From contig OZ024747.1 of NCBI GenBank assembly GCA_964016885.1, positions 10,478,001-10,542,000 on the forward strand: DNA of 64,000 nt, written 5' to 3'. This document shows positions 1 to 64,000 of the stretch, piece after piece (positions within the stretch are counted from its first letter, which is position 1; the number at the start of each line of letters is the position of its first letter). The position numbers and the translations under genes are program-made. This stretch comes from Eledone cirrhosa. Its lineage: Eukaryota. The notes beneath the pieces were generated by a model that saw only the letters and a list, made by a program, of their open reading frames with translations, ran no database searches and was not told where the DNA came from.

Positions 1-76
1 ATTTCAGAAGTATGAATGTCAGCCCCATCTGATAGGCCCTTAAGAATGTTAAAGATCTTTTTACACAATTCAGATA

Positions 77-375
77 TCATCACCATCATCCACGCTTTTA
101 CATCCATTTTTCTATCCTTGCGTGAGTTGGATGGGTCCTTTTTAGCATCTCTTGTTTGAGTCTAAACGATTTCAGATCAGCTCTCACTACCTCTGCCCAA
201 GTCTTTCTTAGTCTACTGGGATCTCCTGACACATCTTCACCCAGCGGTTATCATCCATACACATCACATATCTGTACCAATGCAGTTTTCTTTGTTGCAC
301 ACTACTTCGGATTCCTTTTAAACCCAGTTTCTCTCTCAGTTCAACCAAGCTCTGCTTTTCTCTCACAGTGTAACT
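77..375 (-). mobile_element. RTE-clade LINE 3' fragment
   Basis: ELREKLGLKGIRSSVQQRKLHWYRYVMCMDDNRWVKMC resembles the RTE C-terminal RLxWxGHVxRM motif. 3' tail GGATGTAAAAGCGTGGATGATGGTGATGA. Confidence 0.7.
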
Positions 376-959
376 AAAATGTGTGATTGGAATATATAAT
401 CTTGATTCACCCTCAGAATAAAAGAATTCCATTCCCATGAATCTAATATTTATGTGGGAACCAAATTTGAATACATAATACTTAATCCTTCCATAACTAT
501 ATTTCTTATAAAATACACTCTGTATGCTTTGGTTATTCTTTGAAAATGAATGAGAACTTTAAAGGATTTAATAAAATAACTTCTTCATTATTACTAAAGC
601 TAGCGTTAGGAACATGACATAGCAAAAATATTCTAAATATAAAATTATGTGAATATGTGTTGGGCTCAAGTTGACCCCAGACAGGTTGGAATTGAAAAGG
701 TTAACACAAAAAAAGACATATAGCATAGAGCTGCAATGAAAGGGGTTGGTTGGAATCTGAGGGTGTTTTGCATATATTTTATATTTTAGAATCAGCATTT
801 GAAATAAGAGACAAGAGATGGAGGCAAGAATTTCATTAAAATGCACCCCCTCCCCCAATCTCTCTAATTTGATGATGATGATGATGATGAAGAATCGACC
901 ACTTCTTTCAACATACATCATACAGATGAGGATAATGTATATACAGGTCACGACAACCT

Positions 960-2717
960 AGACACACACATAAAGACACACAAACACACATACATGCCAA
1001 TACACACACAGACACCAACACACACACACATACAACAACACACACACAGACACCAACACACACAGGCACCAACACACACACAGGCGCCAACACAGACACA
1101 GGCTCCAACACACACACGGACGCCAACACACACACAGACACCAACACACACACAGACACCAACACACACACAGACGCCAACACACACAAACGCCAACACA
1201 CACACAGACGGCAACACACACACAGACATCAACACACACACAGACGCCAACACACACACAGGCACCAACACACACACAGGCGCCAACACACACACAGACG
1301 CCAACACACACACAGGTGCCAACACACACACAGACACCAACACACACACAGACACCAACACACACACAGACACCAACACACACACACAGACATCAACACA
1401 CACACAGACACCAACACACACAGGCGCCAACACACACAGACACTAACACACACAGGCGCCAACACACACACAGACACCAACACACACACAGACACCAACA
1501 CAGACACCAACACAAACACACACACAGACACCAACACACACAGGCGCCAACACACACACAGACACCAACACACACACAGACACCAACACACACAGACACC
1601 AACACACACAGGCGCCAACACACACAGACACCAACACACACACAGACACCAACACACACACAGACGCCAACACACACACAGACGCCAACACACACACAGA
1701 CGCCAACACACACAGACACCAACACACACAGACGCCAACACACACAGACACCAACACACACAAACACACACAGACGCCAACACACACACAAACACACACA
1801 AACACACACACAGACGCCAACACACACACATACACCAACACACACACACAGACGCCAACACACACACATAAACCAACACACACAGACATAAACACACACA
1901 CAGACGCCAACACACACACAGGCGCCAACACACACACACACAGACACCAACACACTCAGATGCCAACACACACACAGACGCCAACACACACACACAGACA
2001 CCAACACACACAGACGCCAACACACACACAGACGCCAACACACACACAAACACACACACACAGACGCCAACACACACACAGACACCAACACACACACTGA
2101 CGCCAACACACACACTGACGCCAACACACACACAGGCGCCAACACACACACAGACGCCAACACACACACAGACGCCAACACACACACACACACACACCAA
2201 CACACACACAGACGCCACTACGGACTCTGGATGATTCATATCCAAAAAGGCAGGGAAAATAAAAATTTTCAAAAGATAAACATTGTAACAAATGGAGGGA
2301 GGAGTTTATATAGAGAGAGACATATAGATATATATAGAGAGAGACATATAGATATATATATAGAGAGAGACATATAGATATATAGAGAGAGACATATAGA
2401 TATATATATAGAGAGAGACATATAGATATATATAGAGAGAGAGACATATAGATATATATATAGAGAGACATATAGATATATAGGGAGAGACATATAGATA
2501 TATATAGAGAGATAGACATATAGATATATAGAGAGAGACATATAGATATATAGAGAGAGACATATAGATATATATAGAGAGAGACATATAGATATATATA
2601 TAGAGAGAGACATATAGATATATATATAGAGAGAGACATATATATATATATAGAGAGAGAGAGACATATAGATATATATAGAGAGAGACATATAGATATA
2701 TATATAGAGAGAGAGAC

Positions 2718-2748
<31 letters not shown>

Positions 2749-3722
2749 CATATAGATATATATAGAGACATATAGATATAGGCATACATATAGATATATA
2801 TATATAGAGACATGTATATATATAGACACACACATATATACATATATATAGAGACAAACATATAGGCATATAGAGACATACATATGGATTTAGATACATA
2901 TACACACACACATACATATATAGATACATATAGACATATATATATAGAGAGATACATATATAGATATAGACACATATACATACACACACATAGACATAGT
3001 CATACACACATCCTGATATATGTCTATATGTGTACATATACACACTGACACACACACCAACAGACACACACACATATTCATACACAAACAAACACAACCA
3101 GAGACACACATACATACACACAGCCAGACAGACACACATTCACACACAAACAAGCACAACCATAGACACACACAAACAAGCACAGCCAGAGACACACACA
3201 CATACACACATTCACACACAAACAAGCACAACCAGACACACACAGATACACACAGCCAGACAGACACACATTCACACACAAACAAGCACAACCAGAGACA
3301 CACACACATACACACACAAACAAGCACAGCCAGAGACACACACACATACACACCGCCACACATTCACACACAAACAAGCACAACCAGACACACACAGCCA
3401 GAGACACACACATACACACACAAATAAGCACAACCAGAGACACACACATTCACACATACACACACAAACAAGCACATACATACACACAGCCACACGTACA
3501 CACACAAACAAGCACAACCAGAGACACACACACATACACACATTCACACAAACAAGCACAGCCAGACACACATTCACACACAAACAAGCACAGCCAGAGA
3601 CACACACATACACACAGACACACATTCACACACAAACAAGCACAGCCACATACACACATACACACACAAACAAGCACAGCCACAGACACACATACAAACA
3701 AGCACAGCCGCACACACACACA
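960..3722. repeat. Compound CA-, TA/GA- and CACA-based micro/minisatellite block
   Basis: (CA)nGAC(A/G)CCAA at 960-2215; (TA)n(GA)nCATATAGA at 2306-2990; CACAAACAAGCACA(A/G)CCAGA at 3040-3722. Confidence 0.95.
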
Positions 3723-3813
3723 CGTTATATATTCAGTAGTAAGATAATTGATGTGAAACTATATAATGTTGAAATAATGATAATTACTATTGGTTAATTA
3801 AACAAATTAGATA

Positions 3814-4980
3814 GTCAGTTGCTGTGTAGTGTTGGTCAGTTGTCGTGGTGATGGTCAGTTATTGTGGTGTTGGTCAGTTGTGTAGTGTTGGTCAGTTGTT
3901 GTGGTGTTGGTCAGTTGTGGTGATGGTCAGTTGCTGTGTAGTGTTGGTCAGTTGTTGTAGTGATGGTCAGTTGTTGTAGTGATGGTCAGTTGTTGTGTGG
4001 TGTTGGTCAGTTGTGGTGATGGTCAGTTGTTGTGTGGTGTTGGTCAGTTGTGGTGATGGTCAGTTGTTGTGGTGTTGGTCAGTTGCTGTGTAGTGTTGGT
4101 CAGTTGTGGTGATGGTCAGTTGTGGTTTTGGTCAGTTGTGGTGATGGTCAGTTGCTGTGTAGTGTTGGTCAGTTGTTGTGGTGTTGGTCAGTTGTTGTGT
4201 GGTGTTGGTCAGTTGTGGTGATGGTCAGTTGCTGTGTAGTGTTGGTCAGTTGTGGTGATGGTCAGTTGCTGTGTAGTGTTGGTCAGTTGTTGTGGTGATG
4301 GTCAGTTGTGGTGTTGGTCAGTTGTGGTGATGGTCAGTTGCTGTGTAGTGTTGGTCAGTTGTTGTGGTGATGGTCAGTTGTTGTGGTGTTGGTCAGTTGT
4401 GGTGTTGGTCAGTTGCTGTGTAGTGTTGGTCAGTTGTGGTGATGGTCAGTTGCTGTGTAGTGTTGGTCAGTTGTGGTGATGGTCAGTTGCTGTGTAGTGT
4501 TGGTCAGTTGTTGTGGTGATGGTCAGTTGTTGTGGTGTTGGTCAGTTGTGGTGATGGTCAGTTGTTGTGGTGGTCAGTTGCTGTGTAGTGTTGGTCAGTT
4601 GTGGTGATGGTCAGTTGCTGTGTAGTGTTGGTCAGTTGTGGTGATGGTCAGTTGCTGTGTAGTGTTGGTCAGTTGTGATGATCAGTTGCTGTGTAGTGTT
4701 GGTCAGTTGTTGTGATGATCAGTTGCTGTGTAGTGTTGGTCAGTTGTGGTGAGGGTCAGTTGTGTGGTGTTGGTCAGTTGTTGTGGTGATGGTCAGTTGC
4801 TGTGTAGTGTTGGTCAGTTGTGTGGTGATGGTCAGTTGCTGTGTAGTGTTGGTTGTTGGTCGTTGTCTGGTGTTGGTCAGTTGTTGTGTGGTGTTGGTCA
4901 GTTGTGTAGTGTTGGTCAGTTGTTGTATGCTGATGATCAATGTGTAGTGTTGGTTGTTGTTTGGTGTTGGTCAGTTGCTG
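3814..4980. repeat. GGTCAGTTG-based 16-21 bp minisatellite
   Basis: Alternating GGTCAGTTGCTGTGTAGTGTT and GGTCAGTTGTGGTGAT units. Confidence 0.95.
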
Positions 4981-6770
4981 TGTCCAACATGAACAGCTGA
5001 ACAGTTAAGGAACATAAAATTCCAGCTGTGTCTTTAATCACACCCAACTGACCAATCTAGGTGTGATAAATGTCTTTGATGCTTCTATGGTCCAGTCCTC
5101 TGTTTTTCAGATGGTCAAGTGCCTCAGTCATGCAGCACTCAGCATCAAACCTATTAAGTGTATGTCGGACATCACCTTCCATTAACAAATTTCAGCTGAC
5201 TGATCCTATATCTACCAATTTTAATACCACTTCCAACCCAGCAGAGCATGTCAATCCTGTTTGTGAAGATTATGCAAAGGAGAGGAAACTGACCGCTGAC
5301 CTTGACCAGGTGAATGACAATAACCTCAGACAACAACAATCTCATACGCAAGAAGAAGAAGACCACTGACCTCCCAGTTCATTACCTACTGCCATCTTGT
5401 GGTCATTTAGGCTCTAATTAACCAATGAAAGACTCACTATGGTGTTGCTAAACTTGCTAGAAACATCAGCCAAATACCCTCAAACCATACAATGCTGTCT
5501 TAACTAAGGAAAGGACACATTTAACAATGTAGTCTTAGATATATTAAGATGGGTTGGTCACCATTGGAACACCTTTTAATCACAGCTCAGGACAATTAAC
5601 ACTGACCCATGGCTAAATAACAACTAAGAATTTAAAAAAAATATATAGAAAAAACAATGATTTCTAATTTTGGCCCCAAGCCAGCAGTTTAGGGGAAGGG
5701 AAATGACATTTTATTTTACTGACCACAGAAAGATGAAAAGCAAAGTTGACCTCAACAAGATTTAAACTCAGATCTTAAAAAGCCAGAACAAATACTGTCG
5801 AGCATTTGTTTGACACTTTAACGACTGTCAATCTACCACCTGGAAGGATGAAGGACAAAACAACCATGGGACATTGGAACATAAGATGTTAACTAAATAC
5901 ACCAAGAAATATTTTCTAGAGCTTTACAGATTCTTCCAACCCACCAAAAATATTGTTTCCAACAGAGACACAAGGGTAGAAATATGAGAGAAAAGGTTTA
6001 GTTGATCAAACTGATGTCCAGTATTTAACTGGTACTTAATTTTATTTACTACAGGTAAAGTTTACTCATTATAACAATGCTTTGGACATTAACAAATAAA
6101 ATCATCTCATATATATATATATAAAAATAAATAAATAAATATATATATATATTAATTAAAGGTTAATTAGTCTCTAATACTTAAACATCTCAATGAGTGG
6201 GTCCGTACCCCCAGATTATATGAGGGATCTAATTTGTGGACCTAGTCTTCAGGTTCTTAGTTGAGTTAGTAACTTGATTGTATTTTCTAGTTGGTCTTAT
6301 TTCATTATATTATTACACTAAACATGGAGTCATTATACTTTTATTGACATCTTTACTAAGATGATTCCTTAAAGAGAGAAAAAAAAAAGAATTTTGAATG
6401 TGTGTGCCTCTGTGTATGCATGTGAGTGTGTGTGTGAGTGAGTGTGTGAGTGTGTGGTTAGGAATGGGCAAGGGGTTAAAAAGTTCACTTCTCAATCATC
6501 AGGTGTTTTAACCGTAGTCATGGTTCAACTCAACTCATGTGAGTGAAATTCATTTGACATGAGGCCGTTGAAGGGACATTACCTTCAATTCAATGGGTCA
6601 GTTATGTGGTACACTGTGACATCCTCAGCCACTTGATTGAACAACGGGAAACTCATTTTTGGAACTAACAGAAGGACCATTTACTTTTATTGTGTGTGCG
6701 TGTGTGTGTGTGTATGTGTATGTGTATATATATATATATATATATACACACACATATATATATATATACA

Positions 6771-6945
6771 TGTCCACTGCAAAGTGGTCGTGGAGGTGCC
6801 ACGGCAAAAAAGCACCCAGCACTCACTGTAAATGAGGTTGGTGTTAGGAAGGGCATCCAGCTGTAGAAATCAAGCCAGAGTCAGTTTCCGTCCCACCCTT
6901 GCAAACAGGGAAAAAGTGGACGTAAAATGAAATGATGATGATGAC
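6771..6945 (+). mobile_element. SINE family B 3' part
   Basis: CACTGTAAATGAGGTTGGTGTTAGGAAGGGCATCCAGCTGTAGAAATCAAGCC ... GGACGTAAAATGAAATGATGATGATGA. Confidence 0.75.
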
Positions 6946-7135
6946 ACACATAATGTATATATATATATATATACACACACACACTCATATATATGTATAT
7001 AGACACACACATGTAGATGCAGAGTCTCTCCTAGCCCACACTGCTGTTCTAAGTTGAAAGAAACTGATGAATGGGTGTAAAAGAAATATATAAATGTCGA
7101 AGAAAAGATGTTTAAAGGTAGCAGAGGTGACTCAC

Positions 7136-7177
7136 CTGAAGATGTTGGCCGGAACTTAGAGGTCTGGGGCTGTAAAC
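7136..7177 (-). CDS. SMAD4: Probable SMAD4 linker exon, 42 nt (G)LQPQTSKFRPTSS(G)
   Basis: tatttttacctgtctag| ... TCAG|gtgagt: strong splice sites, symmetric phase 1-1, open in the SMAD4 frame. No recognisable homology. Confidence 0.6.
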
Positions 7178-8829
7178 CTAGACAGGTAAAAATACAACAT
7201 TTAGAGGGTACAACATAGAAGCTTGCATCACCCTTTTTTTTTCTTCACTTTTTCCTTTACTTGGCATCATGCTAGGATTAGGGAGTTTCTTGTGGTGGAG
7301 GTGAGGGGTTAGGGGTTAGGGTCAGCAGGGTGTATAGAGGCGGACAGTAACCATGACGACAGTGATGGTGAAAATGATGATGACACAAGTAGAAGTAGTA
7401 GTAGTAGTTTAATCCCAGGCCAGCTCTGAACAAATAGACCTGTATCCAACATTTTAGAGGCTCTGAAAAGGGGTCATAGACACTGCCCTTCCCTTCCTTC
7501 CTATTTTACACCAGTTTGAGAGGTCAACCCTGAACAAATAGACCAGTGTCCAACTGTGACCCTTATGCATTATTTTATATATCTAGGGCAGTGTTTCCCT
7601 AAAGTGGCTTATAAGAAGCCCATCATACTGTAAGATATGTCTTAAAAGCAATTAATATATATATATATTATTCCAAGGGCGGTGCCCCAGCATGGCCTCA
7701 GCCGGATGGCTGAAACAGGTAAAAGAGTAAAAGAGTAATATTATTATATAAATTCCCACTCTAAAAATTATTTATTTCCATTAATACTTTCTTATTAAAA
7801 TTAGGGTTCCACAAAATATAATAGGAAGTCACTAGGATTACACGTTTCAAAGTAGTTTCTTAATGATAGGGTTTGATTTGAAGGAGATTTAGCTACACTT
7901 CCTAGTAAGTCAAGTAGTGATTCTTAAACGGGAGTAAAATGTATTAATTCTGTAGAGTAAAACATTAATAACTGCTATATTAGCTATGTTATTTAGAGGC
8001 CTACTCTAGCCTCCATAGGGTAGGGAGTGCTCTTTAGTTAGGTCAATGACCAATAACCTCCCTAGTGCTGGTGCCACAATAAAACACACCCAGTACACTA
8101 TGTAAAGTGGTTGGTGATAAGAATGGTATCAAGCTGTAGAAAAATTGGTCAAATAAATGTTTGAGAGGACTTCAGTTGTGTCAGGAACGTGATAATCTTC
8201 CTAGTGTTGGTACCATGATAAAAAGCACAGCCCAGTGTCTAGAGTGTGAGGACATGTGAGATGAAGTCCCACCAACTCAGAGACCAGTAGCTCCAGTTAA
8301 GTACTGACTTGGTCTGTCATGACCTACCCCAACTTTGTTAGTGGTGAAAAATGAACATATGATAATGATGAAGATGATGATGATGATGATGATGAAGCTT
8401 AGGGAATAAACTGGCAGAGTTGGTCAAGCATAGGACCAAGTACCATTTAGTATTTGGTGATGGTGAAAATAGGGGTAATGTTGGTAGTGATGATAATGGA
8501 GGCAATGGTGGTGACACAGGGGACCAACCCCCTGTTGGAAACTCAGGGAGGTGAGCTCAAAGGACAGTGGATAGAGGATGACATAAGGCCCTGTCAACAA
8601 TGGTAGTGGGGTGAGGAGGACATAGTCAGATTAAGGGCAGATTGGTAGAGAGGGGGAGAGGTGTGGTCAGAGAGGGGGGTGACCAGGGGGGTATGAGTTC
8701 TTAAGTAGAGGGCATATGGTGGTGGTGGTAGGTGGGGTCAATAGGGTGAATTGAGATGGGTGTTGCAATGACAACATAAACAGCAACAACATTAATAACA
8801 AACATGCTAAATATTTCCGCAGTCAGTTG

Positions 8830-9445
8830 CAATGGTAGTGGTGGCTGTGGTGGTAGTGGTTGTGGTGATGATGGTGGTGGCTGTCGTGTGCCAGCTGTGG
8901 TAGTGGTTGCTGTGGTGATGGTTGTGGTGATGGTGGTTGCTGTGGTGGTGGTGGTGGTGGTTGTGGTGGTGGTGGTGGTGGTTGTGGTGATGGTGGTTGC
9001 TGTGGTGGTGGTCGTGGTGGTGGTTGTGGTGGCTGTGGTGTGCCAGCTGTGGTAGTGGTTGCTGTGATGGTGGTGGCTGTGGTTGTGGTGGCTGTGGTTG
9101 TGGTAGCTGTGGTGTGGTAGCTGTGGTAGTGGTGGCTGTGGTGGTGGTGGTGGTGGTGGTAGTGGTGGTTGTGGTGATGGTGGTGGCTGTGGTGGTTGTG
9201 GTGGCTGTGGTGTACCAGCTGTGGTAGTGGTTGCTGTGGTGGTGGTTGCTGTGGTGGTTGTGGTTGTGGTGATTGTGGTTGCTGTGGTGGTTGTGGTGGT
9301 TGTGGTGATGGTGGCTGTGGTGTGCCAGCTGTGGTAGTGGTTGCTGTGGTGGTGGCTGTGGTGGTAGTGGTTGTGGTGGTAGTGGCTGTGGTGGTGGCGG
9401 TTGTGGTGGTAGCGGTTGTGGTGGTAGTGGTTGTGGTGGTGGTGC
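8830..9445. repeat. (GTG)n-derived low-complexity repeat
   Basis: GTG/GTT/GCT triplets with recurring GTGCCAGCTGTGGTAGTGGTTGCT. Confidence 0.9.
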
Positions 9446-10178
9446 TACCAACGACACAAATGTAAATCTATAAATTTGCAGTTTGTATTTATCACCAGAA
9501 ATACTGGCATCAACAGATCAACAGATGTGACTATGTCAGCATATTTCAAACCAATAAACTCATCCAACAGCTCTTCCGTTTACTCACACACACAGACAGG
9601 CATTAAAAGACTTAACTATATCATCATAGGACCCTCCTTAATATCAGTGGATAGTAAGGGGCAGCCCCATAAAAACCCTTAAAAAACGCTGTCTTCTCCT
9701 TTATCCCAGTTTATTTCTAACAATTATATTTTGTTTGTTTGTCTATTATTTTGGTAATATAACTTTCTTGGTGGGAAATTGGTGGGAATAATTAGAAGAG
9801 CAGGAAAACATGTTGCAGCAGGTGTTTTGGCACTCTGCACTCTGAGTTCAAATCCAGCCAAGGTCCATTTTTCCTTTCATAGTTCTGGGTTCATTAATAG
9901 CAGTCCAGGGAGGCAGAAATGTTAAATCAGTGGTTCTTAACATTTTTCTATCACAGTATTCCTTGAGATTTTGAAATTCCATCCTGCATCTCCAGGGCCA
10001 GGTTTAATAACGGGGTAATTGCCCTGCCTCCTGCAGTTGGGGGCCACACCAATGACGGCCATAGAAATTTATTTGTGCACTCACACATACACTCACATAC
10101 CGCGTAGCAATGTGACAGTACAGTTTCACAACATTCAAAATTCTTAGAGAATACAATATATGAGTGTGAGTGTGTGTG

Positions 10179-10212
<34 letters not shown>

Positions 10213-10312
10213 AGTCCTGGGTTCAATCAGGGGGTAACCGCAGTAAGTACAGTGCTCAATACTTTTGAATGAAAGTTCTAGTCCTGTAGAAGCCATTTCT
10301 ATATTAAACATA

Positions 10313-10353
<41 letters not shown>

Positions 10354-10690
10354 CACACACACACAATGTGACAAAACTGGAAATATTTAATGAAACGATG
10401 TTATAGAAGACAATATTACAAGAACAACAACAGCATATTAGGGTAAGATGAAGGTTAAAGGAAACATTTACATTGGTCCTAGCAACAACACAACCAGCAT
10501 AATGAACAACAACAACTACAACATAAGGTATGATACGCAACAACAACAACAGCTGCATAAGGAATAACAACAGTAATAATAACAACAAAATTCTAAAACC
10601 TATTTGGAAAAGTGCAAATGAAAAAGTAAAAAAAAAAAAAAAGAGAAAAGGTAAAAAAAAAAAAAACCAAACAAAAAGAAAGCCACCCAC

Positions 10691-10810
10691 CTGGCATGAG
10701 GCCAAAATTGTCCTGAGGTGGGTGTTGTACAGTTTGTGAGCCTTCTCCAGCTCCACTGCCATTGAGCTGGCTCTCGTGCCCATATTCATCTTTCACCAGT
10801 CTGCTGGGAG
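10691..10810 (-). CDS. SMAD4: SMAD4 linker exon, 120 nt
   Basis: gttttccag| ... CCAG|gtgggt, phase 1-1. Translates (A)PSRLVKDEYGHESQLNGSGAGEGSQTVQHPPQDNFGLMP(G); VKDEY and QTVQHPP resemble SMAD4 linker motifs. Confidence 0.9.
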
Positions 10811-10874
10811 CTGGAAAACAGTATAAGAACAAGGGTTTTCATTGATTCTAGTGTCCGGATGTCCCGGCGAGGTC

Positions 10875-11485
10875 AGTCCAGATGTCTGGGATGTCTGTCC
10901 AGATGTCAGGGAAGTCTGTCCAGATGTCTGTCTGGGATATCTGTCCAGATGTCAGGGATGTCTGTCTGGGATATCTGTTCAGATGTCAGGGATGGCTGTC
11001 CAGATGTCTGGGATGCCTGTCTGGGATATCTGTCCAGATGTCAGGGATGTCTGTCTGGGATATCTGTTCAGATGTCAGGGATGGCTGTCCAGATGTCTGG
11101 GATGCCTGTCTGGGATATCTGTTCAGATGTCAGGGATGCCTGTCTGGGATATCTGTTCAGATGTCAGGGATGCCTGTCTGGGATATCTGTTCAGATGTCA
11201 GGGATGGCTGTCCAGATGTCTGGGATGCCTGTCTGGGATATCTGTTCAGATGTCAGGGATGCCTGTCTGGGATATCTGTTCAGATGTCAGGGATGGCTGT
11301 CCAGATGTCTGGGATGCCTGTCTGGGATATCTGTTCAGATGTCAGGGATGCCTGTCTGGGATATCTGTTCAGATGTCAGGGACATCTGTCCAGATGTCTG
11401 TCTGGGATATTTGTCCAGATGTCTGGGATGCCTGTCTTGATGTCAGAGATATCTGCCCAGATGTCAGGGATATCTGTCTGACTGT
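10875..11485. repeat. Minisatellite of ~21/34-bp units
   Basis: CAGATGTCAGGGATGCCTGTCTGGGATATCTGTT and variants. Confidence 0.95.
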
Positions 11486-11545
11486 CCAGTCATTGTCATC
11501 ACTATGGTTTGGGTATTGTGCTATTTCACAGCAACAGGGTGTTCT

Positions 11546-11700
11546 GGCGGTGAATTGGCAGAGTCGTTAGAACGTTGGATAAAATGCTTTATGGTATTCA
11601 TTCCAGCTCTCTGCTCTCCGAGTTCAAATCCCGCTGAGGTCAACTTTGCTCTTCATCCTTTCGAGATCGATAAAAAAGTACCAGTCTAGTACTGGGGTCG
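11546..11700 (+). mobile_element. tRNA-type SINE family A
   Basis: GGCGGTGAATTGGCAGAGTCGTTAGA (A-box-like), GAGTTCAAATCCC (B box), central CTTTGCTCTTCATCCTTTCGAGATCGATAAAA..AGTACCAG. Confidence 0.8.
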
Positions 11701-11897
11701 GTTCTTCCTCTCTCAGGAAGAAATCTGTAGTCAGGCCTGGAGAAGGATAGGCTCCGTCAAGACCCAAGAAACGCTGTATGTCAATACAGCACCCCTACGT
11801 TTCTATCAGGAGTTACGAGACTATACCATACAATACCATAATCTCACACCTCACAACAACAGGGTGGTGTGGCTGTCATTGTGCTCTGCTGTCTCAC

Positions 11898-11936
<39 letters not shown>

Positions 11937-11953
11937 GGTAGTGCTAACAACAG

Positions 11954-12082
11954 CATCAGTGGTGTCACATCAGAGGAATCACATCAGTGGTGTCACATCA
12001 GAGGAATCACATCAGTGGTGTCACATCAGTGGTGTCACATCAGTGGTGTCACATCAGTGGTGTCACATCAGTGGTGTCACAT
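11954..12082. repeat. 14-bp minisatellite
   Basis: CATCAGTGGTGTCA repeated. Confidence 0.9.
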
Positions 12083-13084
12083 CCATCTGTCCACTGAGCC
12101 ACTGTTTCTTCTAGCTCATATAGTAATAAGTTAGTTAACTCTGGGGAAGGGGGAAGCAGAGGTATGAGAGAGAGAGGGAGAGTTTTCAGAGAGAGAAAAA
12201 AAAGACAGAGGTATGAGAAGAGAGAGAGTGACAGAGGTATGAGAAAGGGAGATATGGAGAGAAAAAAGATAGAGAAATGAGAGAAATGAGAGAAAAAGGG
12301 GGGAAAAAAAAGAGAGGGAGAGAGAGATAAGAGAAAGAGTGGTATGAGTGAGGAAGAGGTAAAGATAGAAGAAAAGAAAAATGACAGAAAAGGAGAGAGA
12401 GAGAGAGAATAAGATCTCCCAGCTGGTTCCTATGTGACCATAACTTATGAAAGGGGAAACTCCAGAGAGGCTTTTATTGGCAAGGGTTTAGTCTGTTGTG
12501 TAAGCTATTCACGGTTATATGGCCATGCTGGAGCACTGAATAGGTTTAAAAGCAAAAAATACAATTTACTATCAAACATTTATTGACAGCATGCATTGGA
12601 GGAAGGAAGAGGCACAACAACCAAAAATTTAAGAAACAAACAAACAAACAACAACAAAAACAACAACAACAACAAACATGATAAGAGTGATGTAAAGTAA
12701 GACATGTTGGCTCTTAACGTCCTGTTTCACATGAAACCACATTAGCAAGATACTCTTAAACAGCATTATGACTGCATCACATTTAATATTACATCTTTAC
12801 TTTAAAACTAAATTTTTCACGATGATCTGTCCATGAGTAAAGATACTATACACATTTGAATTAACAAACCTGTTTATATATATACACATTTTCTGTTAAA
12901 TCATTACAGGATGTTAAGAGTTAAAGTAGATAAGGAGTTGTCTTAGACTGTGTGTGGAGGGGGGGGGGGTACCCAGCAATCAATATTTGAGAATAAATGA
13001 CAGGATTTTTATCTTGAATAATATTCGGAATACCCCCAAATACATTTTTTTAAAAATATATATTTTATATGTAATTTTCATGGA

Positions 13085-13632
13085 TGGATTGTCCCATAAG
13101 TGGTGGTCTGAACGAGCAGGACTGAGGCCAATGTTGAGCACATGAGATGGGTGGTATGTGGTGATTGTTGGCTGACTGTTGAAATGATCGCAAGTGAGCT
13201 GGTGGGTATGAAACATGACAGCATTTGGAAGATTATCACCGAAGACTTGGGTATGTGGGAGATCTGCACGAAGATTATGCCAAAACTGCTGAATGATGAC
13301 CAGAAGGAGCAGTGAAGGCAGGTGTGTCAGGACAACCTTGAGTGTTGTGAAACTGAACCAGACTTGCTGGGGAAAGTATCACTGGTGATGAGTGATGGAT
13401 CTTCGAGTACGACCAATTTTCCAGACATGGAAGTCATCAAGAGAGCCATGATGTCGGAGTTACAGAGAATACCAGGAGAATCCTTCCAGGAGTGTATGGA
13501 AGCGTGGTGGAGAAGGAAGGAAAAGTATGTTAGACTTAAGGAGGATTATTTCAAAGGGGAAAGTTTGTAGTTTGGATTTGAAATATTTTTTTTGCGACCC
13601 CAGTCCTGTTTCTTTTCTGACAAACCCCATAT
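13085..13632 (+). mobile_element. Mariner (Tc1/mariner) transposase remnant, internally deleted
   Basis: Degenerate translation LTVEMIASEL..IWKIITEDLGM..CTKIMPKLLNDDQK..TGDE*WIFEYD, a deletion, then IKRAMMSELQRIPGESFQECMEAW..DYFKGE*. TIR-like end CTTTTCTGACAAACCCCA followed by TA. Confidence 0.85.
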
Positions 13633-13648
13633 AGGAGGAGATGTAATG

Positions 13649-13860
13649 TTAACCCTTTAGCATTCGCTCTATATATATTATTATATTTTTGTGGTAATGG
13701 CTTTATCTTACATAATCATCTCACATAATATGGAAGCTACGAGATTTTGATATTTTCAAAACCTTAACATTAGTATGAGTGGCCAGTTACAGCTGGTTTG
13801 AACAGAAAAAGGTGAGAGAATTCTGGCTGGATATGGTCGATTTAAATGCTAAAGGGTTAA
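13649..13860. mobile_element. piggyBac-type MITE family 1 (~210 bp)
   Basis: TTAA|CCCTTTAGCATT ... AATGCTAAAGGG|TTAA. Confidence 0.85.
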
Positions 13861-13884
13861 GCTAGATAAAAAGAGAAAGTTCCA

Positions 13885-14185
13885 CTGAACTGAGAGAGTA
13901 GGTTGGTAGTTAAGACATCAAATGATCTCTGAGGGGGTTGAACTGGTACAGACATGTGATGTGAATGGATGACATGGCTGATAAAATGTTCTATGATGGC
14001 GGTGGAGGAAGGAACCTGTGGAAGGGGAAAATTAAGGGGTACATACAAAAAAGTAGTGGGGTCAGATCTGGGGATGGTAAGAGGAGCATAGGGCACATAT
14101 TAGAAGACAGAAAATCAAGGTGAATAATGGTACAGGGCATAAGAAACCCACCCAACCCATGTTGACTTAGAAGTGATCATGATGG
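13885..14185 (+). mobile_element. RTE-clade LINE 3' fragment, degenerate
   Basis: Similar to 77-375: GAACTGAGAGAG..., TTGAACTGGTACAGACATGTGATGTGAATGGATGAC (LNWYRHVM*MDD), and CCAACCCATG before the tail. Confidence 0.55.
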
Positions 14186-14710
14186 TTCACTCTTCAGGTA
14201 TTGATATTGTCCATCAGGGTTCCCTCTGGCTGTCTTATAAGACATAGTGGTTCACTCTTCATAGACTACATCTGTGACAAAACTTCCAAGGGACTGAGAC
14301 AAATAGTGACAACACACAATGTAGCAGATCCTACCAACATCCCACCCCCACCCTAACACCAGCAAAGAAAGAAATATTAGAATGCTGCTGTTGATGATGA
14401 TGATGATGATGATGATAATATTGATAATACTTCCTGATTTAGACACAAGGCCAGCAATTTGAGGGGAGGAGAAAGTTGATTAAATCAACCCAGTACTTGA
14501 CTGGTACCTTATTTTATTGACCCCTGCAGATCCATCAATATATTTACTATAGTGTTAAGTGATCAATATATCCAGACATTGGTAAAATATCTTTAGGGAA
14601 AGCACGTGTCTTAGTGGTTAAGATGTTTGTAAGGTTGTGAATTCAATTCCTAGGCCAGGTGGAGTGTGTTGTGTCCTTCAACAAAATGGTTTATTATATA
14701 TATATATATA

Positions 14711-15053
14711 TCATCATCATCATCATCACCGTTTTACGTCCGTTCTTCCACGCTAGCATGGGTTAGACGGGTTGTCCTGTTGTGGGCAGTGTCTGGTCGG
14801 CTGACCATGCCTTGATCATACAGGAACTGATCTGGCTTGATTTCTACAGCTGGATGCCCTTCCTAACACCAACCTCATTTACAGTGAGTGCTGGGTGCTT
14901 TTTCGTGGCGCCTACACGTCCACTTTACAGTGTGGGCTGGGTGCTTTTTTGCCGTGGCACCTCCACGACCACCTTGCGGTGGTGGTGGGGGGGGGGGGAG
15001 TGGAGGCATATTGTTTATATGCTTCAGCATGTACCCATGGGAGGTCAGGTACC

Positions 15054-15056
<3 letters not shown>
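14711..15056 (-). mobile_element. SINE family B 3' part
   Basis: Reverse complement of 6771-6945; closely similar to 29786-30060. Confidence 0.78.
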
Positions 15057-15091
<35 letters not shown>

Positions 15092-15403
15092 TCATCAACG
15101 TCTAACGTCCGTGTTCCACATATATACACACATACATATGCTCTTTATTATAAGCAATGAAGTGACATCAGTCAGTTGAGGTCCAGAAGTTTCCTGCACA
15201 AAAGCCACTTAAGTGCTTTCAGTCTTGAGACTCTCGGTCGTTGAGTCACTCATGTAGTCTCACTCCAATAATAAAGTGTGTGCATATGTGTATGTGTTAT
15301 GTGTGCGTGTGAGAGTGTGTAACAGGTGGATTCCAGGTGTATATCGGGAAGTGATCACAGTTAAAAAAGGTACTTAATATGCTAGTAGAATATAGGCATC
15401 TTT

Positions 15404-15490
15404 ATTTAACTATAGAAAAGGCTTTCCTGATGATCTCTTAAAAATGAAACAGTTCTAGTCCTCCTGTAGAAGTAATTTCTATAATTAAAT
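15404..15490 (+). ncRNA. Degenerate hammerhead motif
   Basis: CTGATGA(15427)..GAAA-CAG ttctagtcctc CTG-TA|GAAG with poor stem II. Relatives at ~10270-10305 (+, partial) and ~56308-56352 (-). Confidence 0.4.
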
Positions 15491-16301
15491 GAAAATACAC
15501 ACACATACTCTTCCAATTTATTTTGTGTTAGAAAAACCATACAAATGTTACAGGTATTTGTCATATTGAACGTAAACAAGATTACATATTATCGAGACCA
15601 AGAACTTTGTTCAATCAACCATTCTCATAGAATGAGTTCCTAATTTTCTCAAGCCACAGAAGTGTGTGGTTGACCAAAGGGATAACTGGACAAAACCTTT
15701 AAGTCCAGATATGTAATCCAATTTATAGGGTTTAAATTTGACAAGAGGAGATGGCAGATGCTCTTTAGGGTAATCAGTAATGCAGTCACTTGAACTGCAA
15801 TAGGAGCCACTATCATTAAAACATCCAAGAAACCTCCTATGAGAAGCAACCTCTGATGAGATACAAACCTGCAGAGATGTAACCTGCAAATTTCATTACA
15901 TTTTTCATTTCAAGAGATTCAAAATTCAATTCCATTGGGAGAACTTGTTCCTTTTTTCTGTTCTAGATTAGTGCTGCGTGAATCTGGTTTTGAATAGGTA
16001 CAGCATATTCTTGCATGTCAGAAAGGCATTCTGTCATAAAATGGTCACTGTGGTGGGCATGAAACATGTGAAGGGACTCATAAGGTTAACTTCTGCTTTA
16101 CCAAAGCAGATATCCTTAAAACACTTGTTGTGTTGTTGTGTTAACACTTGAAATATCTTCTACAATCTTTATGTAAAATATCTTAGTAGTTAATTCATGA
16201 TTAGTATAAATATAAGTACACACACAACTACACACACACAACTACACATATACACACAGAGAGACAGAGATAAACAGAAATGTAAAGAAGACTTCACTGA
16301 C

Positions 16302-16331
16302 CTGTGTGTTGTAATGATAGTCCTGTCAAGT
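16302..16331 (-). CDS. SMAD4: SMAD4 30-nt microexon (D)LTGLSLQHT(A)
   Basis: ttgttattccag|ACTTGACAGGACTATCATTACAACACACAG|gtcagt, phase 1-1. Matches the DLSGLTLQ motif that follows MH1 in Co-Smads. Confidence 0.92.
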
Positions 16332-17534
16332 CTGGAATAACAACAACAAATATAAACACAAAGTTACAACCAATGGCTAAAGATTTCTAAATAAATAGTG
16401 TATATTAGTGGGGGTAGTAGTACTACAAGGGAAAGAACCCAGTCCACTTTGTAAAGTGGTTGTGCTGGTGCCATAACAAAAAGTACCCAATCCACTTTGT
16501 AAGGTGGTGGTGTTGGTGCCATGACAAAAAAAAGCATCCAGTCCACCCTGATAAGTGGTAGTGCTGGTGTCATGGCAAAAGCTCCTAGTACATGGTGTAA
16601 AGTGGTTGGCATTAGGAAAGGTATCCAGCCGTAGAAAAGCCACCCAAAATTGTATTGTATGATCAAGATGTGGTCACCTCACTTTTCTGTTGTCAATACA
16701 ATAAACTGTCTAATCCCAGCAAACAGAAAATAGATGTTAAACAGTGAGGTTGATGTTATGTGGCTGTACAATCGATGACCAGTTCAGAGTATTAATCATT
16801 ATGTTACCGTATTTCTATTGAAACACACTAATAGTAACATTCCTGCAACAATTAATTTTTTTTATACATCAAAAAACATTAAACATGACAAAAAAGTACA
16901 TTACTAGAAATGACGTTATAAAATAAATAGGATTGGTTGGGGTCTCAATATATGAATTAAATGACTAATTCTGGAGACAGCCAAGAAGAATTATCGATAC
17001 ACCCCCACCACCGCTTATTATTTGGGACCCATGAATATGTAGAATATTCCACATCTATCTACTTTGGTGAAAAATAGAAAATCTTATAATTCACTGCTAA
17101 TAATTCAGAAATATTTCAAGAGTTGTCTCCTCCTAGTTGCCAAAATAACATTAGTGATCCGGGTAACGTCTTTTGATTCACCACATTTCAAATGTAGTCG
17201 TTCCAATGTAAATAACTATAACAATAGTCATCAACTATGTATAATATTTAAGAAAATCAGGTATAGTAGACCTGGTGACAGGTGAAAGTGAAAAGAGGAG
17301 ACTTTGAGGAACGAAGACCTCACATCACATAAGATGATGGCCGAGTGTGTCAGTCATTATGTTAAGGGCTCCCTGACCACCAATCGTCATCTTTTTAGAA
17401 GATTTAAAGCCTGTAACTAGAAGTGTCAACATCCGACTGACTTAAGAAACACTGAGAAATATTGAATTGACTTTAGTAATAGTTAATCAATCAGAATAAA
17501 TAATTGAGAAAATTGGGTAAACTACTCCAGGAGT

Positions 17535-17715
17535 TAGATTGGCAGCAGAATCGGTAGAGCGTCGGACAACATGCTTTGCGGCATAGAGTTACGCCCCTTT
17601 ACATTCCAAGTTCAACTCCTGTCGAGGTTAACTTTGCCTTTCGTCCTTACAGGGTCGACAAAATAAAGTACCAGTAATGCACTAGGATTGATTTATCGAG
17701 TTGCCTGTTCCCTTC
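17535..17715 (+). mobile_element. SINE family A
   Basis: Same head and central domain as the other family A copies. Confidence 0.75.
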
Positions 17716-17914
17716 AAATACCGTGTTGAATACACACAGAACCTGTGAGACCCCACCCCACACACTGTCACACATGTATATAGTGTCAAGAGAGAGGGGG
17801 AGCGCCAAGTGAAAGATATGTTCATAGATAGAGAGAGAAAAGGAATATCAAGAGAGAGAGAGAGAGAGAGAGTATGTGACAGAATGAGGGAGAAGACATT
17901 ACCCTTATCTAGTA

Positions 17915-18134
17915 ATAATGGTTTCTGATTAAGGCACAAGGCCAGCAATTTTGGGGAAGGGGAAAGTCGATTAAATCGTCCCGTGCGTGACTGGTACTTT
18001 ATTTTATCGACCCCCGTAAGGATGAAAGGCAAAGTTAACCTCGACGGGATTTGAACTCAGATCATAAAGGGCCATAACTCTATGCTGCAAAGCATGGCGT
18101 CCGATTCTCTACCGATACTGCCAATCCACCGCCC
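17915..18134 (-). mobile_element. SINE family A, full length
   Basis: Head GGGCGGTGGATTGGCAGTATCGGTAG; degenerate TSD cttatctagtaataat / ctcatctggtaataat. Confidence 0.85.
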
Positions 18135-18137
18135 TCA

Positions 18138-18392
<255 letters not shown>

Positions 18393-18469
18393 CTAACAGA
18401 GAAAAGAGAACACCAACGGATGAGGAACTGTAGACAAAAGAGAAGATCAGTGGATGAAGAACACAACTT

Positions 18470-18915
18470 GAGATAGAACCATGAATTTATAATACAACCC
18501 TGGATTTATAATACATAACTGCTCATTTTAAAATCATCATAATTTTATTTTAGAAATTTTTGTTAAATAATGTTTTAAAAACCAGGCTACTAAAGAAAAA
18601 TGTATCTATTTTATTAAATTCCTCCAAATTTTTAGTTATTTACAACATTTATCGAAACACACAGGCCGTATATATTATTATAACTAATGTTTTAAATATC
18701 AGCTAAGCAAAAAACTTACTTATTTTACTAAATTCCTCCAAATTTTTAGATATTTACAACATTTATCGAAAAAACACAGGCTGTGTCTTTCATTAGCTAT
18801 ATGGTAATGAAAGGGTTAATGACACAGGCTGAGTCTTTCATTAGCTATATGGTAATGAAAGGGTTAATGACACAGGCTGAGTCTTTCATTAGATATATGG
18901 TAAAGAAAGGCTCAA
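18470..18915. mobile_element. MITE family 2 copy with an internal duplication and triplicated terminus
   Basis: ACACAGGCTG.GTCTTTCATTAGCTATATGGTAATGAAAGGGTTAAT repeated about three times (18775-18915); 18608-18667 duplicated at 18722-18781. Confidence 0.55.
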
Positions 18916-19258
18916 TGGAACTTTACAACATGAGAGAATGATACCAGACTTCAACCACATAACTATCTTGACTGTTGTGACATTAATCATTACTTTATGG
19001 AACAGTGTTGACATTATCTCAAATTAGATACTGTAGAATGTTTACACTAACCCCCCCCCCCCCCACACACACACAATAAACACAGGATAGGGTCAAATTA
19101 GAACTCATGAAACTGTTTCTATGATTGAACAGTATTGATATTGGGTAACCTCATTGTTAAGGTATTGGGGATATATTGATATTAGGTTAACACATTAACA
19201 ACTTATTTGGGACTCAACAACAACAAACACATTGACAATGTCAACATATCAACATTAA

Positions 19259-20742
19259 CCATTTTGGTACCAATCTGCCTAGAACCAGGTTTAGGTCCAT
19301 TATGGTACCAATCTGCCTAGAACCAGGTTTAGGTCCATTTTGGTACCAATCTGCCTAGAAGCAGGTTTAGGTCCATTTTGGTACCAATCTGCCTAGAAGC
19401 AGGTTTAGGTCCATTTTGGTACCAATCTGCCTAGAGGCAGGTTTAGGTCCATTTTGGTACCAATCTGCCTAGAACCAGGTTTAGGTCCATTTTGGTACCA
19501 ATCTGCCTAGAACCAGGTTTAGGTCCATTTTGGTACCAATCTGCCTAGAGGCAGGTTTAGGTCCATTTTGGTACCAATCTGCCTAGAACCAGGTTTAGGT
19601 CCATTTTGGTACCAATCTGCCTAGAAGCAGGTTTAGGTCCATTTTGGTACCAATCTGCCTAGAGGCAGGTTTAGGTCCATTTTGGTACCAATCTGCCTAG
19701 AGGCAGGTTTAGGTCCATTTTGGTACCAATCTGCCTAGAACCAGGTTTGGGTCCATTTTGGTACCAATCTGCCTAGAACCAGGTTTGGGTCCATTATGGT
19801 ACCAATCTGCCTAGAACCAGGTTTGGGTCCATTTTGGTACCAATCTGCCTAGAACCAGGTTTGGGTCCATTATGGTACCAATCTGCCTAGAACCAGGTTT
19901 GGGTCCATTTTGGTACCAATCTGCCTAGAACCAGGTTTGGGTCCATTTTGGTACCAATCTGCCTAGAACCAGGTTTGGGTCCATTTTGGTACCAATCTGC
20001 CTAGAACCAGGTTTGGGTCCATTTTGGTACCAATCTGCCTAGAACCAGGTTTGGGTCCATTTTGGTACCAATCTGCCTAGAACCAGGTTTAGGTCCATTT
20101 TGGTACCAATCTGCCTAGAACCAGGTTTAGGTCCATTTTGGTACCAATCTGCCTAGAACCAGGTTTAGGTCCATTTTGGTACCAATCTGCCTAGAACCAG
20201 GTTTGGGTCCATTATGGTACCAATCTGCCTAGAACCAGGTTTGGGTCCATTATGGTACCAATCTGCCTAGAACCAGGTTTGGGTCCATTATGGTACCAAT
20301 CTGCCTAGAACCAGGTTTGGGTCCATTTTGGTACCAATCTGCCTAGAACCAGGTTTGGGTCCATTATGGTACCAATCTGCCTAGAACCAGGTTTGGGTCC
20401 ATTTTGGTACCAATCTGCCTAGAACCAGGTTTGGGTCCATTTTGGTACCAATCTGCCTAGAACCAGGTTTAGGTCCATTTTGGTACCAATCTGCCTAGAA
20501 CCAGGTTTAGGTCCATTTTGGTACCAATCTGCCTAGAACCAGGTTTGGGTCCATTATGGTACCAATCTGCCTAGAACCAGGTTTGGGTCCATTTTGGTAC
20601 CAATCTGCCTAGAACCAGGTTTGGGTCCATTATGGTACCAATCTGCCTAGAACCAGGTTTGGGTCCATTTTGGTACCAATCTGCCTAGAACCAGGTTTGG
20701 GTCCATTTTGGTACCAATCTGCCTAGAACCAGGTTTGGGTCC
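19259..20742. repeat. 38-bp minisatellite, ~39 copies
   Basis: Unit CCATTTTGGTACCAATCTGCCTAGAACCAGGTTT(A/G)GGT. Confidence 0.97.
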
Positions 20743-20943
20743 GTGAAACAAAAACCTCACTTTTTTAATGGGTTCCTATTCTAATTAAAATATTCCAGAT
20801 TCTGCCAATCCACCTAATTAAAATATTCCAGCCATATGTTAAATCTCACAAAAATCTTAATTTATTGGAATATTTCATTAATATAACAATTAAACAATCA
20901 ATATATATATATATATCCATCTATCTTTCTCTCCCTCTCCCTG

Positions 20944-20982
<39 letters not shown>

Positions 20983-21009
20983 CTGTCTATCTCTCTCTCC
21001 CTCTCTCTG

Positions 21010-21050
<41 letters not shown>

Positions 21051-21158
21051 CTGTCTATCTCTCTTCCTGTCTTCCCTCTCTCATGCACACTCTCTCTCCC
21101 ACTCTGTCAGATGCTTACCTTTTCTATCTCTCACTCACTCTCTCTCCCAGACACTTAC

Positions 21159-21407
21159 CTGAAGCCGGCCATCGAGGGTGCGCTGTATTGTGACACATTT
21201 CGTAGGGTGAGCGCCGTTTGTCGTAATCGCAGTAATCAAACTGTCCAGCTCGTCACGTTTCTCCTTCAGCTTCTTCACCAAGCTCTCAATCGCTCTCTTC
21301 GCAAAGCTCTCGCTTTCACCGCCTTGCCGGTGACACATCAGACTGTGGACAATGCTGAGGCAGGCGTCTGCGGACGTCGGCGCCTGGCTGGTTATCGCAG
21401 TGTGCAT
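21159..21407 (-). CDS. SMAD4: SMAD4/Medea first coding exon (MH1 N-terminal half), 249 nt
   Basis: Translates [83 protein letters not shown], the Co-Smad MH1 signature. Ends CAG|GTAAGT in phase 0. ATG at 21407; a possible acceptor for the 5' UTR part lies at 21632-21633. Confidence 0.97.
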
Positions 21408-21769
21408 GATGTCCGTTGCCCTCACCACCCGAGCGGTAGCGGTGGGGGTGGGAGGAGGAGGTAGGCGATAGAGGGAGAGGTGGAGGTGAAGGAAGAGACA
21501 AAGACAAACACTTGAAAGGGGGGTCAGGACAGAATAATAGGGGGAAAAAAAACAGGTGTGCAGGGAGTGGGGTGGGGTGGGGGACAAGTGGTGCAGGTGG
21601 GGGAGGGGTGTTTACTGTCTTTTTACAGTTGCTACGACCAAGAAGATTAAACAATTTAATGAGACTAAAAGTGATCGTTCACCAACATAGGTATGTGCTG
21701 TTCACCACACCATATACTGGTAGTGGTCAGCAGCACATGTAAGTACTGTACACCAACATAGACATATGT

Positions 21770-22052
21770 CGTTCACCAGTAGAGATATTTGCTGTTCACC
21801 AACATAGGTATATTTTGTTCACCAATTCAGGTATTTCTCGTTCACCAATTCAGGTATTTCTCGTTCACCAATTCAGGTATTTCTCGTTCACCAATACAGG
21901 TATATTCTGTTCACCAATACAGGTATATTCTGTTCACCAATACAGGTATATTCTGTTCACCAATACAGGTATATTCTGTTCACCAATACAGGTATATTCT
22001 GTTCACCAATACAGGTATATTCTGTTCACCAATATAGGTATATGTCGTTCAC
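21770..22052. repeat. 23-bp minisatellite
   Basis: GTTCACCAATACAGGTATATTCT repeated about 12 times. Confidence 0.93.
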
Positions 22053-22117
22053 CACCACGTGTATGTACAAACTGCAATGAAAAATAAAAATAAAACAGTA
22101 AACAGGTTATACATAAA

Positions 22118-22322
22118 ATAATTGTTCTACTTTAGGCACAAGGCCAGCAATTTGGGGGAGAGAGAAAGTCAATTAAATCGGCCCCAGTGCTTTACTGGTA
22201 CTTTATTATATCGATCCTGAAAGGATGAAAAGCAAAGCTAATGTCACCGGGATTTGAACTTAGAACGTAAAGGGCCCTAACTCTGTGTCCGATGCTCTAC
22301 GGATTCTGCCAATCCACCACCC
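22118..22322 (-). mobile_element. SINE family A
   Basis: Colinear with 17915-18134. Confidence 0.8.
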
Positions 22323-22473
22323 TATACACATAATAATACATGTGTGCGTGTGATTGTAAAGAGAGTGTGTATATGTGTGTGTGTAGGAGTACATAAAGAG
22401 AGACTAACAATACATATAACACAATACAAGATAAAGAATAAAGGTTTTATACACATACAACACCATAAATACA

Positions 22474-22509
<36 letters not shown>

Positions 22510-22812
22510 CATAACATAAATGTGGTATTAATCTCACTCACAAACACATATATATAACAAGAGAACATTAAATACAACAAACACACACACATGCAAACAG
22601 ACACAAAGAAATTCATATATTTATCTGTAGATTCTACAGAGAAACACACAAATTAAACCTGTTTACATGTTCAAATACATGTTAAAAATGTGTTTCCCTA
22701 CATATTTCTCACAGCTTCAGTTAAAAACCTGTACAAATGTCTATAAAGATATGAATTTATAATATACATCAGTATATCTTAGTGCACACCTTAAGACATG
22801 TGTGTTATATAT

Positions 22813-22872
<60 letters not shown>

Positions 22873-23730
22873 ATATTTCAATATATCATTTCATATTTCA
22901 AAACCCTTGCGAAACAAATATATTTATAAATTAATCTGATTAGAATAAGAGAAGGTTGAACTGGTGATGTTCTCTGGTAAAGTTTTATTGTTGTACAATC
23001 ACTATATATATTTCAATGACCTGGTTACGTAAGATCTGGGAGACATCATCAGGTGTGAATTGCATAATTAGTTAATCAATAAAGGAATTACGGCAAGCAC
23101 AAACAGAAAACACAGAAAAAATATTTGATTCAGAGATGGCCCGCCACCTAGGTATTATTGTTGCTGCAGACAACCCCCCAATTTAAATTGGAAACTTAAA
23201 ATTAAAATGAGTGGTTTTATTTCATAGAACCAGAGCTGGTCTTGGCTGGGTTGGTAACTAAACGGTTAACTAAAAGTAGTATAAATGTGAAGACGAGGAA
23301 ACAATCACACACATCCATGCTAGCTTGGAAGATAGACGTTAAACGATGATGATGATGACACCGTGAGTTTCCACAGTTTCCCTCTACTAAATTTCACTCA
23401 CAGTCAGTTTTTACCTAAAGACAGAAGACACTTTCCCAAGGTACCATGCATTAATATTGAACGCAAAACAACATGGTCGCAATGCAAACTTCTTAACTGC
23501 GCAGCCACGTCTGTAACAAATGGTGTGTAAAAGATGTCCAGACAGTTTTATATGGTGTAGTTGTCTCGAGACAATTTAGAACTACAGATAGTGTGTAGGT
23601 GTAACTGTTATTGTTTTTCTACACCTTTAGTTAATTTAGCTTCAAACAGAACAGACAATGTGTAGGTGTACTTGCTGTTGCTGCGGCGGTGGTGGTCACC
23701 ATTGTTAATAAGCGGCTTTGTTTGTGTCTG

Positions 23731-24660
23731 ATTAACCCTTTCGTTAGCGTATTTCTCATGAAATACTTTGTATTTGAATTAATTAACTAATTAATTAAGA
23801 AATTGTCAAGTATTTACTAACATTATTTCATTACAATGTCATTTGTAACATAATAAAATGTTCTTATATAATATTATGAATGGAAGATTTTAATTGAAGA
23901 ACCTTTTAAAATGGACGGTTTTGTTACATAGTACCAGGGGTGGGTTTGTTACATAGTACCAGGGGTGGGTTTGTTACATAGTACCAGGGGTGGTTTTGTT
24001 ACATAGTACCAGGGGTGGTTTTGTTACATAGTACCAGGGGTGGTTTTGTTACATAGTACCAGGGGTAGGTTTGTTACATAGTACCAGGAGTGGGTTTGTT
24101 ACATAGTACCAGGAGTGGGTTTGTTACATAGTACCAGGGGTGGTTTTGTTACATAGTACCAGGGGTGGTTTTGTTACATAGTACCAGGAGTGGGTTTGTT
24201 ACATAGTACCAGGGGTGGTTTTGTTACATAGTACCAGGGATGGGTTTGTTACATAGTACCAGGGGTGGGTTTGTTACATAGTACCAGGGGCGGTTTTGTT
24301 ACATAGTACCAGGGGCGGTTTTGTTACATAGTACCAGGGGTGGTTTTGTATCCTAGAACCAGAGGGGGTTTTGTTACATAGTACCAGGGGTGGGTTTTGT
24401 TACATAGTACCAGGAGTGGTTTTGTATCCTAGAACCAGAGGGGGTTTTGTTACATAGTACCAGGGGTGGGTTTTGTTACATAGTACCAGGGGTGGTTTTG
24501 TTACATAGAACCAGGGGTGGTTTTGTTACATAGTACCAGAGGTGGTTTTGTTACATAGTACCAGGGGTGGGTTTTGTTACACAGAACCAGGGGTGGTTTT
24601 GTTACATAGTAGCAGGAATAGTTTTGTATCCTAGAACTAGAGGTGGTTTTGTTACATAGA
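23731..24660. mobile_element. TTAA-ended MITE family 2 copy ending in a 25-bp minisatellite
   Basis: Starts TTAACCCTTTCGTTAGCGTATTTCT, has an AT-rich body, then GAAGATTTTAATT...TTTTAAAATGGACGG runs directly into the array. Confidence 0.6.
23921..24660. repeat. 25-bp minisatellite, ~29 copies
   Basis: Unit TTGTTACATAGTACCAGGGGTGG(G/T)T. Confidence 0.97.
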
Positions 24661-25661
24661 CTGCCACACAGGGATTCACACACATACATACTGATAGACA
24701 CACATTCACATATATCCACACACACTGACATATACAGACATACACACATTCACATATACAGACTTTTAAAGAATATCATTTAGAAAGCAATTAGTTTCCA
24801 GATAGAGAATACCTTCTTTGACTGCTCTCAAAATATGGGTTTTGTTCAGGATAACCTTTTAACATTAGGAAAGATGACAAAGAAAAATAGCACTTTAAAT
24901 TATTGATTTCACTGCCAGAACAATGGACCAGTTACTGTAAGACACTCAAAACTACATGATTAAATTCACATTTTGTTTGTTGTTTATTCTTCTCAAAACA
25001 TACAAATTATGGACAAAATTCTATCAGAGATGCCAATTTTCCACTCTCGAAAAACAACAACTACAATTTCACAATTCAATTCAAGCTAATTTTCTAATCA
25101 ATAAAAATTAAAATTGAACGTCCATCATAGAATGATTTGTGTGTCTGAATTCTTTCTTTTCCCCGCCATCTTTAAAGGGGGGGAAAAAAACAACAAACAA
25201 ACAAAAAACTCTCAGCATTTGTTGCCAGGGCTTGTTTCACTAGTTTCAGCTCTGGTACATTAATGCTACCATTAGATATGCTGGTCCCCTCCAACCATTA
25301 TGGATTGAAAGAAAATTTAAAAGAAAGTTGAAAATAAAAAAAAGTTTTTTTTTCCCAAAATGGCAGTTTTATTTTTAGAAGGCAAAAAATTAATAATAAT
25401 AAAAATTAAAAAAAGAATAAAGGGAAGAAAAAGAAGAAAGACTCAGCTTAAAGTCAAAAGAGTTTTGACCATTGTAAAGTAACTTATAGCTACAATACTG
25501 TTTTATTGAAGCATAACCATAATAGGCCATAGGTATATATAGATGTGTGTGTATATATATATATATATGTGTATATAAAAGGTAAACAGAAATAACAACA
25601 CAATCGGTACAGTATATGGAAGGAATATATTAGGTTAACGCTTGATATAACAGGAAGAGAG

Positions 25662-25697
25662 TCTTAACGTTTCGGACGCTTGTCTTTCATCAGAAGA
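25662..25697 (-). ncRNA. Minimal hammerhead-like motif in a Penelope-like repeat
   Basis: TCTT-CTGATGA-aagac aagc gtcc-GAAACGTT-AAGA; palindromic AACGTT. Related copy at 49627-49662 (CTGAAGA-agga ctatca tcc-GAAACGTT-AAGG). Confidence 0.5.
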
Positions 25698-26497
25698 AAG
25701 AATGAGAAATAAGATAGATTAGGGGACAGGCGGGTTGGAATTGGAAAAAAATATCTTTAGATAAAAATAACAGGTCCATTCATGTTGACATCTCTTAACT
25801 CTTTAAAATTTACACACACAGACATTTCTTATTTCAGTCATGTTCCTACAATAAGTCCACTTTTCAATCACAAAGACCTGGGTTCTAACCCTACATTTGT
25901 CCCTGTAAATAGATATTTCTCCAAAGTTACTCCTACATTTAACCCTGTATGTCCTTTGTATATATATACTGTACATATATACTGAATATTTATGTATAAT
26001 TATATCTTAGATATAAATTTTTTACTATCATTCTTATCTTTAATCACTTCCACAGGTCAGAAATCAACAAAAACTATAGGGTTTCTCTTATGTAAACTAT
26101 TAATTTATCAAGACTTAAGTGTCCAGTTTGTATGGTTGTTCCTATATTCTGGTAATCCTGGTGTATATGACCCCAACAATGGACTCTAAACATTTAATAC
26201 ATTCAATGGTATTGACATCTTTATTGACGGCCTCGTCCACTATTGACATGACGGCATGGGTCTACTTTCCATCCCCCAAAGTTGCTGGCCTTCTACCTCA
26301 ATCAAAAACTATTATTATTATTATAAGTGTTAGTAGTAGTAGTTGTGGTAGTGATAGTCTTGGTAGCAGTGGTAGTAGTAGTAGTAGTAGTAATGGATGG
26401 TGGTAATAACATTAAATGACACAAAATTTATTACAAAAAAACAAATGATGATGATAAAGATGTAAATTTTAGAGTATTACTGGCAACACTGGCAGTG

Positions 26498-27630
26498 TCA
26501 CCACCACTACTACTACCACCACCACCACCACCACCACCATCACTACTACTACCACTAATACTACTACTACCACCACCACTGCTGCTGCTACTACTACCAC
26601 CATCACCACCACCACCACCACCATCACTACTACTACCACTAATACTACTACTACCACCACCACCACCGCTGCTGCTGCTGCTACTACTACCACCATCACC
26701 ACCACCACTACTACTACCACCACCCACTGCTGCTGCTACTACTACTACCACCACCTCCACCATCATCATCATCAACACCACCACTACAACAACTACCACC
26801 ACCACTATGATTATCATCAGTTCCATCATCGCCACTATTACCACCATAATCATCATCACCACTATCTCCACCATCACCCTCATTACCACCATCATCATCA
26901 TATCATCATCACCAACATCACCACTATTTCCATCATCACCACCACCACTGCCACCACTCCAACCACCATTAACACTATGATTATCATCATTATCATCCAA
27001 TGGTGATAAAAGTTGATATTAAGTATAGCACCACCACCACCACCACTACCTACCAATACTTCCACCATCACCATCACCACCACCACCACCACCATTACCA
27101 ATAGCAGCAGTAACACCACCACCACAACTACTACTAATACTTCTACCATCATCACCACCACCACCACTACCAATAGCAGCAGTAAACCACCACCACCACC
27201 ACTACCAATACTTCTACCATCATCACCACCACCACCACCCACCATTACCAATAGCAGCAGTAACACCACCACCACTACTACCAATACTTCTACCATCATC
27301 ATCACCACCACCACCACCACTACTACCATACTTCATACATCATCATCACACCACCACCACCCATTACCACAAATAGCAGCAGTAACACCACCACCACCAC
27401 TACTACTACCAATACTTCTACCATCATCATCACCACCACCACCACCACCACCACCACCACCACCACCACCACCACACTACTACTACCATACTTCTACCAT
27501 CATCATCACCACCACCACCACCATTACCACAAATAGCAGCAGTAACACCACCACCACCACTACTACTACCAATACTTCTACCATCATCATCATCATCACC
27601 ACCACCACCACCACCACCACCACCACCAAC
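26498..27630. repeat. (CCA/CTA/TCA)n low-complexity block
   Basis: Triplet repeats with recurring CCAATACTTCTACCATCATC and AATAGCAGCAGTAAC. Confidence 0.9.
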
Positions 27631-27933
27631 AGCAGCAGTCAATTGTGATAAAGTTGATAGTGAGTATAACTGTAGCAGTAGCAGCAGCAGCAGGCTGATA
27701 GGACAGTGATTCCAATTTAAAGATCCACAAGTCTCCAGGTTGACTGAGAGATTCAGGAGGTTGGTGCCACCTCGTCTGTAAAAACACTTTTATTTCCCTA
27801 TACACATGCATACATTATCTAGACAAACACCCATTCCACACACACACATATAGAATTACACTAGGCACACACACATAATCACACTATACAATAGACACAA
27901 GCACACACCTATATATATATATATTTATATATA

Positions 27934-27968
<35 letters not shown>

Positions 27969-28349
27969 ATATATATATACTCTGTGTGTGTGGGTGTGTA
28001 TTTTCCCCTTACAAAATGAGATGACAATGTTTTTATATTGGGAAACCACTAACCAGCCCCCACCCATCACAAACCAGCTCCCTCACCATCAGTAACCTAC
28101 CCCACTAGCACCAACCAGCTCCCCCACCGTCACAAACCGGCCCCACCCTGCTACTGGCTCCTTCTCATCTACCTCTACCAACCACCCTCACACCTCTCAA
28201 ATAATTTTCTGCTGATAAAATGATATTGAAAATTAAATTTGAAAGAAAGCAGATAAACTACAAGCACATTTATATATTAGCGCGCGTGTGTGTGTGTGTG
28301 GTGTGTGTGTGTGTGGTGTAATCATCATCATCATCATCATCTCTCTCTC

Positions 28350-28400
<51 letters not shown>

Positions 28401-28551
28401 GTGTGTGTATATATATATATATATATAATCATCATCATCATCACTCTCTCTCTCTATATATATATATATATCATCTCTTTCTCTCTCTCATATATATGTG
28501 TGTGTGTGTGTGTATATATATATATAAGTCTCTTTCTCTCTATATATAATA

Positions 28552-28586
<35 letters not shown>

Positions 28587-28601
28587 CATCTTTTCTTTCT
28601 T

Positions 28602-28648
<47 letters not shown>

Positions 28649-29785
28649 ATATATATATATATATACGTGTGTGTACCACTCATACAAAAAAAGGTACACA
28701 TTTAAGTATATATATATATATGTGGGTGTATGTATGTGTGTATGATGTATGTATGTGTGTATGATGTATGTATGTGTGTGTGTGTGTGTGCATACATACA
28801 TTGAAATGCAACTACAACACAGAAATATATGAAAAAATGCAACATTTGTTTGTGGAGGAGAGCGAGTAGGCGTGGTGTGAATGTGTAAATAGGCAGACAT
28901 AAAAATGCTGCTGCATTAATATAGCTATATACATACATGCATATATACACCATAAAAAAAATACATGCATAAATACACCATCATATATACATACATGCAT
29001 ATACACCATCATATACACACATGCATATACATGCATATACACACCATCATATATACATACATGTATATATAGACTATCATATACATACATATATACACCA
29101 TCATAATATACATACATGCTAATATACACACCATCACGCAGTGGTTCACATAGTTTGCACATTTAGCTAGAGTCATAAAGCTTATTTATCAAACTCCTAT
29201 CTCTCACACACACATACACACCAGTATGCTGTGATACACACACACACATCAAAGTGATGTGACATACATACACACCAGTGTGCTGTGATACACACACACA
29301 TACATACATGTGTATGCTCTGGTACACACACATATCAAAGTGCTGTGACACACTCATACACACACACACATACATACATGTGTATGCTCTGATACACACA
29401 CACACATATCAAAGTGCTGTGACACACTCATACACACCACACATATCAAAGTGCTGTGATACACTCACACACATACATATTTATGCTCTGATACATACAC
29501 ACACCAGTCTGCAGTAATACACACATACCCACTGATAGGACCACACACTGACAGTCTCAGCCCCAACTAAAACCAGCTGTTTCTATCACACAAAATTTCC
29601 CATTTTAAAGGGTTTCTATTTCAATTAAAATCTTCCAATATAATTTTAAATTACTGTCTTAGTAGAATGGATATAATTAGGAAACTCAAAATATCCTTCA
29701 AAATTGTTAATTAATTAATTGATATAGAGTGTAGTTCATTAGAAATATCATCCCAAAGGGTTGAACACAGACAATTATAGGGCTA

Positions 29786-30100
29786 TCATCATCATCACCG
29801 TTTTACGTCCGTTCTTCCATGTTAGCATGGGTTAGACGGGTTGTCCTGCTGTGGGCAGTAGCCGGTCGGCTGATTATGTTTTGCACATACGGGAACTGAT
29901 TCTGGCTTGATTTCTACAGCTGGATGCCCTTCCTAACACCAACCTCATTTACAGTGAGTGCTGGGTGCTTTTTTTCTGTGGCGCCTATACGTCCACTTTA
30001 CAGAGGGAGTGTGTGGGGGCATATTGTCTATATGCTTCAGCTTGTACCCGTGGGGTGTCGGGTCTTCTGAATTATTGCGTGACGCCAGAAGTCACGGTCG
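29786..30100 (-). mobile_element. SINE family B 3' part
   Basis: (CAT)n CACCGTTTTACGTCCGTTCTTCCATGTTAGCATGGG ... CTGGATGCCCTTCCTAACACCAACC. Further diverged copies at ~8060-8390, 16430-16760, 42067-42240, 47115-47365 and 54385-54900. Confidence 0.78.
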
Positions 30101-30276
30101 TGACTATATATATATAAGCTGTTAAATATACACAGGGATATAAACAGATATTCAGGACTGCCATATATACTCATGTATAAGCTGAGAAATATCTGACAAA
30201 AAATAAATTCAACATTTACAAAAAAAAAGGAGGGTGAGGAAAATATATGGAGTGATACATATAGAAAATTTCGTAA

Positions 30277-31680
30277 ACTCTCTGAAACAGCCCCTAGTTC
30301 TGTGATAGTAACCTGACAGAAACAGCCCCTAGTTTTGTAATAGTAACCTGACAGAAACAGCCCCTAGTTCTGTGATAGTAACCCAACAGAAACAGCCCCT
30401 AGTTTTGTAATAGTAACCTGACAGAAACAGCCCCTAGTTCTGTGATAGTAAACTCCCTGAAACAGTCCCTAGTTCTATGATAGTAAACTGACAGAAACAG
30501 TCCCTAGTTCTGTGATAGTAAACTCTCTGAAACAGCCCCTAGTTCTGTGATAGTAACCTGACAGAAACAGCCCCTAGTTTTGTAATAGTAACCTGACAGA
30601 AACAGCCCCTAGTTCTGTGATAGTAACCCAACAGAAACAGCCCCTAGTTTTGTAATAGTAACCTGACAGAAACAGTCCCTAGTTCTGTGATAGTAAACTG
30701 ACAGAAACAGTCCCTAGTTCTGTGATAGTAAACTCCCTGAAACAGCCCCTAGTTCTGTGATAGTAAACTCCCTGAAACAGTCCCTAGTTCTGTGATAGTA
30801 AACTCCCTGAAACAGTCCCTAGTTCTGTGATAGTAAACTCCCTGAAACAGCCCCTAGTTCTGTGATAGTAAACTCCCTGAAACAGTCCCTAGTTCTGTGA
30901 TAGTAAACTCCCTGAAACAGTCCCTAGTTCTGTGATAGTAAACTGACAGAAACAGTCCCTAGTTCTGTGATAGTAAACTCCCTGAAACAGTCCCTAGTTC
31001 TGTGATAGTAAACTCCCTGAAACAGCCCCTAGTTCTGTGATAGTAAACTCCCTGAAACAGTCCCTAGTTCTGTGATAGTAAACTCCCTGAAACAGTCCCT
31101 AGTTCTGTGATAGTAAACTGACAGAAACAGTCCCTAGTTCTGTGATAGTAAACTCCCTGAAACAGCCCCTAGTTCTGTGATAGTAAACTCCCTGAAACAG
31201 TCCCTAGTTCTGTGATAGTAAACTCCCTGAAACAGTCCCTAGTTCTGTGATAGTAAACTGACAGAAACAGTCCCTAGTTCTGTGATAGTAAACTCCCTGA
31301 AACAGCCCCTAGTTCTGTGATAGTAAACTCCCTGAAACAGTCCCTAGTTCTGTGATAGTAAACTGACAGAAACAGTCCCTAGTTCTGTGATAGTAAACTC
31401 CCTGAAACAGCCCCTAGTTCTGTGATAGTAAACTCCCTGAAACAGTCCCTAGTTCTGTGATAGTAAACTGACAGAAACAGTCCCTAGTTCTGTGATAGTA
31501 AACTCCCTGAAACAGCCCCTAGTTCTGTGATAGTAAACTCCCTGAAACAGCCCCTAGTTCTGTGATAGTAAACTCCCTGAAACAGTCCCTAGTTCTGTGA
31601 TAGTAAACTCCCTGAAACAGTCCCTAGTTCTGTGATAGTAAACTCCCTGAAACAGCCCCTAGTTCTGTGATAGTAAACAG
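30277..31680. repeat. 35-bp minisatellite, ~40 copies
   Basis: Unit GAAACAG(T/C)CCCTAGTTCTGTGATAGTAAACT(CCCT/GACA). Confidence 0.97.
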
Positions 31681-31775
31681 CTCTTTGTAAAATGTTTATA
31701 TCATATTATGCAAGACATTTTTAGTTTTGCTCCAAACATCAGTTTAATAATAATAGTGTTCATTATTTTTTACTA

Positions 31776-32180
31776 CGCGGTGAATTGGCAGTATCGGTAG
31801 AGGGTCGGACGCCATGCTTTGACGCATAGAGTTACAGCCCTTGCCATTCTGAGTTCAAATCCCGCCGAGGTTAACTTTGCCTTTCATCCTTACGGGGTCG
31901 ATAAAATAAAGTACCAGTAATACACTGGTTAATTGCTGGCCTAGTGCCAATAGTAGAAACAATTATTTTACTATGCCTTAGGGCGGTGGATTGGCAATAT
32001 CGGTAGAGGGTCGGACGCCATGCTTTGCAGCAAAGAGTTACGGCCCTTTATGATCTGAGTTCAAATCCTGCCGAGGTTAACTTTGCCTTTCATCCTTACG
32101 GGGTCGATAAAATAAAGTACCAGTAATACACTGGTATAATTGCTGGCCTTGTGCCAAAAGTATAAACAATTATTTTACTA
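31776..32180 (+). mobile_element. Two head-to-tail SINE family A copies
   Basis: Copies at ~31776-31965 and ~31981-32172; the motif ATTATTTT(T)ACTA occurs before, between and after them. Confidence 0.88.
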
Positions 32181-32436
32181 CCCCCACCCCCACCCCTCCA
32201 ATACTTTATTATTTTCAAAATTAAATGAAACCTAGATGCAGTGTATTTAATTAGAAATATGTTAACGAAAGAGTTAATAAATGAAATTAGACAATGAGGC
32301 AACCTTAATCTGGTGACTTGACCATCTCAAAAGAGCAGCTAAATCTCCATTTAACAACACCCTCTAAGAACATATTCCATAAAATGGAAAAACAAATCAA
32401 GAAAACACAGGAGGACTACAGCTGGAGAAAAATCAT

Positions 32437-32700
32437 TTGATCATAGGTTTGATTGATCAGGGCTGACCTAGGGCTAAACAACAACACAAACCTTTGATCA
32501 GAGGTCTACTTGATCAGGGCTGACCTAGGGTTAAACAACAACACAAACCTTTGATCATAGGTCTACTTGATCAGGGCTGACCTAGGGCTAAACAACAACA
32601 CAAACCTTTGATCATAGGTCTACTTGATCAGGGCTGACCCAGGGCTGAACTACAACACAAACCTTTGATCAGGGCTGACCTAGGGCTAAACTACAACATA
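32437..32700. repeat. ~58-bp tandem amplification of the 3' end of a dispersed repeat
   Basis: CTTTGATCATAGGTCTACTTGATCAGGGCTGACCTAGGGCTAAACAACAACACAAAC about 4-5 times. Single diverged relatives at ~5570-5625 and 37330-37385. Confidence 0.85.
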
Positions 32701-32925
32701 AATGAAATGGAATTACATCTGTATCTAGTAGTTTTGATATGATGATGATGATGATGATGATGATGATAATAATGAGGAAGATGGCAGCCATAACAACAAA
32801 TACAGTAACAACAACAACACCATGAAATCAAACTTAGAAAGAAAGTATATATAGCACAGGTGTGTTAAATTAAGAATCATCGTTAAAATAAGGAAGTCAA
32901 ACGAGAAGGATCATTAAACTGTATC

Positions 32926-33108
32926 TGAAGGCTGGGCTGAAAAGTTCATAGGCTGACTATGAAGGAGTGATGCTAGAGCTCTGAAATCTTGCATGCATTA
33001 ATTTCAACTCTTCTTATTAATAACTGCATTGTTTCTTTCCAGGGACTATGTTGAAAAATAAACCTCATTTGGTCATTCCATGAGAGTATCTTAGTCAATC
33101 TATAAACC
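32926..33108 (+). mobile_element. Mariner-derived MITE
   Basis: Left end GGCTGAAAAGTTCATAGGCTGACT, degenerate inverse AGTCAATCTATAAACCT. Internal GGGACTATGTTGAAAAATAA equals the mariner C-terminus (G)DYVEK*. Confidence 0.6.
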
Positions 33109-33117
33109 TCTCTCTCT

Positions 33118-33152
<35 letters not shown>

Positions 33153-33153
<1 letters not shown>

Positions 33154-33465
33154 TATAAGATCAAAAGATGGTTAAAGGAGTTCCATGTATTTTATTATGC
33201 GCATTTCAAAAACAAACATCATCATGCAATAATATTTGTGTTTTCATCAGATAAAACAGGAGAACATGATATGAAGGCTAAAAAACACTTGTGGATAGTG
33301 CAGTTTTAAATCAACTGCACTATCCACAAGTGTTTTTTAGCCTTCATATCATGTTCTCCTGTTTTATCTGATGAAAACACAAATATTATTGCATGATGAT
33401 GTTTGTTTTTGAAATGCGCATAATAAAATACATGGAACTCCTTTAACCATCTTTTGATCTTATAT
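33153..33465. repeat. Perfect fold-back palindrome, 153-bp arms, 7-nt loop
   Basis: 33153-33305 is the reverse complement of 33313-33465; loop TTAAATC; next to (TA)n. Confidence 0.95.
33362..33428 (+). ncRNA. Minimal type I hammerhead ribozyme (mirror copy on - at 33190-33256)
   Basis: TTTTAT-CTGATGA-long stem II-GAAA-TGCGCA-TA|ATAAAA; palindromic TGCGCA at stem III. Confidence 0.7.
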
Positions 33466-33579
33466 TATGTATACTCCAGTCCTACAAACTGTAGAGTGCT
33501 TCTTATCCGATATCTGCATTGCTTTATTGTACTACAATAAAACTCACCTCCTACATTATATATATATATATATATATAT

Positions 33580-33616
<37 letters not shown>

Positions 33617-33846
33617 TATATATATATGTTCATGTGTGTATATGCGTGAATCTCTCTCTCTCTCTTTCATTATGACAATGATTAAAGTGTCACAACCACA
33701 ATCACCTTCTCTCTCTCATATACACACACACACTTTCTCTCTCTTACACACACACACTTTCTCTCTCTCTTACACACACACACTTTCTCTCTCTCTTACA
33801 CACACACACACTTTCTCTATCTCTCTTACACACACACACACACTTT

Positions 33847-33877
<31 letters not shown>

Positions 33878-34059
33878 TTTCTCTCTCTTATACACACTTT
33901 CTCTCTCTCTTCTCACTCTAATGGCTCGCATGCAGAAATATAAACATCAAATTAAGAGCCTAATTAAGGAACAATTTGATTATGATAATGAATTAGTTTT
34001 AATTCAATGAAGGAGGAGAAAGAAAGAGAGAAAGAGACACACAGACACAGGCATTGTGT

Positions 34060-35730
34060 TGTGATGTTGGTGTTGATGGTGTTGGTGTCAGTGCTGGTTG
34101 TGGTGGTGTTGGGTGATAGTGGTGTTGGTGGTGTTAGTGTTGATGGTGGTGGGGTTAGTGTTAGTGTTGGTGGTGGTGTTAGTGTTAGTGTTGGTGGAAG
34201 TGTTGATGGTGGTGGTGGAAGTGTTGGTTGTGGTGTTAGTGTTGATGGTGGTGGTGTTAGTGTTGGTGATGGTGTTAGTGTTGATGGTGGTGGGGTTAGT
34301 GTTAGTGTTGGTGGTGGTGTTAGTGTTGGTGATGGTGTTAGTGTTGGTGGTGGTGGGGTTAGTGTTAGTGTTGGTGGAAGTGTTGGTGGTGGTGTTAGTG
34401 CTGATGGTGGTGGGGTTAGTGTTAGTGTTAGTGTTGGTTGTGGTGTTAGTGTTGATGGTGGAAGTGTTGGTTGTGATGTTAGTGTTGATGGTGGTGGTGT
34501 TAGTGTTGGTGATGGTGTTAGTGTTGGTGGTGGTGGGGTTAGTGTTAGTGTTGGTGGTGGTGTTAGTGTTGATGGTGGTGGTGTTAGTGTTGGTGATGGT
34601 GTTAGTGTTGGTGGTGGTGGGGTTAGTGTTAGTGTAAATGTTGGTGGTGGTGTTAGTGCTGATGGTGGTGGGGTTAGTGTTAGTGTTAGTGTTGATGATG
34701 GTGGTGTTAGTGTTGATGGTGGTGGGGTTAGTGTTAGTGTTGATGGAAGTGTTGGTGGTGGTGTTAGTGTTGATGGTGGTGGTGTTAGTGTTAATGGTGG
34801 TGGTGTTAGTGCTGATGGTGGTGGGGTTAGTGTTGATGGTGGTGGGGTTAGTGTTAGTGTTGGTGGAAGTGTTGGTGGTGGTGTTAGTGTAAGTGTTGGT
34901 GGTGGTGTTAGTGTTGATGGTGGTGGTGTTAGTGTGGATGGTGGTGGGGTTAGTGTTAGTGTTGGTGGTGGTGTTAGTGTTGATGGTGGTGGTGTTAGTG
35001 TTGATGGTGGTGGGGTTAGTGTTAGTGTTGGTGGTGTTAGTGTTGATGGTGGTGGTGTTAGTGTTGGTGGTGGTAGGGTTGGTGTTGGTGTTAGTGTTGG
35101 TGGTGTTAGTGTTGGCGGTGGTGGGGTTAGTGTTGGTGGTGTTAGTGTTGATGGTGGTGGTGGTGTTAGTGTTGGTGGTGGTGGTGTTAGTGTTGGGGTT
35201 AGTGTTGGTGGTGGTGGAGTTAGTGTTGGTGGTGGGGGTTAGTGTTGAGGTGGTGGTGGGGGTTAGTGTTGAGGTGGTGGTGGGGTTAGTGTTGGTGTTA
35301 GTGTTGGTGGTGGTGGTGTTGATGGTGGTGGTGTTAGTGTTGGTGGTGGTGGTGGTGGGGTTAGTGTTGGTGGTGTTAGTGTTGGTGGTGGTGGGGTTAG
35401 TGTTGGTGGTAGTGGTGTTAGTGTTGGTGGTGGTGGGGTTAGTGTTGGTGGTGGTTGTGTTAGTGTTGGTGGTGGTGGGGTTAGTGTTGGGGTTAGTGTT
35501 GGTGGTGGTGGTGGTGGGGTTAGTGTTGGTGGTGGTGGGGTTAGTGTTGGTGGTGGTGGAGTTAGTGTTGTTGGTGGTGGGGGTTAGTGTTGAGGTGGTG
35601 GTGGTGTTAGTGTTGGTGGTGGTGGGGTTAGTGTTGAGGTGGTGGTGGTGGGTTTAGTGTTGGTGGTGGTCGTGTTAGTGTTGGTGGTGTTAGTGTTGGT
35701 GGTAGTGGGGTTAGTGGTGGTGGTGGCAGT
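34060..35730. repeat. GT-rich low-complexity array
   Basis: GGTGGTGGTGTTAGTGTT / GGGGTTAGTGTT units. Confidence 0.93.
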
Positions 35731-36110
35731 GTTTATTGTTATTGTGATGGCAGTGGTAGTAGTTGTGATAGTTATTGTCAAACACAGAAGAAATAAAAGA
35801 TAAAAAAATGAAGAGTTATAGTTGTAATGGCGTTGGTTTGTAAAGACTAGGAACAATTATTAAAACTGTAGATATTGAGATAGAATTGGTCATGGTGCTC
35901 CTTAGACTCCCCCTTCTTTAGTTTCCATATCTTAGAAGCTATCGTTGTTCATTATTGGATCATCAAAACCAACACACTGGCAGCTGCCAAAATATCACAT
36001 GTAAATAATGTGTATGTAGTGTATGTATGTGTGTGTATGTATATATATATATATTCTTATCACCATCATCATCATCATCATGATTTAACCTCCATTTTCC
36101 AGGCTAACAT

Positions 36111-36147
<37 letters not shown>

Positions 36148-36173
36148 CACACACATACATACACTATATACAC

Positions 36174-36238
<65 letters not shown>

Positions 36239-36380
36239 CATATATATAAGTTCATAAAAGTCCATTTTCCTACACTTATTTATATACTCAAAATATCGAT
36301 GAAACATTCGTTAATTAATTAAAATGAAATATAATTAACCGTTTTGGTCTTTTGTATTATTATAATATATTATAGTTAAG

Positions 36381-36452
<72 letters not shown>

Positions 36453-36497
36453 AGAGAGAGAAAAGAGAGAGAGAGAGAGAGAGAGTATTGGACATAC

Positions 36498-36638
36498 CTG
36501 TATTAAAGTCTAGTTAAATCATGGCCCTGCTGAAGACTTCTCTCCAATAGATCATTGTATAGTCCTTCCTAAAGCAATATCTTCATGGTCTGTCTTTCTC
36601 AATAAGATCAATCGCTTAGTTTCCAATTCTGGTTAATT
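36498..36638 (-). other. Candidate non-coding exon (SMAD4 5' UTR or lncRNA), 141 nt
   Basis: cctctgtctttgatttctacag| ... ACAG|gtatgt. Stops in all three frames; contains short ORFs MKILL* and MIYWREVFSRAMI*. Confidence 0.5.
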
Positions 36639-37386
36639 CTGTAGAAATCAAAGACAGAGGATGACATGGTTTAGTTTAGTTAAGTTAGTATTAATACTGG
36701 TAATTCCACATGAATTTCTAACATTGGTAGAATGGCATCAGAAATTTTGGAGATGGGGAAGGTAAAGACTTGAGTTCTCCCTTCACTCCTCCACCCACAT
36801 TTTCTACCTGTAGATATTGGCCTACATATGTCAAATGAATCACACCAACTGAAAGAATGGAGGGAGGGTTTGCAGAAATTAGTACCCCCCCCCCCCCCCC
36901 CCCCAAAAAAAAACAGCTTGTGAGAGAGCCACCACAATGCAGTCCCTCCACAACTTCCTAGAAACTGTAGTTATATCCACCTCAGATCACATCCTACAAT
37001 CTTATATAGGGACTACATAAGAGAGCTGCAGCCTGATGATGTCCATCACCACCACCCCCTCCCATTGGAGCAGGTTGCTTAAAGTTTTACTAAGAGGGCT
37101 GGGGTATGGTTTTGACCGAAATCTGTCTTGTGTGGTATGTTTCTGGTGAGGATGGGGGTTGGTTGTAGGATCATGGTTTACATTTACTTGAGTTCTTGGA
37201 TAGAACAAGGTTTGGTGTAGATTTCTTTAGGTTCTAGTTGAAGCAAATGTCTGTTACATATATAAAAGGATACATTGGATCATGTACTCCTACATGTTCT
37301 GTTTATGGAACAGGTGTAGATAATGAAAGGAACATCTTTGATCAAAGGTCTGCTGAATCAGGATTGCTCTTCAACTAAACAAACTA

Positions 37387-37557
37387 CAGTGAAATTCTGT
37401 TATGACGAAATTCAGGGGGTGTAAAAAAAAACTTGTTGTAACGAAAAATTCTTTATTACGAGATTGACCGAAACAAATCGAGTGTTTGTTTGTTATTACC
37501 TCGGGAATTGAAACAAATTTTGTGATAACGGATTTCGTTATAATGGAATTTTACCTG
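37387..37557. mobile_element. pogo/Tigger-like MITE with TA TSD
   Basis: TA|CAGTGAAATTCTGTTATGACGAAAT ... ATTTCGTTATAATGGAATTTTACCTG|TA: imperfect ~25-bp TIRs. Confidence 0.65.
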
Positions 37558-38543
37558 TATATAAAAATTCTTTCTAAATGAAACTACAACTAAGTACCGA
37601 CCCCTTACAAAGTACAGCTAAGCATCAGCCCATTAAAAACTACAGCTAATCATCATCAAACCCTTAAAAAAAACTCTTTGATGATGAAGGGGTGGTAGTT
37701 AAGATCTAAATTACATTTCCAGAATACACACACACATAAACATATATACATAAACATACATACACACAAACGTATATATTGATATACATAAACATACGTA
37801 CACACAAACATATATACAGAAACATACATACACACAAACATATATACATATATACATAAACATATATAGATAGATGCAGGATGTGTGGAGCATTTAACAG
37901 TTGACCTTTAACTTATGGGTGTCAACTTTAGAGTACACAACTATCAACATTAGACAGCTATTTAGATACAATGGCAGAAATACAACCATCAAGAGGAAAT
38001 CTAGCTGTCTCACACACATACATACACACACAAGGTGATATATATATATAAATACACACACACACACTGTAAGAACCCCTACACCACAAATAAGCATGCA
38101 CTTTTACATAAACACACGTGTATGTAGATATGTGTGTGCATGGCACATACACTGAAACCCACACACACCACAACAGAAGTTGAATACACGTGTATGTACA
38201 CCACATGCTGTAAAACCCACACATATCATAACAGCAGTATATGGACTACACACACACACACACACATGTCGACATTCATAGTGACATGTATACTGCAAGT
38301 ATTTATACATCACAGTTTAACTGCTAAATCTCACTAAAGTTACACCCTACCTTCTTAACCAAAATCATGCCATCTCACCCAAAACTATCCCTAGTTCCCT
38401 TTCACCCAAAACTACCCCTGGTTCCATCTCACTCAAAACTGCTTTGGGTTCCCTCTCACCCAAAACTACTCATTTTTAAGGGTTCCTATTTAGATTTAAA
38501 TCTTCTAACATAATTTTATATAAGGTTTGCTACGAATACTATC

Positions 38544-38760
38544 TTAAGAATGAAATAATTGTTTCTACTTTAGGCACAAGGCCAGCAATTACCCAGTTCA
38601 TTACTGGTACTTTATTTTAGCGACCCCGTAAGGATGAAAGGCAAAGTCAACCTCAGCGGGATTTGAACTCAGATCGTAAAGGGACGTAACTCTGCTGGAA
38701 AGCATGGCGTCCGACCCTCTACCGATACTGTCAATCCACCGCCCTTAAGAATGAAATAAT
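38544..38760 (-). mobile_element. SINE family A with 16-bp TSD
   Basis: TTAAGAATGAAATAAT at 38544-38559 and 38745-38760. Confidence 0.92.
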
Positions 38761-39324
38761 AATTTTGATAAACACCTCGTCCTCAAAAAACAATTATACA
38801 GCCTCTTAATTAACAATGTTGCACATTTATGGGAGACACAGAGGTGCACTGGTGTTGATGCAGTAGATAGTGGCATGAAACTGTTGAAATAAGGAGGGTG
38901 GTGAGGGTGATAATGATGATGGTGGTGATGATGATGGGGTGATGGAAGTGATGAAGATGATGATGGTGGTGATGATGAAGATTGTGGTAATGAAGGTGGT
39001 GATGGTGGTGCTGGTTTTTACAAAAATCTGGCAACACCTGAAACAATGTCTCAGGTGTGTAATTGTTGGCCCCCAGTTTAACCTGTCGTGAGCCTTAATT
39101 ATCAACACTTTCACTGATTAAAGATGAAAGGGGAGTTAAATGTCAGTAAGATATTGACCCTTAAGTTAACCAGAAAGGGTTAAAGGAGATTATGTGGCGA
39201 GAGAGAGAGAGGGGGGGGTTCCCTTTGCACTGGGATTGTGATTAAAACATGGGGTGGGGTGCTTCCGGTTGTGTTGCAGGTTGTTTGGGACTAGAGAGAG
39301 ACTAAGAAGAGAATAAATGCTGCA

Positions 39325-39377
<53 letters not shown>

Positions 39378-39874
39378 TTATTACTACTATTATATACATA
39401 CATATATATATATGTGGAGAGATGCTGTGCTGAATAAGACCCGTCCCATCCTTGCAAGCAGGGAAAAGCAGACGTATGATGATGATATATATATAATATA
39501 TAGTAGTAGTAGTAGTAGTAATACATACACAGACCAAAATCCAGAAAAGACTTGATAAAGGTGTGTGTGCATATATATATGGGGTAGATGAAATAAAGTA
39601 TCAGTTAATTACTGGGGTCAATAAAGTATAACTTAAGTACTTATGGTGGTGTGAGGGTGTCAATATAACTGACTTTCCCTACCCCCAAATTGCTGGCCTT
39701 GTGCCAATCTTAAAAAGAAATATTTTGTTTATATACTTGCTTTGCTGTCCTAGTCAAAAGACACAGCATTGTTCTACATTGTTCTACTGTTCTCTGTGTT
39801 GTCTTGCATGTATCTTTTCAATGGCCTGTTTAAGCTGCTGTGCAATCGGGATTTAATATTGTTCAACCCCACTG

Positions 39875-40103
39875 TTAACCCTTTAGCATTTACATTACTC
39901 TATATATACTATTATACTTTCACAGTAAAGGCTTTACCTCAAATAAATATCTCACAAAATATTCAATTTATGAGATTTTGATATCATTTATTTTGAGAAC
40001 AATACCTTAACATCAGTATGAGTGGCCAATTATACTCAGTTTAAACAGGAAGGGGTGAGAGAATTCTGGTCAGATATAGCTGGTTTAAATGCTAAAGGGT
40101 TGA
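39875..40103. mobile_element. piggyBac-type MITE family 1 copy
   Basis: TTAACCCTTTAGCATTTAC ... TAAATGCTAAAGGGTTGA; interior colinear with 13649-13860. Confidence 0.85.
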
Positions 40104-40698
40104 GCATGAAATTGCAAAGACCAGGGAGTGGCTGATGAGGAAGACAAATACTTTTGTTCATTCATCTCATGCATTTTGATTTTTCCGTGTGCAACATTGC
40201 TATATTTATGATATACTGACATAGGGTGACACGAGGGTCACCCTATGACAATGCAGCTGTTATGCCAGTATTTTACTTTTTAAACAGCTGCAAACATTTC
40301 TGTTGCTTTAGTTGCTAAAATCAACTGCAAAACACATACACACACACATAGGCATACACACACATATGCACATACACATGCATACACACACACGTAAAAA
40401 AAAGAATACAATCACATAAGCAGCCAACAAAGTACACACACACTATGTGGTTGTTCAACCACATCTCCTAGAGATAGCAGCTCAAAACTTCTGCAAATCC
40501 CATCCTAGAGTCATAAATTAGAAGGATACATTGAACAGATTCTCTGATATACAAAGGCAGGACAGTCACGACTGGAATGTCTTTGATCAGTGCCAACTAG
40601 TAGATCAATAACCTACATATGTGTAAATATATTTGTTTCTGTCATTATTTTACTGAACCACCTGTGTTCATATTTCTAATGCACTTCATTTTGATTAA

Positions 40699-40898
40699 TT
40701 AACCCTTTAGTATTTAAACTGACCATAACTGGCCAGAATTCTCTCACCTCTTTCTGTTTAAACCAGCTGAAGCCAGCCACTCATGCCAATGTTAAGGTAT
40801 TGTTGTTAAAATAAATAATATCCAAATCTCATAAATTCGATATTATATGAGGTAATTACAATAGTAATTATAGAGTAATGCAAATGCTAAAGGGTTAA
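40699..40898. mobile_element. piggyBac-type MITE family 1 copy, inverted, nested in an older MITE
   Basis: TTAACCCTTTAGTATTTAAAC ... CAAATGCTAAAGGGTTAA. Confidence 0.85.
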
Positions 40899-41249
40899 TG
40901 AACAATTTTGAAGGATTTACTAAATATTTGGTGGTAGTAACAAATATTTGAATGAGACCTTTGAAGACCAAAATGGTGAAGGTATTTGTGTCTACGGCGG
41001 TCAAGCACAGGTCAGTTGGTCCTAAGAAGTGGGTGAAAGCTTGTATGAAAGACACTGGATCTGTCGTGTTTTACGTTGGTGAGAGTTATTTTATTGGGCC
41101 ACCAACTTGTCTTCATATTTTTCATGAAATACATACCATTTCAATTAACTCATAAAGAATTTTTTTAGGATTTACTAAAATTATTTATTACTCGTTACCA
41201 AGACATTTAACATATGGTTCTTATATAAATTATGTTGAAAGATTTTAAT

Positions 41250-41449
41250 TTGACCCTTTAGCATTTACATTACTTTATATATACTATTGCATTTTTGACG
41301 CAAAGGCTTTATCTTACATAATTACCTCACATAATATCAAATCTACCAGATTTTGACGTTATTTATTTTGAGAACAATACCTCAACATCAGTATGAGCAG
41401 CCAGTTACAGCTGGTTTGAAAAGAAAGAATTTAAATGCTAAAGGGTTAG
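41250..41449. mobile_element. piggyBac-type MITE family 1 copy, internally deleted
   Basis: TTGACCCTTTAGCATTTAC ... TAAATGCTAAAGGGTTAG. Confidence 0.8.
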
Positions 41450-41845
41450 GGTTAGGCAAGCCTTTAAAATGTGTGGTTATATTTCATAGAACCGAGGGTG
41501 ATATTGGCCAGGTCTTGACTATATTAAACTCAATAGTTAGTCCTATTTCCTCAACCACAAGTGTAACATGTAATATAACACTGCAAGGTATTTTTCATTC
41601 CACAAAGACATTTTCTTTGCTACCATTGACTGTAGATAAACACATACATACATGCGTGGGTGCATGTTTGTGCAGTGAAGTTTAACATAGTCTCTCAAGT
41701 TTCATTTACAAAATTTGGATTGGGAGGCACCCCAAATACCCCACAATGGGATTAAATCTGAAAAGACATGTTTGAGGAACAACATTCTTAAACATAAAAG
41801 TGTGTGTATATATATGTGTGTGTGTGTAATCATCATCATCACCAT

Positions 41846-42066
41846 TTAACCCTTTAGCATTTACATTACTCTATATATACTATTATGGTAAACACTTTAT
41901 TTCACATAATTATCTCACATAATATCAAATCTATGAGATTTTGAGGATATTTATTTTGAGAAGAATACCTTAACATAAGTATGAGTAGCCATTTACAGCC
42001 AGTTTGAACAGAAAGAGGTGAGAGAATTCTGGCCGGATACAGCCGGTTTAAATGCTAAAGGGTTAA
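41846..42066. mobile_element. piggyBac-type MITE family 1 copy inserted in a SINE tail
   Basis: Perfect TTAA TSD and TIRs. The flanks (CATCATCATCACCAT / TGTCTATCGACCATGC) rejoin as a family-B SINE 3' end. Confidence 0.88.
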
Positions 42067-42581
42067 TGTCTATCGACCATGCTTGTGTAGTTTTGATGGT
42101 TTGTAGTGTTTTCAGGAGAGATTAGTCAGGTGACCATGTCTTGCTCACACATTCCATTTTTGATCTGGTTTTTACAGCTGGATGCCCTTCTTAACACCAA
42201 CCACTTTACACCATGTACTGGGAACATTTTATTGTGACTCTAGCACTTTATGTCTCTTTTTAAAGGTTTTTATCTTTTTCTTTTTACGTTTCCTTCTACT
42301 TTTCCATTCTTCCTACTACCTGCTGGCTTTGGTACCCAGAGATTTACCCATCTGCATTGTAGAGGCTTCCAAAACAACCATTTTTCGTATCCCACAATGC
42401 TTCAAGCAAAATTAAACACTCTCATATATATATATATTCCAGGGCTCAGTAGTTATCAATAGGCTGACCTCACACTCAGGGCTCAGTTGTTTCCAAAAAA
42501 AAAAAAAAGTTAATTATGAAAGGGGAGATAACTCTCAGTATATTGTAGTAAAAAGGTATATAGTGTACAAAAAAGGAATAA

Positions 42582-42808
42582 TTAACCTTTTAGCACTTAA
42601 ACCGGGCATATCCGGCCAGAATTCTCTCACCTCTTTCTGTTCAAATCGGCCGTAACTGGCCGCTCATACTGATGATAAGGTATTGTTCTCAACATAAATA
42701 ATATCAAAATCTCAGATTCGATATTATATTAGATAATTATGTGAGGGAAAGCCTTTATCGTAAAAATTCAATAGTAAATATAGAGTAATGTAAATTCTAA
42801 AGGGTTAA
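42582..42808. mobile_element. piggyBac-type MITE family 1 copy, inverted
   Basis: TTAACCTTTTAGCACTTAAAC ... TAAATTCTAAAGGGTTAA. Confidence 0.82.
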
Positions 42809-42914
42809 GTTAGATATTGGTGAGCAGACATACATAGTCTGTTAGTGGTAGGTGAGGTGAGGGAGTGGAATTAAAAGGGGGTGGAAGACGTTAGGGATTA
42901 GTAGATGATAGATA

Positions 42915-43141
42915 ATAATGGGTTCTGGTTCAGACACAAGGACAACAATTTTAGGGGAGGAGAAAGTCAATTAAATTCCCCCCCCCTCCCTGCATTACTG
43001 GTACTCTATTTTATCGACCACATAAGAACGAAAGGCAAAGCTAACTTCGGTGGGATTTGAACTCAAACCGTAAAGGGCTGTAACTCTATGCTGCAAAGCA
43101 TGGTATCCAACGCTCTACCGATTCTGCCAACCCACAGCCCT
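42915..43141 (-). mobile_element. SINE family A
   Basis: Colinear with the other full-length copies. Confidence 0.8.
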
Positions 43142-43454
43142 GATATATAATAGTATGGACTGTTCACGGTGACACCCTTTATAAATTGACAACTTTTCCA
43201 TGGGTTGAAAGTGATGCCCTTCCTGGCCCCAACCCTTTTAGTCTCCTCTTATGACACACACACACGTCTGTTGATATATTATTATATAGTTTTATGTTAG
43301 TTAGAATATGAAGTCTAGAATAAAGTGGAGTGGAACGTCCTTTCAATACATAAACAATATTTTAATTCTCATATCTCATGACATATATGGCTAAATACAG
43401 CTACAGCTGATGTGTGTTGCCATTCTTGGGAACACTGACACACAGCCACAACAC

Positions 43455-43497
<43 letters not shown>

Positions 43498-43642
43498 ACA
43501 CATACACACACGTGTGTATGTGTTTATATATCTACTCCATAATCCACTATCTTTTCAACAATCACCACCACACATACATACAAAGACACACACACACACA
43601 CAGAGTAATGACCTAAATTTCCCCCCTCCCCTTCACTCCACT

Positions 43643-44098
43643 CCACCTCACCTCATTCTCCAAACGATAGTCAAAAGCCTATTGCCTCTTAGAAAAATGA
43701 TGAATATTGATTTCTGTAGATGAGTGAGATTGCCAAAAGTTCTCAATACCAAGTGATCACCAATCACCAATGAGGGGTAGTGGGAGGGATGAGGTAGAGG
43801 GGGAGGTATCCAGTTTGTTATACTATAAACTACTACTTCCAGCAATCTTTATCTTTCAACAACTACCTCTCTCTCTCTCCTGTATTTAAACTAGACATCA
43901 CCATCATCACCACCACCATCTACCCCCCCCCCTCTCTGATGAAATGAGAACCAACAGACTACCTGCTACTACAACCCATCAACAATTGTTTGGATGCTGT
44001 TCTCATACTAGTGTTGTATTTGGTACTATACAGTAAATCTTTTGTTAAAACCACCTGAAATCATGTCTCACTGTGTGTGTGTGAATATGTTTATATAC

Positions 44099-44100
<2 letters not shown>
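43643..44100. repeat. ~450-bp segment duplicated at 55306-55868
   Basis: Near-identical direct copies that differ mainly in internal microsatellite lengths. Confidence 0.92.
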
Positions 44101-44164
<64 letters not shown>

Positions 44165-44944
44165 ATACATTAACTATATATCTGTGTGTGTGTGTACATA
44201 TATTTGTATTGTGGCCATTATAGTAAAGGTTGATGATTACGTCCATCAAGAGGTTGATGCCCTCTGTTTGGGGAATTTAACATACGACAGACACACATGG
44301 ACAGATACAGACACATACGCAGATATGCACACACACTGATATATATAGACACACACACACACTGATATATACACATACACAAGTAGAGGCAGTGTATAAT
44401 TGGAATAAAACTCCCTGATCCATTATTTAAGTTGAGACATTTGTAGAATTCTTCTCTGAGAGTACTGCTATGTCTTCAAACCCACAGATTTTGAACACAG
44501 GACTCTGATTTAAGTCTCTTATTACCATATTTCTAATGAAAGACAGTGCCTATCATTTTCAAATAATCAAGAACTTAGAGTGATTTAGTTATAAACTAAC
44601 TTCCTTATCCCCAAGCTGGTGTTTGGAACATTAACTTCACAAAAGTTATTACATAAAATCATAATGGAATGGTTTCAGATAAATATAAATACTTTAAATT
44701 GTGTATTGTAGAATGACAGGTGATTTCAGGAGGTTTCCCATGTCAATTTTGTAGCAGAAGATTACCAGAATCTTTAGAGCATTGGACAAAACCTTTTTCT
44801 TTATTGATTTAATAATACAAATATATGTCCCTGTAAGAATTGTAGTTAATAGAAGTTGGTGAAAACTATTTTATGCAAAAGAGCATGTGTTTAAGAGTTA
44901 TAAATTCTAAACCTTTTTACTGAAGAATGGACTCTTTGAGATAC

Positions 44945-45395
44945 AAACAGTTTTAGTATTATATAGTTGTCTATAATATACACACTGTCCAAATATACAT
45001 AGTTTTAGTATTATATAGTTGTCTATAATATACACACTGTCCAAATATAGTTTTAGTATAATATAGTTGTTTATAATATACACACTGTCCAAATATACTC
45101 AGTTTTAGTATAATATAGTTGTCTATAATATACACACTGTCCAAATATAGTTTTAGTATAATATAGTTGTTTATAATATACACACTGTCCAAATATACTC
45201 AGTTTTAGTATAATATAGTTGTCTATAATATACACACTGTCCAAATATAGTTTTAGTATAATATAGTTGTTTATAATATACACACTGTCCAAATATACTC
45301 AGTTTTAGTATAATATAGTTGTCTATAATATACACACTGTCCAAATATACACAGTTTTAGTATTATATAGTTGTCTACATAGTTTTAGTATTATA
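44945..45395. repeat. 48/52-bp alternating minisatellite (100-bp higher order)
   Basis: AGTTTTAGTATAATATAGTTGT(C/T)TATAATATACACACTGTCCAAATAT(ACTC). Confidence 0.92.
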
Positions 45396-45515
45396 GAGAT
45401 ATAAATGTAATATATATAATGTTCAAATAAAAAAATTGACTTGAGATGAAATAAAGCTACAAACAATTCTTATGAGCAGAAGACTGTTACTAAGATTATT
45501 TGTTCCATAAGTGGA

Positions 45516-45892
45516 ATGGTCAGTGGTCAGTGTTGATATGGTCAGTGGTCAGTGGTCAGTGTTGATATGGTCAGTGGTCAGTAGTCAGTGTTGATGTGGT
45601 CAGTAATCAGTGTTGATGTGGTCAGTAGTCAGTGTTGATATGGTCAGTGGTCAGTAGTCAGTGTTGATATGGTCAGTAGTCAGTGTTGATGTGGTCAGTA
45701 GTCAGTGTTGATATGGTCAGTAGTCAGTGTTGATGTGGTCAGTAGTCAGTGTTGATATGGTCAGTGGTCAGTGTTGATATAGTCAGTGGTCAGTGTTGAT
45801 ATGGTCAGTGACCAGTGTTGATATGGTCAGTGACCAGTGCTATGGTCAGTGGTCAGTGCTAATATGGTCAGTGGTCAGTGCTAATATGGTCA
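45516..45892. repeat. GGTCAGT-based minisatellite
   Basis: GGTCAGTAGTCAGTGTTGATAT units. Confidence 0.92.
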
Positions 45893-46811
45893 CTTACAGC
45901 AGACCTATAAGTAAAGGTGTTCCAGCTACGACCATTCTGTCTTTTTTATTCCAAACATAGTATAACTAGCACTACATTATCCAATGTATTTTGTGTAACT
46001 TTAGGGTGTGATGGGTCTTCAGGACAAACAACCACATAAAGGTTCCCTCATTAGCTGTAATATTTATAAGTAAGGATCTTGATAGAAAGTGGGGCATAAA
46101 AACAAAATAAAATAAACAGGGCAGCATCCGTGCACTGGTGAAATATCCCCATCTTCCTCCCTCCATCCCTGGTTCTAATGTTGTTACAACACTGATGAAG
46201 GGGTCCCTCCTTGTCATCCCTGGTTCTAATGTTGTTACAACACTGATGAAGGGGACAACTTCTGTTTCATAATCACACTTGACCTACATTGTTTATCTGC
46301 CATCTGTTTGATACAGTTAATTCTGGCAGACACCGCACCATAGCACACTATCCTGTCACTACACCCCACCATAACACACAACCCTGTCACTACACCACCC
46401 CCTCGACATAACACAGAACCCTATCACCCCATCTCACCCCAACAAAACCCAGAACCACCACCCTACCATCCCAACAAAACCCAGAACCCTGCCATCCCAC
46501 CCCAACAAAACACAGGACCACGATACCACCCCAACATAACACAGAACCCTGCCATCCCACCCCAACAAAACACAGTACCCTGCCATCCCACCCCAACAAA
46601 ACACAGTACCCTGCCATACCACCCCAACAAAACCCAGGACCACCACCCTACCTCAACATAACAGCCAACAGGTATATATACAGAAATATGATACAGTATA
46701 AAGCTACTGAAGCAGTGATACTCCACTTTATTCTTTATAATTGGGTGAGAAGCTGCTGCAGAGCAAGGCACTTGTCTTTTAAGACATCTATTTTAATGCC
46801 CTCTCTCACTA

Positions 46812-47106
46812 ATAATAATAATAATTGTTTCTAATTTTGGCACAAGGCCAGAAATTCTCCCAGTATATTACTGGTACTTTATTTTATAGACCCCATAAGG
46901 ATGAAAGGCAAAGTTAACCTTGGCGGAATTTGAACTCAGGACAAAAAGGGCCATAACTCTATGCTGCAAAGCATGGCATCTGATGCTCTATCAATACTGC
47001 CAATCCACCACCTAATAATAATTGTTTCTAATTTTGGCACCAGGAGGCCAGCAATTATCCCAGTATATTACTGGTACTTTATTTTATAGACCCCGTAAGG
47101 ATGAAA
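46812..47106 (-). mobile_element. SINE family A, one full copy plus an adjacent 5'-truncated copy
   Basis: Two (TAA)n TTGTTTCTAATTTTGGCAC tails, at ~46815 and ~47013. Confidence 0.8.
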
Positions 47107-47757
47107 TGGCTTATTCATCATCATCATAATCGTTTAATGTTCATTTTCCATGCTGGCATGGGTAAGACGTGCTGTTTCGTTGTGAGACATCCAGGTCAAA
47201 GGACCATGTTTTGCTCACACAGAACTGATTTTGGCTGGGTTTCTATGGCTGGATGCCCTTCTTAATGCCAACCACATTTACAGTGTGTACTGGGTGCTTT
47301 TTGCTGTGATACCTACACAACCACTTTAGTGTGAACTGGGTGTATTTTATCATGACACCTACACGATTATTATTATCATTTGCTCTAGCAGAATATGCGT
47401 GCAGTGCTTTATAAGTGCTATATTTGTAAGTCCTAGAGTTTTGGTTATGTATCTGTCTGTGTTTTTTTTATCATTCCCTGAGCACCTATTATTAAAGGTA
47501 TTGTTTCTGTCTTCATCATCCACATTTGAGTTATTTCTATCTCTAGATCTTTATATTTGGAGAGTTTCTCCATTTCCTTGGTTGATATGTTGTCATCTGT
47601 AGGGATTGATACATCAATTTATTATTAAGGAAGTATTTTGTAGAACCAGTAGAATATGAAATAATAAAATGAAGTACCAGTTGCATACTGGAGTCAATAT
47701 AGTCAATTTTCCCCTTTCACAAAATGCTGGCCTTGTTCCTAAATTAGAAATCCTTAT

Positions 47758-47962
47758 TTAACCCTTTAATGTTCAAACCAGCCAAAACCGGCCAGAATTC
47801 TCTACCTCTTTCTGTTGAAACTGGCCACTCGTACTGATGTTAAGGTATTGTTCTCAAAATAAATACTTTCAAAATCTCATAGATTCGATATTATGTGAGG
47901 TAAAGCCTTTACCATGAAAATATGATAGTATATATAGAGTAATGTGAATGCTAAAGGGTTAA
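47758..47962. mobile_element. piggyBac-type MITE family 1 copy, inverted
   Basis: TTAACCCTTTAATGTTCAAAC ... GAATGCTAAAGGGTTAA. Confidence 0.82.
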
Positions 47963-48235
47963 CCATAAAAAGAAACTAAACAACAACATAAATATATTTA
48001 CATATAGAAACACAGACATTAACCAATGTCTACATACACACCTACACATACATACACATCCCACCTACACTCATACATCTAGACACACACACACATCCCA
48101 CCTACACACACATCTAGTACATAAGTCTACATGGCAAGTTATAGTCAGACAATACTGGGATTTCTTGTCAAAAGACATTATCACCAGCTGAGCTACTTCC
48201 AAATCTTTCCACATGCCTGATATTTCTTTATTATC

Positions 48236-48370
48236 ATTATTTCTTATTGTTCCCGTCGAGGTTAACTTTACCTTTCATCCTTATGGGGTCGATAAAATAA
48301 AGTAGCAGTAATGTACTGGGTAATTGCTGGCCTTGTGCCAAAAGTAGAAACAATTATTTCTTATTGTTCC
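48236..48370 (+). mobile_element. 5'-truncated SINE family A with 18-bp TSD
   Basis: ATTATTTCTTATTGTTCC at 48236-48253 and 48353-48370. Confidence 0.88.
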
Positions 48371-48475
48371 TCTTAATTTCATCTTTTAAATTAGTGTAAA
48401 TTCCCTCTCCATCCTCTGTTTTGCTGTTACCAAACTGTTGGGTCCTTGTGCCCAATAAAAGAAACCCATACCATT

Positions 48476-48905
48476 AGATTGGCAGTATCAGTAGAGGGTC
48501 AGACGCCATGCTTTGCAGCATAGAGTCATGCCCCTTTAAAGTCTGAATTTGAATCGTGCCGAGGTTAACTTTGCCTTTCCTCCTTACAGGGTCGATAAAA
48601 TAAAGTACCAGTAATGCACTGGGATAACTGCTGACCTTGTCCCAAATCTAAAAACAATTATTATTATTATTGCTACAGACAAAATCTCAAGTGCTTCTAA
48701 TTTTGGTACAAAGCCAGAATTTTTTTTTATGGTGTGTGGGGTGATTATATCGACCCCAGTATTTGACTGGTACTTTGATTTATAGACCCTGGAAGGATGA
48801 AATACAAAAATTGACCTCAGAGGAATTTGAACACAGAATGTAAAGAGCTGAGACAAAAACTGCTCAGCATTGGTCTAGCACTCCAACAACTCTGCTAATA
48901 CACCT
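48476..48905. mobile_element. Two SINE family A copies, tail to tail (+ then -)
   Basis: 48476-48670 on +, and an older diverged copy at ~48695-48905 on -. Confidence 0.7.
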
Positions 48906-48909
48906 TCAA

Positions 48910-49187
48910 TAGAAGATATAATTGTTTCTACTTTTGGCACAAGGCCAGCAATTACTCCAGTGTATTACTGGTATGATTAAATCGACCCTCCAGTGCGTGA
49001 CTGGTACGATTAATTCGACCCCTCCCCCAGTGCTACTTTATTTTATTGACCCCGTAAGGATGAAAGGCAAAGTTAACCTCGGCGGGATTTGAACTCAGAT
49101 CATAAAGGGCCGTAACTCTTTGCTTGCAAAGCATGGCGTCCGACCCTCTACCAATACTGCCAATACACCGCCCTTAGAAGATATAAT
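48910..49187 (-). mobile_element. SINE family A with 13-bp TSD and an internal duplication
   Basis: TAGAAGATATAAT at 48910-48922 and 49175-49187; CTGGTA.GATTAA.TCGACCC..CCAGTGC occurs twice. Confidence 0.88.
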
Positions 49188-49495
49188 AATATTACTAAAA
49201 CATTTTGTTGTGAATCATCATTGACTTTACACCTGCTCTGTCATGTAAAGTCTGTCTCAAGCAAGGAGGCTAAACAGGTTAGTGCTTATTCTGGTGTTGA
49301 CTGACTCAGAGCACAAGACACGTTACATGGTTATATAATAAACAGGATGTATACATAACACCATCTCTCTTCTTTATAATACTGACACTCCATACCTTAT
49401 AGGTAATACCTTAAGGTACTCACGTTGTGGAGTGCTTATGTCTGTTTACACTACAATCAGTTGATTAATTGATCAACCAACATTTCTTTACTTTG

Positions 49496-49538
<43 letters not shown>

Positions 49539-49746
49539 AAAGGCAAACAGAAATAACAAAGCAAACGACACAGTACAATGAAGAAATATATTATTAGTTT
49601 AACACTTGATATGGTAAGAAAAAGTGCCTTAACGTTTCGGATGATAGTCCTTCTTCAGAAAATAGAAAGAGAAAGATTGAGATGACGGACAGTGGCTGAA
49701 ATGAAAGACATTCTTTTAAAAAAAAATAACAGGTCCATTCATGTCA

Positions 49747-49783
<37 letters not shown>

Positions 49784-50864
49784 CACACACAGTAGGCTTC
49801 TGTCTGGCAACTTTCACTGATAAAGCACTGACCAGCTGAACGTTATAGTAGAAGTCACTTGACCAAGGTTCCATGGTCTTGAAGTAAGCTTCTAAACCAA
49901 AGTGCTATGCCTGCTTCTATGTTTATGTTATAATATATTTGGTATTGACCTCAGTTGACCTAGCTGGCTGTGGTAATGGTGTGTGATAAGTGTGGAAATG
50001 GTATTTACCTCAGTTGACCTAGCTGACTGTGGCAAAAGTGTGTGATAAGTATGGAGGTATTTACCTCAGTTGACCTAGCTGACTGTGGTAAAGGTGTGTG
50101 ATAAGTGTGGAAATGGTACTTGTGGAAGAAGAAGATATTTGGAAAGAAGATGTAATGGAATCAAACCTGAAAACACAACAGTTGCAAAGTTAACTGCTTA
50201 ACCACACAACCATGCAGAACAAGGTATTAGTCGGTCAACAAAAACAAAGAGTGACAATAACAACAGTAACAACAACAACAGTCCCAAGAAGAAAAGTGTA
50301 AATAATTAGAAGTCTATTGTTTGTAATTTAACGAAAACATTCTTCTCTTTTATTGTTATTATTACCTTAACCCCCCCCCCCCCCCCACCACCACCACCAC
50401 CCACTCCTTTCCCCTTCTCTAACAAAAGAAATAATGCAATGGAGTAGATTATTTGGGACTCACTGAAAGGAAAATGAAGACAACACAGATTTAACAATGA
50501 CAATCACATAATTATCCCCTCTCCCCACCACCACCCTCCTACCTGTCTCTCCACTTTACTTTGTCTGTCTACCTCTCTCTCTCTCTCTTTAGTCTCCCCA
50601 CCAACACCCTCCTACCTGTCTCTCCTCTTAACTGTCTGTCTGCCTCTCTCTATTGTCTTCCCCACCACCACCCCATCTTGCCTCTTAACTGTGTCTGTCT
50701 GTCTACCTCTCTCTCTATTGCCCCCCTCCCCCACCCCACCAAACATTATCTGTCTGTTTGCCCCCCCCTCTCTATTATCTTTCCCACCATCACCACCACC
50801 TTCTCCCCTCCGCCATTTTTTTTATTTTGCTTTGATTTCTGTTTACCAAATGTTAAGTCTTTCA

Positions 50865-51386
50865 TACCACCACCACCACCACCACCACATCAACAGCCAG
50901 ACCACCACCACCACCACCACCACCACCACCACATCAACAGCCAGACCACCACCACCACCACCACCACCACCACCACCACCACCACATCAACAGCCAAACC
51001 ACCACCACCACCATATCAACAGCCAAACCACCACCACCACCACCACAACCATCACAACCACCACCACCACATCAACAGCCAAACCACCACCACCACATCA
51101 ACAGCCAAACCACCACCACCACCACCACAACCACCACCACCACATCAACAGCCAAACCACCACCACCACCACAACCATCACAACCACCACCACCACATCA
51201 ACAGCCAAACCACCACCACCACATCAACAGCCAAACCACCACCACCACCACCACAACCACCACCACCACCACCACATCAACAGCCAAACCACCACCACCA
51301 CCACATCAACAGCCAGACCACCACCACCACCACAACCATCACAACCACCACCACCACATCAACAGCCAAACCACCACCACCACCAT
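50865..51386. repeat. (CCA)n with CATCAACAGCCA(A/G)A spacers
   Basis: Read directly from the sequence. Confidence 0.9.
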
Positions 51387-51579
51387 CAGAGAACAAGGCA
51401 TGAAAATGGGTTTGGGAAGAGGTGGGAGGGGAGACAGAATAGGAAGCCTGAGATAAATTACTTCTATAGTAGGTGGAGGAGGAGGAGGTAATAGTGAGGA
51501 GGGAGGTAAGGGGGGGGGGAGTATGAGGACATGTCCTTTATCAGACTGAATGGTAAGCAGTTTCCAATGGAAGGGGTGA

Positions 51580-51907
51580 ATGGGTGTCACTAACCACTGG
51601 AGGGGTAGGTAGGTGGGGTGGGTGTCACTAACCACTGGAGGGGTAGGTAGGTGGGGTGGGTGTCGCTAATCACTGGAGGGGTAGGTAGGTGGGGTGGGTG
51701 TCGCCAATCACTGGAGGGGTAGGTAGGTGGGGTGGGTGTCACTAATCACTGGAGGGGTGGGTAGGTGTCGCTAATCACTGGAGGGGTAGGTAGGTAGGTG
51801 GGTGTCGCTAATCACTGGAGGGGTGGGTAGGTGTCACCAATCACTGGAGGGGTAGGTAGGTGGGGTGGGTGTCACCAATCACTGGAGGGTGAGGGGGTGT
51901 CACTGGA
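51580..51907. repeat. G-rich ~38-bp minisatellite
   Basis: CACTGGAGGGGTAGGTAGGTGGGGTGGGTGTC(A/G)C(T/C)AAT units. Confidence 0.92.
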
Positions 51908-52293
51908 GTAGAATTACTTTTACCTATCATTTGTTCTTGGAGTGATTTGGTTAATAGAGAAGCAATTCTACTTTGTAGAATTGTACTGTAGTAGTAGTAG
52001 TAGTGGTGGTGGTAGTGGCAGTTGTAGTAGTAGTAGCAGTGGTAGTGAGAGTGGTGGTGGTAGGAGTGGTGGTGGTAGTAATAGTGGTGATAGTAGTAGT
52101 AATGGTGATGGTAGTAGTAGTAGTAGTAGTAGTAGTAATAATAGTACCTACTAGTTTCTGTTTCAGACTTTGTTTTCCATTCTTACACACAAAAGACTAA
52201 ACAAAATCTCTCTCTCATTCTTTCTCTCTCTCTGTTGCTTTTTGTGTCGGCTGTGTTTATTATGTACACTTATATGTGTGTGCGTGTGTGTGC

Positions 52294-52349
<56 letters not shown>

Positions 52350-52384
52350 GCACACACATATAAGCGTATATATATATATATATA

Positions 52385-52438
<54 letters not shown>

Positions 52439-52813
52439 TATATATATATATATACACATACACGCACACACATAAGTGTACATAATAAACACAGCCGACA
52501 CAAAAAGCAACAGAGAGAGAAAGAATGATATATTATATATATATAAATATATATATAAATGGAATAGAATGAAACGAAATTTCATTTCTCACTCTTAGTA
52601 CGGCAGTTACTTAAATGTAAGCATGTATACGTACATACATATATGTATACAGACGGACAGTAGTATGTATATATATATACATACATGCACGTATTGTATT
52701 CGGTGCGCCCAGCCGACTAAACTCACTCGATATGCAAATTAGGCTGCTCAGCCGTTAATATGCATAAGGAACGTAAATACTTTCAGACGTTCAACCATCT
52801 GGCAAGAAGGTAT

Positions 52814-52856
52814 ACGATGCTGACGATAGCTAATAAGCTTGAAACTAGTACATCGT
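52814..52856 (+). ncRNA. Minimal type I hammerhead ribozyme
   Basis: ACGATG-CTGACGA-t AGCT aata AGCT t-GAAA-CTAG-TA|CATCGT. Perfect 6-bp stem I, intact core, 4-bp stem II, palindromic ACTAGT at stem III, predicted GUA cleavage after 52850. Confidence 0.75.
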
Positions 52857-52953
52857 TCCTGTGTCAGTGTTGAACAAAAAGGTGACTTGGTTGCCTAAAC
52901 ACTGTACGGCGTAATTCGGGCTGTTTGTTTGTTTACAAACAAACAAATCGAGC

Positions 52954-53165
52954 ATTATAATAAATGGGCGGTGAATTGGCAGTATCGGTAGAGGGTCGGA
53001 CGCCATGCTTTGACGCATAGAGTTACGGCCCTTGCCATTCTGAGTTCAAATCCCGCCGAGGTTAACTTTGCCTTTCATCTTTACGGGGTCGATAAAATAA
53101 AGTACCAGTAATGTACTGGATAATTGCTGGCCTTGTGCCAATAGTAGAAATAATTATAATAAATG
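52954..53165 (+). mobile_element. SINE family A with 13-bp TSD
   Basis: ATTATAATAAATG at 52954-52966 and 53153-53165. Confidence 0.9.
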
Positions 53166-53519
53166 TTCGGTAAACCGATACGTGCATATATATATATATA
53201 TGTGTGTGTGTCCATGTATGTATATATATACATACTACTGTACGTCTGTATACATATATGTATGTACGTATACATACATGCTTACATTTATATATCTCTA
53301 TATATATATATTATAGTGATTTCCAGAGCTTGACTGTGGAGATCGGACTGTCCGTCTTTCTGTTGCTTTTTTCCATTGCCTTAGTCCTGTGCGCCTCCTG
53401 TTTTGTGTTTATATATGTGTGTGTGTGTGTATAAACACACACAAACCTATATATATATTATATATATGTGTGAATCCATTGGTGGGTTTCAAATCCCCGT
53501 CCAATCATTAGTTAGAAAC

Positions 53520-53830
53520 TGGCTGTAGAGCTGTAGCTCATCCGCCTTCACCAAGAGGATGAAGTTGTTGGCCGCCACTTAAGTGACTAAAGAGTCCCAT
53601 ATACTCAGGTTTTGAAATCAGAGTGATTCTTCTCCTACAGAGACTGCCAACCAAGGCTGAAGGCCCCTGTTTACCCAGTTTGGATGGTTGTTCACTTTCC
53701 TCAGTTCTACCACCCTTTGATGGATTTTGTTTTTTATCCAAAAGAGAGTCCAAAAATCATCCTCTTGGAATGCTTGTTGGTTTAGTCTTCATGTGGCATG
53801 TTTAGGGGCTACATGTTACTAGTAGCACTC
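53520..53830 (-). mobile_element. Probable RTE-type LINE 5' UTR fragment
   Basis: Minus strand GGCAGTCTCTGTAGGAGAAGAATCACTCTGATTTCAAAACC resembles a motif I recall from RTE 5' UTRs; no ORF support. Confidence 0.4.
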
Positions 53831-53897
53831 GAGAGCAGCCTGGCAATATACAAACAAATATATATATATATGTGTGTGTGTGGAGGCACATATGTGT

Positions 53898-54265
53898 GAA
53901 GGCACATGGCTTAGTGGCCTTGCAATCAAAAGGTTGTGAGTTCAATTCTCAGACCGGGTGATGTGTTGTTTCCTTGAGCAAGACACTTTATTTCACATTG
54001 CTCCAGTTTACTCAGCTGTAGAAATGAGATGATAGGACTAGGGTACCTATCATTCCACTGCAAAGTGGTCGTGGAGGTGCCACGGCAAACAAGCACCCAG
54101 CCCACACTGTAAAGTGGACGTGTAGGCACCACGGAAAAAAAAAACACCCAGCACTCACTGTAAATGAGGTTGGTGTTAGGAAGGGCATCCAGCTGGAGAA
54201 ATCAAGCCAAAATCCGTTCCCGTCCCACTCTTGCAAGCAGGGAAAAGTGGACGTAAAATGATGAT

Positions 54266-54266
<1 letters not shown>
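53898..54266 (+). mobile_element. SINE family B, near full length (tRNA head, CORE-like block, RTE-type tail)
   Basis: TGGCTTAGTGG..GAGTTCAATTCTC head; TCCTTGAGCAAGACACTTTATTTCAC (CORE-like); GGAAGGGCATCCAGCTG; GGACGTAAAATGATGAT tail. Confidence 0.7.
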
Positions 54267-54297
<31 letters not shown>

Positions 54298-55748
54298 TTA
54301 ACAAAGATCGTTGATATAACGGAGCCTGGTCAACGTCTAGCTCACTCAATTAATCTGCCAAATTGCAGTAATGCAACTGCTACAAGCCCTGTAAGGTGGT
54401 TGGTAATAGGAAGGGCATCCTGCTGTATAAACCATGCCAAAGAGAGTAAAGAGTGTACTGAGTACATTTATCTAATTGATGAATGTACTCAATACACTCT
54501 GTAAAGTGGTTGGTGACAGGAAAGGAATCTAACCATAGAAAGTTCGTGAAACAAAGGGTCGGGATTTTTCAGTTGTGCCAAAGATATAATCTTCCTAATG
54601 TTGGTGATCGACATGATAAAAACACCCAGTACACTGTAAAATATTTGGTGGTGGAGAGAACATCTGGCTGTAGAAAACCTACCAAACAAAGGGTCAAGAG
54701 GACTGTTCAGTTATGTCAAAGGCATGACAACCTCCCTAGTGTTGGTGCTAAAATAAGATATAGTCAGTAGAGCATGGCAATATATATAAACAAGATGCAG
54801 AGTCCCACTCCATCTGAGAAGTCAGCAACTCAACTTGAGTCTGTGAAGACCCATCCAACCCTTGCTAGTGGGGACAACAAATGATAAATAACGATCATGA
54901 TATTGGGTCATATCTATATATGTATTTATTTTGCAAGATTTCTTATCTGAAAACGTGTGTTGAAACAGATATTGTTATACTTTAAGGGGGCCATAATGCA
55001 TGCTTTTATTGGCAGCCTGACCCTCCCAAAATATACCAATATATCAACTAGAAATTGATTGACATATATATATATATATTTAAAATAAACACATGAAACA
55101 ATCACAGGGGATAATTTGTAAAGTGTTTAATTAAATTTATTTTGGATATATATATACACACACACACACACACATACATACATACACATTGATGTAAAGT
55201 TGATCGCATGTATGTATGTGTGCATGTGTGTGTATCACTTTTCAACAGCCATCACCATATCTCTCGTGCACATGATGGTAACAATCGGATCCACCCCGCC
55301 CCACCCCACCTCACCTCATTCTCCAAACGATAGTCAAAAGCCTATTGCCTCTTAGAAAAATGATGAATATTGATTTCTGTAGATGAGTGAGATTGCCAAA
55401 AGTTCTCAATACCAAGTGATCACCAATCACCAATGAGGGGTGGTGGGAGGGATGAGGTAGAGGGGGGCAGATATCCAGTTTGTTATACTATAAACTACTA
55501 CTTCCAGCAATCTTTATCTTTCAACAACTTCTACCTCTCTCTCTCTCTCTCCTGTATTTAAACTAGACATCACCAGCATCACCACCACCACCATCCATCC
55601 CCCCCCCCCCCCTCTCTCTCTCTGGTGAAATGAGAACCAACAGACTACCTGCTACTACAACCCATCAACAATTGATTGGATGCTGTTCTCATACTAGTGT
55701 TGTATTTGGTACTATACAGTAAATCTTTTGTTAAAACCACCTGAAATC

Positions 55749-55854
<106 letters not shown>

Positions 55855-56071
55855 ATGTTTATATACATTAACTATACACATATCTGTATATATATGAGCC
55901 CATAACTCCTGACAGAGTTATATGGGTGCTGTATCCCATCCCTACTCCGGACCTAAACACAACTACTGATTTCTTCCAGAGAAGGAGAATGTGGGAGAGA
56001 ACAAGTGAGAAAGAGAAACAGGGGAAAGGTTGGGCCTCCCCTGTACAGGACAGGTTTTTTTATTGACTTCG

Positions 56072-56278
56072 AAATAATTGTTTCTACTTTAGGCACAAGG
56101 CCAGCAATTACCCAGTACATTACTGGTACTTTATTTTATCGACCCCGTAAGGATGAAAGGCAAAGTTAACCTCGGCGGGCTTTGAACTCAGACCGTAAAG
56201 GGACGTAGCAAAGCTAACCTCAGCAGGTTTTGAACTCAGATTGCAGAGAACCGGATATTCTAACAAATCTGCCCATTT
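56072..56278 (-). mobile_element. SINE family A, composite (young 3' part on an older head)
   Basis: GCAAAG.TAACCTC.GC.GG.TTTGAACTCAGA occurs twice. Confidence 0.7.
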
Positions 56279-56929
56279 CTCTCTCTGTCATTATTTAATA
56301 TAGAAATGGCTTCTACAGGACTAGAACTGTTTCATTCGTATGAAATCATCAGGCATGGGTATCCCTGATGATTTTTTATATAATTTTGAAAATAATCAAC
56401 AATTTTGGAGGATTTAATAATATATCTTTCTCATTATTAATGTTTAGAACATAACATAAAGGTTCTTACATAAAACTATGGAAGAATTGTAAATAAATAG
56501 AAACATATTAAAACAGATTTCTATGAGGGACAGCTTCAAGTAGTTTGTTATCAAAGGGGACCAAAAAGAGACCCTTTATTTAAACACCAAAGCTAGTTCT
56601 TGCCAATCCAATGTCCAAATGAAGTCCAATAGTATGTCTAGGTGTGTGGGGGGAGATTGTGTGGTCTTTTAATAATTTACGTTTCAATTTCACTGTTTGG
56701 TTGTGTATGAGAGAGGGGGGAGGGTGTTCGTGTGTGGTTGTCTGTTCATGTGTATGAGAGAGAGGGGGATAAGCGGGGGGGGGGGGGGTTCGTGTGTTGT
56801 CAGTAAGTCGGATGATCTGTGATTTGTGTCTGAGTGAGAGAGAGAGGGGGGGTTTTCTGTTTTTGAACTATCAAGGTAAAAAAAAAAGGGCCAGGGTGCA
56901 TGCAGGGCATTGAGTTTCTTTGGGTTACC

Positions 56930-57520
56930 TTAAGGAGGTATGAGAGCAATGGTGGTGGTAGTAGCAGTGTTGAGGATGTGCTGGAGTGTCATCCTGTCCC
57001 ACACACCCTCCTCCCACTGGCCCTCCTTTTAGGAGGTATGAGAGCAATGGTGGTGGTAGTAGCAGTGTTGAGGTGGTGCTGGAGTGTCATCCTGTCCCAC
57101 ACACCCTCCTCCCACTGGTCCTCCTTTTAGGAGGTATGAGAGCAATGGTGGTGGTAGTAGCAGTGTTGAGGATGTGCAGGAGTGTCATCCTGTCCCACAC
57201 ACCCTCCTCCCACTGGTCCTCCTTTTAGGAGGTATGAGAGCAATGGTGGTGGTAGTAGCAGTGTTGAGGTGGTGCTGGAGTGTCATCCTGTCCCACACAC
57301 CCTCCTCCCACTGGTCCTCCTTTTAGGAGGTATGAGAGCAATGGTGGTGGTAGTAGCAGTGTTGAGGTGGTGCTGGAGTGTCATCCTGTCCCACACACCC
57401 TCCTCCCACTGGCCCTCCTTTTAGGAGGTATGAGAGCAATGGTGGTGGTAGTAGCAGTGTTGAGGTGGTGCTGGAGTGCCATCCTGTCCCACACACCCCT
57501 CACTTTTTAGGAGGTATGAG
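56930..57520. repeat. 98-bp tandem repeat, ~6 copies
   Basis: AGGAGGTATGAGAGCAATGGTGG...CCACTGG(T/C)CCTCCTTTT; the ORF-track starts are spaced 98 nt apart. Confidence 0.95.
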
Positions 57521-58244
57521 ATGTCACAGAGGTCAAATCAGTTGCCATTTTTAAATGGAGATGGAGAAGAGGAAGAGGGACAAAAACTAAGGGGGTTTCT
57601 TTTATTTTATTTTGTTTAGTGCGTGTTTTTGTCAATCAATGTACTTAATAACAGTCAGGGTTGAAGGGTTAACAGTAAAATTTCTATTTGATGCCCTTCC
57701 CTTTTCACACTAGTGGACCTTTAATTGCTTCCTGCTGTTATCTCTACCAATCTGAGTTCAAATCTCACAGCTAGGTGGAAGATTTACTTTGTTTTTTCCT
57801 TCTTGTTTAATCTTTATTTACAGGGACATTTAATGAGTTAATGTCAGACACTATTTATTGAACATTTTTCTCCTCTGCTTTTCAATTCTAAATTCTAATT
57901 CCACCAGATTAATTGTTTTATCATTCAGCTAAAGAAGAAGTCCCCCCCCCCCATGAGGTGGGAGTGGCTGATGTAGCAGGTGGTACTAGCTCATCTCTAT
58001 GGCAATACTTTAGCCATCTTGTCTGCTGAGATCTACTGTCTAGACAGGTAGAGTCTGACCCTGTATCTCACCCACATTCCACCCCACCTGGCCCCTTTCA
58101 TTATTTAATTTAGTGCTCTTACTATGAAATTATTTATCATTGATTTGCAATAGAAATAAAAGAAAAACTTACTAATTATCAAAGTTCTAATTATGTGTTG
58201 GAAGTTTGATTTGGTTCTCTTACAATATATGGCCTTGTGCCAGA

Positions 58245-58620
58245 CACCACCACCACTGCCACTGCCACTACACACCACCACCGCCACTACACACCACCAC
58301 CACCACCACCACCACCACTGCCACTACACACCACCACCACCAACACTTCCACTACACACCACCACCACCACCACCACCACTGCCACTACACACCACCACC
58401 ACCACTACACACCACCACCAACACTTCCACTACACACCACCACCAACACTGCCACTACATACCACCACCACTTCCACTACACACCACCACTGCCACTGCA
58501 CACCACCACCACCACCACTGCCACTACACACCACCACCACCACCACCACCACTGCCACTACTACACACCACAACCACCACCACCACTACTACACACCATC
58601 ACACACCACCACCACCAACA
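58245..58620. repeat. (CCA)n / CTGCCACTACA repeat
   Basis: Read directly from the sequence. Confidence 0.9.
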
Positions 58621-59065
58621 CATACAACAGCAGACGTAACACAATCGTTATTTTGAGGCCCTAAGCACTTCAAAGAGTATGGTAACCCCCCCCCCCCATC
58701 AAATCTACAAAAGATTGCGGGGCAGGGAGAAGGGGGTTTAATAAATCAAATTTCAAAAAAAAAATGGTGCCCCCCCCCCTCCCTTGATACCCTAAACGTG
58801 TTTATTTTGTTCCATGTCCAAGCCACCCGCTTTAGCTATGTCTATTTAGAGTTCAAAGGGAGCCACTGCCTTAGACTTTGCCTAACATTCTTCCAGGGTT
58901 GATCAAAATAAGAACTGACCAAGTACAGGGGCCGATTTATCTGACCTCCTGATTGACCTACACTTCATTTGTTTACCGAGTGGAATGGACGTCGTCAGAT
59001 TTGACTGAGGAAATAATGTTTACATTGGTCTTTCCAATTGCTAATACTATCAGTTGCAGCTCCTA

Positions 59066-59168
59066 GGTTACAGCACCTAGGTCTCCCAAGAGGTCACCCA
59101 TCTAAGTATTAACTAGGCTCAACGCTGCTTAACTTCGATGATCAGATGAGAACCAGTGTTTTCAGTGT
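59066..59168 (-). pseudogene. 5S rRNA pseudogene, 5'-truncated and degenerate
   Basis: Minus strand reads CACTGAAAACACTGGTTCTCATCTGATCATCGAAGTTAAGCAGCGTTGAGCCTAGTTAATACTTAGATGGGTGACCTCTTGGGAGACCTAGGTGCTGTAACC. Colinear with metazoan 5S rRNA, including box A (AGTTAAGC) and box C (GATGGGTGACC); about the first 14 nt are missing. Confidence 0.88.
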
Positions 59169-59345
59169 AATAATTGTTTCTACTTTGGGCACAAGGCCAG
59201 CAATTACCCAGTACATTACTGGTACTTTATTTTATCGATCCCGTAAGGATGAAAGGCAAAGCTAACCTGGATGGGATTTGAACACAGAGCGTAAGAGGAC
59301 GTAACTATATGCTGTTAAGTATATAGTCCAGCACTCTGTCAATCC
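59169..59345 (-). mobile_element. SINE family A abutting the 5S pseudogene
   Basis: The tail AATAATTGTTTCTACTTTGGGCACAAGGCC begins immediately at the truncated 5' end of the 5S copy. Confidence 0.8.
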
Positions 59346-59761
59346 TCTAACCAAACTAAATTAATAAAAAGAACAGGTTACAAACAGTATTGTAATGATG
59401 GCATTTACAGATGTTGTCCAATTATGATCAAAGGGATTTCCCACCACGACCATCCTGTCTTTGTTTTTTGGATGGAGTGGGGAGAATGCATTAACTAATG
59501 TGTCCTTTCCTTTCGCTAAGACATTGCATTGTAAAATGAGAGGGGATTACGTTGTTATTTCTAGCAAATAGTTCCACCTCATAAAAATACCCCCCCCCCC
59601 CCCCCCCACACACACACACATTTACTGTTGATGTTGTTGCAGTTACTTGCTGCAATTGCTGTTGCAGTTACTGCTACAGTTGCTGCTGTTCTACAATATG
59701 TTATTGCTATATATATATATATATATATATATATCATGAAGTACAAGTCAACAGGTTATAT

Positions 59762-59797
<36 letters not shown>

Positions 59798-60063
59798 CAT
59801 GAAGTACAAGTCAACAGGTTATATACACACACATATATATATTTACTATTCATGCTGTGTGGTTTACCAATGGGTAGATCTGGTTATTCCAGTTAGTAAA
59901 CCGTTGAAAATATATATATATATATATATGCAGAGGTTATATTTAATTTGTTGGGATTCAACAAGCTTAACATTTTTTATAACTGATATAAAGCACTCAA
60001 CAGATTAGTGGAGTAAATATACAATATATTAATAAATGGAAACTATATTTATAAAACCATAAT

Positions 60064-60129
60064 TATTTTATTATATATATTTCAAGGGCAACCAAGGCAA
60101 ATTATGGTGCGCTTTCATCAGATAAAATA
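60064..60129 (-). ncRNA. Minimal type I hammerhead ribozyme
   Basis: TATTTTAT-CTGATGA-aagcgcacca..tggttgccctt-GAAA-TATATA-TA|ATAAAATA. Its paralogue at 60834-60899 (+) has TTGATGA, i.e. a core C-to-T mutation. Confidence 0.7.
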
Positions 60130-60236
60130 CAGATTTTATATATATATGTAAAGTTATATTTAAAATTGTTGGGTTACAACTAGTAAATATTTATAACTGA
60201 TATAAAAGCACTCGACAAATATTTGGAGTATATTTA

Positions 60237-60595
60237 CAATATTAAATAAATGGAAAACTATATTTATAAAACCATATCTATTTCATTATATATATTTCGG
60301 GGATATCATATTAACAATATGCTATGCCTTCATCAGACAAAATACAATATAAACAGTTTTATAGATAAATATATTCGACATACCGTAATAAACATCAACT
60401 TCATTTGAAGAGGTTTACGCTCTTCAAATGAAGTTGATGTTTATTACGGTATGTCGAATATATTTATCTATAAAACTGTTTATATTGTATTTTGTCTGAT
60501 GAAGGCATAGCATATTGTTAATATGATATCCCCGAAATATATATAATGAAATAGATATGGTTTTATAAATATAGTTTTCCATTTATTTAATATTG
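60237..60595. repeat. Perfect fold-back palindrome, 176-bp arms, 7-nt loop
   Basis: 60237-60412 is the reverse complement of 60420-60595; loop GTTTACG. Confidence 0.95.
60488..60553 (+). ncRNA. Minimal type I hammerhead ribozyme (mirror copy on - at 60279-60344)
   Basis: TATTTTGT-CTGATGA-aggcatagcatatt gtt aatatgatatcccc-GAAA-TATATA-TA|ATGAAATA; 8-bp stem I with two G-U pairs. Confidence 0.65.
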
Positions 60596-61028
60596 ATTTT
60601 ATATATATATATATTTTTTCTTTTTTCTCTCTCCCTCACATATCACCTTCTTCCAACAGTTTAATTTAAATAAACCGTTATCTTTTCAACCTTTCGGACA
60701 CTCATTTGCATACTCAATCATAATTTTCTATCACCCTCAATAAATGTAATATCTCCACTATCCAGGAAGCTCCAACCGTTAAGGTTGTCTTTTTTTTCCC
60801 GGTATGTCAATATTTATTTATAAAACAAATTTGTATTTTATTTGATGAAAGCGCACCGTAATTTGCCTTGGTGGCCCTTGAAATATGTATAATAAAATAA
60901 ATATGGTTTTATAAATATAGTTTCCATTTATTAATATATTGTGTATTTACTCCACTTATCTGTTGAGTGCTTTATATCAGCTATAAAATGTTTAAGCTTG
61001 TTGAATCCCAACAAATTAAATATAACCT

Positions 61029-61071
<43 letters not shown>

Positions 61072-61180
61072 GGAGGTGAGTTTTATTGTAGTACAATAAA
61101 GCAATGCAGATATCGGATAAGAAGCACTCTGAAATGCGCATAATAAAATACATGGAACTCCTTTAACCATCTTTTGATCT

Positions 61181-61254
<74 letters not shown>

Positions 61255-61288
61255 CTTTATTAGCCACAGGGGCACAAAAGAAGGGGAC

Positions 61289-61319
<31 letters not shown>

Positions 61320-62347
61320 TGTTTGTATAAAAGTGACTTCACAACTCTCTCTCTTCCTTCCAAGCCAGCCACAAGTTAACACGATGGTAGCGGCAGTGAT
61401 AACAGATACGGAGAAATTGAAGTAGCCGATAATGAGGATGTGTGGTCGTAATGTATAGGGTCAGATGGACAGGAGGATGGTTAATATACAGGACAGGTAT
61501 GGCGAAAATTAGAGGACTAGAGGGGGGCGAAATATAAAGGGACTAGAGGGAGATATGAGAGGTTGTAGGGAGTAGTAACCCGGATCAACTGAAATGTGTG
61601 AGGTTTGAAAACATGGAAGAGAGATATAGTTTGGTTTAGTTTGTTTCGATGAATGATTGAACGTCAGAGAAGACGACACAGAATGGAGGGGGGGCAGCAA
61701 CAGGAAGGTGTAGAGGTGGTGGTGGTGGTGGGAGGAAGGGGGGGGGGTAACTATAGGAAGTAAATGGACAATGTTTAAACTGGATTGATGATGGGTGTGG
61801 TTGGGGGAAAAGAGAGGGGGAAGAGGTAGTGAGAGAGAAGATACAGAGTGAGGTTTTCATTCAACTAGTTTCCTTGTCGAATCTAGCGAAAGGATTCCAC
61901 GAGTCAATCGACATACACACATTCTCTCTCTCTTTCTCTCTTTCACTCTATCACTCTATCACACTCTTTCTCACACCCTCTCTCTCTCATACACATACAT
62001 CTTACCCAACTAATGTACACACACACACACACACACACACAAACTCTCTCTCTCCCACACACACCAACCAGCCAGCCAGCACAGCGACCAACATCATCAC
62101 CGCCGCCGCCGCCAACAACAGTGCAGGTTCGTTCTCAAGGGGGGGGGGGGATAAGGAAGAGACGGGCGCCAGTCTGTGTGTGTGTGTGCGGGCCCATGTG
62201 TGCGTGTGGCGTCAGTGTGTCGGCGAATGTCGGTCAAGTTGCCGCCAACAGAACACACGCAGGTAGAGAGGGAGGAAAAGATGAGAGGGATGGCATGAGG
62301 TGGATAGAGGGAATTAAGAGAGAGAAATATATATATGTGTATGTATG

Positions 62348-62418
<71 letters not shown>

Positions 62419-62600
62419 GTGTATATATATATATCAGCTACAGGAACAATGAACAAAAACAAGTTAAAGGAGTGAATCCCTCCCTCCAGACATACACAAC
62501 AAATAGGGACTTCCAATAAGAAGGATCTTCATATCAGTTTTCTATAATGTAGGGGGTTATTATCTCCCCCACCCATACCATTGTATGTATATGTATGAAT

Positions 62601-62658
<58 letters not shown>

Positions 62659-62734
62659 CGAAGGAAATGTGGTAAGGAACCAGGTGGACCATAACGCACC
62701 AAAGTACTCAATACTTGAGGTAGTAGAGTGGGTA

Positions 62735-62844
62735 ATAGGAACCAGTAAGACCCCGACAGCTGAGCTCAAGCCGTTTCGACGGCTAATTCTGACGGCTAAT
62801 TCCGTCGAAACGGCTTGAGCTCAGCTGTCGGGGTCTTACTGGTT

Positions 62845-62849
<5 letters not shown>
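62735..62849. repeat. Perfect inverted repeat, 48-bp arms, 19-nt spacer, containing a hammerhead 3' half
   Basis: 62735-62782 pairs with 62802-62849. The element (~62657-62849) is bounded by (TA)n on both sides. Confidence 0.93.
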
Positions 62850-62923
<74 letters not shown>

Positions 62924-62998
62924 GCAGCATACACACGCACGTGGGTGTGGGTCTCTACAAGTGATAGTAGCAGATATACAATATATATATATATACAT

Positions 62999-63054
<56 letters not shown>

Positions 63055-63291
63055 ATATATATATATTGATAATAAGTATGAACGAGGTGTCAAATTTTCA
63101 TTAAGTTTATTCAGGTGTGACACGCGTTTCGCGATTGATCGGCTGAAGGTTCGATCTCTATCGATCGGGCCCGACTCTGGAATCAAAAGCTATCACTTCA
63201 ACCTGTGTGTCGTTTGTTTTATTTTTGTTTTATTTTTACACATACACACACATCCATATATGTATATATGTGTACCCGATAGCTTCTTTTC

Positions 63292-63330
<39 letters not shown>

Positions 63331-63394
63331 CAAATTGAAATCTAGTGAGGGGATTTCAAAGGGCTCACCTATTTCCCTATGTATATATATTTCA

Positions 63395-64000
63395 GTGCAG
63401 AAGTAAATGATAAAGTAGAAAATCAAACTTTCCAGTTGTTTTCCGGTTTCTTCTACAACTACAACGGTACGTGATGGGGCCCACCGACAGCCCCGGCAGA
63501 CAGAATGGAGAAGGCATTTCCCCGGTGGACGGCAAGGGAGACGCGCTGGAAAAGCCACTCCAACTCGTGGGGCTCACACCTGCGGCTGGCCAGCTCAGTG
63601 CCTATGGTGGTGAGTAAGGAGGTAGCCCTGGGGCCGAGGACACCAGAAGTATGCACTGCCAGGGGTGCGACCGGTATTTGAGGAGTTTGGCCCCCTCAGC
63701 CCGACGTGCAGCAGAACCTGGGTCAGTCGCAGACTGCACGAGGTTGCGGCTGCAGAAAGTGTCGGTGCAAGTGGCATCCCAGACGAGGGGTTTGCCACCG
63801 CGGAACGGGAAGATGGTCATGCCATCTGGCCTTTTGCTGTCCTCCCGATCCAGCCCCAGCGGCTCGAGCTGGGAAGGGAAGCCTGCAGCGTCCAAGCCAT
63901 GCTTAATGACCTCGTTGAGGGCAGTATATCGTGGAATGCGGCCGGCACTGTGGCGACAGGAAAGCGGGCGGAGGCCGAAATAGTCCACGGTGGAACCGCA
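63395..64000 (-). mobile_element. 3' end of a CRE-like non-LTR retrotransposon (restriction-like endonuclease domain), frameshifted
   Basis: LEPLGLDREDSKRPDGMT, LVWDATCTDT, AARRAEGAKLLKY, then a frame change near 63660 to SGVLG...LFQRVSLAVHRGNA. These are typical RLE-domain motifs of CRE-clade elements; the expected His residues of the Zn knuckle/RH motif are mutated. GC-rich and runs off the window end. Confidence 0.82.

What the first reader, a model, noticed from the sequence alone, without database searches (positions are those of the whole stretch)
33153..33560. Perfect 153-bp fold-back placing the same hammerhead on both strands
Seen: arms with no mismatch I could find and a 7-nt loop, containing TTTTAT-CTGATGA-stem II-GAAA-TGCGCA-TA-ATAAAA. 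The 3' extension (33492-33555) and the ribozyme 3' half recur, rearranged and inverted, at 61068-61186. The unrelated palindrome at 60237-60595 also has a 7-nt loop and (TA)n flanks. Inference: a shared snap-back or inverted pseudo-LTR mechanism of Penelope-like insertion into (TA)n, with arm identity indicating recent insertion or arm-to-arm conversion. In RNA the hairpin would sequester the ribozyme and form long dsRNA, a potential ADAR or Dicer substrate; extensive A-to-I editing is established in coleoid cephalopods.
Basis: partly seen in the sequence, partly recalled or inferred. Interest (0 to 1): 0.7.

Follow-up and report, generated by a model that had tools for sequence, protein, structure and literature searches.

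The report
Double-primed Hydra Penelope retrotransposon stub
This mirror-image stretch is one of over two thousand short head-to-head leftovers of a young Penelope-like jumping gene, a known layout, and their joints suggest that both cut ends of the target DNA likely copy the same capped RNA before the two copies are stitched together.

Summary
Observation confirmed: perfect 153-bp arms, 7-nt loop, and a minimal type I hammerhead motif on each strand. It is the stub of a young, high-copy Penelope-like element (PLE): 15,714 exact hits of a 25-mer, and long copies carry an open RT/GIY-YIG frame with Hydra-clade motifs. An inverted pLTR with a one-sided tail in (TA)n is published, so the layout is not new.

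The family adds mechanism. 2,209 palindromes turn near one fixed site. 40 of 100 listed copies stop exactly there, and 1,982 carry an extra G, likely a copied cap. 60 of 65 head-to-head pairs join one tailed and one tail-less arm, and 6 of those 60 have halves that do not overlap. Arms share subfamily alleles (112 of 120) but decay separately. This favours two cDNAs primed from both target ends on one capped, uncleaved RNA over pure snap-back or arm conversion.

Corrections: the 60237 palindrome is a second hammerhead-bearing family of the same kind, the shared loop length is chance, and ADAR/Dicer activity is untested. Earlier scan notes reached a similar double-priming reading on other DNA of this genome.

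The parts
33121..33152 (.). Left (TA)n target run
   Evidence: sequence
33153..33315 (-). Tail-less arm: element positions about +5 to +167 counted from the fixed 5' stop site; it includes the 7-nt loop and a 3-nt microhomology shared with the right arm
   Evidence: the loop equals the element's own sequence upstream of the arm, read on the minus strand
33306..33312 (-). 7-nt loop, element-encoded, belonging to the tail-less arm (as in 28 of 30 oriented loci with this junction)
33188..33258 (-). Minimal type I hammerhead motif, mirror copy; predicted cut between 33196 and 33195
33313..33465 (+). Tail-bearing arm: element positions +15 to +167
33360..33430 (+). Minimal type I hammerhead motif: CUGAUGA 33368-33374, GAAA 33411-33414, self-complementary stem III 33414-33421, predicted cut after 33422
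33466..33555 (+). One-sided tail of about 90 nt; in tandem full-length copies it continues into the 5' UTR ahead of the ORF
   Evidence: L044, L013, L043
33556..33628 (.). Right (TA)n target run
   Evidence: sequence
61068..61130 (-). Second insertion of the same family, tail half (about +195 to +258); does not overlap its partner half
61130..61186 (+). Second insertion, tail-less half (about +112 to +167), with the 3' half of the hammerhead; 1-nt shared junction
60144..60595 (.). Head-to-head stub of a second hammerhead-bearing family: tail 60144-60236 and arm on the minus strand, tail-less arm 60420-60595; hammerhead motifs 60279-60344 (-) and 60488-60553 (+)

Best explanation
The palindrome is a short head-to-head insertion of a young Hydra-type Penelope-like retrotransposon, likely made when both cut ends of a (TA)n target each primed a cDNA on the same capped, uncleaved element RNA and the two cDNA ends were then joined. 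Shown: the family, its open RT/GIY-YIG frame, the one-tail/one-tail-less layout, the fixed 5' stop with extra G, the shared alleles and the 3-nt microhomology. Inferred steps: (1) Pol II starts at the fixed site (+1, about 70 nt upstream of the hammerhead core) and caps the RNA. (2) The endonuclease cuts both strands of a TA run. (3) One 3' end primes at the tail start (+167 to +177), the other at the tail end (+258). (4) Both reverse transcriptases run toward the 5' end, the tail-less one usually ahead, and often copy the cap as an extra C. (5) The two cDNA 3' ends join end to end or through 1-4 nt of microhomology, and fill-in gives the palindrome. At this locus the tail-less cDNA ended at +5 and paired through 3 nt at +15 to +17, either on its partner or by folding on itself and then moving to the partner. 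The two hammerheads are a by-product; in a read-through RNA the 153-bp hairpin would bury them.
For: Family: 15,714 exact hits of a hammerhead 25-mer, control 0. An 821-residue stop-free frame with RT and C-terminal GIY-YIG-type motifs lies in L032, whose pLTR and tail are 99% identical to the window arm. Layout: 60 of 65 head-to-head pairs not chosen by junction are one tailed plus one tail-less arm; in family 2, all 21 distinct loci fetched have exactly one tail. Two separate cDNAs: 6 of the 60 pairs, 4 of the 21 family-2 loci and window 61068-61186 have halves that do not overlap or lack the matching arm. Extra G occurs on tail-less arms (22 rows) and on tailed arms (12 rows), and on both arms of one palindrome in 8 places of the listing (counted by eye). 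Fixed 5' end: of 100 places listed, 60 run through, 40 stop at +1 and none stops in the 27 nt upstream (counted by eye). 2,209 palindromes turn near this site. 1,982 copies have G before +1 where long copies have C; none of the 100 listed is a simple C-to-G change in a run-through copy. In 30 rows checked, 14-16 have a G that neither template supplies, 3 follow a tandem copy of the 5' end and the rest are ambiguous. One source RNA: diagnostic alleles lie in both arms 112 of 120 times, 16 expected if paired at random. Order: the tail-less arm reaches further in 27 of 40 unequal pairs, p=0.04. Uncleaved template: only 63 palindromes turn near the cut site. Literature: a Poseidon PLE cleaves and extends both target strands, starts RT at two sites bracketing the tail, and uses mainly uncleaved RNA (PMC11167929). 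L1 full-length 5' junctions carry a cap-derived G, and twin priming is described (PMC11702581 passages).
Against: No RNA data: the start site and cap are inferred from DNA junctions only. Shared alleles show one source locus, not strictly one RNA molecule. The tail arm reaches further in 13 of 40 unequal pairs, and 7 of 60 pairs were set aside for unresolved gaps. 5 of 65 pairs are tail+tail or tail-less+tail-less. About half of the G cases could be templated by the partner arm. Stops of the tail cDNA are spread along the tail rather than piled sharply at the second priming site. All listed samples except one search come mostly from contig C1, and counts use exact patterns that miss diverged copies. 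Pfam gave no hit on the ORF, and clade placement rests on motifs, not a tree.
Confidence: 0.7

Rival explanations
1. Self-priming (snap-back): one cDNA, or an antisense template as proposed in PMC3846280, folds back and copies itself to make the second arm.
For: The window junction has the geometry of a 3-bp stem with a 7-nt loop, and it is strongly polar (28 of 30), as expected if the tail-less cDNA folds on itself. Arms match within a locus (mean 1.3 substitutions against 5.6 between loci). PMC3846280 reads junction palindromes as self-priming (passage).
Against: The strand that carries the loop continues into a tail that its own first half lacks. Non-overlapping halves exist. Many junctions have no loop or a single extra base between two full-length ends (18 and 6 of 50 places, counted by eye). 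Extra G is found on both arm types. A snap-back step followed by transfer to a second cDNA is compatible and is part of the best explanation.
Confidence: 0.15
2. Two separate RNAs from the same source locus, each copied by one half of a protein dimer, then joined head to head.
For: Fits the cap-like G on both arms, the tail+tail and tail-less pairs (5 of 65), and the predicted PLE protein dimer (PMC11167929).
Against: Does not by itself explain why nine in ten pairs are one tail plus one tail-less, or why the tail-less arm leads. With at least 9 subfamily haplotypes present, mixed arms are rare (8 of 120 alleles in one arm only).
Confidence: 0.2
3. A palindromic master copy (MITE- or SINE-like) was amplified as a unit, with arms kept equal by conversion.
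For: 100 places share the exact junction; 14 of 30 share one haplotype.
Against: The same junction sits on 9 haplotypes, five of which also carry other junctions. Junctions vary widely. Arms decay independently.
Confidence: 0.04
4. Sequencing or assembly fold-back artefact.
For: No read or contig spanning the whole locus was seen.
Against: Thousands of loci with sequence-determined junctions, a one-sided tail, arm differences at older loci, and junction-crossing pieces in run X1.
Confidence: 0.02
5. A functional RNA element of the host: a hairpin that sequesters the ribozyme and feeds ADAR or Dicer, for instance in the 5' region of the neighbouring SMAD4-like gene.
For: The hairpin would be very stable (-255.6 kcal/mol). 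A SMAD4-like coding exon lies about 11.7 kb away on the minus strand.
Against: The insertion is young and one of thousands. Nothing shows transcription across it. Arm differences in the family show no excess of A>G or T>C over C>T or G>A (17 against 18 of 58); this is a DNA-level tally and no test of editing.
Confidence: 0.05

Closest known systems
Hydra-clade Penelope-like elements (Craig et al. 2021, PMC8557442; includes Hydra-1_Obim)
   Same: C-terminal GIY-YIG, RW and DKT motifs, CxCx5C linker, CxxC and CxH flanking conserved E and N, hammerhead in the pLTR, (TA)n targets
   Different: A different family from Hydra-1_Obim by eye (visible N-terminus and hammerhead differ; no alignment run). 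Unit about 3.7 kb rather than under 3 kb, an Asn-rich insert of about 75 aa before the linker, and thousands of copies. The third residue of RWK is T or I here.
PLE insertions with inverted 5'-truncated pLTR and one-sided tail (PMC8557442 Fig. 2 legend; PMC3846280; PMC2377424)
   Same: Head-to-head inverted copy next to the pLTR, palindrome at the junction, tail at one end only
   Different: Tail is about 90 nt, not 30-40. Those papers leave the mechanism open or propose self-priming on an antisense template; a fixed 5' stop with an extra G was not in the passages I read.
Anolis Poseidon PAc in vitro (PMC11167929)
   Same: Both target strands extended, two RT start sites bracketing the tail, uncleaved RNA as template
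   Different: Different clade. The parts I read do not show how the two cDNAs are joined or how the inverted arm arises.
LINE-1 twin priming and cap-derived 5' G (PMC11702581 passages)
   Same: Second target end primes internally on the same RNA, inverted 5' segment, microhomology at the inner junction, extra G at full-length 5' ends
   Different: In L1 the two cDNAs usually abut with a 1-10 bp gap or overlap. Here the second start site is fixed and the two cDNAs usually overlap fully, giving a palindrome.
Non-LTR retrozymes (PMC7761336; bioRxiv 10.64898/2026.07.22.740005)
   Same: Short, non-coding, type I hammerhead, linked to PLEs
   Different: Retrozymes are direct tandem repeats with hammerheads on one strand that release circular RNA; this is an inverted pair.

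Membership tests
Endonuclease-positive Penelope-like element | Single ORF with RT and GIY-YIG endonuclease | tested here: met
   [quoted passage not shown] By motif only; Pfam gave no hit.
Endonuclease-positive Penelope-like element | Partial tandems forming direct pLTRs | tested here: met
   L043, L044 and L042 are pLTR-ORF-pLTR tandems
Endonuclease-positive Penelope-like element | Inverted 5'-truncated copy and one-sided tail | tested here: met
   60 of 65 pairs
Endonuclease-positive Penelope-like element | Minimal type I hammerhead motif in the pLTR | tested here: met
   core kept in 217 of 226 arm copies
Hydra clade | N-terminal RWK motif | tested here: inconclusive
   RW present, third residue T or I; most relatives have RWK
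Hydra clade | DKT in place of DKG | tested here: met
Hydra clade | CxCX5C linker upstream of the endonuclease | tested here: met
Hydra clade | No CCHH inside the GIY-YIG core; CxxC and CxH either side of conserved E and N | tested here: met
   compared with the description in PMC8557442 section 11
Hydra clade | (TA)n insertion preference | tested here: met
   flanks of nearly all of the 48 palindromes listed
Hydra clade | Groups with named Hydra RTs in a phylogeny | not tested
Neptune or Nematis clade | CX2-5CxxC linker, DKG motif and CCHH | tested here: not met
   my first guess of Neptune was dropped
Naiad clade | N-terminal endonuclease, no canonical hammerhead | tested here: not met
   endonuclease is C-terminal and a hammerhead is present
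Active hammerhead ribozyme | Self-cleavage, as monomer or dimer | not testable with these tools
   Stem III is an 8-nt palindrome able to pair only between two molecules (-10.5 kcal/mol duplex), as described for PLE hammerheads (PMC7761336 passage); no assay
Non-LTR retrozyme | Direct tandem units each with a hammerhead on the same strand | tested here: not met
   the two motifs are inverted

The most novel reading that the evidence does not exclude
The inverted pLTR of Penelope-like elements is made by obligatory twin priming. Both ends of the cut target start reverse transcription on one capped RNA, at the two ends of the tail, and both can copy the cap. When priming occurs in the first pLTR, the product is a pair of 'strong-stop' cDNAs of 170 and 260 nt joined head to head. 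The thousands of short palindromes then map the transcription start site and both priming sites to the base, and replace the antisense self-priming model.
Probability: 0.55. Interest if true: 0.65.

Novelty: new member of a known kind. Interest (0 to 1): 0.42.

Why it matters
As a single locus it is an ordinary transposon stub. As a family it is a large natural experiment on an open step: PMC8557442 states that the formation of PLE tandem and inverted structures is still undefined, and PMC3846280 proposed self-priming on an antisense template. The junction statistics point to double priming on a capped sense RNA and give exact start and priming coordinates. A young family with an open reading frame is available for testing. 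It also shows that these genomes gain thousands of perfect 150-175 bp hairpins as a by-product, a possible but untested source of dsRNA.

Tried and rejected
Rfam found no hammerhead in the window at E<=1. DNA similarity search of G000 returned nothing, not even the locus itself, so it was uninformative. Pfam gave no hit on three ORF copies. Neptune assignment was rejected on motifs. The apparent fixed boundary at 33313 was an artefact of my query's end; the true fixed site lies 14 nt upstream. BLAST extents at window-type junctions were spurious and not used. Duplicated loci were removed before counting (7 dropped by hand, 3 by script, one of the latter probably wrongly). No RNA holder was listed for the stretch, which says nothing on expression. 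The raw-read run X22 and the contig run X10 laid nothing, so they were no test. Use of hammerhead-cleaved RNA as template: 63 fold-backs near the cut site, mostly turning on the stem III palindrome; about 7 of 50 listed end within a few bases of the cut, a hint at most. A sharp stall of the tail cDNA at the second priming site was suggested by 6 cases but not sharp in the listing. An autonomous partner for family 2 was not found in 30 fetched loci (one unrelated-position hit). Paper searches that found no description of a fixed cap-G stop or twin priming in PLEs; most subscription papers, including Arkhipova 2006, are outside this library.

Full report
Observation. The palindrome is as described: exact 153-nt arms at 33153-33305 and 33313-33465 with a 7-nt loop, between (TA)n runs. 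A descriptor scan finds a minimal type I hammerhead motif on each arm, with an 8-bp stem I, CUGAUGA, stem II, GAAA and a self-complementary stem III. Rfam lists none. The right arm continues for about 90 nt (33466-33555) with no counterpart on the left. Pieces of both recur at 61068-61186. The 60237 palindrome shares no sequence with this one but carries its own hammerhead on each arm and its own one-sided tail.

The family. A 25-mer from the hammerhead's 3' half occurs 15,714 times in G000, mirrored control 0. Long copies are pLTR-ORF-pLTR tandems or head-to-head pairs of variably 5'-truncated copies. L032 holds an 821-residue stop-free frame, and its pLTR and tail are 99% identical to the window arm. 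Pfam gives no hit, but 25 relatives at E<=1e-20 align across RT and a C-terminal endonuclease (15 of the 25 aligned). The protein has DKT, a CxCx5C linker, and CxxC and CxH around the conserved E and N, which are the Hydra-clade marks of PMC8557442 (section 11 read). That paper's supplement lists an octopus Hydra family with (TA)n preference. No tree was built. My calls did not establish the host taxon; earlier scan notes call it octopus, unchecked.

What is already known. An inverted 5'-truncated copy beside the pLTR and a tail at one end are the standard PLE layout (PMC8557442 passages). PMC3846280 describes palindromes at the inverted junction and reads them as self-priming on an antisense template (passages). 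PMC2377424 maps the Drosophila Penelope promoter inside the pLTR (passages). PMC11167929 shows in vitro that a Poseidon protein cuts and extends both target strands, starts at two sites that bracket the tail, and uses mostly uncleaved RNA (parts 1 and 2 of 4 read). PLE hammerheads are minimal and may cut as dimers (PMC7761336 passages). The layout is therefore not new.

Where the arms end. All long copies read TC then A at one site 14 nt upstream of the base that matches window 33313; I call that A +1. 2,209 palindromes turn within about 15 nt of it. Of 100 places listed with 28 nt of upstream context, 60 run through, 40 stop at +1 and none stops in the 27 nt upstream (counted by eye; contig C1 only). 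1,982 copies have G directly before +1, where the element has C. In 30 rows checked by script, 16 were scored as having a G supplied by neither template, 11 as possibly partner-templated and 3 as following a tandem copy of the 5' end; inspection moves two or three rows, hence 14-16. An extra G at full-length 5' junctions is the cap signature in L1 (PMC11702581 passage). I infer that +1 is the capped transcription start. Family 2 repeats the pattern: 870 hits, very few run-through copies, a stop at a TC-A site, and G before it in about 9 of the listed places (by eye). Only 63 palindromes of family 1 turn near the predicted ribozyme cut, so the template was nearly always uncleaved.

How the arms were made. 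Among head-to-head pairs not chosen by junction, 60 of 65 join one tailed and one tail-less arm, and all 21 distinct family-2 loci have exactly one tail. In 6 of the 60, and at window 61068-61186, the two halves do not overlap, so neither can be a copy of the other. Extra G is found on tail-less arms (22 rows) and tailed arms (12 rows), and on both arms of single palindromes. Many junctions have no loop, or one base between two full-length ends (18 and 6 of 50). These points need two separately primed cDNAs. Diagnostic alleles sit in both arms 112 of 120 times against 16 expected (46 loci), so both come from one source. The tail-less arm reaches further in 27 of 40 unequal pairs (p=0.04; 13 equal and 7 unresolved set aside), as expected if it runs ahead on the same RNA. 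Two RNAs from one locus are not excluded.

This locus. The loop is element sequence: the minus strand follows the element from +5 through the loop, and +5 to +7 is the reverse complement of +15 to +17. The same junction occurs at 100 places, on 9 haplotypes among 30 loci, so it was formed repeatedly. The loop belongs to the tail-less arm in 28 of 30 oriented loci. Either the tail-less cDNA end paired with its partner through 3 nt, or it folded on itself and the new strand then moved to the tailed cDNA; the sequence cannot tell these apart. The 7-nt loop at 60413-60419 is likewise element sequence cut at a 2-nt microhomology and belongs to the tailed arm there, so the equal lengths are chance.

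Age and conversion. Arms differ by 1.3 substitutions on average within a locus and 5.6 between loci; 22 of 47 pairs have no substitution. Private changes are in one arm 45 times and in both 6 times, and the one-arm rate equals the tail rate. Identity reflects a common template and youth; conversion is not needed.

RNA-level claims. A read-through RNA would fold into a -255.6 kcal/mol hairpin that buries both motifs. A SMAD4-like coding exon lies about 11.7 kb away on the minus strand; whether its transcript spans the locus is unknown. No RNA run was available, so editing and dicing are untested.

Artefact. Unlikely, given the number, polarity and haplotype spread of the junctions and exact junction-crossing pieces in run X1. 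No record spans the locus, and X1 may be the source sample.

Verdict. A real feature and a new family member of a known kind. The value lies in the family-wide junction evidence for double priming on a capped RNA, which I did not find in six paper searches of a library that lacks most subscription papers. Supplements of the bioRxiv preprint were not seen. Earlier scan notes on other DNA of this genome reached a similar reading; I had formed mine before reading them, and they are not independent support.

Noticed in passing
window 18138-18392 and 21138-21611, minus strand: Two exons with MH1 domain hits; the translation reads like the N-terminus of SMAD4/Medea (label from my own knowledge). The start codon is near 21407.
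   Followed up: partly
window 59929-60133 (-) and 60640-61030 (+): Two more hammerhead-bearing copies, 93% alike and about 78% similar to the 60237 family, flank that palindrome in inverted orientation; the right one has a degenerate UUGAUGA core. With 61068-61186, several insertions are nested in TA runs within 1.3 kb.
   Followed up: partly
window 52812-52858 (+): A further minimal hammerhead motif of a third type with a palindromic stem III.
   Followed up: no
window 62735-62849: Perfect 48-nt arms with a 19-nt loop; a similar short repeat lies beside family-1 insertions in L014, L033, L034, L041, L044, L047, L054, L055, L067 and L070, apparently another (TA)n-targeting family.
   Followed up: no
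window 59065-59181 (-): 5S rRNA-like sequence above the Rfam gathering score (71.8 bits), degenerate; possibly a pseudogene or the head of a 5S-derived SINE.
   Followed up: no
L206, L207, L203 (G000:C1 near 53125152, 56027190, 37395296): Short tandem re-copies of the first 8-17 nt of the element at the junction, suggesting repeated template jumps onto the RNA 5' end.
   Followed up: partly
L032:1629-4091 (P0001, residues about 605-680): An Asn-rich insert of about 75 residues between the RT thumb region and the linker, absent from most relatives; N-rich inserts are described for rotifer Penelopes in PMC3846280.
   Followed up: no
public runs X4-X20: The repeat is held by runs labelled as many different organisms across 15 studies, so the family or close relatives are probably spread over several species; only X4, X6 and X7 among the other organisms were laid with any cover.
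   Followed up: partly
window 32440-32700: Tandem array of a unit of about 58 bp just left of the finding.
   Followed up: no
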